From IMG/VR virus record IMGVR_UViG_2617270962_000004, positions 1 through 9,573 of that record: a stretch of 9,573 nt of DNA, one strand, 5' to 3'. Shown one piece after another: positions 1 through 9,573 of the stretch. Numbering within the stretch: the first letter of the stretch is position 1; the number at the start of each line of letters is the position of its first letter. This stretch comes from a virus. Lineage: Duplodnaviria > Heunggongvirae > Uroviricota > Caudoviricetes. Below the pieces are notes generated by a model, which did no database searches, had not been told where the DNA came from, and saw nothing but the letters and a program-made list of their open reading frames with translations. Both the position numbers and the translations under genes were made by a program.

Positions 1-13
1 GTAATTTCATCAT
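1..13 (-). CDS. 5' end of the next early-operon gene (partial, continues beyond window start)
   Basis: On the minus strand GGGGG lies about 7 nt upstream of an ATG at 13..11 (reads ATG ATG AAA TTA ...), directly after the TGA stop (19..17) of the upstream ORF. Only 4 codons are visible. Confidence 0.25.
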
Positions 14-16
14 GCA

Positions 17-532
17 TCACCCCCTGACTCGCTTTTCAGCAGCATAAAACTCATCAGACAGTATTTCGGTCATTTTCTGTTTTGCGGGTTTTACGCCGCA
101 CTGAAGGTAAATCACATCGTCAACGCAGAACCACTTCACAGGGCCAAACAGGATTGCCGAGAAATCAATACCCAGCCAGAACAACAGCGCATCGGTTCTG
201 GCATACGTGACGGGCGAATATTCACGCCACAGACTGTTCAGTTCATCAGAGGCAACACGCAGGGTTTTAGGGATACGTGATGTGCGCGGTGTGCAGCTCC
301 AGCCATTCGACGCAGTCGGTTTTCGCCATAAGTCGCGATGAAAAGGATATTTGTCCTCCGTAAAACGCAGTCCCTTAAAGCAAAATCCACTGATACCGGA
401 TACAAATACCGACCGGCACGCAACATTCAGCACGGCCTCAAGGCGTTTTGCCTCATCCTTAACTTTCTGGCAGTCCTGCTGGTATTTTTGCCACGCAGCC
501 AGCGCGGAAGGGTTTGATGTTTTAAAGAACAT
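17..532 (-). CDS. hypothetical prophage early-region protein (171 aa)
   Basis: Intact ORF in the same orientation as the early operon. Its ATG (532..530) overlaps the TAA stop of the upstream gene by one base (TAATG), suggesting translational coupling. I recognise no family from the sequence. Confidence 0.6.
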   Translation of the reverse strand: MFFKTSNPSALAAWQKYQQDCQKVKDEAKRLEAVLNVACRSVFVSGISGFCFKGLRFTEDKYPFHRDLWRKPTASNGWSCTPRTSRIPKTLRVASDELNSLWREYSPVTYARTDALLFWLGIDFSAILFGPVKWFCVDDVIYLQCGVKPAKQKMTEILSDEFYAAEKRVRG

Positions 533-1065
533 TACGCCACCTCCGCAGATATCCCGGCAGGCGCTGCTGTCCGGTCAACAATCAGGTAGCGCAGAACATG
601 TTCAGTGATATTCCAGCCGCTTAAACCGCAGATAATGACGCCCAGGCGTATGTCGATATACGCCATCACAAACTGGGGCACGCCTTCTTTCATGGCCTGC
701 TCATCAACTTCAGCCACCACATAAACGGTTTCACAGGTCAGAACGCCCTGAGCAAATTCCCACGCCATCGACGGAATATCATGCCCCTCAATCCATGGCA
801 GGGATTTTCTGAAGCTGCACCACTGAACATCATCAGCCGCAGATTCCTGGCTGCATTTGCGACGAACCGGCTGCACCGGGCGGGGGCGCGGAATATCATA
901 AAAACCGTTACATTCCGTCAGCACGCCTGCATCAACCGCATCACGCAGAAAATAAACCATGGAGGATGGCGGCATATTCATTTTTTCAGCCAGTACACCG
1001 CAGGTCAGGCGGCCATAAATACGCAGCCAGTTTTTAACCCCTTCAAGCACTTTTGCATCAATCAT
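532..1065 (-). CDS. hypothetical prophage early-region protein (177 aa), N-terminal region possibly winged-helix-like
   Basis: ORF with ATG at 1065..1063 preceded by GGGG (rc of 1075-1078). Co-oriented with the early operon; the stop overlaps the next start. The fold suggestion is an impression only. Confidence 0.6.
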   Translation of the reverse strand: MIDAKVLEGVKNWLRIYGRLTCGVLAEKMNMPPSSMVYFLRDAVDAGVLTECNGFYDIPRPRPVQPVRRKCSQESAADDVQWCSFRKSLPWIEGHDIPSMAWEFAQGVLTCETVYVVAEVDEQAMKEGVPQFVMAYIDIRLGVIICGLSGWNITEHVLRYLIVDRTAAPAGISAEVA

Positions 1066-1210
1066 GATTTATTTCCCCACCACATTATTAATGACGATAT
1101 AAACGTATTTCATATTTCTTAACCCTTATTTTCTGTTTTCAGGCGCAAGCAGTCCCCTGACGCGAGCGCCATAATTAAAATGAAGTGATATTTAATTGAT
1201 TAATGCGGTG

Positions 1211-1741
1211 TTATTTATTCAGTCCGGCGTCCTGTTCAAAAGGCTCGACATAAAAACTTTCAGCGCCTTTATTCACCTTGATACCGGCAATGCCTTTCAC
1301 AGCATCCGGCTCCGCCAGGACGGCTTCCTTGTTCACTTCCTCTTTCGTGCGGATGAAACGCTCAAGCCCCATACGGCGCAGCATTTCAATCACACCTTCC
1401 ACATCACGGCTGACGCTGCATGATGGCGTTCCCAGCCGCCATGACACCGTTCCGGTGGTCAGATTGGCTGTTTTGGTTTTGCCGCCGTTCGTCAGCTCAT
1501 CACGGTTGGTTTTGCACCAGTCCTGAATCCCTTTAAAAAGCACTTTGATTTGCTTTTTAAGATTTTCAATCTGCGGCGTATAACGGGCGGTGATTTCTGC
1601 CACTTCGTCATTCATCGCCGTTTCCAGGCGTAGCGCCTCTCGCTGAATATCTCCCAGGGTGCGGATATCACGGCTGACTTCTTCCCGGGTCTGCGGTGCC
1701 GCCTCGGCTGCGGCCTTTAATTTTGTAACGCGTTTAGCCAT
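1211..1741 (-). CDS. gam: Gam-like host-nuclease inhibitor (Mu Gam / Ku-like DNA-end-binding protein)
   Basis: 176-aa translation contains ...NRDELTNGGKTKTANLTTGTVSWRLGTPSCSVS...LGLERFIRTKEEVNKEAVLAEPDAVKGIAGIKV...PFEQDAGL, which matches my recollection of phage Mu Gam (about 174 aa) along its whole length. RBS AAGGA is 8-9 nt upstream of the ATG at 1741. Confidence 0.85.
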   Translation of the reverse strand: MAKRVTKLKAAAEAAPQTREEVSRDIRTLGDIQREALRLETAMNDEVAEITARYTPQIENLKKQIKVLFKGIQDWCKTNRDELTNGGKTKTANLTTGTVSWRLGTPSCSVSRDVEGVIEMLRRMGLERFIRTKEEVNKEAVLAEPDAVKGIAGIKVNKGAESFYVEPFEQDAGLNK

Positions 1742-1752
1742 TTTGTTTTTCC

Positions 1753-2046
1753 TTATTGCAGTGTGCCTGATGCTTTATGCACGCGGTGGCGTTTAATGAT
1801 GGCATCCGCTCCAAAAGACTGTGCAGATGCCTGAAATTCCGCTGAGAGAAACTGAATAATTGCAGGACTGTGATACTGGAGAATACTTGCATAAACGTCA
1901 CAGAGTGACGTCGGCCTGTTATCCGTATCACGTTCTGTTTTCACATCCACTCCAATCTTTTCATGCACTTCAACACAGTCATTGCCTGCCAACTTTTCGT
2001 CATGCGAAACATGATTAAATTCAAAAATAACGCGTACTTTGCTCAT
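1753..2046 (-). CDS. small hypothetical protein (97 aa), member of a duplicated family in the early region
   Basis: The ORF track extends it to 2073, but the internal ATG at 2046..2044 has a good RBS (AGGGG 7 nt upstream) and gives an N-terminus MSKVRVIFEFNH that parallels MSKVVRIIFEYKEH of the adjacent gene. The 3' end lies 12 nt from the gam start. Confidence 0.5.
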   Translation of the reverse strand: MSKVRVIFEFNHVSHDEKLAGNDCVEVHEKIGVDVKTERDTDNRPTSLCDVYASILQYHSPAIIQFLSAEFQASAQSFGADAIIKRHRVHKASGTLQ

Positions 2047-2050
2047 GGAA

Positions 2051-2323
2051 TTACCCCTGTTGATTAAATTCATTACCGTTAATAACCCCGGAAGTCATGC
2101 CTCTGTCTTTCATGAATGCACTGGCTTTCATTGCCACAAACTCTGCGAAGTTTCTGCTTTCTGCCAGCATAACCACCCCAAAAATCATGGCGGGTCCATT
2201 ATCTTTCTTCTTTATTCCGGTTGAACGTATGTCCAGACTTACCCCCATGCGCACTGTTCCATCAGCGTTTTTATGGATAACGTGCTCCTTATATTCGAAA
2301 ATAATGCGTACGACTTTACTCAT
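2051..2323 (-). CDS. small hypothetical protein (90 aa), paralogue of the 1753..2046 product
   Basis: ATG at 2323..2321 overlaps the TGA stop of the upstream gene (ATGA). RBS GAGG/ACGAGGA lies upstream. The N-terminus MSKVVRIIFEYKEH is shared with the neighbouring gene at both protein and nucleotide level. Confidence 0.55.
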   Translation of the reverse strand: MSKVVRIIFEYKEHVIHKNADGTVRMGVSLDIRSTGIKKKDNGPAMIFGVVMLAESRNFAEFVAMKASAFMKDRGMTSGVINGNEFNQQG

Positions 2324-2601
2324 CCTCTGGTCCTCGTTCTGTTTGGATAACTGACCCGGCGTCTAACCTCACGGCAGAACCGAATCATGGCATTAAAGGC
2401 TTCTTCCTCCGTCACCGCTTCCGGTATCCCCGGAACCAGTAACTGCTCCTGTTCATCACGTCCATGACGCGCCATAACCTCAATCACATGCCGTACCGTG
2501 GCAGGCTTTCCGGCAACTATCGGCAATGCACCTTCCGGCAGGACGTAACCAAACTCAATAAGACCACTCGACCACGCCCATGCAATGAGATTTTTTTTCA
2601 C
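2320..2601 (-). CDS. hypothetical prophage early-region protein (93 aa)
   Basis: ORF with GTG start at 2601..2599 preceded by a strong RBS GGGAGGTG. Translationally coupled to the downstream gene through an ATGA overlap. No recognisable motif. Confidence 0.5.
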   Translation of the reverse strand: MKKNLIAWAWSSGLIEFGYVLPEGALPIVAGKPATVRHVIEVMARHGRDEQEQLLVPGIPEAVTEEEAFNAMIRFCREVRRRVSYPNRTRTRG

Positions 2602-2602
2602 C

Positions 2603-2857
2603 TCACACCTCCCAGTAAACCGTGCAGCCGCTGATGCGGGTGGCCTTCACACGGCGGCGCAGGCCGTTGGTCTGTATGGTGATTTCAATTTCACCGGTTC
2701 CCTGCACGTTGCCTACCGGCGGCGTGGTTTTCAGTGCAAAACGTTGCGGATAGCGCTTACTGCGTTCCAGTACCGCACCGGCAAGTTCGGTCAGACGGCG
2801 CGCGCTGTTCAGGGAGTCGAATAAATTCATTTTGTTACCGCAGGATTGCATATTCAT
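2603..2857 (-). CDS. hypothetical prophage early-region protein (84 aa)
   Basis: ATG at 2857..2855 with RBS GAGGTG 5-6 nt upstream. The stop lies 1 nt before the next gene's start codon. No recognisable motif. Confidence 0.5.
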   Translation of the reverse strand: MNMQSCGNKMNLFDSLNSARRLTELAGAVLERSKRYPQRFALKTTPPVGNVQGTGEIEITIQTNGLRRRVKATRISGCTVYWEV

Positions 2858-2869
2858 ATAACACCTCGT

Positions 2870-3091
2870 TTAGCTGATTCGTTTTGCACCGATAAAACGA
2901 CAAATATTGCTGTAAGCTTCTTTCGCACCTTCACGATCAAGTCCGGCAGATATCACCATTCTGGTGCGATCATTAAATTCAAAAAGTAAATCGCCACATT
3001 CTTTATTTTCGGACACGGAGACTGCTTTGACGTTATCGAAATTCACCAGGTGAAAGCGTCCGTAAATATCAGGAATATTAAATGCAATCAT
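2870..3091 (-). CDS. small protein directly downstream of B (73 aa from ATG 3091; 75 aa if GTG 3097), in the position of Mu kil; function unproven
   Basis: ORF overlapping the end of the MuB-like gene. The ATG at 3091..3089 has RBS AGGTG 7 nt upstream. It contains an internal LLFEFNDRT segment resembling the N-termini of the two MSKV proteins. The Kil assignment rests on gene order only. Confidence 0.45.
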   Translation of the reverse strand: MIAFNIPDIYGRFHLVNFDNVKAVSVSENKECGDLLFEFNDRTRMVISAGLDREGAKEAYSNICRFIGAKRIS

Positions 3092-3093
3092 AA

Positions 3094-4026
3094 TCACACC
3101 TGTGAGAGTAATTCAGGGTTGGTATAAACCTCTTTAAAGGCCGCATTAATATGTTTTTCTGTCAGCGCCGCGCCTTCACCACTGGCGGTGATCCATGCCT
3201 GGTTAAGCGTATGTGTCAGAACGCGTAACGCTCCCGGCTTTTCAGCGATAGCCTGCATGACGGCCAGCTCGGCCTCACCACTGATCCCCCACGCCATGGC
3301 AATGGCCAGCACATCCGCCTTTTTGGCCTTGCGAAGTTGTTTTGTACGGGCAAGACGGCTGAACAGGCGCGATAAATCATCAAAGGCGCGGCGTCCACCT
3401 TTAAACAATCCGCGCGGGTTACCAATAAGCACCATCCCGATCCCCGTGGCGTCCTGGATTGCCCGGAGTTGCTCCAGACCGTCAATACCAAGATGATCCG
3501 CCTCATCCACAATCACCAGTCCACGCGTTCCCATCAGGCGACGGCGGATGGCGCGGGATAATGCCCCTTTGTTCGCGCGGGTGTAATCAATCCCCAGCGC
3601 ATCGGCCAGCTCCAGCAGACACTCCGTGACGCTGGAGTGCGCGGGTGACAGGGTGATCATCCAGGTGTTTGGTTGCTCCTGGCAGTAATTACGGGCAGTG
3701 GCCGTTTTACCCACACCCGGTACGCCCACAATAACGTTAATACAGCCCATCAGGCGAACCGCCTGAAACAGTGCGCGCAGCTCCTGGACTGTCTGAGTTT
3801 CCACAAACTGCGGCGGTTCCGGCAGTGCGCTTTGTTTATTCCAGTTCTCATACCAGGAGCGCAGGGAAGCAGCCACAGCAGCGTTATCGCCTTTATATTT
3901 TCCCTTACGGAAAGCCGATAATGTGCCGTCGGAAATCCCCGCCTCTCTGGCGATGGCATACTGCGTCAGTACGCCGCCATCAATAAGTTCATCAATGGTC
4001 TTGATTACATCGTTAATATCGGTCAT
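3094..4026 (-). CDS. B: MuB-like ATP-dependent target DNA activator (AAA+ ATPase)
   Basis: Translation contains a Walker A motif (VGVPGVGKTATARNY) and a Walker B-like motif (LVIVDEADHL). It aligns along its length with my recollection of phage Mu B (for example LPEPPQFVETQTV, KPGALRVL). Size 310-313 aa versus 312 for MuB. I prefer the ATG at 4026 (RBS GAGGTG 8 nt upstream) over the GTG at 4035 used by the ORF track. Confidence 0.9.
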   Translation of the reverse strand: MTDINDVIKTIDELIDGGVLTQYAIAREAGISDGTLSAFRKGKYKGDNAAVAASLRSWYENWNKQSALPEPPQFVETQTVQELRALFQAVRLMGCINVIVGVPGVGKTATARNYCQEQPNTWMITLSPAHSSVTECLLELADALGIDYTRANKGALSRAIRRRLMGTRGLVIVDEADHLGIDGLEQLRAIQDATGIGMVLIGNPRGLFKGGRRAFDDLSRLFSRLARTKQLRKAKKADVLAIAMAWGISGEAELAVMQAIAEKPGALRVLTHTLNQAWITASGEGAALTEKHINAAFKEVYTNPELLSQV

Positions 4027-4108
4027 ATTATTCACCTCGCTTGAGACAGCATTCTCCGAGACTGAAACCTCAAATAACCTGAGTCACCCCTCGGGTTATT
4101 TTTTTATT

Positions 4109-6199
4109 TCAGGCCAGCGGATCACTTTCTTTTAATTTCGCTTCGAGCAGTTGCAATCCCCGCTGGAAATTACGCTCGTATTCTTCATCAGGTTCATCGT
4201 CAGCGACAGGTTGCTGAACGGTCACCGTATTACCCACAGGGCGGTAGATGTTTTCCAGCCAGGGCTCCTGCGGCTTGTGCTCCAGCACGTTGACAACCTC
4301 ATCCTCGGCATCACGGATTTTTTCCTCTGCGCGTTTACGCATACCTTTAAGGCGCTGCTGCTGTTTGTAGTATTCCGCGCTGACAGGGAAGGCTTCGCGT
4401 TTATTGCCGTCCCATACCGCCTCGCAAATCACGCTGCCATCCGGGCGGCGCACGGTAATTCGTTCGGCATCATGAATGTCATAGCTGATAAGTACCTTAC
4501 GGCCATGCTCGTCACGCAGCTCGGGCGCGTAGTAAATATTATTCAGCCAGCGTATTTCACAGCGTCTTACAGGGCGCTCCACCATCGGCCGGAACATATC
4601 CCGCAGTTCAACATCGGACAGCCATTCAATTTCCGTGTCCTCTTCCGCCAGGCGTTTTTTTCTGAACTCCGCCGGGCTGTAATGTTTACCGTTCGGCTTC
4701 ATGGGTAATTCATCGTGCGGCCGGTTGTTGTACCACTCAACACCGTCACGAATGGCATCAATCAGTTCAGACCAGGACGGTAAATCACGCATCGCTGACT
4801 GCTGCCGGGCGTTCAGCCGTTTGCCCTGTTGCAGGGCACTGAATGCCGAGCGTAAATCGCGGTTGGTTTTACGTAACGTCTCGCGATCTGCTCCTTTCCC
4901 GAAATAGGTGCGGTATTTACGGGCTATGCGCATCGGTAATGTGCGGTTAAGCCGTTCGATAATGCCCCGTCCCTGCGGATTACCGGCAATCCCTGTCGGG
5001 TGATTAATCCCCAGTCGTGGCAGTATCCCCACAATCTCCTTATCCAGGACGTCGGCGGTTTCCCCGGAGCCATTATCCGAGTAATACAGAAACGGTTTGC
5101 CATGATGGCGAATACCGTGCTGTATGGCACCGGCTACGGCGAAAACATTTTCAGCCAGGTCAAGGCTCCAGCCCACCACAAAGCGCGTGCCACCGTCGAT
5201 AACAAAGGTCACTTCCGGTGCGAATGGCCGCCCGTGAACCGGGTGCGCGCATTTCAGCTTCATGCCGTGACCGTCACCAATCCAGACATAATTCACCGGC
5301 ATTTTTGACCAGTCGCGGCGCGTGAATCCCTCAAGCTGGCGGTATTCACTGCCAGTTACCCGGCCTTTTTGTTTCACCACTTCCGGCAGTTTCTTCATTG
5401 CGCGGCGAATGGTGTCATAAGAGGGCATGATATCGAGCATATAAGGCTCATCAGCGTGCCGGTGCTGCCATTCAGCAACAAAATCCTCGTAAGCCTCGGT
5501 CATTGGTCGGCCGTTTGACTGGCGATACTGCGCCAGAAATTCGGGCAGCCAGTTAATATCTTCGGCTTTTATTTCCTGGCGTTTACCCGGTGCCAGTAAA
5601 AGCAGGCGTTCAGCGGCGTTCTGTGCCTTGTTAAAGGCCGCAATCCAGCGTTTCAGCGTGATTTCACTCAACGCACGGCTGTTTCCCTTTTTGGCGTTCG
5701 CCGTCTCAACCATTGCCACAATGCGCTCGTCCAGTTGCGAACGTGCCAGGTTGTCAACGATAAACCGGATAGCCTTCGCACAGCTGAAACCAGGTTGTTG
5801 CGCGACTTTCAGAACTTCGCTGACGATCGCGATTCGTGCATCAGCCACCTGGCGCTGGTTTTCAGTCAGGGCATTGAGGCGTTCGAGCATCAGTTGTGGT
5901 GATCCGCGATATGCCTCCACCGCATCAACCACGGCAGATGAGCGTCTGGCCTTTGTCACCACCGGAGCCGGTGATTCATCAGCTTTTTGCGTCATCAGTT
6001 GAAGGGCATAACGTTCACGCAATACTTGTTGCGCGCCAGAAGGCAAACAATCGATATTAAATTCGATTGCTTTTGTCCCCTTACGTTTGCGTAACATGGC
6101 TGCATTTCCCGCAGCTGCTTTTGTGAGTCGATGGCGAATGTTATGTTCCATCATTGGTAAATCAGGAAGACCAACACATTCTTTTGCTGTTACCCACAT
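4109..6199 (-). CDS. A: MuA-like DDE transposase (transposable-phage transposase A)
   Basis: 696-aa ORF. The N-terminus MWVTAKECVGLPDLP...GTKAIEFNIDCLP resembles the MuA N-terminal DNA-binding domain (Mu: MELWVSPKECANLPGLP...GKAIEY). Size (Mu A is 663 aa) and position between ner-like and B-like genes fit. RBS GGGGGA lies 4-5 nt upstream of the ATG. Confidence 0.92.
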   Translation of the reverse strand: MWVTAKECVGLPDLPMMEHNIRHRLTKAAAGNAAMLRKRKGTKAIEFNIDCLPSGAQQVLRERYALQLMTQKADESPAPVVTKARRSSAVVDAVEAYRGSPQLMLERLNALTENQRQVADARIAIVSEVLKVAQQPGFSCAKAIRFIVDNLARSQLDERIVAMVETANAKKGNSRALSEITLKRWIAAFNKAQNAAERLLLLAPGKRQEIKAEDINWLPEFLAQYRQSNGRPMTEAYEDFVAEWQHRHADEPYMLDIMPSYDTIRRAMKKLPEVVKQKGRVTGSEYRQLEGFTRRDWSKMPVNYVWIGDGHGMKLKCAHPVHGRPFAPEVTFVIDGGTRFVVGWSLDLAENVFAVAGAIQHGIRHHGKPFLYYSDNGSGETADVLDKEIVGILPRLGINHPTGIAGNPQGRGIIERLNRTLPMRIARKYRTYFGKGADRETLRKTNRDLRSAFSALQQGKRLNARQQSAMRDLPSWSELIDAIRDGVEWYNNRPHDELPMKPNGKHYSPAEFRKKRLAEEDTEIEWLSDVELRDMFRPMVERPVRRCEIRWLNNIYYAPELRDEHGRKVLISYDIHDAERITVRRPDGSVICEAVWDGNKREAFPVSAEYYKQQQRLKGMRKRAEEKIRDAEDEVVNVLEHKPQEPWLENIYRPVGNTVTVQQPVADDEPDEEYERNFQRGLQLLEAKLKESDPLA

Positions 6200-6209
6200 A
6201 CATCCCCCA

Positions 6210-6476
6210 TCAAGCCACTTCTCTGGCGTCCACCTGGTATCTGCTGGGCCAGATTACAGCAGGTTCAACCCCTATTTTTTCGGCGATGGCGGCTTCGTAT
6301 TTACGGCACTGGCGGTAAAACACATTGCGCATTGATCCGCTTTTTAATCCTAACTCCCTTTCCAGTTCAGGGAGGTCTGTGCCTTTGTTTTCAAGGGCTG
6401 CATATACCGCTTTAGCAGACCAGTCACACCCCTCTCGAACAAACAAATTATTCGATGCTTGTCTGGATACCCTCAT
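6210..6476 (-). CDS. ner: Ner-like DNA-binding regulator (Ner/Nlp family)
   Basis: The C-terminal motif PAVIWPSRYQ matches the conserved end of Mu Ner and E. coli Nlp (PEVIWPSRY). It is the first gene of the early operon, directly upstream of the transposase. Confidence 0.8.
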   Translation of the reverse strand: MRVSRQASNNLFVREGCDWSAKAVYAALENKGTDLPELERELGLKSGSMRNVFYRQCRKYEAAIAEKIGVEPAVIWPSRYQVDAREVA

Positions 6477-6632
6477 TGTGTGATCCTCTCATGTTTACCT
6501 GAACCGATAATCAAAACCGGTTATCGATTTAGGTAAATCATAATCGCAAAATAATTCGATATCAACGGTTTTTTGCGAGCATATCGAAATTAAATGCGAT
6601 GTCGATAATTTCTTTGTTTTATAGGGGGTTAT
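6477..6632. promoter_or_regulatory. divergent promoter/operator region between the ner-like gene and the repressor gene
   Basis: 156-bp AT-rich intergenic region between divergently transcribed genes. It holds at least five copies of the hexamer TCGATA / TATCGA in alternating orientation (about 6505, 6522, 6556, 6582, 6602) and the palindrome AACCGGTT (6515-6522). Exact -35/-10 elements could not be assigned confidently by eye. Confidence 0.6.
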
Positions 6633-7244
6633 ATGGATAAGGCAGAAAAAACCGTATCCAGTGCGGAACGGTTTATTGATATGGAAGGAATAAACCGATT
6701 TTCAGAACGCTTAGCTATGGCTATGGGAAACATGACAAACGTCGAACTGGCGACCCTTTGTGGACTATCTGAAGCCACAGTAAGAAATTACAGGAAGGGG
6801 AAAAACTTCCCTCCTTTGGATAAACTGGCCTTAATAGCTAAAGCCTGTAATTGTTCACTCGACTGGTTGGCCACAGGCAAGAACGAAGATGAATGCGGAA
6901 AAATCGGAAAAAATTGCGATTCAGGTTCGGGTATTGATCAGGCGCTTAGCTCTCTAAGCCCCCAAGAGAAGCAATTAATCCTTACATTCATCAGGCGAGA
7001 AGGTACTAACAACCTTGTCAGGCTGGCAGCAATGAATACATCTACAATCAGCCAGGATGCGGTAGAAAGCATCATTGATGCCTTGCCATTACGTCCCGTA
7101 CTAAAAAATGCAATAAAGATAGGAATGGCGGGAAGTGAAGAAACAGACAAAGAGATTTTGCGCGTTATTGAGAAGTACAACTCGAGCAATAACGCCACCC
7201 AGGAATCAGGGGCAGTGACAGTAAAGAAAAATGTTGTTGGTTAA
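6633..7244 (+). CDS. prophage repressor, HTH XRE (Cro/C1)-type, 203 aa, functional analogue of Mu c
   Basis: Strong RBS AGGGGG 5 nt upstream of the ATG. Residues about 36-80 (NVELATLCGLSEATVRNYRKGKNFPPLDKLALIAKACNCSLDWLATG) form a typical XRE-family helix-turn-helix. It is transcribed divergently from ner/A/B towards the prophage end, as c is in Mu. I see no LexA-like S24 peptidase motif. Confidence 0.75.
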   Translation: MDKAEKTVSSAERFIDMEGINRFSERLAMAMGNMTNVELATLCGLSEATVRNYRKGKNFPPLDKLALIAKACNCSLDWLATGKNEDECGKIGKNCDSGSGIDQALSSLSPQEKQLILTFIRREGTNNLVRLAAMNTSTISQDAVESIIDALPLRPVLKNAIKIGMAGSEETDKEILRVIEKYNSSNNATQESGAVTVKKNVVG

Positions 7245-7416
7245 GCGCCATCGCTATCATGAGGTGGTGCTGTAAATACATATAGAGATCATATGACTCA
7301 TCCCAAGATAATCACGCTATTGAATAGTAATTCATGATGATTATCATACTGATTATAGTTAGATCGATTATGTGAGCATTTTGGCAGTTTGAAGATGTTT
7401 TGAAGAAGATTTTAAG

Positions 7417-7600
7417 GGTAAATTAGCAGTATCAAATGTGCCGCCGTTTTTTGATCTTTTGACTATTTGTTGAGCAGTCGGTATCAAAAAGAGTTTTCCG
7501 TCCGAAGTATACATCACCTGTTTTATTTCAGCATCTTACAGGTGATTTCACCTCCTTTCACTAAAACCCTTGTCGGTATCAAATGATTCACCTGGTTACA
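7417..7600. repeat. prophage terminus (attL-like) with three direct repeats of a putative transposase end-binding motif
   Basis: Direct repeats AGTATCAAATG (7428-7438), GGTATCAAAAA (7480-7490) and GGTATCAAATG (7575-7585). The element ends ...GGTTACA at 7600, so the other strand reads 5'-TGTAACC..., the 5'-TG terminus typical of Mu-like elements. The exact end is uncertain by a few bp. Confidence 0.55.
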
Positions 7601-8930
7601 CCCATGCGTCTTGATCGACAGAAGTTTTATAATGTGCATCGTTATAATCTACGATGCTGTCCGCGCTGTACGCTTTGCTGGCCTGGAAACCATCCGCAAC
7701 AATGACGCCGCCGTTATCAATTTCACAGGTAGTCGGGTTACCGTACTGACTCAATTCCGCAGCGGTAGCTGTACGCTCGAGACGCCATGGGTTATTGGAG
7801 TTTTCAGCGCTGGTACCCCGTGGGCAATCTTTAGACCCAACCCACCAGGCGTTCTTGTAAACATTACCATTGAAAATAACATGGTAAATTTCGCTACCTT
7901 CCTGGCCGCTCCACGCTTGCAATGAGTAATCGTTAACGCTATCCGCTGGTGTTGATGGCTCGCTGTTATCCGGAGTTGGGGTCACCGGTGTTTCCGGAGT
8001 TGGATCAACCGGAGTCACAGCACCGCCATTATTATCCGGCTTAACGGAACAGGAGCCAGGGTTACCATACTGGCTGATTTCTGTTGCCGTTGCCGCGCGA
8101 ACATAACGCCATGGGTTACTGGCATCGTTTTCTTTCGCATCGCCTGGGCAATTTGCCGCGCCTACCCACCAGGCGTTCTTATAAATGCCGCCGTTATAGA
8201 TAACGTACCATGTAGAAGAACCTTCCTGACCTTTCCAGGCTACTACAGCATAGTTGTCGTTTGACTTATCAGCTGGGGCTGGCTGAACATCAGGAGCCGG
8301 TTTAACGTCCGGTGCCGGTTTCACATCCGGTGAAGGCTGTGGTGCTGAAGTACAGGACTGTGGATTACTGGTTTCTGAGATTTCCGTTGCCGTAGCGGCA
8401 CGAACATAACGCCATGGGTTGCTGGCATCATTGCTTTTCGCATCACCCGGACAGTTAGAAGAGGCTACCCACCAGGCATTTTTATATACCGCACCATTAA
8501 AGACGACATACCAGGTCTGACCGCCCTGCTGTTTATTCCAGGCAACTACAGAAGAATTAGACGGAACAGTGCCCTGTGCTGGTGTAGCCGAACCGCCATT
8601 AGCCGGCGTATTGGATGCAGGCGTATTTGAATTTGAAGAAGATGAGCTGCCGCTCTTTTCGCAGGAAAGTGTATTGCCAAACTGACTAATTTCAGCAGCT
8701 GTTGCGGTACGCTTTAAACGCCACGGGTTAGTTGCATCATTTGCTTTCGCTTTTCCCGGGCAATTTGTAGAAGAAACCCACCAGGCATTTTCATAAATTT
8801 TGCCATCGAAAATAACCTGATATTTATTACCACCTTGTTGGTTATTCCATGCTTCCATTGCCAATGCTGGCAGAGCGGAACACACCAGCCCCATACCAAT
8901 CATAGATTTAGTAAATATATTTAATTTCAT
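7596..8930 (-). CDS. chiA: periplasmic endochitinase ChiA, 5' fragment (signal peptide plus four chitin-binding modules, 444 codons), truncated by the prophage insertion
   Basis: N-terminus MKLNIFTKSMIGMGLVCSALPALA is a signal peptide. Four about 65-aa modules repeat with the pattern AW...Y.V.FNG..Y.NAWWV...CPG...NPWR...TA.EIS, separated by S/T/P-rich linkers. RBS AAGGGA precedes the ATG. The last codon (GTG) and the TAA stop are supplied by the prophage end. E. coli ChiA is about 897 aa as I recall, so the catalytic domain is missing here. Confidence 0.85.
   Translation of the reverse strand: MKLNIFTKSMIGMGLVCSALPALAMEAWNNQQGGNKYQVIFDGKIYENAWWVSSTNCPGKAKANDATNPWRLKRTATAAEISQFGNTLSCEKSGSSSSSNSNTPASNTPANGGSATPAQGTVPSNSSVVAWNKQQGGQTWYVVFNGAVYKNAWWVASSNCPGDAKSNDASNPWRYVRAATATEISETSNPQSCTSAPQPSPDVKPAPDVKPAPDVQPAPADKSNDNYAVVAWKGQEGSSTWYVIYNGGIYKNAWWVGAANCPGDAKENDASNPWRYVRAATATEISQYGNPGSCSVKPDNNGGAVTPVDPTPETPVTPTPDNSEPSTPADSVNDYSLQAWSGQEGSEIYHVIFNGNVYKNAWWVGSKDCPRGTSAENSNNPWRLERTATAAELSQYGNPTTCEIDNGGVIVADGFQASKAYSADSIVDYNDAHYKTSVDQDAWV
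8277..8330 (-). repeat. in-frame 18-bp tandem repeat (3 units) encoding the linker PDVKPA PDVKPA PDVQPA within chiA
   Basis: Minus-strand units CCGGATGTGAAACCGGCA / CCGGACGTTAAACCGGCT / CCTGATGTTCAGCCAGCC, read directly from the sequence. Confidence 0.5.
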
Positions 8931-9170
8931 TATAATCCCTTGTGACGTAAAAACTGCAAAACAAAAGTCCTACGCAGGAATTATTTACGTTTTACGAGAA
9001 CCCTTCAATATGAATTAAAGTGCGGCATTAAAAATAAGAAAAAAGCCTGACAAATGAAGAATTTTAAAAACAGAAACATTCATATTTAAAATGTTAAATT
9101 GAATTGATATTTTAAATATGAATAATTTATTCGTTCTGACAGTACGAATAAGATATGCCGTCAACAAATG
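8931..9170 (-). promoter_or_regulatory. AT-rich chiA upstream region (promoter region, elements not individually assigned)
   Basis: 240-bp strongly AT-rich stretch between the tufA terminator and the chiA start. Contains a perfect 8-bp inverted repeat TTATTCGT-N9-ACGAATAA (9127-9151). Confidence 0.35.
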
Positions 9171-9197
9171 CAAAAAGGGCGCCGAAGCGCCCTTTTC
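9171..9197 (-). terminator. Rho-independent terminator of tufA (structurally bidirectional)
   Basis: CAAAAA-GGGCGC-CGAA-GCGCCC-TTTTC: a perfect 6-bp GC stem with a 4-nt loop. On the minus strand the stem is followed by TTTTTG, 25 nt after the tufA stop; the A-run on one side and T-run on the other allow termination in either direction. Confidence 0.8.
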
Positions 9198-9221
9198 AAT
9201 TCAAAACTAATTAACGTGTAA

Positions 9222-9573
<352 letters not shown>

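What the first reader, a model, noticed from the sequence alone, without database searches (positions are those of the whole stretch)
17..1065. Two larger unknown genes distal to gam in the early operon
The 177-aa and 171-aa products (stop/start overlap TAATG) sit where Mu-like phages carry late-early accessory functions. I recognise neither family. The first has an N-terminal segment (LRIYGRLTCGVLAEKMNMPPSSMVYFLRDAVDAGVL) that looks winged-helix-like, suggesting a DNA-binding or regulatory role.
Basis: inference. Interest (0 to 1): 0.35.

Follow-up and report, generated by a model that had tools for sequence, protein, structure and literature searches.

The report
Phage Mu genes 11 and 12
The two unrecognised genes are this E. 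coli Mu-like prophage's copies of phage Mu early genes 11 and 12: real, conserved genes that already have catalogue families, but whose function nobody has worked out.

Summary
Two minus-strand ORFs (532-1065, 177 aa; 17-532, 171 aa) follow gam and share a TAATG stop/start overlap.

They are not orphans.
- The first is the homologue of phage Mu gp11: 69% identity over its full length, and Pfam PF25754 Gp11_C at 139 bits.
- The second is the homologue of Mu gp12 (old name E13): 54% identity, and PHROG 2314. NCBI's genome annotation pipeline (PGAP) names it 'Mu-Gp12 family protein'.
- Gene order and the one-base overlap match Mu.
- Both are under purifying selection (dN/dS about 0.09 and 0.16).
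- Near-identical copies occur in 232 of 5426 complete E. coli genomes.

The model has three helices plus a wing. All local Foldseek hits are winged-helix regulators. A relative passes the Pfam HTH_24 threshold. DNA binding is unproven, and the domain is near neutral in charge.

gp12 gives a confident model (pLDDT 90.6) with no PDB match. It resembles only uncharacterised proteins of diverse phages.

The two genes are not an obligate pair. 23 of 80 related prophages carry other genes after gene 11, and gp12 homologues occur without gp11.

Most likely both are dispensable early accessory proteins. Ordinary finding, function open.

The parts
532..1065 (-). Gene 11 homologue (177 aa): winged-helix N-domain, disordered linker, Gp11_C domain
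   Evidence: ORF. 68.9% identity to Mu gp11 over 177 aa, E 4e-70. phrog_1949 at E 2e-106. dN/dS 0.09.
892..1065 (-). gp11 residues 1-58: predicted winged helix-turn-helix domain
   Evidence: AlphaFold2 helices 4-17, 22-28 and 33-45, followed by the conserved NGFY wing. Foldseek local hits to winged-helix regulators. hhalign aligns residues 3-50 with the E. coli Lrp HTH residues 15-58.
802..891 (-). gp11 residues 59-88: variable, Pro/Arg-rich, basic linker, predicted disordered
   Evidence: pLDDT below 50 for residues 51-88. These columns are the variable ones in alignment A3. Net charge +3.9.
565..798 (-). gp11 residues 90-167: Gp11_C domain (Pfam PF25754)
   Evidence: 139.2 bits against a cutoff of 27, E 5.8e-41. 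The model shows strand-helix-strand-strand-(short helix)-strand at pLDDT 75-87. The domain also occurs alone or with other N-termini in relatives.
17..532 (-). Gene 12 homologue (171 aa), Mu-Gp12 family
   Evidence: 54.4% identity to Mu gp12 over 169 aa, E 1e-55. phrog_2314 at E 1.1e-84. Relatives 94% identical carry PF26885. PGAP name 'Mu-Gp12 family protein' in a 99.9% identical locus. AlphaFold2 pLDDT 90.6. dN/dS 0.16.
530..534 (-). TAATG stop/start overlap (translational coupling signal)
   Evidence: Read directly from the sequence. Mu has the same one-base overlap, with both genes touching position 6954.
538..544 (-). Shine-Dalgarno GGAGGTG for gene 12, inside the end of gene 11
   Evidence: Read directly from the sequence.
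1211..1741 (-). gam (context: the gene immediately upstream)
   Evidence: Pfam Phage_Mu_Gam E 5.5e-42 and phrog_491.
1066..1210 (-). 145-nt gam-gene 11 spacer, holding a hairpin (1142-1170) conserved with Mu
   Evidence: Alignment with the Mu spacer. RNA fold z-score -1.65, which is marginal.

Best explanation
Identity (shown). These are the orthologues of phage Mu early genes 11 and 12, in the semi-essential early region of a Mu-like prophage of E. coli.

Expression (inferred from Mu's organisation). They are transcribed on the long early transcript after A, B, kil and gam, and are translationally coupled through a TAATG overlap.

gp11-like protein (structure predicted).
- An N-terminal winged-helix domain is joined by a disordered, basic Pro/Arg-rich linker to a small alpha/beta Gp11_C domain.
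- Gp11_C is the constant core of the family. In relatives it stands alone, or sits behind one or two winged helices, or behind an Ead/Ea22-like coiled coil.
- Most likely mechanism (inferred): Gp11_C is the working head that binds a partner or self-associates. The winged helix tethers it to DNA or to a DNA-associated factor. The protein would then be a dispensable modulator of early Mu development, acting on replicative transposition, early gene control or host physiology.

gp12-like protein (structure predicted).
- It is a separately mobile, single-domain alpha/beta protein of a phage-specific fold.
- It is found in early or DNA-metabolism modules of unrelated temperate and lytic phages.
- Most likely mechanism (inferred): it acts on a conserved host factor, as host takeover or counter-defence, rather than in Mu-specific chemistry.

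The two are neighbours, not an obligate pair.
For: Identity:
- tblastn gives 68.9% identity to Mu gp11 and 54.4% to Mu gp12 over the full length.
- Pfam Gp11_C at 139 bits. PHROGs 1949 and 2314. PF26885 on close relatives, and the PGAP name 'Mu-Gp12 family protein'.
- Same order and overlap as Mu.
- Purifying selection.

gp11 architecture:
- AlphaFold2 model.
- Foldseek hits are all winged-helix regulators.
- HTH-only weak Pfam hits across the N-domain alignment.
- hhalign puts the N-domain in register with the Lrp HTH.
- Relatives have HTH_24 + Gp11_C, double HTH + Gp11_C, Ead/Ea22-like + Gp11_C, or Gp11_C alone.
- A double-winged-helix Gp11_C protein occupies the same gam-to-gemA slot in a distant Mu-like prophage.

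gp12:
- Model pLDDT 90.6 and pTM 0.81.
- No PDB fold match: best E 0.26, TM at most 0.20.
- BFVD matches only to uncharacterised phage proteins, including Gordonia and Mycobacterium phages.
- Homologues in Klebsiella and Pseudomonas Mu-like phages and in lytic Klebsiella and Vibrio phages, near helicase, dUTPase and ligase genes.

Independence of the two genes:
- 57 of 80 gp11 loci have gp12 directly downstream. 23 of 80 carry unrelated small genes instead.

Dispensability:
- The semi-essential region is described as non-essential, with largely unknown functions, some of them harmful to the host (PMC3820752; PMC3325207; PMC8705779).
Against: - No functional data exist for either protein. Literature searches found none.
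- The winged-helix call rests on a moderate-confidence model (mean pLDDT 63.6) and on Foldseek hits that are all above E 0.04.
- The N-domain is near neutral or acidic (net -1.5; family median -0.4), which is unusual for a DNA-binding winged helix.
- gp12 shows no conserved charge or recognisable catalytic motif, so 'acts on a host factor' rests only on its distribution.
- No PADLOC or other annotated-family hit for either protein.
Confidence: 0.55

Rival explanations
1. gp11 is a conventional sequence-specific transcription factor of the Lrp/AsnC kind. A winged helix binds operators and a small RAM-like C-domain drives oligomerisation or ligand sensing. It would regulate phage or host promoters during the early phase.
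For: - Top Foldseek hits over the whole model are Lrp/AsnC-family regulators (E 0.04-0.3, 167-202 aligned columns).
- The C-domain has a strand-helix-strand-strand-(helix)-strand order compatible with a small ferredoxin-like domain.
- hhalign puts the N-domain in register with the Lrp HTH.
Against: - No Pfam AsnC_trans_reg hit at E <= 1.
- hhalign aligns only the N-domain.
- Foldseek TM-scores are 0.25-0.30 with RMSD 9-14 A, and no hit reaches E <= 1e-3.
- The N-domain is not basic.
- Gp11_C also occurs alone or on coiled-coil N-termini, which does not fit a ligand-sensing domain of a DNA-binding regulator.
Confidence: 0.15
2. gp11 and gp12 form one two-component unit, for example a regulator plus effector or an inhibitor plus partner, that works only as a complex.
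For: - TAATG stop/start overlap with a Shine-Dalgarno sequence inside gene 11.
- The same overlap is conserved in Mu.
- The two genes are adjacent in 57 of 80 related loci.
- In this prophage gp11 is acidic overall (pI 5.1) and gp12 basic (pI 9.3).
Against: - 23 of 80 gp11 loci lack any gp12 homologue within about 6 kb and carry other genes there.
- gp12 homologues occur in phages with no Gp11_C protein.
- A distant Gp11_C prophage locus has no gp12.
- The charge complementarity is not conserved across the families.
Confidence: 0.12
3. One or both genes encode the classically mapped but never assigned Mu semi-essential functions: arm (amplified replication of Mu) or cim (control of immunity).
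For: - These functions are listed for the 4.3-10 kb semi-essential region of Mu (PMC4553209).
- gp11 and gp12 are the two largest unassigned ORFs between gam and gemA.
- From memory only, unverified: arm was mapped to the interval just right of gam.
Against: - No source held here gives map coordinates that tie arm or cim to these ORFs.
- The gp12 family occurs in non-transposable lytic phages, which argues against a role specific to Mu replication or immunity.
Confidence: 0.15
4. The ORFs are decaying or non-functional prophage remnants.
For: Prophage accessory regions often decay. Truncated and frameshifted copies exist in databases (for example P0195, P0198 and P0204; P0148 and P0161-P0166).
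Against: - Both ORFs are intact and full-length relative to Mu.
- dN/dS is 0.09 and 0.16, comparable with gam at 0.08.
- Both have good ribosome-binding sites.
- The genes are conserved in the functional phages Mu, D108 and SfMu and in Yersinia Mu-like phages.
Confidence: 0.03

Closest known systems
Phage Mu gp11 (Mup11, formerly E10-E12; Pfam PF25754 Gp11_C; PHROG 1949)
   Same: Full-length collinear homologue: 68.9% identity over 177 aa against Mu's 176 aa. Same position directly after gam. Same one-base overlap with the next gene. Same three-part layout of winged helix, variable linker and Gp11_C.
   Different: About 31% of residues differ, mostly in the linker (residues 59-88) and the C-terminal tail. 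The gam-gene 11 spacer is about 47 nt longer here and contains a 14-codon mini-ORF that Mu lacks. Function is unknown in Mu as well.
Phage Mu gp12 (Mup12, formerly E13; Pfam PF26885 / 'Mu-Gp12 family'; PHROG 2314)
   Same: Full-length homologue (54.4% identity over 169 aa) in the same slot after gene 11. The invariant residues K4, F52, W69, L98, Y142, E156 and I157 are kept across the family.
   Different: More diverged from Mu than gene 11 is. The downstream neighbour differs: a SANT/Myb-like protein here, against gp13/gp14 in Mu. Function is unknown in Mu as well.
Lrp/AsnC (feast/famine) regulators
   Same: Overall layout of an N-terminal winged helix, a linker and a small alpha/beta C-domain. 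These are the best whole-model Foldseek hits. The HTH register aligns with E. coli Lrp.
   Different: No sequence or profile signal for the RAM domain. Low TM-scores. A long disordered linker. The N-domain is not basic. Not a member.
Lambda Ea22 / P22 Ead early proteins (exo-xis region)
   Same: They are early, dispensable, modular phage proteins, built from an N-terminal oligomerising coiled coil and an interchangeable C-terminal domain. Some Gp11_C relatives (P0208, P0211) carry an Ead/Ea22-like N-terminus. Lambda Ea22 is pro-lysogenic with an unknown host partner (PMC10834534).
   Different: The window protein has a winged helix, not a coiled coil. The Gp11_C profile finds no solved structure, so it does not match the lambda Ea22 C-terminal domain, which is in the PDB. 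This is an analogy, not membership.

Membership tests
Mu gp11 family (Pfam PF25754 Gp11_C / PHROG 1949) | Gp11_C domain match above the Pfam gathering score | tested here: met
   139.2 bits against a cutoff of 27, E 5.8e-41. Residues 90-167 cover profile positions 1-78 of 78.
Mu gp11 family (Pfam PF25754 Gp11_C / PHROG 1949) | Full-length collinear similarity to Mu gp11, including the N-terminal domain | tested here: met
   68.9% identity over residues 1-177, E 4e-70. phrog_1949 covers residues 1-176, E 2e-106.
Mu gp11 family (Pfam PF25754 Gp11_C / PHROG 1949) | Position in the early operon directly downstream of gam | tested here: met
   Window order is gam 1211-1741, then 532-1065. Mu order is gam 5801-6325, then gp11 6424-6954.
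Mu-Gp12 family (Pfam PF26885 / PHROG 2314) | Full-length similarity to Mu gp12 and a match to the family profile | tested here: met
   54.4% identity over residues 1-169, E 1e-55. phrog_2314 at E 1.1e-84 over residues 1-170.
Mu-Gp12 family (Pfam PF26885 / PHROG 2314) | Direct match of this protein to the PF26885 HMM above threshold | tested here: inconclusive
   The local Pfam copy returned nothing for this protein, apparently because it lacks PF26885. Cluster representatives 94% identical carry precomputed PF26885. PGAP names the protein 'Mu-Gp12 family protein' in a locus matching window 1-1250 at 99.9% nucleotide identity. The evidence is indirect but strong.
Winged helix-turn-helix DNA-binding domains (gp11 N-terminus) | Three-helix bundle followed by a beta-hairpin wing | tested here: met
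   AlphaFold2 gives H4-17, H22-28 and H33-45, then the conserved NGFY turn, at pLDDT 65-81. Local Foldseek superpositions on MarR, MntR, DeoR, ArsR and Zalpha have RMSD 1.1-2.6 A over 39-54 columns and probability 0.75-0.97, but all have E >= 0.04.
Winged helix-turn-helix DNA-binding domains (gp11 N-terminus) | Profile match to a curated HTH or winged-helix family above threshold | tested here: not met
   The window protein's best hit is HTH_10 at E 0.066 and 13.5 bits, against a cutoff of 23.1. A relative, P0203, does pass HTH_24 with 22.6 bits against 21.9.
Winged helix-turn-helix DNA-binding domains (gp11 N-terminus) | Actual DNA binding | not testable with these tools
   Only indirect evidence is available. 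The domain has net charge -1.5 (family median -0.4), which does not favour DNA binding.
Lrp/AsnC regulators | C-terminal RAM / AsnC_trans_reg domain | tested here: not met
   No Pfam hit at E <= 1. hhalign against E. coli Lrp aligns only the HTH. Foldseek whole-chain hits have E 0.04-0.3 and TM 0.25-0.30.
Known anti-phage defence proteins (PADLOC) | Match to any PADLOC model | tested here: not met
   No families at E <= 1 for either protein.

The most novel reading that the evidence does not exclude
The Mu-Gp12 family has a confidently predicted alpha/beta fold with no Foldseek match in the PDB. It is scattered through the early regions of unrelated temperate and lytic phages, from Enterobacterales to actinophages. 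It could be a new class of host-takeover or counter-defence protein. Gp11_C could be an interchangeable effector head, delivered on either a winged helix or an Ea22-like coiled coil, that steers the lysis-lysogeny or replication decision. If so, it might be the missing gene behind Mu's old 'arm' or 'cim' phenotypes.
Probability: 0.2. Interest if true: 0.55.

Novelty: already known. Interest (0 to 1): 0.2.

Why it matters
As an annotation matter it is routine. The genes should be labelled 'Mu gp11 family (winged helix + Gp11_C)' and 'Mu-Gp12 family', not 'unknown'.

The wider point is modest. Forty years after the semi-essential region of Mu was mapped, its two largest post-gam genes still have no function.

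This analysis adds three testable facts:
- Gene 11 is a modular protein whose conserved core is the C-domain, with a winged-helix tether.
- Gene 12 has a confident phage-specific fold with no solved relative, and it moves independently among very different phages.
- The gene 12 slot is swapped for other small genes in about a quarter of related prophages, which is typical of host-interaction or counter-defence loci.

These facts make both genes reasonable candidates for deletion and defence-panel screens, but nothing here is surprising to a Mu specialist.

Tried and rejected
- NCBIfam and PADLOC scans gave no meaningful hits for either protein.
- Sequence and profile searches of the PDB found nothing significant. 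These covered full gp11, gp12, the Gp11_C profile, the gp12 profile and the N-domain profile. Only weak hits to MntR, AdcR and CodY HTH regions appeared.
- Foldseek of gp12 against the PDB found no fold match.
- I tested whether the gp11 winged helix is related to the MuA I-alpha domain or to this prophage's repressor, which would have linked it to operator/enhancer binding and 'cim'. hhalign found nothing. Rejected.
- I tested whether gp11 is an Lrp/AsnC member. Only the HTH aligns. Rejected as membership and kept as an architectural analogy.
- I tested whether gp11 and gp12 are an obligate pair. Co-occurrence counts reject this.
- Per-member Pfam scans of 47 gp12 relatives gave only scattered coiled-coil noise on the long N-terminal helix.
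- Conserved charge, as a clue to nucleic-acid binding or DNA mimicry, is not conserved in either family.
- Literature searches for functional data on Mu gp11/gp12, Mup11/12, the PF25754/PF26885 accessions, or anti-defence roles of the semi-essential region found nothing specific. The Mu genome paper is not held.
- The search for related loci failed with the broad gp12 and Gp11_C alignments because they lack a conserved stretch to search with.
- A genome-contig scan with the Ea22-type Gp11_C group found no relative.
- The RNA fold of the conserved spacer hairpin is only marginal, z -1.65.

Full report
**What is in the window.** The window holds the left (early) end of a Mu-like prophage on the minus strand. 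It also holds flanking E. coli chromosome.
- The ORF list and family scans give the prophage genes in order.
  - A repressor lies at 6633-7244 on the plus strand.
  - On the minus strand follow ner (6210-6476), the MuA transposase (4109-6199) and MuB (3094-4035).
  - Next come five small early ORFs (1753-3097).
  - Then comes gam (1211-1741; Pfam Phage_Mu_Gam E 5.5e-42).
  - Last are the two ORFs of the finding.
- From base 7601 rightwards the sequence is E. coli chiA and tuf, at 100% identity to many genomes.

**Check of the observation.**
- ORF 532-1065 (-) encodes 177 aa and ORF 17-532 (-) encodes 171 aa.
- On the coding strand the first gene's TAA and the second gene's ATG share base 532, giving TAATG.
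- GGAGGTG lies 5 nt upstream of that ATG.
- The genes are real.
  - Median dN/dS against close relatives is 0.09 and 0.16. gam scores 0.08 in the same comparison.
  - Hundreds of homologues exist.

**Identity.**
- The first product is 68.9% identical over its whole length to phage Mu gp11.
  - It matches Pfam PF25754 'Phage Mu Gp11 C-terminal domain' at 139 bits, against a cutoff of 27.
  - It matches phrog_1949 end to end.
- The second product is 54.4% identical over 169 residues to Mu gp12, formerly E13.
  - It matches phrog_2314 at E 1.1e-84.
  - Its 94%-identical cluster representatives carry Pfam PF26885.
  - NCBI's genome annotation pipeline (PGAP) names the protein 'Mu-Gp12 family protein' in a 99.9% identical E. 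coli locus.
- In Mu the order is gam (5801-6325), gp11 (6424-6954), gp12 (6954-7484), with the same one-base overlap.
- Near-identical DNA for window 1-1250 occurs in 232 of 5426 complete E. coli genomes.
- Both Mu proteins are themselves annotated as hypothetical. The papers I could reach describe the semi-essential region's ORFs as largely uncharacterised (PMC3820752; PMC3325207; PMC8705779).

**The gp11-like protein.** An AlphaFold2 model built on 28 sequences has moderate confidence (mean pLDDT 63.6) and three parts.
- Residues 1-50 form three helices (4-17, 22-28, 33-45) at pLDDT 65-81.
- Residues 51-88 are below pLDDT 50. Residues 59-88 are the variable, Pro/Arg-rich, basic stretch in the alignment.
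- Residues 90-166 form a small strand-helix-strand-strand-(helix)-strand domain at pLDDT 75-87.

*Is the N-domain a winged helix?* The fold evidence says yes, weakly.
- Foldseek against the PDB gave no hit at E <= 1e-3.
- Nearly all top hits are winged-helix regulators.
  - Whole-chain hits are Lrp/AsnC proteins, E 0.04-0.3.
  - Local hits are MarR, MntR, DeoR, ArsR and Zalpha domains. RMSD is 1-2.5 A over 40-54 columns and probability 0.8-0.97.
- An alignment of diverse N-domains keeps T21, L40, R41, V44 and the N53-G54-x-Y56 wing turn.
- Members scanned one by one hit only HTH or winged-helix Pfam families, all weakly.
- hhalign places residues 3-50 in register with the HTH of E. coli Lrp.
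- The winged-helix fold is therefore reasonably supported.
- DNA binding is not shown. The domain is slightly acidic here (net -1.5) and near neutral across the family.

*The wider Gp11_C family.* An exhaustive profile search of 1.8 billion representative proteins found only 48 clusters at E <= 1e-3.
- The constant element in them is Gp11_C.
- It occurs alone, in proteins of 81-96 aa.
- It occurs behind one winged helix. P0203 passes the HTH_24 gathering score.
- It occurs behind two winged helices (P0199, P0200).
- It occurs behind an Ead/Ea22-like coiled coil (P0208, P0211).
- It also occurs behind other N-termini.
- The double-winged-helix form sits between gam and gemA in another Mu-like prophage that has no gp12.
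- I read this as follows: Gp11_C is the working head, and the N-terminal module is a tether or oligomeriser. This is inference.
- Lambda Ea22 is a useful analogy. It is an early, dispensable, pro-lysogenic protein with a coiled coil, an interchangeable C-terminal domain and an unknown host partner (PMC10834534). It is not a relative of this protein. The Gp11_C profile finds no solved structure.

**The gp12-like protein.**
- With a 47-sequence alignment that includes distant relatives, AlphaFold2 gives a confident single-domain alpha/beta model (pLDDT 90.6, pTM 0.81).
- Foldseek finds no PDB counterpart: best E 0.26, TM at most 0.20.
- In the viral predicted-structure library there are five hits at E <= 1e-3. 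All are uncharacterised, and they include proteins of Gordonia and Mycobacterium phages.
- Sequence homologues lie in two settings.
  - One is the early regions of Klebsiella and Pseudomonas Mu-like phages.
  - The other is lytic Klebsiella (Lastavirus) and Vibrio phages, close to helicase, dUTPase and ligase genes.
- Invariant residues are K4, F52, W69, L98, Y142, E156 and I157. They do not spell a motif I can name.
- Charge is not conserved, and no Pfam family recurs among members.

**Are the two genes a unit?**
- The overlap suggests translational coupling.
- But 23 of 80 IMG/VR loci with a gp11 homologue have no gp12 homologue within about 6 kb. They carry unrelated genes after a short gap, mostly of 100-130 codons.
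- gp12 homologues also occur where no Gp11_C protein exists.
- They are neighbours in one lineage, not an obligate pair.

**Most likely mechanism, and how sure I am.**
- Identity and operon position are shown (confidence above 0.95).
- The domain architecture is predicted, at moderate confidence for gp11 and high confidence for gp12.
- Function is inferred.
  - gp11 is probably a dispensable early modulator. Its Gp11_C head binds a partner or self-associates, and its winged helix tethers it to DNA or to a DNA-bound factor.
  - gp12 is probably an independently mobile accessory protein that acts on a conserved host factor.
- The patchy, swappable distribution and the early expression are what point towards host interaction or counter-defence. 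There is no direct evidence.
- Rivals, scored in the rival section:
  - gp11 as an Lrp-like regulator;
  - an obligate gp11-gp12 complex;
  - identity with the old 'arm' or 'cim' functions, which I could not verify from any held source;
  - gene decay, which dN/dS contradicts.

**Verdict.** This is an ordinary finding, correctly observed. The genes belong to catalogued families (Mu gp11 and Mu gp12) whose function remains open. The winged-helix guess is supported at the level of fold only. Novelty: already known. Interest: about 0.2.

Noticed in passing
window 7590-7610 (junction at about 7600/7601); chiA fragment 7596-8930 (-): The Mu-like prophage is inserted inside the E. coli chiA gene (bifunctional chitinase/lysozyme), next to tuf. 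Host DNA matches other E. coli genomes at 100% from base 7601 onward. chiA is cut to a 444-codon ORF that ends in a few phage-derived codons.
   Followed up: partly
window 1142-1170 (-), in the gam-gene 11 spacer 1066-1210: A GGCGC...GCGCC hairpin and the flanking TTTAATTATGGCGC / GCGCCTGAAA sequence are conserved between this prophage and phage Mu in an otherwise tightly packed operon. The RNA fold is only marginally better than shuffles (z -1.65). It could be a processing, attenuation or protein-binding site.
   Followed up: partly
window 1069-1113 (-): A 14-codon mini-ORF (MKYVYIVINNVVGK) ends 3 nt before the gene 11 start codon. The segment is absent from the Mu spacer, so it is probably not conserved. 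Coding status was not tested.
   Followed up: no
window 1-13 (-), runs off the window; equivalent to L008 8462-9013: The gene after gp12 starts 3 nt after the gp12 stop codon. In the 99.9% identical E. coli locus it is a 183-aa 'SANT/Myb-like DNA-binding domain-containing protein'. Mu has gp13 and gp14 at this position, so the region right of gene 12 is mosaic.
   Followed up: no
L048-L057, L059-L066, L080, L082, L086-L088 (downstream of the gp11 homologue): In 23 of 80 related prophages the gene 12 slot is occupied by unrelated genes, mostly of 100-130 codons and of several different families, after a gap of roughly 110-170 nt in most of them. This is a variable accessory slot typical of host-interaction loci.
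   Followed up: partly
P0208, P0211 (from the representative search); L090 5554-6261: The Gp11_C domain is also found fused to Ead/Ea22-like coiled-coil N-termini, and to a tandem pair of winged helices in another Mu-like prophage. This suggests it is an interchangeable C-terminal module of early phage proteins.
   Followed up: partly
window 6633-7244 (+): The prophage repressor gene has clearly lower GC content (0.436; GC3 0.426) than the early operon genes (0.50-0.55). This is consistent with a swapped immunity module. Its family was not examined.
   Followed up: no

What the first reader, a model, noticed from the sequence alone, without database searches (positions are those of the whole stretch)
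1066..1210. Unusually long 145-bp gap inside the otherwise tightly packed early operon, with a 14-codon upstream ORF and a GC-rich inverted repeat
All other gene junctions in the operon are overlaps or gaps of 12 nt or less. Here the gap after gam holds a mini-ORF on the minus strand (1113..1069, MKYVYIVINNVVGK) with its own AAGGG RBS, ending 3 nt before the next gene's ATG, an arrangement like a leader peptide. It also holds an inverted repeat GGCGC-N19-GCGCC (1142-1170). This could be an internal regulatory point (attenuator, processing site, internal promoter or small RNA) separating gam from the distal genes.
Basis: seen in the sequence. Interest (0 to 1): 0.4.

Follow-up and report, generated by a model that had tools for sequence, protein, structure and literature searches.

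The report
Deleted-gene scar beside conserved Mu hairpin
The long gap after gam in this Mu-like prophage is a roughly 97-base non-coding segment shared with phage Mu, containing a conserved hairpin of unknown function, followed by the 14-codon stump of a deleted accessory gene, so it is not a leader-peptide attenuator.

Summary
The coordinates given are correct: a 145-nt gap (1066-1210), a minus-strand mini-ORF (1113..1069), an AAGGG RBS, and GGCGC-N19-GCGCC at 1142-1170. The claim that every other junction is 12 nt or less is wrong, because A to B is 73-82 nt.

The gap has two parts of different origin.

1. The promoter-proximal ~97 nt is the normal gam-distal spacer of Mu-family phages (98 nt in Mu, 91 nt in SfMu). 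Its core, TCAC..TTTTAATTAT-hairpin-TGAAA, is about 80% identical between this prophage and Mu. Third codon positions of the flanking genes are only 45-48% identical. The hairpin is therefore under selection. It is unannotated in Mu and matches no Rfam family, terminator or sigma-70 promoter.

2. The mini-ORF is a scar. In about 93% of related E. coli prophages the same RBS and ATG open a 180-196-aa DUF5420-like accessory gene that ends TAA-NNN-ATG before gp11. Here exactly 498 nt (166 codons) are missing. All 19 copies in 15 genomes are identical, so nothing shows selection on the peptide.

The most likely role of the hairpin is an intercistronic RNA element for mRNA processing or stability, or for translational insulation, at the edge of a variable cargo slot. 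That role is inferred, not shown.

The parts
1211..1741 (-). gam (host-nuclease inhibitor), the last gene of the conserved proximal block of the early operon
   Evidence: Pfam Phage_Mu_Gam, E = 5.5e-42. It is 57% identical in amino acids to Mu Gam.
1171..1210 (-). A/T-rich, G-poor untranslated spacer directly after the gam stop (1 G in 40 nt). The 5' half is variable. The 3' half, TCACTTCATTTTAATTAT (1188..1171), is conserved.
   Evidence: Sequence. Alignments with Mu, D108, SfMu and 24 distinct variants. Within-clade diversity is 0.108 for nt 1-22 after the stop and 0.079 for nt 23-40, against 0.116 at gam third codon positions.
1142..1170 (-). Conserved GC-clamped hairpin, GGCGC UC GCGUC AGGG GAC U GC UU GCGCC.
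   Evidence: Predicted fold of -15.6 kcal/mol, z = -2.2. The outer 5 pairs are invariant in 24 distinct variants. The inner pairs change only to G.U wobbles on the sense strand or, rarely, break. Within-clade diversity is 0.048, against 0.116 at synonymous-type sites. The element is about 80% identical to Mu, against 45-48% at flanking third codon positions. It occurs once in the Mu genome.
1114..1141 (-). A-rich leader with the AAGGG RBS (1127..1123), inherited from the accessory-gene slot
   Evidence: About 79% identical to the leader of the 180-aa gene in the closest relatives, with the ATG at the same position.
1069..1113 (-). 14-codon mini-ORF: the in-frame deletion remnant of a DUF5420-like accessory gene
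   Evidence: The first 6 codons, M-K-Y-V-Y-I, compare with M-A-Y-F-Y-F of the full gene, 13 of 18 nt identical. The stop-NNN-ATG junction to gp11 is the same as in full-length alleles. The distance from the hairpin to the gp11 ATG is 74 nt here and 572 nt in relatives, a difference of 498 nt or 166 codons. Fifteen of 5426 complete E. coli genomes carry it, all 100% identical.
532..1065 (-). gp11-like gene, the first intact distal gene. Its SD (GGGG, 9 nt upstream of the ATG) lies inside the mini-ORF.
   Evidence: Pfam Gp11_C, E = 5.8e-41. PHROG 1949. It is 69% identical in amino acids to Mu gp11.

Best explanation
The 145-nt gap is a composite of two parts.

(a) About 97 nt are the ancestral gam-distal intercistronic spacer of Mu-family early operons. 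It consists of a G-poor A/U-rich stretch, a conserved UUUUAAUUAU motif, a GC-clamped hairpin, and an A-rich leader with an SD. My best guess is that the hairpin acts in the sense-strand early mRNA as an intercistronic punctuation element. In that model, RNase E-type cleavage in the flanking A/U-rich single strand leaves the hairpin as a protective end. This would uncouple the stability and translation of the A-B-...-gam segment from the variable distal accessory genes. The hairpin would also give whatever gene sits in the downstream slot an independent ribosome entry site. It also marks the left edge of a hot spot where accessory genes are swapped.

(b) The remaining ~48 nt, the mini-ORF, are the stump of a DUF5420-like accessory gene that lost exactly 166 internal codons. 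It keeps the old RBS, ATG and stop-NNN-ATG junction. Ribosomes that start there still terminate 3 nt before the gp11 ATG, as they do in relatives. The peptide itself has no demonstrated or likely function.

Shown: the homology, the deletion, the conservation, and the absence of terminator and promoter consensus. Inferred: action at the RNA level and the processing/stability mechanism.
For: Scar:
- The closest relatives carry a 180-aa ORF exactly between the conserved hairpin and gp11.
- That ORF is 39% identical (E = 2e-43) to the SfMu protein that RefSeq labels DUF5420.
- 232 E. coli genomes have the gam-gp11 region, mostly with the ~500-bp extra gene. Only 15 have the mini-ORF form, all identical.
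- Leader, RBS, ATG and the first codons align.
- The size difference is exactly 498 nt and the junction is the same TAA-NNN-ATG.
- The slot also holds two other DUF5420 alleles, unrelated small genes, or nothing.

Hairpin element:
- It is present at the same place in Mu (98-nt gap), D108 and SfMu.
- It is about 80% identical between this prophage and Mu over 51 columns. Gam is 58% identical in amino acids, and third codon positions of gam, gp11 and gp12 are 45%, 48% and 35% identical.
- Within-clade diversity is 0.048, against 0.116 at third positions.
- All one-sided stem changes that keep pairing are G.U wobbles valid only on the sense strand.
- Two further Gam clades have a different GC hairpin in the same setting: TTTAAT, then 2-3 nt, the hairpin, an A-rich stretch and an SD, for a total gap of 83-98 nt. 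One within-clade compensatory change is seen, GGC/GCC to GGU/ACU.
- Some more distant Mu-like phages have canonical terminators after gam.
Against: - Within the Mu plus window clades no pair shows a compensatory double change. Covariation is uninformative: 0 pairs changed on both sides, and the shuffle control is not exceeded.
- A covariance model built from these clades does not detect the hairpins of the other clades. Their homology is therefore unproven, and the cross-clade 'covariation' may simply be analogy.
- Loop and flank nucleotides (CGTCAGGGGA, TTTTAATTAT) are conserved as sequence. This fits a protein-binding site on RNA or DNA at least as well as a plain stabiliser hairpin.
- I found no transcript-end, RNase or expression data for this region in the searchable literature.
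- No full-length parent allele with the mini-ORF's exact 5' codons was found.
- In-frame retention has a 1-in-3 chance expectation.
Confidence: 0.6

Rival explanations
1. The mini-ORF is a functional leader peptide or regulatory uORF whose translation controls gp11, by attenuation or obligatory translational coupling.
For: It has an RBS at good spacing and stops 3 nt before the gp11 ATG. The gp11 SD lies inside it. The deletion kept the frame.
Against: Mu and D108 have no such ORF, and gp11 follows the hairpin leader directly. Most relatives have a 180-196-aa gene instead. The single mini-ORF allele shows no variation, so no selection can be read from it. No terminator or alternative hairpin follows it. 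The hairpin is upstream of the ORF, which is the wrong order for attenuation. gp11 has its own SD.
Confidence: 0.1
2. The conserved inverted repeat and its flanks act at the DNA level. It could be a binding site for a host nucleoid protein or a phage protein. It could also be merely a conserved linker that promotes homologous recombination and so exchanges the downstream accessory-gene cassette between Mu-like phages.
For: Loop and flank bases are conserved as sequence, not only the stem. The element sits exactly at the left edge of a highly variable cargo slot. The right edge, GGAGGAATAA-NN-CATGRTTGATGCAAAA plus the gp11 N-terminus, is also conserved. The A/T-rich flank resembles nucleoid-protein targets (inference).
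Against: It is single-copy in Mu, so it is not a reiterated operator. The arm centres are 24-25 bp apart, which is unusual for dimeric HTH binding (inference). The wobble changes are compatible only with sense-strand RNA pairing. Other clades keep a hairpin but not the sequence. A 50-nt recombination tract flanked on both sides by 60%-identical DNA is unlikely to explain the conservation.
Confidence: 0.2
3. The spacer holds an internal promoter, or encodes a small RNA, so that the distal genes are transcribed independently of Pe.
For: An A/T-rich block with a TTTAAT motif lies 2-3 nt before the hairpin in four clades. A transcript starting there would carry a 5' hairpin. Mu has an annotated 'semi-early' promoter in its other long early-operon gap, upstream of gemA.
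Against: The consensus scan finds no sigma-70 promoter here, and its only hit, inside the mini-ORF, is at chance level. By hand, the -35 candidates match at most 2-4 of 6 positions, and TTTAAT lacks the critical A at position 2. There is no similarity to Mu Pm or Plys activator sites. There is no terminator to define an sRNA and no Rfam match.
Confidence: 0.07
4. The hairpin is a weak or factor-dependent transcription attenuator or pause site (for example Rho-dependent) that lowers expression of the distal, non-essential genes.
For: About 40 nt of untranslated, G-poor RNA (1 G, 8 C) follows the gam stop and precedes a stable hairpin. Several distant Mu-like phages have canonical intrinsic terminators at this position.
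Against: No U-tract follows the stem on either strand. The spacer is A/U-rich with only about 20% C, and is short for a rut site (inference).
Confidence: 0.12

Closest known systems
gam-gp11 intergenic region of phage Mu (NC_000929 / AF083977 nt 6326-6423) and of D108 and SfMu
   Same: Same position after gam. Same architecture and nearly the same core sequence, TTTTAATTATGGCGC..CGTCAGGGGA..GCGCCTGAAA. Similar length of about 97 nt to the next start codon.
   Different: In Mu and D108 the leader runs straight into gp11. In SfMu and most E. coli relatives it runs into a DUF5420-like gene. Here it runs into the 14-codon stump of such a gene. The Mu-type outer stem is 7 bp (GGCGCGA/TCGCGCC) and the stem here is 5 bp. 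The Mu records annotate nothing in this spacer except an RBS.
Intercistronic stabiliser or processing hairpins of polycistronic mRNAs (for example REP hairpins in malEFG, and the pap and puf operon processing sites; from general knowledge)
   Same: A stable stem-loop without a U-tract, lying between cistrons and flanked by A/U-rich single-stranded RNA, at the boundary between genes expected to need different expression levels.
   Different: No experimental ends or half-lives are known here. It is not a REP sequence. Loop and flank bases are conserved, which a pure exonuclease block would not require. Membership cannot be tested with these tools.
Leader-peptide transcription attenuators (trpL or hisL type)
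   Same: A short ORF with its own RBS in a leader-like region, near a GC-rich hairpin.
   Different: The hairpin precedes the ORF. There is no terminator U-tract, no alternative pairing and no regulatory codon run. The ORF is a truncated gene that is absent or full-length in relatives.
Phage accessory-gene ('moron'-like) insertion slots with truncated remnants
   Same: One fixed intergenic position carries alternative non-homologous or allelic cargo genes in related phages, sometimes deleted or interrupted.
   Different: The cargo here has no promoter or terminator of its own. It is embedded in the early operon and is joined to gp11 by a TAA-NNN-ATG junction.

Membership tests
Leader-peptide attenuator | The short ORF lies upstream of, or overlaps, alternative terminator and antiterminator hairpins | tested here: not met
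   The only stable hairpin (1142-1170) is 5' of the mini-ORF (1113..1069) on the mRNA. Nothing terminator-like follows it.
Leader-peptide attenuator | The leader ORF is conserved in homologous operons | tested here: not met
   It is absent in Mu and D108. It is replaced by 180-196-aa genes in most relatives. A single invariant allele is found in 15 of 5426 E. coli genomes.
Intrinsic (Rho-independent) terminator | A GC-rich stem immediately followed by a U-tract | tested here: not met
   The scan finds 0 terminator-like sites in 900-1400. The stem is followed by UGAAAACAG on the sense strand and AUAAUUAAAA on the antisense strand.
Deletion remnant of a DUF5420-like accessory gene | Shares RBS, start codon and N-terminal codons with full-length genes at the orthologous position | tested here: met
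   45 of the first 55 aligned columns are identical, through ATG..TA..TTTAT.TC. M-K-Y-V-Y-I compares with M-A-Y-F-Y-F, K-Y-R-Y-F and A-Y-A-Y-F.
Deletion remnant of a DUF5420-like accessory gene | Shares the 3' junction with the downstream gene, and the size difference is a simple indel | tested here: met
   The TAA-NNN-ATG(A/G)TTGATGCAAAA junction is the same. 74 nt against 572 nt gives a difference of 498 nt, or 166 codons.
Deletion remnant of a DUF5420-like accessory gene | The full-length relatives belong to Pfam DUF5420 | tested here: inconclusive
   The 180-aa protein gives no Pfam hit at E <= 0.001. It is, however, 39% identical (E = 2e-43) to the SfMu protein that RefSeq labels DUF5420 family, and it matches PHROG 2260.
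Conserved cis-acting RNA hairpin | Conservation above the neutral (synonymous-site) level | tested here: met
   About 80% identical to Mu, against 35-48% at flanking third codon positions. Diversity is 0.048 against 0.116 within the clade.
Conserved cis-acting RNA hairpin | Compensatory base-pair changes | tested here: inconclusive
   There are none among 24 variants of the Mu and window clades, only G.U one-sided changes. The other clades have different, fully complementary stems and one GGC/GCC to GGU/ACU change, but their homology is unproven.
Any Rfam family | Covariance-model match | tested here: not met
   The only hit is a chance match to a Dictyostelium snoRNA model, 17.9 bits against a gathering score of 80, E = 4.4.
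Sigma-70 promoter | -35 and -10 hexamers at 16-18 nt spacing | tested here: not met
   There is no site in the conserved spacer. The one site found, inside the mini-ORF, equals the shuffle expectation of 1.0.
Intercistronic mRNA stabiliser or RNase E processing site | Mapped RNA ends and a differential half-life across the hairpin | not testable with these tools
   No transcript data are available, and the literature searches found none.

The most novel reading that the evidence does not exclude
The ~55-nt post-gam element (UCAC..UUUUAAUUAU, hairpin, UGAAA) is a previously undescribed cis-regulatory RNA of Mu-family early operons. Its conserved loop and flank bases would be recognised by a host or phage factor, such as an RNase, CsrA or Hfq-like binder, or a phage protein. 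That recognition would set the expression ratio between the transposition/gam block and the variable accessory genes. The element would also define the entry point of an accessory-gene exchange hot spot.
Probability: 0.3. Interest if true: 0.5.

Novelty: new member of a known kind. Interest (0 to 1): 0.3.

Why it matters
Phage Mu is a classic model, yet its records annotate nothing but an RBS in the 98-nt gam-gp11 spacer. Showing that its hairpin core is held under selection across prophages whose Gam proteins are only 57% identical gives a concrete, easily mutable candidate for post-transcriptional control of the long early operon. It also marks the left edge of a slot where accessory genes of unknown function (DUF5420-like and others) are swapped or lost. 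For annotation, the case is a caution: a neat mini-ORF with an RBS and a stop-start junction can be the stump of a deleted gene rather than a leader peptide.

Tried and rejected
- Rfam scan of 900-1400 at a permissive threshold gave only a chance snoRNA hit.
- The consensus promoter/terminator scan found nothing in the conserved spacer.
- An exact-pattern scan of 185,579 species genomes for the element gave 10 hits. The two most plausible by host (Yersinia nurmii and an Aeromonadaceae MAG) lie in G+C-rich sequence with none of the element's A/T-rich flank, and the other eight come from unrelated phyla. So the element was not seen outside the E. coli, Shigella and Yersinia-phage Mu group.
- A search for further copies of the motif in the Mu genome and in the window found a single copy. 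The inverted 15/17 match at window 4121-4137 is absent from Mu and is at the level expected from all-against-all repeats.
- Covariation test on 24 variants: no power.
- A covariance model built from these variants did not find the hairpins of other Gam clades.
- SD sequestration by pairing of the U-rich 5' flank with the leader is strong only for one cargo type (SD unpaired probability about 0.2). It is inconsistent for the others, and there is no association between flank variant and cargo type.
- A small ORF starting at the invariant ATG at the hairpin base (1172..1119, MALASGDCLRLKTENKG) was considered. A 1-nt indel shifts the frame between clades, so it is not coding.
- Similarity to the Mu Pm, Plys or gemA-upstream regions: none.
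- Similarity to lambda nut boxA/boxB was rejected by inspection, because there is no 5-bp stem with a GNRA-like pentaloop.
- A CsrA-type GGA-in-loop site: the Mu loop is AGGA, but variants with AGAG or AGGU loops exist. Left as unresolved.
- A search for a full-length parent gene with the mini-ORF's exact 5' codons found none.
- PDB sequence search with gp11: no relative.
- Literature searches for Mu early-transcript processing, DUF5420, or Sp18 sRNAs at this site found nothing relevant.

Full report
**Context.** The window carries the left arm of a Mu-like prophage with its early operon on the minus strand.
- A CI-type repressor is at 6633-7244 (+).
- ner is at 6210-6476.
- Transposase A is at 4109-6199.
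- B is at 3094-4035.
- Five small genes follow.
- gam is at 1211-1741.
- A gp11-like gene is at 532-1065.
- A gp12-like gene is at 17-532.

**Observation.** The gap is 145 nt (1066-1210). The mini-ORF has ATG at 1113..1111 and TAA at 1071..1069, and encodes MKYVYIVINNVVGK. AAGGG lies 9 nt upstream of its ATG. GGCGC-N19-GCGCC lies at 1142-1170.

One supporting statement is wrong. The A-B junction is 73 nt to the GTG at 4035, or 82 nt to the SD-preceded ATG at 4026, and it has its own hairpin. This gap is therefore the longest but not the only long one. On its own the hairpin is unremarkable: -15.6 kcal/mol, z = -2.2, and 7 of 200 shuffles fold as well.

**What relatives show.** Phage Mu and D108 have a 98-nt gap between gam and gp11. 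SfMu has a 91-nt gap, then a 184-aa gene that RefSeq labels DUF5420, then gp11.

The closest relatives are 92-94% identical in DNA. They are Mu-like elements inserted in Stx phages and prophages in many E. coli genomes. They have a 180-aa ORF between the same spacer and gp11.

Aligning the spacers shows that the first ~97 nt after the gam stop are shared by all of them. The region TTTTAATTATGGCGC..CGTCAGGGGA..GCGCCTGAAA is almost invariant.

**The mini-ORF is a scar.**
- In the relatives, the start codon of the 180-aa gene sits exactly where the mini-ORF ATG sits, behind a homologous leader and RBS.
- The first six codons are related: ATGAAATACGTTTATATC against ATGGCATATTTTTATTTC. The aromatic Y-x-Y motif is shared by all three DUF5420-like alleles.
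- Every full-length allele ends ..TEE-TAA-NNC-ATG(A/G)TTGATGCAAAA. The mini-ORF ends TAA-ATC-ATGATTGATGCAAAA.
- The distance from the hairpin to the gp11 ATG is 572 nt in the type-A relatives and 74 nt here. The difference is 498 nt, or exactly 166 codons.
- Among 5426 complete E. coli genomes, 232 carry this gam-gp11 region. Only 15 genomes (19 copies) have the mini-ORF form, and all copies are 100% identical over 91 nt. IMG/VR adds 10 contigs, also with the same allele.

With one invariant allele there is no evidence of selection on the peptide. Keeping the frame has a one-in-three chance expectation. The stump does preserve the ancestral geometry: RBS, ATG, and termination 3 nt before the gp11 ATG. 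It may therefore still deliver ribosomes to gp11. However, gp11 has its own SD (GGGG, 9 nt upstream), and in Mu gp11 needs no upstream ORF.

**The slot is variable.** Downstream of the conserved element I found the following arrangements:
- three DUF5420-like alleles, starting MAYFYFKL (180 aa), MSIKYRYFKM (about 192 aa) and MNMKAYAYFKL (184 aa);
- unrelated small genes (L126, L158);
- an allele that breaks off after 23 codons into unrelated sequence (L098), which I did not characterise but which may be an insertion;
- gp11 directly, as in Mu and D108;
- the stump described here.

**The hairpin element is under constraint.**
- Between this prophage and Mu, Gam is 58% identical in amino acids. 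Third codon positions of gam, gp11 and gp12 are 45%, 48% and 35% identical. The element from TCAC to GCGCCTGA is about 80% identical, like first and second codon positions.
- Within 36 contigs of the window's clade, diversity is 0.116 at gam third positions and 0.108 in the first 22 nt after the stop. It is 0.048 across the hairpin, and most of that sits in the internal-loop positions.
- The element is single-copy in Mu.
- The Mu records annotate only an RBS there.

**What the hairpin is not.** It is not an intrinsic terminator on either strand, not a consensus sigma-70 promoter, and not an Rfam family. It is not a coding sequence either, because a 1-nt indel shifts the frame of the ATG-initiated ORF between clades.

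**RNA or DNA.** Among 24 distinct variants the outer five pairs never vary, so they carry no information. The inner pairs change on one side only. The changes that keep pairing are G-C to G.U or U-A to U.G, which are valid only in the sense-strand RNA. A few variants break a pair. No pair shows a double change, and the shuffle control is not exceeded.

Two other Gam clades are about 55-58% identical to this Gam. These are L178 (clade Y) and L179-L191 plus L215 (clade X). They have a gap of 83-98 nt with the same layout:
- an A/T-rich stretch;
- TTTAAT, then 2-3 nt;
- a different, fully complementary GC hairpin (GGCGUGCA/UGCACGCC in Y, GGC-A-UGCCUGC/GCAGGCA-GCC in X);
- an A-rich stretch and an SD.

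One change within clade X is compensatory, GGC/GCC to GGU/ACU. This favours a structural, sense-strand RNA role. However, a covariance model built from the Mu-type variants does not detect these hairpins. Homology is therefore not established. More distant Mu-like phages have either tight gam-next-gene overlaps or, in several lineages, canonical terminators after gam.

**Mechanism.** I commit to an intercistronic RNA punctuation element. The A/U-rich single strand next to a GC-clamped hairpin is the classic setting for endonucleolytic processing, which leaves a protective hairpin end. The element lies exactly where the conserved A-B-...-gam block meets the variable, dispensable distal genes. 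It is always followed by an independent A-rich leader and SD. This is inference from anatomy and conservation. I put about 0.55 on an RNA-level function and less on the specific processing/stability mechanism.

The conserved loop and flank sequence leaves room for a specific binding factor on RNA or DNA. An SD-sequestering extended helix is predicted convincingly for only one cargo type.

**Verdict.** The finding is real in the sequence. The mini-ORF is ordinary, a deletion stump, and the leader-peptide idea fails its own refutation test. The inverted repeat is a modestly interesting, conserved and unannotated hairpin of the Mu early operon, and its function remains to be tested.

Noticed in passing
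window 4036-4108 (minus strand); hairpin arms at 4094-4100 and 4073-4079: A second long junction in the same operon. There are 73-82 nt between the transposase A stop and the B start, with an AATAACC-N14-GGTTATT hairpin flanked by an A-run and a T-run. The loop contains GAGGGGTGACT, which resembles the CAGGGGACT of the post-gam hairpin. Mu has only a 38-nt A/T-rich A-B gap without this hairpin. E. coli relatives keep a similar gap.
   Followed up: partly
L003 1670-2212; L015, L147, L126, L158 and L098 downstream of the conserved element: The position after the post-gam hairpin is an accessory-gene hot spot. It holds three divergent DUF5420-like alleles, all ending KHSE(Y/F)(V/I)A(L/I)TEE, unrelated small genes, or a copy that breaks off after 23 codons into unrelated sequence. 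The function of these proteins is unknown (PHROG 2260, no Pfam hit for the 180-aa allele).
   Followed up: partly
window 1119-1172 (minus strand): The invariant ATG at the 5' base of the hairpin (TTATGGCGC) opens a 17-codon ORF, MALASGDCLRLKTENKG. A 1-nt indel puts Mu-type copies in another frame, so it is not a conserved peptide. The invariance of the ATG itself is unexplained.
   Followed up: partly
window 923-1012 (minus strand, N-terminal part of the gp11-like gene): This is the most conserved stretch of the whole gam-gp11 region against Mu, at 83-90% DNA identity in 30-nt windows, far above the rest of gp11 and gam. The N-terminal domain matches no Pfam family and no solved structure.
   Followed up: no
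L085, L061, L047, L066/L067 (distant Gam loci), immediately after gam: Several unrelated Mu-like phages place a canonical intrinsic terminator (a GC stem followed by T5-T9) right after gam, in some cases followed by a GemA-like gene. This suggests that the end of gam is a recurrent transcript boundary in transposable phages.
   Followed up: partly
window 6633-7244 (+): The repressor is a lambda CI-type HTH protein (Pfam Phage_CI_repr and HTH_3). I recall that Mu's own repressor has a different, transposase-like DNA-binding domain, but I did not scan it here. The immunity module therefore probably differs from Mu, although ner, A, B and gam are Mu-like.
   Followed up: no
window 7596-8930 (minus strand) and about 7494-7560: A 444-aa ORF holds four diverged ~310-nt repeats (7752-8867) and has no Pfam match. 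It lies beyond what looks like the prophage left end, ..CGAAGTATACA near 7514, which is followed by a TCACCTGT..ACAGGTGA hairpin. The end was not verified.
   Followed up: no
L176 (Mu) 8128-8232: Mu's other long early-operon gap, upstream of gemA, is annotated as a 'semi-early promoter'. It also contains a GC hairpin without a U-tract (GGCGGTG-TTGCAG-CACCGCC) about 20 nt before the SD, the same layout as the post-gam spacer.
   Followed up: no

Follow-up and report, generated by a model that had tools for sequence, protein, structure and literature searches.

Five small early genes of an Escherichia coli Mu-like prophage: relatives of Kil, D108 gp7 and the C-terminal domain of D3112 Gam

Results

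The block of five small genes at positions 1753–3091 of the DNA stretch analysed here (9573 nucleotides; 'the window') belongs to the semi-essential early region of a Mu-like prophage, where it makes up the promoter-proximal part, and is ordinary for such a phage. We consider it probable that the block is the first part of this region in an E. coli Mu-like prophage with the following contents: a conserved small protein after B (g1), a Kil homologue (g2), a relative of the C-terminal domain of D3112 Gam (g3), an extra E. coli-specific gene that would have only the N-terminal beta-hairpin module of the gp7 type (g4) and a D108 gp7 homologue (g5). The fusion of a g3-like domain to Gam is the one new lead, and it concerns a large, structurally confident domain family; apart from it, the region is as expected in a Mu-like phage.

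Five conserved genes between B and gam

We numbered the five ORFs g1 to g5 in gene order from the MuB-like gene to gam (73, 84, 93, 90 and 97 codons). They are located on the minus strand between the MuB-like gene (3094–4035) and gam (1211–1741), which have the same orientation. The initial annotation had described five ORFs of 73–97 codons at this place; they exist as described, and the identical five-CDS set is annotated in RefSeq in relatives of the prophage. It had also described tight packing with individual ribosome-binding sites and overlaps of stop and start codons. The short gaps and the ribosome-binding sites were found, but there is one overlap only, the 4 nt ATGA of g3/g4. The other stop-to-start distances are 2 nt (B/g1), 12 nt (g1/g2), 1 nt (g2/g3), 4 nt (g4/g5) and 11 nt (g5/gam), and a Shine–Dalgarno-like motif precedes every start (AGGTG, GAGGTG, GGAGGTG, GAGGA, AGGGG and AAGGA). 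Promoter- or terminator-like sites in the block were not in excess over shuffled sequences, and an Rfam scan of the window gave no match.

Full-length matches to PHROG families were obtained for every ORF (E≤2e-38), and all five are under purifying selection (dN/dS 0–0.4). The protein sequences of g2 and g3 are near-invariant among relatives; for the other genes, pairs with enough differences gave dN/dS values of 0.16–0.29 (g1), 0.21–0.38 (g4) and 0.27–0.39 (g5). We conclude that g1 to g5 are real, conserved genes.

Scans of the five proteins against Pfam (a set without the PF26843 model), NCBIfam and PADLOC gave no match, and PDB sequence searches with g1 and g3 and with profiles of g3, g4 and g5 gave chance-level matches only. 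A fold search of BFVD yielded nothing significant, its weak top matches being baculovirus proteins. The literature searched contained no functional study of the five, nor any of the C-terminal domain of D3112 Gam. The initial annotation had recognised none of the five. This does not stand: g2 and g5 are homologues of Kil and D108 gp7, and the families of g1 and g3 recur in other transposable phages. For g1, g3, g4 and g5 there was no Pfam, NCBIfam, PADLOC or PDB sequence match that would point to a function.

The flanks identify the early region of a Mu-like phage

The upstream neighbour (3094–4035, minus strand) encodes a MuB-like transposition ATPase (Pfam Phage-MuB_C, E 1.4e-24; AAA_22, E 4e-18) with 48% identity to Mu B. 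Its start is placed three codons later in RefSeq relatives. The downstream neighbour (1211–1741, minus strand) encodes Gam, the Mu Gam/Ku-like DNA-end binding protein (Pfam Phage_Mu_Gam, E 5.5e-42), with 57% identity to Mu Gam. The flanks as a whole follow the Mu order (Ner, A, B, Gam, gp11-like and gp12-like), which bears out the initial annotation's placement of the block in the semi-essential early region of Mu-like phages. In Mu, that region lies within the long early transcript and contains 14 ORFs, mostly unassigned, and its deletion restores host viability (PMC3325207).

The block resembles the Mu segment kil, gp6, gp7, gp8 and gp9 in position, in strand logic and in having five small genes, as well as in its B and Gam flanks and in the Kil homologue inside. 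However, only Kil of the five is common to Mu itself, and it is second after B here whereas it is first in Mu. Mu gp6, gp8 and gp9 have no counterpart in the block.

g3 resembles the C-terminal domain of D3112 Gam

Sequence comparison identifies g3 (2320–2601, minus strand; 93 aa, GTG start; phrog_1518, E 3.8e-43) as a stand-alone copy of the C-terminal domain of D3112-type Gam (PHROG 1518). In D3112 Gam (NP_938220, 266 aa), residues 1–161 constitute the Gam domain, 54% identical to the window's Gam, and residues 176–248 constitute a g3-like domain, 43% identical to g3 over 74 residues (BLASTP E 8e-19). The motifs W-x-S-G-x-I-E-F-G, P-x-G-A, A-R-H and L-L-V-P-G-x-P-E-A are common to g3 and the D3112 Gam C-terminus. 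Whereas this domain is fused to Gam in D3112, g3 is a separate gene located two genes upstream of gam. Where databases call g3-like proteins 'host nuclease inhibitor', the name is a transfer of annotation from the fusion protein and does not reflect homology to Gam.

An exhaustive search at E≤1e-3 placed 546 representative clusters (50% identity) in the g3 family; a word-indexed search, which reaches close relatives only, gave 7. Among 146 members there was no Pfam hit, the family had no PDB match, and a fusion to Gam occurred in none of the top 150 representatives. We found no assay of nuclease inhibition or end protection for this family in the literature searched.

The AF2 model of g3 (pLDDT 89.8) contains three strands and two helices. 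Its best fold matches were MbtH-like adaptor proteins (for example YbdZ, PDB 5ja1_B), which were weak at 9–14% identity. The resemblance is at the level of the fold only; unlike these proteins, g3 has an additional C-terminal helix and a basic tail. We rejected an assignment of g3 to the MbtH-like proteins (PF03621), as no member among the 146 matched the Pfam MbtH model even at E≤10. An assignment to the Gam/Ku fold was also rejected: there was no PF07352 match, the 93 aa are modelled as three strands with two helices, and g3 aligns to the part of D3112 Gam that is not Gam.

Relatives of g3 lie less than 500 nt from gam in four of 32 Gam loci of other species and occur nowhere else in those loci. 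In the more distant prophage L087, a single gene separates g3 and gam. A g3 relative directly follows B in L088 and L089, and one gene intervenes in L090; in L089 and L090, Gam either did not occur in the 4 kb covered or lay 3.2 kb away. The non-transposable phage KL4 carries a g3 homologue in an early operon, with exonuclease VIII and RecT following approximately 1.5 kb downstream, and no Mu-type Gam was found in its whole genome.

Directly after the g3 start codon is an A8 homopolymer (2591–2598, minus strand), which is A8 in 27 loci, A7 in L002 (where the start is displaced and the RefSeq CDS shorter) and A9 in L083. Some relatives have ATG instead of GTG at the start position.

g2 is a member of the Mu Kil family by sequence

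The product of g2 (2603–2857, minus strand; 84 aa) matched phrog_2679, 'Kil', over residues 6–84 (E 6.6e-46), and we assign it by sequence to the Mu Kil family. Its match to phrog_2743, Mu Kil's own family, had an E value of 9e-4, and Mu Kil matched phrog_2679 with 9e-5, so that the cross-hits between the two PHROGs are reciprocal. The Smith–Waterman score of g2 against Mu Kil was 58, compared with 22.6±4.2 in shuffles, and was reached by 0 of 2000. BLASTP aligned only the C-terminal part (33% over 39 aa, E 2e-4). Precomputed hits list PF26843 (Kil_protein) for the exact g2 protein; the Pfam copy that we scanned lacked this model and left even Mu Kil unmatched, hence Kil was missed there.

In common with Mu Kil, g2 has a similar size, a place in the early operon after B, the family-level profile match and the C-terminal motif G-C-x-V/I-x-W. 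It differs in belonging to another PHROG subfamily (2679 versus 2743) and in being 33% identical over 39 residues only. The 84 aa are counted from the first ATG; in-frame alternative starts exist at M3 (2851) and M10 (2830).

g4 and g5 share a gp7-type N-terminus

The initial annotation had noted that g4 (2051–2323, minus strand; 90 aa; PHROG 4107, phrog_4107, E 7e-58) and g5 (1753–2046, minus strand; 97 aa; PHROG 2230, phrog_2230, E 1.8e-38) are alike at the N-terminus and at the nucleotide level. The start of g4 is the one that overlaps the g3 stop. Shuffling confirmed the likeness: the Smith–Waterman score of the two proteins (44, compared with 24.1±4.3) was attained 4 times in 2000 shuffles and 6 times in 5000. 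Their 5′ ends (2289–2323 in g4 and 2015–2046 in g5, both on the minus strand) match at 28 of 32 bases with one codon gap, and none of 1000 codon shuffles scored as high. Family comparison by hhalign gave a probability of 84–87% (E 4e-6 to 8e-6) over the N-terminal 33–46 columns only. When the first 12 residues were omitted, the score was not significant (368 of 3000 shuffles).

The view of g4 and g5 as a duplicated small-protein family thus applies to their N-terminal third but not to the remainder. The restriction of the likeness to the N-terminal ~35 residues suggests that g4 is a partial paralogue of g5. The sequences point to homology of an N-terminal module, and homology did not extend over the whole length.

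Beyond this module, g5 is a D108 gp7 homologue. Its Smith–Waterman score against D108 gp7 was 74, compared with 23.7±4.3, and none of 5000 shuffles attained it, whether or not the first 12 residues were included; hhalign gave 96% (E 2e-9, 70 columns). The two proteins are of the same size and ~28% identical, and both genes lie between kil and gam. Unlike D108, this prophage has a second, partly related gene (g4) beside the gp7 homologue. A g5 homologue (27% identity) is located upstream of gam in L087. The AF2 model of g5 (pLDDT 55) was too poor for a comparison of folds.

D108 gp7 and Mu gp7 occupy the same slot and have only the first 12 residues in common (hhalign, 12 columns, E 4e-4). Mu gp7 matched phrog_2230 with an E value of 0.009, while the hhalign probability for Mu gp7 with either the g4 or the g5 family was at most 1.2%. 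An alignment of the four gp7-type subfamilies is collinear (87–97 aa). The annotation of D108 gp7 gives no similarity to Mu gp7. We found no support for g4 as an orthologue of Mu gp7, either pairwise or by hhalign.

In the word-indexed search, which covers close relatives only, g4 had 41 homologue clusters, every source name given being Escherichia coli, and g5 had 21. Neither L087 nor L080 has g4.

g1 is a conserved small protein

The first gene of the block, g1 (2870–3091, minus strand; 73 aa), matched PHROG 3375 (phrog_3375, E 5e-42) and was present in all cassette variants seen. It has homologues between kil and gp7 in the D108-like contigs L084–L086 (33% identity, pairwise E 9e-10) and directly after B in L087 (42% identity).

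A segment of g1 had been described as related to the N-terminus shared by g4 and g5. At the DNA level there is indeed an exact 14-mer, TTTTTGAATTTAAT, at 2972–2985 in g1 and at 2014–2027 within the 5′ end of g5; both copies are in the same reading frame, and it occurs nowhere else in the window. Of 1000 codon shuffles, 14 attained the g1/g5 DNA score, a proportion not corrected for the ten gene pairs. Relatedness of the g1 protein to g4 or g5 was rejected (Smith–Waterman score reached by 536 of 2000 shuffles; hhalign 3%, 9 columns). g1 as a relative of Mu gp6 was also rejected by pairwise shuffles and hhalign.

The block accompanies B and gam with modest variation

The block is found in 232–233 of 5426 complete E. 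coli genomes (~4%), wherever the prophage's B and gam occur; the numbers of places were 276 for the block, 277 for B and 274 for gam. Gene content varies modestly among relatives. Exactly the five-gene order is kept in most of 49 related loci, in most of which all five genes are intact. Variant architectures include loss of g3 and insertion of a Mu gp8-like gene, and in some sister prophages a gp8-like gene stands in place of g3. Single loci lack kil or g4, and single relatives have in-frame deletion fusions (g1::g3 in L053; gp8-like::kil in L005 and L079). L087 retains homologues of g1, kil, g3 and g5 in unchanged order (27–66% identity). The initial annotation had described such regions as a hot-spot for accessory genes. 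Gene content does vary among relatives, but this slot is not an unrestricted hot-spot: the five-gene order stands in most of the 49 loci, and in complete E. coli genomes the block goes with B and gam.

Discussion

The block is most likely transcribed together with ner, A and B on one message from the early promoter. A ribosome-binding site for each cistron and a close neighbour would make ribosome reinitiation possible, so that the genes may be translationally coupled. By homology with Mu Kil, g2 would have an early function in host killing and cell shape; expression of Mu kil leads to spherical cells, according to a statement in PMC3961180 that cites Waggoner 1989. Our best guess for g1, g4 and g5 is that they may be small binders of host proteins for early takeover.

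For g3, the argument starts from Gam. Dimers of Mu-type Gam at DNA ends prevent the loading of RecBCD (PMC12407980), and the natural fusion of Gam to a g3-like domain suggests that the domain family takes part in the protection of phage DNA ends. We tentatively propose, while holding it to be less than probable, that g3 shares a task with Gam, the handling of phage DNA ends in the face of host nucleases, and that its binding partner would most likely be a host protein and not DNA. The wider proposal, in which the g3 family is a previously undescribed anti-nuclease or anti-defence module that acts with Mu-type Gam at DNA ends and g1, g4 and g5 are further effectors exchanged among Mu-like phages, appears unlikely to us.

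Somewhat less favoured than a role of g3 alongside Gam is the possibility that g3 is a general early-operon adaptor for another host factor and that the D3112 fusion is incidental; we rate this as rather doubtful. It would account for the presence of g3 in KL4 without a Mu-type Gam, for its location directly after B in L088 and L089 and one gene off in L090, for its occurrence in only four of the 32 Gam loci, and for fold matches to MbtH-like adaptors instead of DNA-end factors. However, the fusion is stable across Pseudomonas phages of the D3112 type (65 records match g3), g3 always adjoins gam in Gam loci that have it, and even the KL4 homologue shares its operon with an exonuclease/RecT recombination module. 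The initial annotation had further raised an anti-defence role for the region. Taken up as a reading in which g1, g3, g4 and g5 are inhibitors of immune systems exchanged as cassettes among Mu-like phages, it seems to us quite unlikely, more so than either account of g3. The genes are early and small and have no known domains, and relatives show alternative architectures (loss of g3, gp8-like insertion, single losses of kil or g4). The cassette also diverges more than B, the best match being below 95% identity in 113 of 233 records compared with 8 of 234 for B, and the dN/dS of g1, g4 and g5 (0.2–0.4) exceeds that of gam (0.03–0.18) and most B comparisons. These ratios are nevertheless well under 1, the block accompanies B and gam throughout, and its order is unchanged in most of the 49 loci. 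There was no match to a characterized anti-defence protein or PADLOC model. The retention of g1, kil, g3 and g5 in L087 is more what one would expect of core accessory functions than of arms-race cargo.

The likeness of g4 and g5 could have arisen at a recombination or mosaic joint, where a conserved 5′ module (M-S/A-K-V-x-I-F-E-F/Y) would serve for swaps of gp7-type alleles and two alleles would now stand in tandem. We regard this as a serious but minority possibility. It agrees with the confinement of the likeness to the first ~35 codons, and at the DNA level to the first ~35 nt, with the 12 residues that alone unite Mu gp7 and D108 gp7 in the same slot, and with the collinear four-subfamily alignment. 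The g4/g5 hhalign match nonetheless reaches 33–46 columns, past the first strand, and the collinear predicted secondary structure fits an old duplication followed by divergence as well; a mosaic joint and a duplication are not mutually exclusive. Far less credible is the notion that the five include at least one ORF that arose by chance or is decaying as a pseudogene in a defective prophage, which we consider very improbable. The A8-run frameshifts of g3 in L002 and L083 and the deletion fusions of L053, L005 and L079 would fit decay, but they contrast with five intact genes in most of the 49 loci, with per-site synonymous changes that clearly exceed non-synonymous ones, with full-length PHROG matches for every ORF and with the order-preserving homologues of L087.

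Most genes of the block are now labelled 'hypothetical protein', so the analysis offers a gain in annotation, with one gene nameable as Kil and one as a D108 gp7 homologue. Recent work connects DNA-end binding of the Gam type with the exclusion of RecBCD and with Gabija sensing (PMC12407980), which makes an accessory module of Gam of interest. Genomes of O157:H7 strains are among the carriers of the block, and the element is probably of the type known as Sp18.

Gene content and coding status of the B-gam interval

The window covers the early, left-hand end of an E. coli Mu-like prophage, read on the minus strand. A repressor gene on the plus strand (6633-7244) is followed by minus-strand genes for a Ner-like protein (6210-6476), transposase A (4109-6199), the MuB-like ATPase (B; 3094-4035, 48% identity to its Mu counterpart), the five small ORFs, Gam (1211-1741, 57%), a gp11-like protein (532-1065, 69%) and a gp12-like protein (17-532, 55%). 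As described in the initial annotation, the small minus-strand ORFs lie between B and gam: g1 (2870-3091, 73 aa), g2 (2603-2857, 84 aa), g3 (2320-2601, 93 aa, GTG start), g4 (2051-2323, 90 aa) and g5 (1753-2046, 97 aa). Their tight packing was confirmed, with stop-to-start distances from B through gam of 2, 12, 1, −4 (ATGA), 4 and 11 nt; instead of the several stop/start overlaps claimed, there is one ATGA overlap among six junctions. A Shine-Dalgarno-like motif precedes every start, promoter-like and terminator-like sites in the block do not exceed their frequency in shuffles, and an Rfam search of the window matched no family. These features fit a single polycistronic early message, as in Mu, where such a message is known for the region (PMC3325207).

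The same five CDS are annotated by RefSeq in relatives, and each ORF had a full-length match to a PHROG family (E ≤ 2e-38). Across six diverged copies, dN/dS was 0.16-0.29 for g1, 0.21-0.38 for g4 and 0.27-0.39 for g5, while changes in g2 and g3 were almost only synonymous. We conclude from these data that all five genes are real.

Relationships of g2, g5, g4 and g1

The g2 protein matched PHROG 2679 ('Kil') with an E value of 6.6e-46 and PHROG 2743, Mu Kil's own family, with 9e-4. Mu Kil in turn matched PHROG 2679 (E 9e-5), and the pairwise score of g2 and Mu Kil was equalled in 0 of 2000 shuffles. The collection's precomputed annotation assigns PF26843 Kil_protein to exactly this g2 protein; our local Pfam copy lacks the PF26843 model, and Mu Kil itself gives no match there. 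Judged by sequence, g2 is a Kil homologue. Expression of Mu kil turns E. coli spherical (PMC3961180), and by analogy g2 would be expected to do the same.

In the BcepMu-type phage PhiKM, an 89-aa protein encoded between the B-like gene and gam (L042 2575-2844) ends in …HGCRVVWPE, which resembles the C-terminal motif of Kil (…NGCQIIWR in Mu, …SGCTVYWEV in g2). A relative of it follows the g3-like gene in another compared locus (L088 1190-1426), and the two may represent a third Kil subfamily.

When g5 was aligned with D108 gp7, the Smith-Waterman score was 74 versus 23.7±4.3 in shuffles, none of 5000 reaching 74. The similarity was still significant after removal of the first 12 residues, and in hhalign 70 columns aligned with 96% probability (E 2e-9). 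The g5 protein is a D108 gp7 homologue; its structure model was poor (pLDDT 55).

A duplicated family comprising g4 and g5 had been proposed. Their N-termini are indeed related: hhalign aligned 33-46 columns with a probability of 84-87% (E 4e-6 to 8e-6), and at the DNA level 28 of 32 bases match at the 5' ends, a score reached in 0 of 1000 codon shuffles. Beyond the N-terminus, the two proteins show no significant similarity. At one and the same slot, the nearly identical phages Mu and D108 carry gp7 proteins that have only the first 12 residues in common. All four subfamilies are equally long and can be aligned collinearly. The g4/g5 pattern fits either an old duplication, after which the copies diverged strongly, or an N-terminal module common to both, at which alleles are exchanged. 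Since g4 homologues were found in E. coli only and g4 is missing from L087, a more distant prophage, g4 is a lineage-specific extra copy.

The g1 protein belongs to PHROG 3375, a family of no assigned function, and had no match in Pfam, NCBIfam or PDB. D108-like contigs encode homologues with 33% identity between kil and gp7, at the position of gp6 in Mu, and g1 is kept in all cassette variants seen. One exact 14-mer, TTTTTGAATTTAAT, is common to g1 and g5, in frame in both and nowhere else in the window; protein comparisons of g1 and g5 were at chance level, which leaves the link suggested between them unproven.

The g3 domain and its fusion to Gam

The g3 protein matched PHROG 1518 and did not match the Gam profile; in NCBI, close relatives of g3 go under the name 'host nuclease inhibitor protein'. 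With g3 as the tblastn query, 76 phage genome records matched, and 65 of these are Pseudomonas phages. In phage D3112 the match falls within the gene annotated gam (L039 3976-4776), whose 266-aa product has two parts: a Mu-Gam domain (residues 1-161, 54% identity to the window's Gam) and a g3-like domain (residues 176-248, 43% identity to g3, E 8e-19). In view of this two-domain structure, stand-alone g3-like proteins probably owe the 'host nuclease inhibitor' label to the D3112-type fusion. PHROG 18351 probably represents the fused form; of its 298 profile positions, the window's Gam covers no more than the first 159.

An exhaustive search (E ≤ 1e-3) yielded 546 representative clusters of the g3 family, mostly stand-alone proteins of 80-110 aa, some with unrelated extensions or a tandem duplication. 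None of 146 members matched any Pfam model, and the family profile found nothing significant among PDB sequences. Relatives of g3 occurred in 4 of 32 Gam loci from other species, less than 500 nt from gam in all four, and in L087 g3 and gam are one gene apart. Directly 3' of B, a g3 relative was found in L088 and L089, with no Gam in the 4 kb examined of the latter; in L090 it is one gene away from B, and Gam follows 3.2 kb downstream. In the lambdoid-type, integrase-bearing Burkholderia phage KL4, which lacks a Mu-type Gam altogether, a g3 homologue lies in a rightward operon with exonuclease VIII and RecT (L094 9066-12709). The position is roughly that of kil, gam, bet and exo in lambda. Tentatively, and with some doubt, we suggest that the g3 domain might serve the same process as Gam, the handling of phage DNA ends against host nucleases, in which it would probably act by binding a host protein and would not physically depend on Gam. 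In passages of one report, Mu-type Gam dimers block RecBCD loading and thereby license Gabija; a C-terminal Gam domain is not discussed in those passages (PMC12407980). Of the five genes, g3 offers the one lead to pursue, namely its family with the naturally occurring Gam fusion.

An A8 run (2591-2598) immediately follows the g3 start codon. It is A7 in the relative L002, for which RefSeq calls a shorter CDS, and A9 in L083; some relatives have ATGAAACGAAAT in its place, with no homopolymer. The length differences may reflect slippage or sequencing error.

Distribution and variants of the cassette

Among 5426 complete E. coli genomes, the block was present at 276 places in 232 genomes, the corresponding figures being 277 and 233 for B and 274 and 232 for gam. 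These near-equal counts indicate that the block is a fixed part of its prophage lineage, which includes O157:H7 strains. The cassette is more diverged than B: the best match was below 95% identity in 113 of 233 records, versus 8 of 234 for B.

Of 49 RefSeq and IMG/VR loci typed by phmmer, most had the order B-g1-kil-g3-g4-g5-gam. In six (L051, L064, L069, L071, L072 and L078) a Mu gp8-like gene has been inserted ahead of kil and g3 is lost; g3 alone is lost in L063, L068 and L082, and both g3 and g4 in L080. Two further loci of the gp8-like variant, L005 (1212-1844) and L079 (2517-3149), have this ORF fused in frame to kil, and in L053 (2976-3227) the first 48 residues of g1 are joined in frame to the last 35 of g3, with kil removed. 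The in-frame fusions in these three loci were made by small deletions. L087, whose Gam is 76% identical to the window's, has the order B, g1 (42%, immediately 3' of B), gp8-like, Kil (66%), g3 (52%), g5-like (27%), Gam. Given the common order and these variants, the B-gam slot is modular, yet no free-for-all.

The block is equivalent in position and gene number to the kil-gp9 segment of Mu. With Mu itself, Kil is the only small gene in common; g5 matches gp7 of D108, g1 an allele present in some D108-like phages and g3 a domain that is frequent in transposable phages of the BcepMu and D3112 types; g4 is specific to this prophage lineage. The block thus falls wholly within the semi-essential early genes of transposable phages. 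The initial annotation was largely correct in its observations, apart from the overstated overlaps and the unproven g1 link, and partly right in its interpretation. An early accessory region is borne out. The proteins are not unrecognisable, g2 being assigned to Kil, g5 to the gp7 homologues and g1 and g3 to phage families; g4 and g5 form a duplicated family only in part, and the block is at most a candidate anti-defence hot-spot.

Insertion site and the gam/gp11-like spacer

The prophage left end (…GGTTACA, ending at about 7600; window 7540-7600) interrupts a minus-strand chitinase-like ORF (7596-8930, 444 codons) that has repeated chitin-binding-type segments, and the prophage therefore sits inside a host gene. 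Next to this ORF is an EF-Tu gene (9222-9482), with its 3' end. All remaining exact 14-mer repeats of the window fall in this ORF (7840-8480; e.g. 7840/8164, 8098/8401 and 8467/8776), owing to its internally repeated domains.

Between gam and the gp11-like gene, the spacer (1066-1210) is only ~145 bp in the window, L002 and L006. In sister prophages an additional gene occupies this position. In L004, L005, L092 and L093 its product is a hypothetical protein of 180 aa; in L003 it encodes a DUF5420 protein. Compared with the B-gam block, this seems to be the more clearly variable accessory site.

What the first reader, a model, noticed from the sequence alone, without database searches (positions are those of the whole stretch)
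6477..7244. Repressor is an XRE-type HTH protein, not the Mu c type, and faces a TCGATA-repeat operator region
As I recall Mu, repressor c and transposase A share a homologous N-terminal DNA-binding domain and compete for the operator/enhancer. Here the repressor N-terminus is a classical XRE helix-turn-helix, while the transposase keeps a MuA-like N-terminus (MWVTAKECVGLPDLP...). The two proteins therefore probably do not share a DNA-binding domain, implying a different lysogeny/transposition switch logic. The intergenic region has at least five copies of TCGATA/TATCGA in alternating orientation plus an AACCGGTT palindrome, which are candidate operators. The repressor has no recognisable LexA-like autocleavage domain, so the induction mechanism is open.
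Basis: partly seen in the sequence, partly recalled or inferred. Interest (0 to 1): 0.5.

Follow-up and report, generated by a model that had tools for sequence, protein, structure and literature searches.

The report
Mu-type repressor with swapped DNA-binding head
In this Mu-like prophage of E. coli the lysogeny repressor carries a lambda/434-style DNA-binding head on a Mu-repressor-style tail, so unlike in phage Mu it shares no DNA-binding domain with the transposase; similar uncoupling is already seen in Pseudomonas Mu-like phages.

Summary
The window is the left end of a Mu-like transposable prophage inserted in E. coli chiA. Rep (6633-7244) has an XRE/434-type HTH. The transposase keeps a MuA I-alpha-like N-terminus. 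The two show no similarity (E 0.58; Mu control 6e-15).

New here: the Rep C-terminal half is a module shared with Mu-c-type repressors. A profile of it finds proteins with a Mu-c winged-helix head at E 1.5e-19. Rep is therefore a head-swapped Mu-type repressor without an S24 autocleavage domain. I infer Mu-like (ClpXP-type) control rather than RecA-mediated cleavage.

The repeat claim is partly right. There are 4 exact TCGATA copies plus one near-copy, which is more than chance (P about 5e-4). They are fragments of two larger dyads. A natural immunity swap (L013: same Ner and A, different Rep head) breaks sharply at 6537/6538. The ner-side dyad (6494-6537, containing AACCGGTT) therefore does not follow Rep and is probably the Ner site. 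The Rep-side dyad (6543-6560 and 6583-6600) straddles the predicted early promoter and is the likely operator.

D3112-like Pseudomonas phages already combine an XRE repressor with a Mu-type transposase N-terminus, so this is a new variant of a known kind. What I-alpha binds is unresolved.

The parts
6633..7244 (+). rep: lysogeny repressor, 203 aa (stop included)
   Evidence: ORF list. Full-length match to PHROG 3037 'transcriptional repressor', E 5.6e-58. An identical protein cluster exists in public data (P0001). The same position and orientation relative to ner-A-B is seen in eight relatives.
6633..6887 (+). Rep residues 1-85: XRE/Cro-CI type helix-turn-helix DNA-binding head (helices at 23-81)
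   Evidence: Pfam PF07022 and PF01381. PDB profile hits to 434 repressor and P22 C2. AF2 model pLDDT 86-94 over residues 21-80. 44-46% identity to the HTH of CI-like repressors of D3112-like Pseudomonas phages.
6918..7202 (+). Rep residues 96-190: all-helical C-terminal domain shared with Mu-c-type repressors (presumed oligomerisation/regulatory domain); residues 191-203 form a disordered basic tail ending VKKNVVG
   Evidence: A profile of this domain finds 42 representatives among 1.84e9 proteins. Of 33 scanned, 16 carry HTH_3 and 4 carry the Mu-c head PF02316. P0073 matches at E 1.5e-19 and has PF02316 at residues 27-80. Mu c residues 90-185 hit PHROG 3037 positions 89-184 at E 1.1e-4. Models.
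6477..6632 (.). rep-ner intergenic control region (34% G+C)
6494..6537 (.). ner-side dyad: TTTACCTGAACCGATAA-N10-TTATCGATTTAGGTAAA, core CGATAA-N10-TTATCG. It contains CCGATA 6504, AACCGGTT 6515-6522 and TATCGA 6522. Probable Ner operator.
   Evidence: Inverted repeat with 17-nt arms, 88% complementary. 91-97 of 98 positions are identical across four prophages with two different Rep heads. The core dyad is present in all eight relatives. It lies in the leader of the predicted early transcript, about 40 bp upstream of the ner ATG, like the Mu Ner site (assignment to Ner is by analogy).
6543..6560 (.). Rep-side dyad, left 18-mer ATCGCAAAATAATTCGAT (ATCG-N10-CGAT): candidate Rep operator in the spacer of the predicted early promoter
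   Evidence: 17 of 18 bases are identical in L008, which has the same Rep recognition helix. In the other Rep type the site reads CTCGAACAATAATCCGAA.
6583..6600 (.). Rep-side dyad, right 18-mer ATCGAAATTAAATGCGAT, inverted relative to the left one: candidate Rep operator
   Evidence: The inverted repeat spans 6543-6562 and 6581-6600, with 20-nt arms, 75% complementary. It matches the ATCG-N10-CGAT pattern, which occurs 5 times in the window against 0.20 expected. It lies in the block that follows the Rep type.
6537..6565 (-). predicted early promoter Pe for ner-A-B: -35 TTGATA (6565-6560), 17-nt spacer, -10 TATGAT (6542-6537)
   Evidence: Consensus scan, 10 of 12 matches. The TTG of the -35 (CAA on the + strand) is conserved in all eight relatives. 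No transcript data are available.
6538..7013 (.). exchangeable immunity cassette: Rep-side operator block, Rep head, linker and the start of the C-domain
   Evidence: In window vs L013, identity is 83-100% on both sides and 37-62% inside. The left break is sharp at 6537/6538.
6210..6476 (-). ner: Ner/Cro-like early regulator, 88 aa
   Evidence: Pfam HTH_35 E 1.7e-20. BLASTP to Mu Ner E 5e-14, 38% identity.
4109..6199 (-). A: Mu-type DDE transposase, 696 aa. Residues 1-65 (about 6005-6199) form the I-alpha-like winged-helix domain.
   Evidence: PHROG 310 E 2.7e-209. Pfam Mu-transpos_C and PF02316. BLASTP to MuA E 4e-13 over the full length. PDB 1tns.
7245..7600 (-). prophage left end (attL). 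The end is at 7600 (5'-TGTAACC on the - strand). It holds three TTTGATACYG repeats at 7574-7583, 7479-7488 and 7427-7436.
   Evidence: Homology to 34 E. coli genomes with different flanks stops at 7600-7601. Repeats. The host flank is chiA.

Best explanation
The locus is the immunity and early-control region of a Mu-like transposable prophage. Its repressor is a domain-swapped Mu-type repressor. An XRE (434/D3112-type) helix-turn-helix head replaces the Mu-c winged helix. The C-terminal helical domain and basic tail typical of Mu-type repressors are retained.

Shown: the domain composition; the lack of any shared DNA-binding domain with the transposase; the absence of an S24 autocleavage domain; the modular exchange of a 6538-7013 cassette between otherwise near-identical prophages.

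Inferred mechanism:
- Rep oligomerises through its C-domain and binds the two inverted 18-bp ATCG-N10-CGAT sites (6543-6560 and 6583-6600). These sites straddle the -35 of the predicted early promoter, and the left one fills its spacer, so binding shuts off ner-A-B.
- Ner binds the invariant dyad at 6494-6537 in the early leader.
- The transposase I-alpha domain, conserved across immunity types, binds an enhancer whose bases are not the immunity-specific ones.
- Rep therefore cannot compete with A by recognising identical sites through a homologous domain, as in Mu. It blocks transposition mainly by repressing A and B, and at most by steric overlap.
- Induction is expected to follow the Mu route (conformational exposure of the C-terminal tail and ClpXP/Lon proteolysis) rather than RecA-stimulated self-cleavage.
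For: Domains.

No Rep-A similarity, with positive controls.

C-domain shared with Mu-c-type repressors. The profile search gives 42 hits. P0073 matches at E 1.5e-19 and carries PF02316 at E 4.8e-13. P0098 aligns to Mu c in both halves. Mu c hits PHROG 3037 at E 1.1e-4 over its C-terminal 96 residues.

Immunity cassette. L013 has Ner 99% and A 97-99% identical, but a Rep head 46% identical. The DNA break is at 6537/6538 and the divergent segment runs 6538 to about 7013. The Rep-side block is 85% identical between L013 and L010, which share a Rep type, but only 51% between the window and L013.

Operator candidates. The dyads were found. ATCG-N10-CGAT occurs 5 times against 0.20 expected. The left 18-mer is 17/18 identical in L008, which has the same recognition helix. 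It overlaps the predicted Pe.

The Mu repressor is degraded by ClpXP through a C-terminal determinant (PMC10584840). The Mu enhancer lies about 1 kb from the left end and overlaps O1-O3 (PMC3145075).
Against: No binding, transcription or stability data exist for this phage.

The direct profile-profile comparison of this Rep family with the close Mu c family is weak (hhalign E 0.09 over 37 columns). The link to Mu c itself rests on the PHROG cross-hit and on intermediate sequences.

The C-domain model has no fold match, so its function is inferred only from homology.

The inner parts of the Rep-side dyad (AATAATYCGAT) are conserved across all Rep types. They could belong to another protein (I-alpha or Ner) rather than to Rep.

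The right arm is poorly conserved even in L008. Arm spacing in the window (22 bp) differs from the relatives (13 bp).

No promoter for rep was found.

Heteroimmunity of the window and L013 types is assumed, not shown.
Confidence: 0.6

Rival explanations
1. One reading: all five TCGATA-type hexamers, plus AACCGGTT, are equivalent operator half-sites for the XRE repressor, which covers the whole intergenic region.
For: Four exact copies and one near-copy in alternating orientation are enriched over chance. XRE repressors bind short inverted half-sites.
Against: The two leftmost copies and AACCGGTT lie in a block that is 91-97/98 identical in prophages with different Rep heads, so they cannot specify immunity. 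AACCGGTT itself varies. L008, with the same Rep recognition helix, keeps only one exact hexamer. Spacings between successive copies are irregular (18, 34, 26 and 20 bp).
Confidence: 0.12
2. The Rep-side dyad is primarily the transpositional enhancer. Its two arms are I-alpha binding clusters flanking an IHF site, as in Mu. Rep binds overlapping but different bases, so Rep-transposase competition is retained by steric occlusion despite unrelated DNA-binding domains.
For: The dyad lies 1.00-1.06 kb from the left end (7600), as Mu E does (PMC3145075). The spacer holds TATCAACGGTTTT, a 12/13 match to the IHF consensus WATCAANNNNTTR, and L010 has a perfect match (consensus from my own knowledge). 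The inner arm sequence AATAATYCGAT / ATCGGATTATT is conserved across all Rep types, together with the I-alpha recognition region NIRxRLxK.
Against: No I-alpha binding motif is known for this subfamily. The same 'CAA' is also the -35 of the predicted Pe, which alone would explain its conservation. Ner is conserved too and could be the binder. The IHF-like match is absent in L008.
Confidence: 0.3
3. The ner-side dyad (6494-6537) is not a Ner site. It is instead a third, low-specificity repressor operator (O3-like) or the enhancer.
For: In Mu, O3 lies on the ner side of Pe. The dyad is invariant, like the transposase I-alpha domain.
Against: It is unchanged between Rep types with different recognition helices. 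Its position in the early leader, about 40 bp from the ner ATG, parallels the Mu Ner site CTAAGT-N6-ACTTAG, which is centred about 55 bp from the Mu ner ATG.
Confidence: 0.2
4. The repeats are a chance by-product of an AT-rich promoter region and have no binding function.
For: The region is 34% G+C. Short palindromic hexamers recur easily in such sequence. The promoter-like count is not above shuffles.
Against: Local dinucleotide shuffles give P = 5.5e-4 for the hexamers. None of 200 shuffles reaches the count of the 18-mer pattern. Both dyads are conserved in position in relatives as distant as Providencia and Morganella.
Confidence: 0.03

Closest known systems
Phage Mu repressor c (Repc) and D108 c
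   Same: The gene sits at the left end, divergent from ner-A-B, with the control region about 1 kb from the end. The size is about 200 aa. The C-terminal helical domain is homologous, through intermediates. The C-terminal tail is basic (VKKNVVG here, VKKAV in Mu). There is no S24 domain.
   Different: The DNA-binding head is an XRE five-helix HTH rather than the winged helix (PF02316) that Mu c shares with MuA I-alpha: E 0.58 against 6e-15. Rep and A therefore cannot recognise the same sites through homologous domains.
c repressors of D3112-like Pseudomonas transposable phages (Casadabanvirus, e.g. JBD5) and the lambda-CI-like RepC of B3-like phage Fc02
   Same: An XRE HTH head, 44-46% identical over residues 15-82, encoded at the left end of a transposable phage. 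It is paired with a Ner-like gene and with a transposase that carries PF02316. A CI-like HTH in transposable phages is documented experimentally (PMC9936078).
   Different: Those repressors carry a Peptidase_S24 C-terminal domain (JBD5 E 8.6e-22). The window's Rep carries the Mu-type C-domain instead.
434 cI / P22 C2 / lambda CI N-terminal domains
   Same: The fold and sequence family of the DNA-binding head.
   Different: There is no RecA-responsive S24 domain. The genome context is a transposable rather than a lambdoid phage.
Sister prophage L018 (GCA_011172215.1, repressor P0073)
   Same: The same phage lineage: the A core is 84% identical. The Rep C-terminal domain is the same module (P0073 matches the C-domain profile at E 1.5e-19) and the last ~50 residues closely resemble those of XRE-type relatives such as L010; over the whole C-domain identity is 44% to the window Rep and 56% to L010.
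   Different: Its Rep head is Mu-c type and 55% identical to its own transposase N-terminus (E 2e-15). Its Ner is a 70-aa type. It follows the classical Mu logic, whereas the window does not.

Membership tests
Mu c-type repressor (Repc; Pfam PF02316 head) | N-terminal winged-helix DNA-binding domain homologous to the N-terminus of the phage's own transposase | tested here: not met
   No PF02316 hit in Rep. BLASTP of Rep against A gives E 0.58. Controls give 6e-15 for Mu and 2e-15 for L018.
Mu c-type repressor (Repc; Pfam PF02316 head) | C-terminal helical domain of the Mu-type repressor family | tested here: met
   The C-domain profile retrieves PF02316-headed repressors (P0073 E 1.5e-19; 4 of 33 scanned). 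Mu c residues 90-185 hit PHROG 3037 at E 1.1e-4. The direct hhalign to the close Mu c family is weak (E 0.09).
Mu c-type repressor (Repc; Pfam PF02316 head) | Gene at the left end, divergent from ner-A-B, operators about 1 kb from the end | tested here: met
   rep is at 6633-7244, the end is at 7600, and ner-A-B lie on the opposite strand.
Mu c-type repressor (Repc; Pfam PF02316 head) | ClpXP/Lon-sensitive repressor controlled by its C-terminal tail | not testable with these tools
   Only a sequence resemblance of the tail is seen (a basic pair followed by small or hydrophobic residues). The Mu facts are taken from PMC10584840.
XRE / Cro-CI helix-turn-helix family | Five-helix HTH_3-type domain | tested here: met
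   PF01381 at 37.5 bits (cut-off 23) and PF07022 at 38.4 bits (cut-off 22). PDB hits. Model.
LexA/lambda CI-type autocleaving repressors | C-terminal Peptidase_S24 domain with a Ser-Lys dyad | tested here: not met
   No S24 hit at E <= 0.1. The C-terminal half is all-helical. The JBD5 control is positive.
MuA-type transposase | N-terminal I-alpha enhancer-binding winged helix | tested here: met
   PF02316 at 24.7 bits (cut-off 23.3). PDB 1tns E 1.2e-3. Enhancer binding itself was not tested.
MuA-type transposase | DDE core and Mu-transposase C-terminal domain, followed by a MuB-type ATPase gene | tested here: met
   PF09299 E 2.2e-17, PHROG 310 E 2.7e-209, and MuB_C E 1.4e-24 in the next gene. 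The rve hit is below the Pfam cut-off (17.1 against 32.6 bits).
Ner (Mu early negative regulator, HTH_35) | HTH_35 domain protein encoded first in the early operon | tested here: met
   PF13693 E 1.7e-20. 38% identity to Mu Ner, E 5e-14. Its binding site is inferred only.

The most novel reading that the evidence does not exclude
The Rep operators and the transposase enhancer are interleaved in the same 60-bp dyad (6543-6600). The outer bases are read by the XRE head and set immunity. The inner conserved bases (AATAATYCGAT) are read by the I-alpha domain. Rep-transposase competition at the enhancer would then survive a complete replacement of the repressor's DNA-binding domain, and immunity could be swapped as a cassette without re-tuning the transposase. 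The extra ATCG-N10-CGAT sites at 6050 and 6903 could let Rep oligomers loop the region.
Probability: 0.25. Interest if true: 0.55.

Novelty: new variant of a known kind. Interest (0 to 1): 0.4.

Why it matters
Mu is the textbook case of a repressor and a transposase competing for one DNA element through homologous domains. This prophage family is widespread in E. coli, including O157 and O111 strains, and in Salmonella, Providencia, Morganella and Proteus. It shows that inside one lineage the repressor head can be replaced by an unrelated HTH while the Mu-type tail and the transposase I-alpha domain are kept, and that immunity then moves as a small cassette independent of the transposase. With the sister prophage L018, which still has the paired domains, it offers natural material for two tests: whether enhancer occlusion by the repressor is needed for stable lysogeny, and whether the C-terminal domain alone confers Mu-style (ClpXP, non-SOS) induction. 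The practical stake is modest. It would help predict whether these prophages, which disrupt host and Stx-phage genes, are induced by DNA-damaging antibiotics.

Tried and rejected
- hhalign of the XRE-type family (A1) against the close Mu c family (A2) gave only E 0.09 over 37 columns. Local hmmsearch gave 9 bits at best. I therefore did not rely on these and used the PHROG cross-hit and the exhaustive profile search instead.
- Foldseek of the full Rep model against BFVD returned only HTH proteins. Foldseek of the C-domain model returned nothing below E 1.6. The afdb50 library was unavailable.
- The genome-contig scan returned only five distant loci. Relatives were fetched by exact protein look-up instead.
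- I searched for a Mu-c-type repressor whose head closely matches this I-alpha domain, which would have revealed its DNA motif. The search returned only truncated transposase fragments. Local phmmer gave only family-level hits, E about 1e-4.
- I tried to use the reported non-inducibility of O157 Sakai Sp18 by mitomycin C (PMC2669165). Sakai is not among the 36 complete E. coli genomes carrying this or the L013 immunity region, so the data cannot be transferred.
- No sigma-70-like promoter for rep was found on the + strand. GATAAT at 6604-6609 lacks a -35.
- I rejected AACCGGTT as an operator, because it is not conserved.
- I rejected the hexamer as the functional unit.

Full report
CONTEXT. 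The window holds the left 7.6 kb of a Mu-like transposable prophage and its host flank. On the minus strand lie ner (6210-6476), the transposase A (4109-6199), the MuB-type ATPase (3094-4035) and a Gam homologue (1211-1741). The repressor gene (6633-7244) is on the plus strand. The same 1.5 kb is found at 99% or more identity in 34 complete E. coli genomes, each with a different flank, and homology stops at 7600-7601. That marks the phage end (5'-TGTAACC on the minus strand). The host flank is chiA, which the prophage interrupts.

OBSERVATION: REPRESSOR AND TRANSPOSASE DOMAINS. The repressor has a classical XRE HTH. Pfam gives Phage_CI_repr E 1.6e-9 and HTH_3 E 2.4e-9 at residues 25-85. A family profile hits the 434 repressor and P22 C2 in the PDB. 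The AF2 model has five helices at residues 23-81, a disordered linker at 85-96, an all-helical C-terminal half and a disordered tail. The transposase N-terminus matches the Mu DNA-binding domain (PF02316 E 3.1e-5), the solved MuA I-alpha domain 1tns (E 1.2e-3) and the Mu-c PHROG (E 2e-7). Rep and A are unrelated by BLASTP (E 0.58). The same test gives 6e-15 for Mu c against MuA. No S24 peptidase domain is detectable. The JBD5 repressor, used as a control, gives S24 at 8.6e-22.

OBSERVATION: THE REPEATS. There are four exact TCGATA/TATCGA copies, not five, at 6522(-), 6556(+), 6582(-) and 6602(+). CCGATA at 6504 is a one-mismatch fifth copy that completes the alternation. Local dinucleotide shuffles give a mean of 0.36 copies and P(>=4) = 5.5e-4. 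AACCGGTT is at 6515-6522.

THE REPRESSOR IS A HEAD-SWAPPED MU-TYPE REPRESSOR. Mu c residues 90-185 hit PHROG 3037, the family of the window's Rep, at positions 89-184 with E 1.1e-4. I then searched a profile of the C-terminal domain alone (A4, residues 96-203 plus seven relatives) against 1.84 billion representatives. It found 42 proteins at E <= 1e-3. Of 33 scanned, 16 carry HTH_3 and 4 carry PF02316, the Mu-c head. The best of these, P0073 (E 1.5e-19), has PF02316 at residues 27-80. Its last ~50 residues closely resemble those of XRE-type relatives; over the whole C-domain it is 44% identical to the window Rep and 56% to the L010 Rep. P0098 aligns to Mu c in both halves. Direct hhalign to the narrow Mu c family is weak (E 0.09), so the tie to Mu c itself rests on these intermediates. 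The XRE head is 44-46% identical to the heads of the 'CI-like' repressors at the left end of D3112-like Pseudomonas transposable phages. Those repressors carry S24 tails. The window's Rep therefore combines a D3112-like head with a Mu-like tail.

THE COMPARATIVE TEST OF THE 'NO SHARED DOMAIN' IDEA. Eight relatives from Salmonella, E. coli, Providencia and Morganella all have an XRE Rep divergent from ner-A-B. L013 (E. coli) has Ner 99% and A 97-99% identical to the window, but a Rep head only 46% identical. The divergent DNA runs from 6538 to about 7013 only, with 83-100% identity outside it. Immunity is thus exchanged as a cassette that leaves the transposase untouched. By contrast, sister prophage L018 has an A core 84% identical to the window's. 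Its Rep has a Mu-c head 55% identical to its own A N-terminus (E 2e-15), and it has a different Ner. Both logics therefore exist in one lineage. The uncoupled logic is not unprecedented: JBD5 also pairs an XRE repressor with a PF02316-bearing transposase, and a CI-like HTH repressor has been characterised in B3-like phage Fc02 (PMC9936078).

THE CONTROL REGION: TWO DYADS. The hexamers are fragments of two imperfect dyads. Dyad 1 is 6494-6510 / 6521-6537 (TTTACCTGAACCGATAA-N10-TTATCGATTTAGGTAAA). Dyad 2 is 6543-6562 / 6581-6600. Its arms are two 18-mers of the form ATCG-N10-CGAT, a pattern found five times in the window against 0.20 expected.

THE CONTROL REGION: WHICH DYAD FOLLOWS REP. In the four-way alignment, window 6440-6537 is 91-97/98 identical in all pairs. 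The block 6538-6605 is 85% identical between L013 and L010 (same Rep type), but only 51% between the window and L013. Dyad 1, with two of the five hexamers and AACCGGTT, therefore goes with Ner/A and not with Rep. AACCGGTT itself is not conserved. The core CGATAA-N10-TTATCG is present in all eight relatives. It lies in the leader of the predicted early transcript about 40 bp from the ner ATG. The Mu Ner site CTAAGT-N6-ACTTAG is positioned similarly. I assign dyad 1 to Ner by analogy. Dyad 2 must contain the immunity-specific operators. Its left 18-mer is 17/18 identical in L008, which has the same Rep recognition helix, and reads CTCGAACAATAATCCGAA in the other Rep type. It fills the spacer of the best promoter-like site on the minus strand (-35 TTGATA 6565-6560, -10 TATGAT 6542-6537). 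The TTG of that -35 is conserved in all relatives.

MECHANISM (INFERRED). Rep oligomers bind the two 18-mers and occlude Pe. Ner binds dyad 1. The I-alpha domain, which is conserved across immunity types, binds an enhancer that I could not locate. One possibility is the conserved inner part of dyad 2. That part lies 1.00-1.06 kb from the end and flanks an IHF-like TATCAACGGTTTT, resembling the Mu enhancer layout (PMC3145075). Induction is predicted to be Mu-like, through C-terminal exposure and ClpXP, as described for the Mu repressor in PMC10584840. It is not predicted to be RecA-dependent, because there is no S24 domain and the C-domain and basic tail are of the Mu type.

LIMITS. No binding or expression data exist for this phage. 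No promoter for rep was found. The arm spacing in the window (22 bp) differs from that in the relatives (13 bp). The right arm is poorly conserved. The C-domain model (pLDDT 80, pTM 0.39) has no fold match.

VERDICT. The operator reading needs revision. The 'open' induction question is narrowed. The result is a new variant of a known kind, of moderate interest.

Noticed in passing
window 7596-8930 and 7600-7601: The prophage is inserted in host chiA (bifunctional chitinase/lysozyme). The 444-aa ORF is the truncated 5' part of chiA, and its stop codon TAA is supplied by the phage end TGTAACC. In 34 other E. coli genomes the same phage end abuts different genes, as expected for random transposition.
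   Followed up: yes
window 7574-7583, 7479-7488, 7427-7436 (minus strand): There are three direct copies of TTTGATACYG within 175 bp of the phage end (7 hits at <=1 mismatch in the window against 1.26 expected). These are likely the transposase end-binding sites L1-L3.
   Followed up: partly
window 6050-6067 and 6903-6920: Two further exact matches to the operator-like pattern ATCG-N10-CGAT were found. One lies inside the transposase codons I-E-F-N-I-D of the I-alpha domain. The other lies in the codons of the disordered Rep linker. They sit about 490 bp left and 320 bp right of the operator dyad and might be auxiliary looping sites or coincidences of coding. A fifth match, at 7638, is in host chiA.
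   Followed up: partly
L018:3501-4127 and L018:1020-3107 (GCA_011172215.1): This sister prophage has a transposase core 84% identical to the window's, but its repressor has a Mu-c-type head 55% identical to its own transposase N-terminus, and it has a 70-aa Ner. The transposase mosaic boundary lies just after the I-alpha domain, at about residue 65-70.
   Followed up: partly
window 6559-6581 vs L008/L010/L013-L016 intergenic regions: The two arms of the Rep-side dyad are 22 bp apart in the window but 13 bp apart in most relatives, a difference of about one helical turn. The spacer contains an IHF-like TATCAACGGTTTT that doubles as the -35 of the predicted early promoter.
   Followed up: no
LC727895.1 / LC727881.1 (L002): Two Stx-converting phage records carry an inserted 'Mu-like phage' whose terminal 91 bp are 96.7% identical to window 7511-7601, with no match to the rest of the query (window 6100-7510: rep, ner, start of A) at megablast sensitivity. 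This is a related transposable phage whose immunity region is either different or too diverged to match, and it inactivates Stx prophages.
   Followed up: no
window 1211-1741 (-) and 9222-9482 (-): These encode a Mu Gam-family protein (PF07352, E 5.5e-42) in the early region and EF-Tu domain 3 (tuf) at the host edge of the window.
   Followed up: yes

What the first reader, a model, noticed from the sequence alone, without database searches (positions are those of the whole stretch)
7417..8930. Mu-like prophage inserted into chiA, with the junction about 1.6 kb downstream of tufA
The chiA reading frame runs uninterrupted for 443 host-encoded codons and ends exactly where the prophage terminal sequence begins (+ strand ...GGTTACA at 7594-7600; on the coding strand 5'-TGTAACC). 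The final Val codon and the TAA stop come from the phage end. Everything at lower coordinates is Mu-type early-region content. This looks like an insertional disruption by a transposable phage rather than a native short chiA allele. Mu-type insertion is near-random, so it would be strain-specific.
Basis: partly seen in the sequence, partly recalled or inferred. Interest (0 to 1): 0.75.

Follow-up and report, generated by a model that had tools for sequence, protein, structure and literature searches.

The report
Mu-like prophage splits chiA gene
A known type of transposing (Mu-like, Sp18-type) prophage has landed in the middle of the E. coli chitinase gene chiA in one small group of isolates, cutting off the enzyme's catalytic half. 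This is a real but ordinary, strain-private insertion.

Summary
The window is the whole contig JNMI01000074.1 of E. coli 3-373-03_S1_C2. Bases 7601-9573 are K-12-type tufA-chiA DNA, with 3 differences in 1973 nt, all intergenic. Homology to K-12 stops exactly at 7600|7601. That is also where about 300 related prophage copies in other E. coli genomes end. chiA is cut after codon 443 of 897. The ORF finishes with G(host)+TG and TAA from the phage terminus TGTAA. The 444-aa product lacks the CBM5/12 and GH18 domains.

Bases 1-7600 are the left end and early region of an Sp18-type Mu-like phage: repressor, ner, A, B, kil, gam, gp11, gp12. It is 98% identical to a prophage in flgK of strain JE86-ST02.

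None of 5,426 complete E. coli genomes has this junction, and 3,156 have the uninterrupted site. Two sister assemblies and one read-set assembly share the junction. A separately annotated 431-aa ChiA C-terminal fragment exists in the same strain, so the 3' half is present.

One correction: this phage family makes 4-bp, not 5-bp, target duplications (6 of 6 copies, with one empty site confirmed). The expected duplication is therefore CCCA. I could not retrieve the distal junction itself.

This is an ordinary new instance of a known phenomenon, and interest is low.

The parts
9222..9573 (-). 3' end of tufA (elongation factor Tu), cut by the contig end
   Evidence: Matches K-12 tuf in locus L001. 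Pfam GTP_EFTU_D3 hits the called product.
8931..9221 (-). Native tufA-chiA spacer, holding the tufA terminator hairpin (about 9172-9195) and the chiA upstream region. It carries the only three differences from K-12 (9020, 9022, 9060).
7601..8930 (-). Host-derived 5' part of chiA: codons 1-443 plus the first base of codon 444. It encodes the signal peptide and four ~60-aa N-terminal repeats (residues 27, 130, 231, 339 onward).
   Evidence: 100% amino-acid and nucleotide identity to K-12 chiA over this stretch. Repeats listed.
7596..7600 (-). Phage terminal bases 5'-TGTAA on the coding strand. They complete the Val444 codon and supply the TAA stop of the truncated ORF.
7601..7604 (.). Predicted copy of the 4-bp target-site duplication (CCCA). 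The second copy is expected at the distal phage end, outside this contig.
   Evidence: Inferred from 6 of 6 related prophages with 4-bp duplications and one empty site confirmed at 100%. Not observed in this strain.
7245..7600 (-). Phage left end (attL), terminus 5'-TGTAACCAGGTG..., with three TTTGATACYG repeats (7574-7583, 7479-7488, 7427-7436) that are probably transposase-binding sites
   Evidence: 3 copies against 0.06 expected. The same motif recurs at the right ends of relatives. The terminus is conserved in about 300 copies.
6633..7244 (+). Phage repressor (c-type), transcribed divergently from the early operon
   Evidence: Pfam Phage_CI_repr 1.6e-9 and HTH_3. The identical protein is seen on 631 contigs.
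6210..6476 (-). Ner-like early regulator
   Evidence: Pfam HTH_35 1.7e-20. 37.5% identity to Mu Ner.
4109..6199 (-). Transposase A (696 aa)
   Evidence: Pfam Mu-transpos_C 2.2e-17 and HTH_Tnp_Mu_1 3.1e-5. 22.6% identity to MuA. GenBank KDT75260.1.
3094..4035 (-). MuB-type AAA+ transposition/target-capture protein
   Evidence: Pfam Phage-MuB_C 1.4e-24 and AAA_22. 48% identity to MuB.
2603..2857 (-). Kil-like small early protein
   Evidence: Precomputed Pfam PF26843 Kil_protein on the called product. My own scan at 1e-3 gave no hit.
1211..1741 (-). Gam host-nuclease inhibitor
   Evidence: Pfam Phage_Mu_Gam 5.5e-42. 57% identity to Mu Gam.
17..1065 (-). Homologues of Mu gp11 (532-1065) and gp12 (17-532). 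The contig ends 16 nt beyond gp12.
   Evidence: Pfam Gp11_C 5.8e-41. Phage_Mu_Gp12 precomputed.

Best explanation
An Sp18-type Mu-like transposable phage integrated by DDE transposition into chiA in a recent ancestor of the 3-373-03_S1 isolates.

Shown:
- The phage left terminus (5'-TGTAACC...) is joined to chiA after nucleotide 1330 (codon 443 plus 1 nt).
- Everything from 7600 down to 1 is the phage left end and early operon.
- The same phage family sits at many different loci in other strains.
- This particular junction is private to one small clone.

Inferred mechanism:
- Transposase A binds the TTTGATACYG repeats at both phage ends.
- With the MuB-type ATPase holding target DNA, it joins the phage 3' ends to chiA with a 4-bp stagger at CCCA.
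- Gap repair then duplicates CCCA, so the distal junction should read ...GGGACAAAGCCCCA|TATAGCGCGGCG... followed (on the window + strand, at lower coordinates) by the chiA 3' half, bfd and bfr.

Consequence:
- The chiA ORF runs 2 nt into the phage end and stops at the TAA inside TGTAA.
- The 444-aa product keeps the signal peptide and four N-terminal repeats. It lacks the CBM5/12 module (residues 461-494) and the GH18 catalytic domain (609-805), so chitinase/lysozyme activity is lost.
- The 3' half survives as an orphan ORF starting at codon 467.
- The intact c-type repressor presumably keeps the prophage quiescent.
For: - Junction: exact at 7600|7601 by pairwise alignment, and by two independent BLAST sets.
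- Host side: 443/443 residues and all 1330 nt are identical to K-12 chiA.
- Phage side: Mu early-gene set by Pfam. 98.2% identity over all 7600 nt to the JE86-ST02 prophage in flgK. 94.8% identity to a region that GenBank annotates as 'inserted Bacteriophage Mu-like phage'.
- Transposition behaviour of the family: 303 places in 248 of 5,426 genomes, up to 4 per genome. Six independent full copies at six loci each carry a 4-bp direct repeat. The rebuilt empty melA site is 100% identical to intact melA.
- Literature: Sp18-type phages have strain-specific sites, are packaged and do not circularise (PMC2669165, PMC7430833, PMC10132054).
- Privacy of the insertion: 0 of 5,426 genomes span the junction, and 3,156 have the intact site.
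- Reproducibility: the identical junction appears in GCA_000700265, GCA_000700625, GCA_000700645 and a Logan assembly of SRR1186646.
- 3' half present: a 431-aa ChiA fragment is annotated in 3-373-03_S1_C1 and _C2. The window's transposase is KDT75260.1 from 3-373-03_S1_C2. The fragment starts at codon 467, which is the first in-frame start codon available after the predicted junction.
- Domains lost: CBM_5_12 at 461-494 and GH18 at 609-805 in full-length ChiA. The truncated product has no Pfam hit.
Against: - The distal phage end and the second copy of the duplication were not seen. The contig stops 7.6 kb into the phage, and the contig carrying the 3' chiA fragment could not be fetched.
- Whether the prophage is complete in this strain is therefore unknown. 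One relative is a 19.4-kb deleted derivative (L009), and another has lost its right end with adjacent host DNA (L006).
- 431-aa ChiA fragments also arise in other strains from unrelated lesions: the K-12-identical version is on 125 contigs. The fragment's presence is therefore consistent with the predicted distal junction but does not prove it.
- No expression or phenotype data exist.
Confidence: 0.88

Rival explanations
1. The phage inserted into chiA, but a secondary rearrangement followed (adjacent deletion or inversion, or loss of the right end). In that case the distal end is not a clean 4-bp-duplicated junction with the rest of chiA, or the element is now a defective remnant.
For: Among seven related prophages examined, one has lost mom/attR and the adjoining part of ycjO (L006), and one is a 19.4-kb internal-deletion derivative (L009). 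Only 7.6 kb of the element is visible here.
Against: The chiA 3' half from at least codon 467 is retained in the same strain, and it starts at the first start codon that a simple insertion would leave. Five of seven relatives are simple full-length insertions.
Confidence: 0.12
2. The junction is an assembly chimera that joins a phage end and chiA from different places in the genome.
For: The source is a fragmented short-read draft. The contig ends in repeats (tufA/tufB) and inside the phage.
Against: The join falls exactly at the biological terminus of the phage, to the base. It recurs identically in three separately assembled genomes and in an independent Logan assembly that spans it by 32 nt. 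A separate 3' chiA gene fragment is called in the same strain.
Confidence: 0.02
3. This is a native short chiA allele that ends at this position by point mutation or ancient divergence.
For: chiA fragments and pseudogenes are common in E. coli assemblies.
Against: Sequence downstream of 7600 has no similarity to chiA and is phage DNA. No complete genome has such an allele. The host side is 100% identical to K-12 up to the break.
Confidence: 0.01

Closest known systems
Sp18 of E. coli O157:H7 Sakai and its relatives (e.g. Phi804-3, 'Mu_JNE082796' in LC727881, the JE86-ST02 prophage in flgK)
   Same: Same phage family. Identity is 94-98% over the 7.6-kb early region, with the identical left terminus. 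The transposase falls in the same 90% cluster as the O157 protein A0A0H3JJZ5. The gene order is the same, and the family shows strain-specific insertion sites (PMC7430833, PMC10132054).
   Different: The insertion site (chiA codon 443/444) was not found in any complete genome. The exact transposase sequence is seen only on this contig. The rest of the phage is not visible here.
Bacteriophage Mu (AF083977)
   Same: Same early-region order: c / ner / A / B / kil / gam / gp11 / gp12. B is 48% identical, Gam 57% and Ner 37.5%. The left end starts with TG. Both ends carry multiple short repeats. The right end of relatives aligns in register with the Mu R end (TATAGCGC against TGAAGCGG).
   Different: The transposase is only 22.6% identical to MuA. 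The end sequences are unrelated beyond the first bases. Relatives make 4-bp rather than 5-bp duplications and end in TA-3' rather than CA-3' on the right. No megablast similarity to Mu was found.
E. coli K-12 chiA (yheB), bifunctional chitinase/lysozyme WP_000773156.1
   Same: Same locus (tufA-chiA). Codons 1-443 are identical.
   Different: Truncated at residue 443 of 897. The CBM5/12 and GH18 domains are missing from the ORF in the window.
Yersinia phages vB_YpM_5 / vB_YpM_6 (MT374853, MT374854)
   Same: These are the only isolated phages in the collection with nucleotide similarity: 81% over window 4213-5670, inside the transposase gene.
   Different: Similarity is limited to 19% of the phage part of the window. 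They have a different host.

Membership tests
Mu-like transposable phages | DDE transposase with Mu-type domains | tested here: met
   Pfam Mu-transpos_C 2.2e-17 and HTH_Tnp_Mu_1 3.1e-5 on window 4109-6199. BLASTP to MuA gives 22.6% identity, E 8e-13.
Mu-like transposable phages | MuB-type AAA+ target-capture protein next to the transposase | tested here: met
   Pfam Phage-MuB_C 1.4e-24. 48% identity to MuB. The gene lies immediately downstream of A.
Mu-like transposable phages | Early-region synteny: a divergent repressor, then ner-A-B-kil...gam-gp11-gp12 starting a few hundred bp from the left end | tested here: met
   Compared with the Mu annotation.
Mu-like transposable phages | Insertion at many unrelated sites (no att-specific integration) | tested here: met
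   303 places in 248 genomes. Six full copies lie at six different loci. Literature: PMC10132054, PMC7430833.
Mu-like transposable phages | Short target-site duplication flanking the element | not testable with these tools
   The distal end of this copy is outside the contig and could not be retrieved. In relatives the duplication is present, with 6 of 6 copies at 4 bp.
Phage Mu sensu stricto (Muvirus mu type) | 5-bp target duplication and TG...CA termini | tested here: not met
   Tested on six close relatives, not on this copy. The duplication is 4 bp and the termini are 5'-TG...TA-3'. The empty site was confirmed under the 4-bp model. PMC8705779 gives 5 bp (Mu) or 6 bp (B3) and TG-CA as the norm.
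Sp18-type prophages of E. coli | Near-identical nucleotide sequence and termini | tested here: met
   94-98% identity over 7600 nt to prophages of O157:H7 and other E. coli, all ending at window 7600. PMC10132054 states that the LC727881-type Mu-like phages resemble Sp18.
E. coli ChiA (GH18 chitinase/lysozyme) | GH18 catalytic domain with the DxDxE motif | tested here: not met
   Full-length K-12 ChiA has GH18 at 609-805, with DFDIE at 696-700. The 444-aa ORF in the window ends before it. The gene is chiA by locus and identity, but the product is not a chitinase.

The most novel reading that the evidence does not exclude
The Sp18-type phages may be a distinct lineage of Mu-type transposable phages. 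Their highly diverged transposase (22.6% identity to MuA) staggers target cuts by 4 bp and uses a TA-3' right terminus. This departs from the 5/6-bp, TG-CA rule stated for all Mu- and B3-like phages, and it may not have been described beyond a GenBank feature note. The sequence evidence for 4 bp and TG...TA is strong: 6 of 6 independent insertions plus one confirmed empty site. What is uncertain is whether this is already documented, and whether it reflects a real difference in transpososome geometry.
Probability: 0.3. Interest if true: 0.4.

Novelty: new member of a known kind. Interest (0 to 1): 0.15.

Why it matters
- For the strain, this is a null allele of chiA. ChiA is a secreted chitinase/lysozyme, and from my own knowledge (not tested here) it has been implicated in adhesion of some pathogenic E. 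coli to host chitinase-like proteins.
- The junction is a clean clonal marker for the 3-373-03_S1 isolates.
- More generally, it is one more example of Sp18-type Mu-like phages acting as insertional mutagens in natural E. coli, which is already documented.
- The only point of wider interest is the side observation that this family makes 4-bp duplications and has a non-CA right end. This matters for anyone delimiting such prophages automatically or using the 5-bp rule as a diagnostic.

Tried and rejected
- I predicted ten small ORFs that would span the distal junction under the 4-bp and 5-bp models and looked them up exactly. None is in the collection. This is uninformative, because such ORFs need not have been called.
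- I scanned species-representative genomes for the predicted distal junction and for the phage left end. Both gave no match, as expected because only one E. coli genome is in that set.
- An exact look-up of the 444-aa truncated ChiA in the cluster table said 'not in the collection', although look-up of encoding contigs found it on four contigs. I treated this as an index difference.
- I first read LC727881 as compatible with a 5-bp duplication (GATGA) and TG...CA ends. Five further copies showed that the two bases before TATAGC vary, and that only a 4-bp repeat fits all of them, so I rejected that reading.
- Literature searches for the assembly accessions found only an unrelated pipolin paper. 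A search for 4-bp duplications in Mu-like phages found nothing specific to Sp18.
- I did not run the search for homologous proteins. It returns only cluster representatives, and the fragment needed is a non-representative member.

Full report
**What is in the window**

The 9,573-nt window is the complete contig JNMI01000074.1 of assembly GCA_000700265.1. Its transposase is GenBank KDT75260.1 from Escherichia coli 3-373-03_S1_C2.

On the minus strand, from high to low coordinates, it carries:
- the 3' end of tufA (9573-9222);
- a 291-nt spacer;
- an ORF of 444 codons (8930-7596);
- 7.6 kb of phage genes.

**Checking the observation**

The 444-aa ORF matches K-12 ChiA (897 aa) at 443 of 443 residues. 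The 1,330 host nucleotides are identical to K-12. The only three differences in 7601-9573 lie in the tufA-chiA spacer, at 9020, 9022 and 9060.

The pairwise alignment breaks between 7600 and 7601. The window reads ...CACCTGGTTACA|CCCATGCG and K-12 reads ...GGGACAAAGC|CCCATGCG.

A 501-nt probe across the junction found no complete E. coli genome covering both halves (0 of 5,426). Phage-side matches stop at window 7600 (a few run 1-5 nt further by chance). chiA-side matches start at 7601. All long matches to 1-7600 also end at 7598-7600.

The last sense codon GTG takes its G from the host (7601) and only TG from the phage. The TAA (7598-7596) is phage. The stop arises because the phage terminus reads 5'-TGTAA on the chiA coding strand.

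**What the inserted DNA is**

Pfam identifies the following genes:
- a CI-type repressor (6633-7244, + strand);
- a Ner-like HTH_35 protein (6210-6476);
- a 696-aa transposase with Mu-transpos_C and Mu HTH domains (4109-6199);
- a MuB-type ATPase (3094-4035);
- Kil (2603-2857, precomputed hit only);
- Gam (1211-1741);
- gp11 and gp12 homologues (532-1065 and 17-532).

This is the Mu early-region order (compare).

The 184 nt next to the terminus hold three copies of TTTGATACYG, against 0.06 expected by chance. The same motif recurs at the right ends of relatives, so these are probably transposase-binding sites. That role is inferred.

At the nucleotide level the region is 98.2% identical over its full length to a 38.4-kb prophage inserted in flgK of strain JE86-ST02. 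It is 96-97% identical to prophages of many O157:H7 and O111 strains. It is 94.8% identical to segments that GenBank records LC727881 and LC727895 annotate as 'inserted Bacteriophage Mu-like phage' inside Stx phages.

The paper behind those records says these phages resemble Sp18 of O157 Sakai and vary in location, as expected for transposition (PMC10132054). Sp18 is reported to be packaged, not to circularise, and not to be mitomycin-inducible (PMC2669165). Strain-specific sites for such prophages are also documented, for example sorM in Sakai and prpD-prpE in FRIK804 (PMC7430833).

Compared with Mu itself, B is 48% identical, Gam 57% and Ner 37.5%, but the transposase is only 22.6% identical.

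**Is it a transpositional insertion, and is it private?**

Related sequence occurs at 303 places in 248 of 5,426 complete genomes, with up to four copies per genome.

I fetched seven copies. They lie in ycjO, an Stx2c phage, flgK, bglJ, melA, yghD/gspM and a P2-like head gene.

The 300-nt stretch of chiA spanning the insertion point is continuous in 3,156 genomes and interrupted in none by this phage.

The identical junction is present in two sister assemblies (GCA_000700625, GCA_000700645) and in a Logan assembly of SRR1186646 that crosses it by 32 nt. This rules out a one-off assembly artefact. It also fits one clone sampled several times, as the names _C1 and _C2 suggest.

**The target duplication**

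Six relatives have both ends present. In all six, the constant phage sequence is TATAGCGCGG...CCTGGTTACA (in window orientation), flanked by exactly 4 repeated bases: GATG, TGAT, GTAC, AACG, CCCG and GGTG. No 5-bp reading fits.

I rebuilt the empty melA site under the 4-bp model. It matches intact melA at 296 of 296 nt in a single ungapped piece.

GenBank LC727881 also annotates a 4-bp duplication.

For this copy the expected duplication is therefore CCCA (7601-7604). The distal junction should read ...GGGACAAAGCCCCA|TATAGCGCGGCG....

In phage orientation the termini are 5'-TG...TA-3'. The right end aligns in register with Mu's R end (TATAGCGC against TGAAGCGG). A review-type statement in PMC8705779 gives 5 bp (Mu) or 6 bp (B3) and TG-CA ends as the rule. 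This family therefore departs from the Mu paradigm, in line with its divergent transposase. This is a side finding about the family, not about this window.

**The other half of chiA**

I could not read the distal junction. Exact look-ups show that a 431-aa C-terminal ChiA fragment is annotated in E. coli 3-373-03_S1_C1 and _C2, on contigs up to 42,263 bp (P0005: KDT77615.1, KDU44239.1). It carries a private W703R change three residues after the DxDxE glutamate.

The fragment starts at codon 467. In the predicted junction sequence, that is the first in-frame ATG/GTG/TTG after the phage end. So the 3' half is present in the same genome and is called as a separate gene, as a simple insertion predicts.

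This evidence is supportive but not decisive. K-12-identical 431-aa fragments occur on 125 other contigs for unrelated reasons. Of the seven relatives examined, one has lost its right end with adjacent host DNA and one is a 19.4-kb deletion derivative.

Attempts to reach the junction failed:
- exact look-up of ten predicted junction-spanning ORFs found none in the collection;
- scans of the species-representative genomes found no match.

**Consequence for the gene**

Full-length ChiA has a CBM5/12 module at 461-494 and the GH18 domain at 609-805. The truncated product keeps the signal peptide and four ~60-aa N-terminal repeats but has neither of those domains, so enzymatic activity should be lost. 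That loss is inferred. Whether the N-terminal fragment is made and secreted is untested.

**Verdict**

- The interpretation, a strain-private insertional disruption of chiA by a transposable Mu-like phage, is supported.
- The target duplication should be corrected to 4 bp.
- The phage should be called Sp18-type.

This is a new instance of a well-documented phenomenon. Interest is low (0.15). The most novel reading left open concerns the family's non-canonical 4-bp / TG...TA transposition signature.

Noticed in passing
L007 2674-2677/42646-42649; L008 about 4362/42775; L009-L012 (junctions listed): Sp18-type Mu-like prophages carry 4-bp (not 5-bp) target duplications and termini 5'-TGTAACC...GCGCTATA-3' (TG...TA rather than TG...CA). 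This holds at six of six independent insertions. The empty melA site was confirmed at 100% under the 4-bp model.
   Followed up: yes
window 4109-6199 compared with L013 (Mu) 1328-3319: The transposase is only 22.6% identical to MuA, while the adjacent B (48%) and Gam (57%) are much closer. The early region therefore diverges unevenly from Mu.
   Followed up: partly
L006 (O157:H7 NE 1092-2) about 38887-39140: This related prophage in ycjO has no recognisable right end or mom gene. com is followed directly by ycjN, and the 5' part of ycjO is missing. This looks like a secondary deletion next to the phage.
   Followed up: partly
L009 (strain DLI.5a, bglJ): This copy is only 19,373 bp between intact ends with a 4-bp duplication. 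It is an internal-deletion derivative lacking most head and tail genes.
   Followed up: no
P0005 (431-aa ChiA fragment of 3-373-03_S1_C1/_C2), residue 703 in full-length numbering: The orphaned 3' chiA half carries a private W703R change three residues after the catalytic-motif glutamate (DFDIE 696-700). This may be drift after inactivation, but it is a single change only.
   Followed up: partly
chiA generally: C-terminal ChiA fragments are common as called genes: 431 aa on 125 contigs, 403 aa on 90 and 353 aa on 109. The chiA site is present in only 3,160 of 5,426 complete genomes. chiA is therefore often split or absent in E. coli.
   Followed up: no
L008 24660-24739; L006 18862-18941; L010 25550-25629: RefSeq annotates an 80-nt 'tRNA-OTHER' on the strand opposite the head-morphogenesis genes in these prophages. 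Its nature was not examined.
   Followed up: no
window 1-16 and 9573; L003, L004 ends (window 5176 and 5374): The contig ends inside tufA, which has a near-identical paralogue tufB, and 16 nt past the gp12 homologue. The sister assemblies break at two different points inside the transposase gene. This suggests fragmented low-coverage assembly rather than a repeat boundary.
   Followed up: partly
window 9172-9195: A GC-rich hairpin (GGGCGC CGAA GCGCCC) is flanked by A/T runs just downstream of the tufA stop. It is the native tufA terminator and is identical to K-12.
   Followed up: no

What the first reader, a model, noticed from the sequence alone, without database searches (positions are those of the whole stretch)
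7417..7600. Prophage end carries three direct repeats of a GTATCAAA core that differ from the Mu end-site consensus as I recall it
Three same-orientation copies (7428-7438, 7480-7490, 7575-7585), the outermost about 15-25 bp from the terminus, look like L1/L2/L3-type transposase binding sites. The core does not obviously match the MuA end-binding consensus as I remember it, suggesting a distinct transposase/end specificity within the Mu-like family.
Basis: seen in the sequence. Interest (0 to 1): 0.55.

Follow-up and report, generated by a model that had tools for sequence, protein, structure and literature searches.

The report
Transposase binding sites at Sp18-like prophage end
The three GTATCAAA repeats are real and are most likely the left-end docking sites for the transposase of an Sp18-type Mu-like prophage inserted in the E. 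coli chiA gene, an ordinary feature of a known phage family that reads a different DNA word from phage Mu.

Summary
GTATCAAA occurs at 7429-7436, 7481-7488 and 7576-7583, against 0.38 copies expected per window. The prophage/host junction lies exactly at 7600|7601; beyond it are interrupted chiA and tuf.

Complete close relatives, including Sakai Sp18, carry the motif almost only at the ends: 18, 113 and 165 bp from the left terminus, and inverted at 18, 40 and 75 bp from the right terminus. Each also has one internal copy.

A weight matrix built from the six Mu sites does not score these ends above shuffled sequence. The transposase is only 23% identical to MuA, although its N-terminus folds like MuA domains I-alpha and I-beta.

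A sister lineage has the same site layout but a different word, TCAAGATA. Its transposase diverges specifically at residues 121-200. Prophages with unrelated repressors keep both TTTGATAC and those residues. The repeats are therefore transposase (A-protein) end sites with non-Mu specificity. No binding was tested.

A 2008 paper already credits Sp18 with six putative transposase sites, so the finding itself is known.

By-products: this family makes 4-bp target duplications, not 5-bp. Its right terminus ends in TA-3', not CA-3', and some members have TA at both ends.

The parts
7573..7583 (-). L1 core: TTTGATACCGA read inward from the terminus, 18-28 bp from the left end
   Evidence: Invariant in 5 aligned left ends. 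Same position in Sp18 and in a Salmonella relative.
7478..7488 (-). L2 core: TTTGATACCGA, 113-123 bp from the terminus
   Evidence: An invariant island within diverged flanks.
7428..7436 (-). L3 core: TTTGATACT, 165-173 bp from the terminus
   Evidence: An invariant island within diverged flanks.
7594..7600 (-). Left terminus of the prophage: 5'-TGTAACC on the - strand, ...GGTTACA-3' on the + strand. The last prophage base is 7600.
   Evidence: Host homology starts at 7601. Homology to the Mu-like inserts ends at 7600/7601. Five other insertions have variable bases immediately outside TGTAACC.
7601..7604 (.). Predicted copy of the 4-bp target duplication (CCCA on the + strand). The second copy would lie at the unseen right junction.
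   Evidence: Inferred from the 4-bp duplications in 7 related insertions, 3 of them verified against empty sites. Not verifiable within the window.
7511..7600 (.). Terminal 90 bp, conserved at about 97% across many E. coli insertions. It holds L1 and the L1-L2 spacer, which carries the palindrome ATCACCTGT-N16-ACAGGTGAT (7513-7546) and GGTGAA(A)TCA repeats.
   Evidence: The spacer repeats occur only at the left end. Their function was not tested.
4109..6199 (-). Transposase (A protein), 696-aa ORF. Candidate catalytic residues are D309, D375 and E415. Model domains: 1-70 (I-alpha-like), 93-205 (I-beta-like), 215-280.
5600..5839 (-). Codons 121-200 of the transposase, the segment that co-varies with the end motif and is the candidate specificity determinant
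   Evidence: 90-99% identical among TTTGATAC-type phages and 41-42% identical in TCAAGATA-type phages whose catalytic core is 81-89% identical.
3094..4035 (-). MuB-like AAA+ target-capture ATPase
   Evidence: Pfam Phage-MuB_C and AAA_22.
6210..6476 (-). Ner-like early regulator (HTH_35)
6633..7244 (+). CI-type repressor (HTH_3 / Phage_CI_repr). About 25% identical to the repressors of other prophages that carry the same end motif.
7601..8930 (-). 5' part of host chiA, interrupted by the prophage. The ORF 7596-8930 takes its stop codon (TAA, 7596-7598) from the prophage end.

Best explanation
The three repeats are the left-end (attL-type) binding sites L1, L2 and L3 for the prophage's own transposase, encoded at 4109-6199. 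By analogy with phage Mu, transposase monomers would bind these sites and three inverted copies at the right end, and pair the two ends. They would then nick at the terminal A-3' (base 7600 here) and join the ends to target DNA delivered by the MuB-like ATPase (3094-4035). The stagger here is 4 bp. Recognition is through an N-terminal domain that has the MuA fold but a different sequence, so the DNA word read is TTTGATAC(C/T) rather than Mu's ...TTTCA...CGAAA. What is shown: the motif, its exclusive end location, its inverted symmetry, its conservation, its co-variation with transposase residues 121-200, the termini and the 4-bp duplications. What is inferred: physical binding, which domain reads which bases, and the roles of the individual sites.
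For: (1) The motif is enriched: 4 copies against 0.38 expected.

(2) In four complete 38-39 kb relatives, TTTGATAC occurs at 18/113/165 from the left end and inverted at 18/40/75 from the right end. Apart from these there is one internal copy in each, and a second in one of the four. Sakai Sp18 and LC727881 have the same end positions.

(3) The first site is at the same distance from both termini. R1 and R2 are exactly 22 bp apart, as Mu R1 and R2 are.

(4) Phylogenetic footprint. L2 and L3 cores are invariant islands within diverged flanks. The same word at 18/113/165 survives in a Salmonella relative with a different spacer. It also survives, at Mu-like 106/40 spacing, in an E. coli relative whose spacer resembles Mu's.

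(5) Co-variation. A lineage with a 74%-identical transposase has TCAAGATA instead, at three left and three inverted right positions. Its R1-R2 (22 bp), R2-R3 (35 bp) and L2-L3 (52 bp) spacings are identical to the window's family.

(6) The motif tracks transposase residues 121-200, not the repressor (about 25% identical among same-motif phages) and not residues 1-80 (55-59%).

(7) The AlphaFold model of residues 1-304 has as its best PDB matches the Mu transpososome 4FCY, MuA I-alpha 1TNS and MuA I-beta 2EZK.

(8) The family is mobile. The end sequence occurs at many different loci in 233 of 5426 E. coli genomes, and exact empty sites were recovered.
Against: There are no binding or transposition data for this element. 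The Foldseek E-values are weak (0.02-2), and the relative domain orientation in the model is uncertain (pTM 0.43). The right end of this particular insertion is not in the window, so its symmetry is inferred from relatives that are 94-99.7% identical. One extra TTTGATACCGA copy lies inside the major head gene of the relatives, so the word alone does not define a functional site. Co-variation rests on two motif classes only.
Confidence: 0.85

Rival explanations
1. The repeats are operators or binding sites for another phage regulator, such as the repressor encoded next to them (6633-7244), Ner, or a packaging protein recognising pac.
For: The sites lie just downstream of the repressor gene. In Mu, by my recollection, pac lies near the left end. 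The terminal 90 bp also carries left-end-only repeats.
Against: The motif is present at both ends in inverted symmetry at the same distance from the termini, whereas pac is needed at one end only. Prophages whose repressors are only about 25% identical keep the same word. The operator region 6477-6632 uses different TATCGA-type repeats and has no GTATCAAA.
Confidence: 0.06
2. The repeats are sites for a host nucleoid protein (IHF, HU or Fis type) that bends the end during transpososome assembly.
For: Mu transposition uses HU in the L1-L2 spacer and IHF at the enhancer (established knowledge; PMC3145075 for the general requirements). The region is AT-rich, 37% GC.
Against: Two lineages living in the same host species use different words (TTTGATAC and TCAAGATA) at the same positions. 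A host factor site would not switch together with the phage transposase. The word matches neither the IHF nor the Fis consensus as I recall them.
Confidence: 0.04
3. The repeats are a chance or historical duplication in AT-rich non-coding DNA and have no function.
For: The 8-mers are short, and a fourth copy in tuf and an internal copy in the head gene show that such words arise without an end function.
Against: No shuffle of 200 reached the observed count. The cores keep exact positions across lineages with diverged flanks. They are mirrored at the right end and are replaced in a coordinated way in the sister lineage.
Confidence: 0.02

Closest known systems
Prophage Sp18 of E. coli O157:H7 Sakai and Sp18-like transposable prophages of STEC
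   Same: The termini are the same (TGTAACC...GCGCTATA). TTTGATAC sites are at L 18/113/165 and R 18/40/75, and the target duplication is 4 bp. The window is 94.8% identical to Sp18-like inserts over the segments that align (PMC10132054). The gene order is the same: repressor, ner, A, B.
   Different: This copy is inserted in chiA. No insertion at this locus was found among 5426 complete E. coli genomes. Its immunity region differs: the repressor is about 25% identical and transposase residues 1-80 are 55-59% identical.
Phage Mu attL/attR (MuA sites L1-L3, R1-R3)
   Same: There are three sites per end. L1 lies near the terminus, then a long spacer, then L2 and L3. R1 and R2 are 22 bp apart. The transposase has I-alpha and I-beta-like folds plus the Mu-transpos_C domain, and a MuB-like partner is adjacent (PMC3145075).
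   Different: The recognition word differs: the Mu matrix scores no better than on shuffled sequence. All three right-end sites share one orientation, whereas Mu R3 is inverted. The core lies about 5-6 bp further from the terminus. The duplication is 4 bp, not 5 bp. The right end terminates in TA-3'. The transposase is 23% identical and has no DDE_2 or I-gamma Pfam hit.
TCAAGATA-type sister lineage (E. coli VL40, Shigella SFBU1023; loci L010-L012, L016, L017)
   Same: The architecture and right-end spacings are identical, the duplication is 4 bp, and the transposase core is 81-89% identical.
   Different: The word is different, both ends are TA, L1-L2 is 71 bp instead of 95 bp, and transposase residues 121-200 are only 41-42% identical.
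Leptospira TA-TA transposable prophages (PMC8705779)
   Same: The terminal dinucleotides are non-canonical TA, and the transposase is MuA-like by structure prediction.
   Different: Those prophages make 6-bp duplications and lack the enhancer-binding domain. That paper left open whether TA-TA ends exist in other bacteria. Here they are seen in E. coli.
Putative end sites of other transposable phages (KS10; Pseudomonas D3112/B3-like)
   Same: These are imperfect direct repeats near both ends, proposed as transposase sites from sequence alone.
   Different: The words, numbers and spacings differ. KS10 has four sites and no flanking duplication.

Membership tests
Sp18-like Mu-like prophages of E. 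coli | Nucleotide similarity and shared termini with Sp18 | tested here: met
   The terminal sequence and site positions are identical, and identity to Sp18-like inserts is 94.8% over the aligned segments.
Sp18-like Mu-like prophages of E. coli | Insertion at many unrelated loci with a short target duplication, indicating transposition | tested here: met
   233 genomes, many loci; 4-bp duplications, with exact empty sites recovered.
Sp18-like Mu-like prophages of E. coli | Six putative transposase sites, three at each end | tested here: met
   The left three are in the window. The right three are in relatives. Literature statement in PMC2628397.
Phage Mu ends (MuA att sites) | Match to the MuA 22-bp site consensus | tested here: not met
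   The best score is 6.2 bits, against a shuffled-maximum mean of 6.5 and 15-26 bits for Mu's own sites.
Phage Mu ends (MuA att sites) | 5'-TG...CA-3' termini | tested here: not met
   The left end is TG (TA in some relatives). The right end is ...TA-3' in all relatives examined.
Phage Mu ends (MuA att sites) | 5-bp target site duplication | tested here: not met
   The duplication is 4 bp in 7 insertions. Three empty-site reconstructions match 120/120.
Phage Mu ends (MuA att sites) | Three sites per end, L1 separated from L2/L3 by a long spacer, and R1/R2 abutting at 22 bp | tested here: met
MuA transposase family (Pfam DDE_2 + HTH_Tnp_Mu_1 + HTH_Tnp_Mu_2 + Mu-transpos_C) | Pfam domain set of MuA | tested here: inconclusive
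   HTH_Tnp_Mu_1 (24.7 bits, just above the cutoff) and Mu-transpos_C are present. DDE_2 and HTH_Tnp_Mu_2 are absent at E<=1e-3. Identity to MuA is 23%. The best fold matches are nevertheless 4FCY, 1TNS and 2EZK.
rve (retroviral-integrase-type) transposable-phage transposases (BcepMu/B3/D3112 group) | rve catalytic core | tested here: inconclusive
   There is no Pfam rve hit at E<=1e-3. However, phmmer against the PDB finds only retroviral integrase cores (E about 2e-4, residues 363-425), and a 56%-identical homologue carries precomputed PF00665.
Any transposase end-site family | Physical binding of the transposase to the repeats | not testable with these tools
   Requires EMSA, footprinting or ChIP.

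The most novel reading that the evidence does not exclude
Sp18-type phages form a mechanistically distinct branch of transposable phages. Their transposase cuts the target with a 4-bp stagger, accepts TA-3' as well as CA-3' termini, and places its first site about 5 bp further in than MuA. It has also been naturally re-targeted from TTTGATAC to TCAAGATA by replacement of about 80 residues in the I-beta-like domain while the rest of the enzyme was kept. That would give ready-made orthogonal transposase/end pairs and a natural experiment on how end recognition is encoded.
Probability: 0.45. Interest if true: 0.45.

Novelty: already known. Interest (0 to 1): 0.27.

Why it matters
For the finding itself, little changes. 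It correctly marks the end of a transposable prophage and its recognition sites, which helps to delimit Sp18-like prophages precisely in STEC genomes. RefSeq's Sp18 boundaries are off by a few bases.

The side results are of moderate specialist interest. They give a clean natural case of end-site and DNA-binding-domain co-variation in a MuA-like transposase. They show a 4-bp stagger where reviews quote 5 or 6 bp for transposable phages. They also provide E. coli examples of the TA-TA ends that a 2021 paper asked about.

Tried and rejected
- The genome-contig scan with the transposase returned only two loci. They proved useful as the second motif class, but gave no wider phylogeny.
- Accession NZ_CP178302 is not in the E. 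coli collection. I used VL40 instead.
- Morgan et al. 2002, the likely primary source for the Sp18 sites, is not held. I could not compare my sites with theirs.
- The Haemophilus ducreyi homologue locus L022 showed no clear three-site motif and may be a remnant; I dropped it.
- Aligning the sites to the Mu consensus by eye suggested a shared TGAaTCAtTTGA half-site in L1. The matrix test showed this is no better than chance, so I do not claim homology of the words.
- Rfam found nothing in the window.
- The promoter and terminator scan of 6400-7650 was not enriched over shuffles.
- I considered a 5-bp duplication with the phage's terminal A belonging to the target. I rejected it because the corresponding flank bases differ: C, C, C, C, T and T.

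Full report
**Observation.** The 8-mer GTATCAAA occurs on the + strand at 7429-7436, 7481-7488 and 7576-7583. A fourth copy on the - strand at 9558-9565 lies inside tuf. Dinucleotide-preserving shuffles give 0.38 copies per window, and none of 200 shuffles reached four. Two copies extend to the 12-mer GTCGGTATCAAA, and two extend to GTATCAAATG.

**Where the element ends.** Window 7601-9573 is 100% identical to uninterrupted chiA-tuf DNA of many E. coli genomes. Window 1-7600/7601 matches "Bacteriophage Mu-like phage" inserts annotated in two Stx phages, LC727881 and LC727895. The last prophage base is therefore 7600, and the outermost repeat ends 17 bp from it.

The window's - strand reads like the left (c) end of Mu. 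In order it carries the terminus, the three repeats, a CI-type repressor (6633-7244, +), a Ner-like gene (6210-6476, -), the transposase (4109-6199, -) and a MuB-like ATPase (3094-4035, -). The host ORF 7596-8930 is the 5' part of chiA, and its stop codon is supplied by the phage end.

I retrieved complete relatives.
- OkiPb01692, inserted in glrR, has a left end 99.7% identical to the window's.
- JE86-ST05 is inserted in flgK, and CI5 in yfcU.
- Z1836 is inserted within another prophage.
- I also used the LC727881 insert and Sakai Sp18.

Read inward from each terminus, TTTGATAC (the reverse complement of GTATCAAA) lies at 18, 113 and 165 bp from the left end and at 18, 40 and 75 bp from the right end. 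In the four 38-39 kb genomes scanned whole, each has one further copy, inside the major head gene; Z1836 has a second internal copy. The motif is thus inverted at the opposite end, at the same distance from both termini, and R1 and R2 are exactly 22 bp apart.

**Conservation.**
- About 200 E. coli genomes share only the terminal 90 bp with the window. Further in, the lineages diverge.
- In an alignment of five left ends, TTTGATACCGA (L2) and TTTGATACT (L3) are invariant islands.
- A Salmonella relative (N-terminal 65% identical) has the same word at 18/113/165 with a different spacer.
- An E. coli relative (53% identical) has the word at spacings of 106 and 40 bp, in a left end whose spacer resembles Mu's own.

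**Co-variation.** A lineage whose transposase is 74% identical (loci L010-L012, L016, L017) has no TTTGATAC. It has TCAAGATA instead, three times at the left end and three times inverted at the right end. Its R1-R2 (22 bp), R2-R3 (35 bp) and L2-L3 (52 bp) spacings match those of the window's family.

Regional identity shows what the word tracks.
- TTTGATAC-type prophages with unrelated repressors (about 25% identical) and divergent transposase residues 1-80 (55-59%) keep residues 121-200 at 90-99%.
- The TCAAGATA type has residues 121-200 at 41-42%, while residues 201-696 are 81-89% identical.
- More distant TTTGATAC-type enzymes keep the segment NAKKG..R.LS.I.LKRW, which is replaced in the TCAAGATA type.

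This argues against the repressor, a packaging protein or a host factor as the reader of the motif. It points to the transposase.

**Relation to Mu.** The transposase is 23% identical to MuA. Pfam finds HTH_Tnp_Mu_1 (weakly) and Mu-transpos_C, but neither DDE_2 nor the I-gamma model. Sequence search of the PDB finds only retroviral integrase cores.

An AlphaFold model of residues 1-304 (mean pLDDT 75.7) has three helical domains. Its only high-probability Foldseek matches are the Mu transpososome 4FCY, MuA I-alpha (1TNS) and MuA I-beta (2EZK). So the fold and domain order are MuA-like, while the sequence and the DNA word are not.

A weight matrix from the six Mu sites, taken from the Mu genome, gives 6.2 bits at best on the window end. 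The shuffled-maximum mean is 6.5, and Mu's own sites score 15-26 bits. The layout parallels Mu: L1, a long spacer, L2 and L3, and abutting R1/R2. There are two differences. All right-end sites share one orientation, whereas Mu R3 is inverted. The cores also lie about 5-6 bp further from the terminus.

**Termini and target duplication (by-product).** Seven insertions give termini 5'-TGTAACC...GCGCTATA-3' and 4-bp direct repeats: CGTA, ATCA, CGTG, CACC, CATC and TAAA, plus TTCA in the sister lineage. Empty sites rebuilt on the 4-bp assumption match intact glrR, flgK and vgrG at 120/120. The GenBank records LC727881 and LC727895 also annotate 4-bp duplications.

The right end terminates in TA-3'. 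Some TTTGATAC-type prophages begin with TATAACC, and the sister lineage is 5'-TATGAC...CTTTA-3', that is, TA at both ends. A 2021 paper quotes 5 bp for Mu and 6 bp for B3, and asks whether TA-TA prophages exist outside Leptospira (PMC8705779).

**Novelty.** The prophage belongs to the Sp18 family, which is known to be transposable and widespread in STEC (PMC10132054, PMC7430833). [quoted passage not shown] The primary source is not held. The finding is therefore a correct rediscovery of a known, though experimentally untested, feature. I rate the element as already known and its interest as low to moderate. The 4-bp stagger, the TA termini and the natural motif and domain switch are the parts a specialist might want to follow up.

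**Mechanism proposed, by analogy with Mu** (PMC3145075). Transposase monomers bind L1-L3 and R1-R3 through the I-beta/I-gamma-like region. The ends are synapsed, possibly with help from the enhancer/operator region at 6477-6632, which has its own TATCGA-type repeats. The 3' terminal A at 7600 and its counterpart at the right end are nicked and joined 4 bp apart to target DNA captured by the MuB-like ATPase. Only the sequence anatomy, the termini and the duplications are shown here; binding and chemistry are inferred.

Noticed in passing
window 7600|7601; relatives L005, L007, L008, L009, L012, L018/L019: This phage family makes 4-bp target duplications, not Mu's 5 bp. Its right end terminates in TA-3' rather than CA-3'. 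Some members (L014, L015 and the TCAAGATA lineage) have TA at the left end as well.
   Followed up: yes
window 7513-7546 and 7547-7597: Repeats found only at the left end, inside the highly conserved terminal 90 bp: the palindrome ATCACCTGT-N16-ACAGGTGAT and GGTGAA(A)TCA copies. They are absent from the right end. They could be a pac site or a host-factor site in the L1-L2 spacer.
   Followed up: partly
L005 about 20714 (prophage coordinate 20214); the same in L007, L008 and L009: One internal TTTGATACCGA copy lies near the centre of each related genome, inside the major head gene gpT. An 11-mer match in 39 kb has roughly a 2% chance expectation. Mu has a central gyrase site, but no link was tested.
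   Followed up: no
window 7596-8930 (-): The host chiA (bifunctional chitinase/lysozyme) gene is disrupted. The truncated 444-aa ORF ends at a TAA supplied by the prophage end. No complete E. coli genome in the collection carries an insertion at this locus.
   Followed up: partly
L021 1640-1830 (E. coli GCA_900448635.1): This left end looks like a hybrid. The spacer (AAAACCGGGAGAACATT...) and the L1-L2-L3 spacing (106/40) resemble Mu's own, but the repeated word is TTTGATAC and the transposase is Sp18-like. This suggests modular exchange of end sites.
   Followed up: partly
window 6477-6632: The divergent-promoter and operator region between ner and the repressor gene carries several TATCGA/ATCGATA-type inverted repeats unrelated to the end motif. 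These are candidate operators or a transposition enhancer.
   Followed up: no
L005 39470-39530 (right end of relatives): The R3 site sits between the arms of an inverted repeat (GCGCCGAT...ATCGGCG followed by a T-run) just downstream of mom, so it may overlap a terminator-like hairpin.
   Followed up: no
L005 18409-18488; L007, L008 and L009 equivalents: RefSeq annotates a 'tRNA-OTHER' gene between the head morphogenesis and virion morphogenesis genes of these prophages. It lies outside the window.
   Followed up: no
NC_002695.2 Sp18 feature 5040971-5079729: The annotated Sp18 boundaries differ by 1 bp (left) and 5 bp (right) from the termini deduced here (5040970-5079724).
   Followed up: partly
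window 9558-9565 (-): A fourth GTATCAAA copy lies inside the tuf coding sequence. It is taken as a chance occurrence.
   Followed up: yes

Follow-up and report, generated by a model that had tools for sequence, protein, structure and literature searches.

The truncated reading frame on the minus strand of the window (the whole 9573-bp stretch of DNA that was analysed) is, with high probability, the 5' remnant of an ordinary chromosomal chiA gene (yheB) of the K-12 allele type, cut by the insertion of a Mu-like prophage (Table 1). The window corresponds to an entire draft contig (JNMI01000074.1, assembly GCA_000700265.1), and many E. coli chromosomes with an intact chiA of 2694 nt beside tuf match positions 7601–9573 at 100% identity. 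Compared with MG1655, three nucleotides differ in this part, all of them in the intergenic region (9020, 9022 and 9060). Near-identity and the site directly downstream of tufA identify the E. coli chiA (yheB) locus, and tufA with its terminator, as well as the intergenic region, follow the K-12 arrangement. An Rfam scan of the window returned no match.

Table 1. Features of the 9573-bp window, with positions counted from its first base.
Feature	Position	Strand	Basis or remark
Mu-like prophage left arm	1-7600
MuB-type ATPase	3094-4035	minus	Pfam
MuA-type transposase	4109-6199	minus	Pfam
Ner-like HTH	6210-6476	minus	Pfam
CI-type HTH repressor-like gene	6633-7244	plus	Pfam; transcription runs towards the chiA remnant, convergent
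Prophage left terminal region	7245-7600	minus	homology breakpoint 7600/7601
Truncated chiA ORF	7596-8930	minus	ATG start, 444 codons and TAA stop
chiA 5' part	7601-8930	minus
Presumptive 5-bp Mu target site CCCAT	7601-7605	plus-strand reading	adjoins prophage end
Incomplete fifth domain (aa 417-443)	7602-7682	minus	sub-threshold CBM_5_12, profile positions 2-34 of 44
Module 4 (aa 339-402)	7725-7916	minus	repeat comparison; K-12-type residues; known as 'chitin-binding domain 4' in work on AIEC (adherent-invasive E. coli)
Second imperfect tandem repeat, module 3-4 Pro/Thr linker	7964-8012	minus	period ~24
Module 3 (aa 231-294)	8049-8240	minus	repeat comparison
20-nt exact repeat AACCCATGGCGTTATGTTCG, module 3 copy	8098-8117	minus
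18-bp linker unit, module 2-3 linker	8277-8294	minus	PDVQPA
18-bp linker unit, module 2-3 linker	8295-8312	minus	PDVKPA
18-bp linker unit, module 2-3 linker	8313-8330	minus	PDVKPA
Module 2 (aa 130-193)	8352-8543	minus	repeat comparison
20-nt exact repeat AACCCATGGCGTTATGTTCG, module 2 copy	8401-8420	minus
Module 1 (aa 27-90)	8661-8852	minus	repeat comparison
Signal peptide, codons 1-24, MKLNIFTKSMIGMGLVCSALPALA then MEAW	8859-8930	minus	hydropathy and sequence features
tufA-chiA intergenic region and tufA 3' end	8931-9573
Intact tufA-chiA intergenic region	8931-9221	minus	upstream of chiA ATG
tufA terminator	9198->9171	minus
tufA (EF-Tu) 3' end	9222-9573	minus	tufA-chiA order as in K-12

As stated in the first-pass annotation of this DNA, chiA is truncated. 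Nucleotides 1–1330 of the remnant are identical to chiA of MG1655 and of strain CP53, where the intact gene of 2694 nt encodes 897 residues, and CDS position 1331 is the first DNA difference from the full-length CP53 gene. Codons 1–443 are chiA sequence, as is the initial G of codon 444 (GTG, Val); the terminal TG of the prophage completes this codon, and the next prophage bases, TAA, form the stop. A query with the junction matches E. coli chromosomes (chiA and tuf) only from 7601 onwards, and among the matches listed in 5426 complete E. coli genomes none spans the junction between chiA and the prophage, the best ones beginning at 7601. Three NCBI assemblies (GCA_000700265.1, GCA_000700625.1 and GCA_000700645.1) share the identical junction, and so does run SRR1186646 in its independent Logan assembly. 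These three assemblies carry neighbouring accession numbers and may be close relatives. Neither the 444-residue nor the 897-residue protein was found by exact-sequence cluster look-up in the collection searched; the 897-residue cluster was also absent from the first protein search, which returned informative length variants instead. A split chiA of 410 residues (P0010) was set aside as evidence, as its metagenome contig has about 4x coverage and a sequencing error is possible.

Positions 1–7600 match Mu-like prophages that reside at other chromosomal positions in 248 genomes, and among the matches listed the prophage homology ends exactly at base 7600. The DNA is 96–98% identical to annotated Mu-like prophages, and the phage records LC727881 and LC727895 label the same inserted element 'Bacteriophage Mu-like phage'. 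A MuA-type transposase, a MuB ATPase, a Ner/repressor early region and Gam characterize the element as a Mu-like prophage; Gam is called on the same contig together with Kil and Mu Gp12 family proteins, farther inside the prophage. On the minus strand, the prophage end reads 5'-TGTAACCAGGTGAATCATTTGATACCGAC and begins with TGTAACC. The dodecamer TTTGATACCGAC is present as exact copies at 7572–7583 and 7477–7488, about 95 bp apart, and as a degenerate copy at 7425–7436. The terminus is thus defined by a 5'-TG and by repeated putative transposase-binding sites, and the spacing of these sites resembles that of the L1, L2 and L3 transposase-binding sites of Mu. Insertion of Mu follows the target consensus N-Y-(G/C)-R-N, which the pentamer CCCAT next to the prophage end fits.

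The event shares with gene disruption by phage Mu the MuA, MuB, Ner and repressor genes, the TG terminus, the repeated terminal sites, the intragenic insertion and the target pentamer, but differs in that only the left prophage end is visible here, the right end lying outside the 9.6-kb contig. It is an ordinary, known kind of gene interruption. Disruption or loss of chiA is common in other strains, with IS1 insertions, an IS1-linked deletion that extends into the gsp operon and an IS21-adjacent truncation among the cases found, and 2265 of the 5426 complete genomes gave no match to the chiA 5' region.

The insertion point of the Mu-like transposable prophage follows nucleotide 1330 of chiA (codon 443/444), where its terminal TG completes the valine codon and the following TAA ends the frame. 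The remnant keeps the upstream region of the native gene together with the signal peptide, the four N-terminal modules and roughly three quarters of a CBM5/12-like fifth domain; the other binding domains and the GH18 domain presumably lie on the far side of the prophage, beyond the window. K-12 ChiA (YheB, b3338) is a periplasmic or secreted endochitinase–lysozyme of 897 residues, with which the remnant shares the site downstream of tufA, the signal peptide, the four N-terminal modules and the linkers. It differs from K-12 ChiA by three substitutions in the upstream intergenic region and by the absence of residues 444–897, with which the end of binding domain 5, all of domains 6 and 7 and GH18 are lost.

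The proposed retention of the signal peptide agrees with the features of codons 1–24, which comprise an n-region with two lysines, a hydrophobic core and an A-L-A cleavage-type motif, i.e. the n, h and c regions and the AxA site expected for Sec export. In homologues from other genera, the module begins immediately after the equivalent A-x-A. The catalytic domain is lost. Pfam detects no GH18 domain in the 444-residue product, but in the full-length 897-residue protein of a strain with identical DNA it places GH18 at residues 609–805 and CBM_5_12 at 461–494 (best stretch). The catalytic DFDIE sequence (DxDxE motif) is located at residue 696 of full-length ChiA, beyond the break. The 444-residue product lacks GH18, and the remnant is therefore no chitinase.

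Two details of the predicted product depart from the first-pass annotation, which had described an exported 444-residue protein made of tandem modules only. The mature form is predicted to comprise about 420 residues (~45 kDa, pI 4.7), and besides the modules it contains three long, low-complexity Ser/Pro/Thr linkers, kept between the modules, and the incomplete fifth domain, of which the insertion removes the C-terminal end (GFVPGGDNPW...). If the remnant is transcribed, an acidic, Sec-exported protein would result whose C-terminus is ragged and in part unfolded and which lacks enzymatic activity.

The AT-rich stretch at about 8950–9174 (23–27% GC) is the presumed site of the chiA promoter, and a Shine-Dalgarno-like element, AGGGA, is found upstream of the ATG. 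The entire upstream intergenic region is intact and matches its counterpart in strains with an uninterrupted chiA at 100% identity, in agreement with the earlier claim that the promoter is retained, but a promoter-consensus scan gives this claim no additional weight, as its 7 sites are not above expectation (3.9 +/- 2.1 in shuffled sequences). chiA and the Gsp secretion system, which exports ChiA, have been described as H-NS-silenced in K-12 (PMC5797941). ChiA is expressed and important for host interaction in some pathotypes, e.g. AIEC (PMC11486038), and silencing is therefore not universal. The sequence itself contains no obstacle to expression, since the reading frame, the ribosome-binding site and the upstream region are intact, which counts against a silent remnant; its coding part carries no further mutation in comparison to K-12. 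Between the prophage repressor gene and the chiA remnant no terminator-like site was detected, and because the repressor gene is convergent, antisense read-through is possible. The silencing of chiA and Gsp reported for K-12 makes it most likely that the remnant is a pseudogene fragment without selected function, either silent or expressed weakly.

The four repeated modules described in the first-pass annotation were recovered as four in-register copies of an approximately 180-nt repeat (7752–7931, 8076–8255, 8379–8558 and 8688–8867), with 60–74% identity to the reference copy. The corresponding modules of about 64 residues, spanning aa 27–90 to 339–402, share 50–73% amino acid and 57–70% nucleotide identity in pairwise comparisons. 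The repeats are long but diverged, and the longest exact run that any two modules have in common, 20 nt, is found in modules 2 and 3. A motif that had been noted near 7786, 8107 and 8411, CGCCATGGGTTRYTGG, occurs exactly at 7783, 8107 and 8410; 0.04 matches are expected by chance, and three were reached in none of 200 shuffles. Its diverged copy, noted near 8720, was read directly as CGCCACGGGTTAGTTG near 8718 and has three mismatches. The 18-bp tandem repeat reported at 8277–8330 consists of three units at exactly these coordinates, and Tandem Repeats Finder places the linker repeat at 8286–8332 (period 18, 2.6 copies).

The N-terminal repeats of ChiA have been described as chitin-binding domains 1–4 of seven, and the 'pathogenic' polymorphisms of AIEC were placed in domain 4, where they are reported to affect how whole ChiA binds CHI3L1 and mucin (PMC11486038). 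The residue numbering of domain 4 in that study is shifted by +3 relative to the remnant allele, which fits the 9-nt linker insertion (an extra ETP) of other alleles.

Database models assign these modules to no family. No match to Pfam CBM_5_12 (PF02839) was obtained even at E <= 10, with either the whole reading frame or single modules, and scans of the 444-residue product against Pfam and NCBIfam left the modules without a family assignment. Alignment of the modules to the canonical CBM5/12 domain of ChiA itself with hhalign gave a probability of 3.4%, which is not significant, and no significant sequence or profile match was found to the CBM5/12 domains of Streptomyces griseus ChiC (ChBD, 2d49), Serratia ChiB (CBM5) and Pyrococcus (ChBD1, 2rts). 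When the module profile was compared with all PDB sequences, the sole significant relative was the N-terminal domain of Chi2, the chitinase of the Yersinia entomophaga toxin complex YenTc (E = 2.3e-24). An AlphaFold model of module 4, built from a 20-sequence alignment, reached a pLDDT of 88.8, and a Foldseek search of the PDB with this model also returned Chi2 as best match (9c4k_C, TM 0.79, 42% identity). Profile and structure thus place all four modules in the same family as residues 24–93 of YenTc Chi2 (PDB 6ogd/9c4k chain C), a Chi2-NTD-like family that may have a CBM5/12-like core and is covered by no Pfam model.

In YenTc, the N-terminal domain of Chi2 docks the chitinase onto YenA1 via a protein–protein contact (PMC12705794). 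The domain is single in YenTc Chi2 but present in four copies in ChiA, which is a secreted enzyme. Toxin-linked homologues in the module alignment (Xenorhabdus and others) lack the cysteine pair and the first tryptophan of an AWW sequence, whereas both are conserved in ChiA-type modules; Chi2 has NTYW at the position aligned to AWW. The predicted fold of the modules may resemble that of CBM5/12 chitin-binding domains, from which they differ by an extra C-terminal helix and by the conserved cysteine pair, which probably forms a disulfide. Carbohydrate binding by the modules is plausible, because the conserved AWW appears to occupy the position of the CBM5/12 aromatic pair in the alignments.

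A rival idea is that the remnant has become a functional new gene, encoding an exported or secreted, catalytically dead multi-module lectin or adhesin for chitin, mucin or CHI3L1-type glycans, which could mediate adhesion or compete with glycan-binding proteins and would be kept by selection. This appears unlikely. As the idea would require, no secondary mutation has affected the signal peptide, the four modules, the ribosome-binding site or the promoter region, all of which are intact, but the absence of secondary mutations is equally expected from a recent insertion, and the insertion is probably recent. The possibly CBM5/12-like fold predicted for the modules and the reported effect of module 4 polymorphisms on ChiA binding to CHI3L1 and mucin (PMC11486038) are in its favour; the remnant, however, represents the K-12 ('non-pathogenic') allele type, and it is in K-12 that chiA is reported as H-NS-silenced (PMC5797941). 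The allele occurs in at least three assemblies, although their neighbouring accession numbers may reflect close relationship, and the junction allele is not among the matches listed in the 5426 complete E. coli genomes. Furthermore, insertion of the Mu type is close to random, and the break lies inside a domain and leaves a ragged C-terminus, unlike the domain boundary that selection would favour. It is more doubtful still that the insertion turned a chitinase/lysozyme into an expressed, Sec-exported and catalytically dead four-module protein for glycan or protein binding, which alters the adhesion of the lineage or blocks ligands; if true, the changed sticking to chitin, mucus and CHI3L1-bearing host cells would represent neofunctionalisation by truncation. 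The reading of the remnant as a pseudogene fragment is retained here.

The internal repeats had also been proposed to drive copy-number variation, and natural chiA alleles bear this out: alleles with two, three and four linker units exist, and module number falls from four to three by a 303-bp deletion with three different junctions, but such variants are rare. The chiA 5' region is matched by 3161 of the 5426 complete genomes, 3122 of which have the module 2–3 linker. Each copy-number variant class accounts for about 1% or less of the complete genomes, these counts being upper bounds or results of variant-specific probes, as coverage-based counting of three-module and two-unit alleles is confounded by the joining of neighbouring pieces. 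Four linker units are found in strain 14EC029 (chiA of 2712 nt, 903 residues) and, as detected with a variant-specific probe, in 16 complete genomes, and two units (P0046, strain 1105) in at most 29. In the module 3–4 linker, other alleles carry the extra ETP (9 nt), e.g. proteins P0011 and P0046, and the chiA 5' region measures 1339 bp instead of 1330 bp in many genomes.

The three-module alleles of E. coli arise from in-frame deletions. In strain ETEC1746, 303 bp are cleanly deleted from an otherwise intact chiA, leaving a protein of 796 residues, and the crossover falls within the 20-nt exact repeat that modules 2 and 3 have in common; this repeat overlaps the motif CGCCATGGGTT and contains part of it. 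The ETEC1746-type junction is also present in proteins from two Shigella species, S. dysenteriae and S. boydii, as well as on a different allele background within E. coli. In other three-module alleles, the crossover is at AWWV (P0049) or at VVAW (P0048). The internal repeats are substrates for recombination and slippage, and natural alleles show module loss from four to three, with crossovers at short exact microhomologies (13–20 nt where measured), as well as gain or loss of 18-bp units.

The opposite direction, in which three-module alleles are ancestral and the four-module form arose by duplication, is very improbable. Homologues from Citrobacter, Chimaeribacter and other genera have a single module, which implies that amplification took place at some point in the lineage. 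The three chimeric module 2–3 junctions (VVAW, AWWV and NPWRYVR), however, each remove exactly 303 nt, the sequence flanking them is in other respects that of a typical four-module allele, three-module alleles have nothing that corresponds to the unique module 2–3 linker, and at least about 99% of the chiA-positive complete genomes possess this linker. Junctions, flanks and linker distribution therefore indicate several independent deletions.

Finally, there is next to no likelihood that the chiA–prophage junction is a chimera of the draft assembly and that chiA is really intact: although the whole 9.6-kb draft contig ends in repeated DNA at both sides, with tufA having a tufB paralogue and the Mu-like prophage occupying up to four places per genome, the same junction recurs in the three NCBI assemblies and in the Logan assembly of SRR1186646, the break falls exactly at a prophage terminus (TG...) common to many other insertions, and the adjacent 5 bp conform to the Mu target consensus.

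For annotation, the consequence of the insertion is that the reading frame should be named a fragment of a chiA pseudogene, with a Mu-like prophage as the cause of its interruption, rather than a 'carbohydrate-binding protein'. The copy number of chiA modules and linker units varies in natural E. coli through short-homology recombination, and the resulting indels shift residue numbering, which could affect ChiA-based typing of the 'pathogenic' polymorphisms. The four N-terminal 'chitin-binding domains' of ChiA, as they are known from the literature on AIEC and Crohn's disease, belong to the same family as the domain that docks Chi2.

Pfam contains no model for the four modules, one of them at window 7725-7916, that are known as "chitin-binding domains" in the N-terminal part of E. 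coli ChiA. [quoted passage not shown] In YenTc, the N-terminal domain of Chi2 serves to dock the enzyme to the A subunit of the toxin. Among the aligned module sequences, the toxin-linked ones, including those of Xenorhabdus, differ from the ChiA modules in having neither the pair of cysteines nor the first of the two tryptophans in the AWW motif.

The ChiA homologues of Citrobacter, Chimaeribacter and relatives (P0022, P0024, P0026, P0029-P0036) contain a single module, and some of these one-module proteins carry C-terminal ricin-type lectin domains instead. At the position of the single module, ChiA of E. coli and Shigella contains three or four, and thus the module array looks like a lineage-specific amplification. 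Three different in-frame module deletions of 303 bp were found (locus L006, 1137-3527; proteins P0048 and P0049), with crossovers at VVAW (P0048), AWWV (P0049) and NPWRYVR. Their 796-aa products are named "carbohydrate-binding protein" by NCBI, yet they retain GH18. A further database entry, the 522-aa "Endochitinase 11" of Metarhizium anisopliae in UniProt (CHI11_METAN, P0027), shares 82% identity with E. coli ChiA across the aligned region, which suggests that a bacterial sequence has been filed under a fungus.

Over 1973 bp, the window differs from K-12 MG1655 at only three positions (9020, 9022 and 9060), all within the AT-rich tufA-chiA intergenic region, which is presumed to be an H-NS-bound promoter region. 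This intergenic variant is common to many strains with intact chiA. The small ORF called here in public assemblies (see table) is located in 23-27% GC intergenic sequence, has no family match and looks like an annotation artefact.

Coordinates of the small intergenic ORF and of damaged chiA loci in other E. coli strains
Feature	Coordinates	Strand	Remark
52-aa ORF	window 9015-9173	-	gene call in public assemblies
chiA interrupted or deleted by IS1, or truncated beside IS21	L009 1620-2317; L010 2681-3378; L014 1788-2485; L007 1-1458		

The contig ends (window 1 and 9573) lie one within the prophage and one within tufA, a gene with a paralogue, tufB; these ends are probably explained by assembly breaks at repeats. 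Related Mu-like prophages occupy up to 4 places per genome, and this strain may contain multiple copies of the phage. Within window 6633-7600, transcription of the prophage repressor gene is directed at the chiA remnant. The 356 bp from the repressor stop codon to the prophage end showed no terminator-like site, and antisense transcription from this gene into the remnant is therefore conceivable.

In other E. coli strains, chiA is interrupted or deleted by IS1 in three cases, one of which has also lost bfd, bfr and part of the gsp operon, and in another strain an IS21 element adjoins a truncated chiA. chiA appears to be hit often by mobile elements.

Follow-up and report, generated by a model that had tools for sequence, protein, structure and literature searches.

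Packaging of phage Mu begins at the prophage's left end. Its packaging site, pac, was reportedly mapped by Groenen and van de Putte in 1985 and presumably lies at about bp 32-58 of this end, where it coincides with an array of short repeats (GGGAG, GGAT, GGGAT and GGGAT) at bp 33-67. To our knowledge, the mapping of pac has been coarse and confined to Mu itself, with motif-level recognition by the terminase undefined, and it is the only known cis-acting function of the spacer between the transposase sites L1 and L2, apart from the non-specific binding of HU. HU bends this spacer for the synapsis of the ends by the transposase, and we know of no specific sequence that its binding needs. In phage lambda, the R sites of gpNu1, one of which is inverted, flank an IHF-induced bend (I1) in cosB, beside the site where terminase acts.

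Here, we analyse a stretch of E. coli DNA of 9,573 nucleotides (the window) in which a Mu-like prophage, with its left end at position 7600, splits the gene chiA. The L1-L2 spacer of this end holds a perfect inverted repeat and several copies of a short motif, within a conserved block of 59 bp (7513-7571, minus strand, bases 30-88 from the left terminus). A sequence-only reading had suggested that these elements bind a host architectural protein or a phage factor shaping the transpososome, or that they control read-through out of the repressor gene; the small terminase did not figure among its options. Given the position of pac in the L1-L2 spacer of Mu, we favour a packaging recognition site: at 7513-7571, the inverted repeat together with the copies of TCACCT/AGGTGA would be the core of the pac region of this phage, read by its small terminase. 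We put the probability of this reading at roughly 0.55.

The left end of the prophage and its conserved block

The order of the ORFs in the window matches the left arm of a Mu-like prophage. On the minus strand, the ORF layout points to a gene for a MuB-like ATPase (3094-4035) and to ner (6210-6476). Between them, on the same strand, lies the gene for a MuA-like transposase of 696 aa (4109-6199), which is about 23% identical to MuA of Mu and 55-77% identical to the clade of transposases with TTGATAC sites. The immunity module follows on the plus strand, with a gene for a CI-type repressor (6633-7244; Pfam Phage_CI_repr and HTH_3). Homology to copies at many other chromosomal sites ends at 7600, which is thus the prophage terminus, and the host chiA, cut short by the insertion, lies at 7601-8930 on the minus strand. 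The phage end provides the stop codon of the resulting 444-aa minus-strand ORF (7596-8930), the N-terminal part of this bifunctional chitinase/lysozyme, and the far edge of the window (9392-9573) extends into tuf.

The core TTTGATAC(C/T)G occurs three times at the left end, and these copies are the counterparts of L1, L2 and L3 of Mu. L1, which includes the prophage terminus, spans 7572-7600 on the minus strand (inward 5'-TGTAACCAGGTGAATCATTTGATACCGAC), with its core GTCGGTATCAAA at 7572-7583, bases 18-29 from the terminus. L2 (7477-7495, minus strand) has the core TTTGATACCGAC at 7477-7488, bases 113-124, which is kept in all family members amid otherwise divergent DNA, and L3 (7427-7441, minus strand) has the core TTTGATACTGC at about bases 160-171. 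The inverted repeat is therefore correctly placed between the outer and the inner transposase sites, as had been proposed. The core is common to R1-R3, the right end of the same prophages having three closely spaced transposase sites. Comparison with the equivalent region at this other end, which the sequence-only reading had called for, revealed no such motif: the right ends of five prophages (TATAGCGCGGCGATTTTTTTGATACCGATTTGCATTTCATTTGATACCGCTG...) show no AGGTGA and no inverted repeat, nor does a long spacer separate their first two sites.

Among prophages with both junctions read, five of five are flanked by 4-bp direct repeats (TGAT, CCCG, TGCG, CGTA and TGAC), whereas the flanking repeat typical of Mu is 5 bp. 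The junctions were read at 7597-7604 of the window, at 4357-4365 and 42770-42778 of L001, at about 120-130 and at 37172-37181 of L002, and in L125-L128, L004 and L006. The termini read 5'-T(G/A)TA on the left and 5'-TATA on the right, with TA instead of the canonical TG/CA dinucleotide at many ends. Further inside, an 11-bp unit (CATCTTCAAAA read from the terminus; 7384-7410 in the window) is present in one, two or three tandem copies among near-identical family members (compared with L008 and L009), which accounts for non-coding ends of 356, 367 and 378 bp. The A+T-rich DNA at 7307-7356, just 3' of the repressor gene, is confined to the immunity type of the window. Within it, GATAATCA and TGATTATC form an 8-bp inverted repeat and TCATGATGATTA and TCATACTGATTA a 12-bp tandem pair, and two weak promoter-like matches overlap this DNA. 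In the head-gene clusters of L001 (24660-24739) and L002 (18982-19061), RefSeq places an 80-nt 'tRNA-OTHER' on the opposite strand.

The coordinates and letters of the inverted repeat proved exact. Its inner arm ATCACCTGT (7513-7521, plus strand) forms the last conserved bases before the variable interior, its outer arm ACAGGTGAT is at 7538-7546 (plus strand), and the two match perfectly over 9 bp around a loop of 16 bp with 75% A+T (7522-7537, plus strand). Perfect inverted repeats of at least 9 bp (loop of 3-30 bp) arise in 4-4.6% of the shuffles of the 356-bp non-coding end, so that taken alone the repeat is only borderline relative to chance. The clustering of the motif is far beyond chance. 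Its shared core is the 6-mer TCACCT/AGGTGA, four copies of which lie within 80 bp (7514-7519, 7540-7545 on the opposite strand, 7548-7553 and 7588-7593), and none of 1000 shuffles gave even three copies in 81 bp; the whole window contains 8 TCACCT for 2.97 expected. The variant copy TCACCTCC was found at 7548-7555, precisely where it had been reported, and is joined to the outer arm by a perfect 6+2+6 palindrome, AGGTGA-TT-TCACCT (7540-7553). We also recovered the terminal TCACCTG (7588-7594), 6 bp inside the prophage terminus. This copy is better assigned to the L1 transposase site, outside the proposed packaging signal. The outer half of L1, AGGT(G/A)AATCATTTGATAC, is kept in relatives with a Mu-type spacer (L085 and L093), and the motif copy of L1 is naturally variable, with G>A at positions 9 and 12 (AGGTAA and AAGTGA).

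The same region holds an array of four units phased at 10 bp, (G/C)TG(A/T)AA(G/T), at 7523-7565 on the minus strand, about bases 36-75 from the terminus. Its counterpart in Mu is the array of GGGAT repeats. The units (TTTAGTGAAA, GGAGGTGAAA, TCACCTGTAA and GATGCTGAAA) share four invariant columns, a pattern matched by 0 of 1000 shuffles, and units 3 and 4 fall in the loop of the inverted repeat, which also overlaps an IHF-like match. A mini-ORF following a minus-strand AGGAGG (ATG CTG AAA TAA) was considered and rejected, its ATG being ATA in most family members. A scan of viral contigs for the exact arms (ATCACCTGT-N8-24-ACAGGTGAT) returned, outside the prophage family, only unrelated palindromes in other contexts, and we regard the inverted repeat as family-specific. 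One unrelated viral contig (L150, 10648-10760) has tandem TTCGTCAACAGGTGA units, which contain the same 9-mer by chance.

To study conservation, we gathered 42 copies, in E. coli genomes and in IMG/VR contigs, without conditioning on the repeat. These copies represent 30 insertion sites, 8 immunity types and 11 distinct sequences, and their 30 different outer flanks indicate independent transposition events. The mean pairwise identity of bases 30-88 is 97.5%, and both arms are invariant in 42 of 42 copies. Immediately inside, the 17 bp between the inverted repeat and L2 (7496-7512, bases 89-105) are hypervariable, with 8 unrelated versions and a mean pairwise identity of 46%, and form the inner edge of the constrained block. 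In each of the 234 E. coli records that match, the 88-bp block is preserved with an identity of at least 96.5%, and in 60 of 60 sampled rows the alignment begins at the first base of the inner arm (7513). Among bases 1-88 nine positions vary, including 9 and 12 in the L1 copy, 50 and 52 in the copy at 7548-7553 (natural changes in L003 and L004) and 66 and 69 in the loop, with none in the arms. The lack of substitutions in 18 arm positions, given nine variable sites in 88 bp, has an estimated P of about 0.11, which is suggestive only and not significant alone. The sequence-only reading had staked its proposal on the conservation of the repeat in related prophage ends, and in these 42 copies the block is kept. 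Among 5426 complete E. coli genomes, 233 carry the prophage family, which is common in O157 and other Shiga-toxin-producing strains.

Spacer repeats and the small terminase among relatives of Mu

We used MuB as an anchor, in order that each locus would span both the left end and the gene encoding the small terminase (gp27). In every lineage with a readable end, the L1-L2 spacer contains 3-5 short repeats with a phase of about 10-11 bp. GGGAT-like repeats are found in Mu, Edwardsiella, Sodalis, Symbiopectobacterium, Brenneria, Rheinheimera, several IMG/VR phages, a Vibrio phage and a Klebsiella phage, and GTG(N)GAT repeats in Citrobacter braakii L012 and in L079. Shuffled sequences seldom matched these arrays (0/1000 for the window and for Sodalis, 1/1000 for Citrobacter, 2/1000 for L085 and for Rheinheimera, 7/1000 for Klebsiella, 11/1000 for L115, 19/1000 for Mu and 41/1000 for Vibrio). 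The test, which assumes a rigid period, did not reach significance for L079, L094, L107, Edwardsiella and Brenneria, in which the arrays were called by eye. Inverted symmetry is unique to the window family, and all the other lineages recovered have direct repeats.

The combinations of modules in these loci separate the transposase from the spacer. The window family associates a window-type transposase and TTGATAC sites with a window-type gp27 and an AGGTGA/TGAAA spacer carrying the inverted repeat. L085 also has a window-type transposase (77% identical to that of the window) and TTGATAC sites, together with a gp27 99% identical to that of Mu and a Mu-like spacer, CCGGGAGGAAAGTGGATCAAACGGGATTTGATGGGAT. 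Conversely, Citrobacter L012 has a Mu-type transposase (61% identical to that of Mu) and CGAAA sites, together with a gp27 72.5% identical to that of the window family and an array in register with that of the window. A third site type, TTCAAGATA, is found in L079 with a window-clade gp27 and a GTGAT array, and in L094 and L098 with another gp27 clade and GGGAT-type arrays. The gp27 of L079 was deduced from its near-twin L080, the two having 96-97% DNA identity over the overlapping 8.6 kb. Hence, swaps in three transposase backgrounds indicate that the type of repeat follows the packaging module, and follows neither the transposase nor its sites. The mosaicism is deep, with at least three transposase-site cores (TTGATAC, TTCAAGATA and CGAAA) circulating with interchangeable late modules.

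A short segment of gp27, L-S-x5-R-x-A, tracks the type of repeat in the spacer. It reads SR[ST]G[LF]NR[YL]A in all the recovered lineages whose array is of the GGGAT type (Mu, L085, L108, the third-type clade, Brenneria, Rheinheimera, Vibrio, Klebsiella and Edwardsiella), down to an overall gp27 identity of 39%. In the lineages with GTGAT arrays it is SRGAVWRLA, and the window family has SPAAISREA. We infer from this covariation that the variable segment contacts DNA. L085 and L093 share one left end and have gp27 proteins only 46% identical, so that specificity cannot lie in overall gp27 identity, but would lie in the short segment or in another co-inherited protein. The genes gp27, gp26 and the remainder of the head module are inherited together, and the link of gp27 with the repeats is a correlation. 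In gp26, a winged-helix protein encoded just upstream of gp27, one helix distinguishes the window and Citrobacter from the Mu-like group; yet, this helix is the same in the window and in Citrobacter, though their arrays differ. When we searched gp27 for a helix-turn-helix family or a solved homologue, only Pfam Phage_Mu_Gp27 matched. For a fourth gp27 class (SAAGISRLA), a metagenome scan with the MuB of L103 gave nothing closer than about 50% identity and no left end was recovered. The Shewanella phage MuM16-1 (L122, 1-110) has a left end starting with TGTAACC, like that of the window, a spacer that mixes CGGGAAT, CTGAAAT and GTGAGCAAT units, and the gp27 segment SRAGINRYA; it may be an intermediate recognition type.

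What reads the block

The block is conserved in related ends and is very probably a cis element that binds a protein, within the L1-L2 spacer of a transposable prophage; this part of the sequence-only reading stands. The role in shaping the transpososome that was attached to it finds no support, since the repeats follow neither the transposase clade nor the site core. Identical blocks coexist with repressors of no detectable similarity and with Ner proteins that are 37-46% identical; hence neither the repressor nor Ner reads the block, and both are excluded among the binding factors that had been put forward. MuA is 92-100% identical in those block-sharing copies that have the full-length gene, and gp27 is 97-100% identical in the 7 family loci holding both the left end and gp27. 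In L001, gp27 has 193 aa and is encoded at 29566-30147; several loci of the family share it at 100% identity. The inverted repeat and its loop do not contain the transposase core TTTGATAC(C/T)G.

The position of the block, its restriction to the left end, its constraint, its independence from the immunity and transposition genes and its co-variation with the gp27 clade all fit a site recognized by the terminase. The block would then act in packaging, with gp27 as the protein binding it. Late in the lytic cycle, the small terminase, a gp27 homologue, would bind the repeats in the block, perhaps helped by its winged-helix neighbour gp26 and by a protein that bends DNA at the A+T-rich loop. It would recruit the large terminase, which would cut host DNA just outside the left end, and headful packaging would proceed rightward through the prophage. 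A host bending protein is a possible helper in this process, for which the IHF-like match in the loop is weak evidence. The Sakai prophage Sp18, a putative member of the window family, has been reported as efficiently packaged.

The symmetry of the repeat is a separate matter: it could reflect a real two-fold site, two terminase half-sites around a bend, or a by-product of GGTGA units. It is conceivable, if rather doubtful, that the symmetry has no function of its own and that the functional unit is the 10-bp phased direct-repeat array or the whole block. The 9-bp inverted repeat would then have arisen from repeated GGTGA-like units and would persist because the block is young or constrained. 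The frequency of such repeats in shuffled ends agrees with this, as do the six of nine arm bases that belong to the recurring AGGTGA core and the presence of direct repeats only in every other lineage; moreover, the absence of substitutions in the arms is statistically indistinguishable from the rest of the block. Yet, the arms are invariant over 8 immunity types, whereas the loop and the two remaining AGGTGA copies vary; conservation stops exactly where the inner arm ends; and the arms pair over 9 bp, 3 bp more than the 6-bp core. The arms might also be orphan half-sites of the transposase, resembling the outer half of L1, CAGGTGAAT: they read CAGGTGAT, and unit 2 reads GAGGTGAAAT. But the outer halves of L2, L3, R1, R2 and R3 have no AGGTGA, the copy in L1 varies (AGGTAA, AAGTGA) and the arms do not, and L085 and L093 retain AGGTAAATCATTTGATAC in L1 with a spacer devoid of AGGTGA. 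We find such extra half-sites very improbable.

One might also suppose that IHF, HU or another bending protein acts on the inverted repeat or its loop and bends the L1-L2 spacer for the synapsis of the ends. The location in this spacer agrees with such an architectural site, and the A+T-rich loop overlaps an IHF-like match, TTTCAGCATCTTA (7526-7538; 12/13 to WATCARNNNNTTR, with TGTTTTA upstream), in which the only loop variants (positions 66 and 69) fall in the NNNN of the consensus. However, such matches are as common as expected by chance in the window (17 with one mismatch for 15.6 expected), implying a chance of about 3% of finding one within a 16-bp loop. Besides, a bend would not need 59 bp of near-invariant sequence. 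L085 and L093, of the same transposase clade (77% MuA identity) and with the same L1, carry a Mu-type array and lack the inverted repeat, and it is the packaging module, instead of the transposase, that the repeats follow. These observations leave the architectural site improbable. Least probable of all, to our mind, is an RNA hairpin, acting as a terminator or attenuator of read-through from the repressor gene or as a barrier to transcription coming from host DNA. RNA from either strand of the inverted repeat does fold (-11.8 and -19.1 kcal/mol, z = -3.5 and -4.7), but this follows trivially from its symmetry, and the extended stem of the minus strand draws on non-conserved interior sequence. 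The terminator scan found no terminator-like site, the stem having a 16-nt loop and no U-tract, and an Rfam search of 7200-7700 with E up to 1 gave no match. The element is also kept with unrelated repressor genes, 270 bp past the stop codon across non-conserved DNA. Control of read-through from the repressor gene, as had been suggested, thus has no support here. Packaging recognition by the small terminase remains the reading that we favour.

A proposed packaging site compared with known systems

If this reading is correct, the comparison yields a concrete recognition rule, in which the type of repeat is matched to a short segment of gp27, and the packaging signal travels with the head genes and not with the neighbouring transposase. 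We know of no earlier description of a rule by which the spacer repeats follow gp27 and not MuA; it would be an incremental advance that overturns no established view. It would help to predict which co-resident Mu-like prophages package each other's DNA, and the 59 bp are what a mini-element or a transduction vector of this prophage family would probably need to be packaged. One might speculate further that the L1-L2 spacer is a modular packaging code, whose phased short repeats are read by a gp27 segment of about nine residues, and that it was rebuilt here as cosB-like inverted terminase sites around an IHF-type bend. Since the site lies between L1 and L2, in DNA expected under the transposase complex, such a code could also set the moment at which transposition gives way to packaging. 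This larger proposal is tentative and we would not bet on it; if true, the code would be swappable and would evolve independently of the transposition machinery.

The nearest described counterpart is Mu pac. Both are found at the left end only, between L1 and L2 and about 30-90 bp from the terminus, both consist of several short repeats phased at about 10 bp, and Mu encodes a gp27-family small terminase at the same place in its late region. The repeats themselves differ, since Mu has GGGAT whereas the window has AGGTGA/TGAAA and no GGGAT repeats, so the likeness is not one of sequence. Neither Mu nor any other lineage recovered has an equivalent of the inverted repeat, perfect over 9 bp, with its A+T-rich spacer of 16 bp, and the gp27 segment is SPAAISREA in the window family against SRSGLNRYA in Mu. 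Overall, the window family is about 48% identical to Mu in MuB, 57% in gp27, 72% in the large terminase and about 23% in the transposase, which uses TTGATAC sites where Mu uses CGAAA. The block thus appears to occupy the place of Mu pac, but with a different repeat and symmetry.

In sequence, the closest relatives of the block are the arrays of Citrobacter braakii L012 and of the IMG/VR locus L079, which both start with GGTTTTAGTG. The arrays are in register over four 10-bp units (AGTGGGATCT, GGTGGAATTA, CGTGTGATCT and AGTGAGATTA versus AGTGAAAGGA, GGTGAAATCA, CCTGTAAGAT and GCTGAAATAA), and the gp27 proteins of these two loci are 72-74% identical to that of the window family. They differ from the window in having direct repeats only and no inverted repeat, another gp27 segment (SRGAVWRLA), and other types of transposase and sites.

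The two inverted sites of the window, around an A+T-rich 16-bp segment with an IHF-like match, recall the architecture of lambda cosB, which we use as a working analogy only. The terminase families are unrelated, the spacing in lambda is much longer, and the IHF site of the window is putative; lambda also cuts at a fixed cos site, whereas cutting in the prophage of the window would take place in flanking host DNA. Finally, the block lies in the same spacer as the one that HU binds in the Mu transpososome. In contrast to that HU-bound spacer, the 59 bp of the window are near-invariant and follow the packaging module rather than the transposase.
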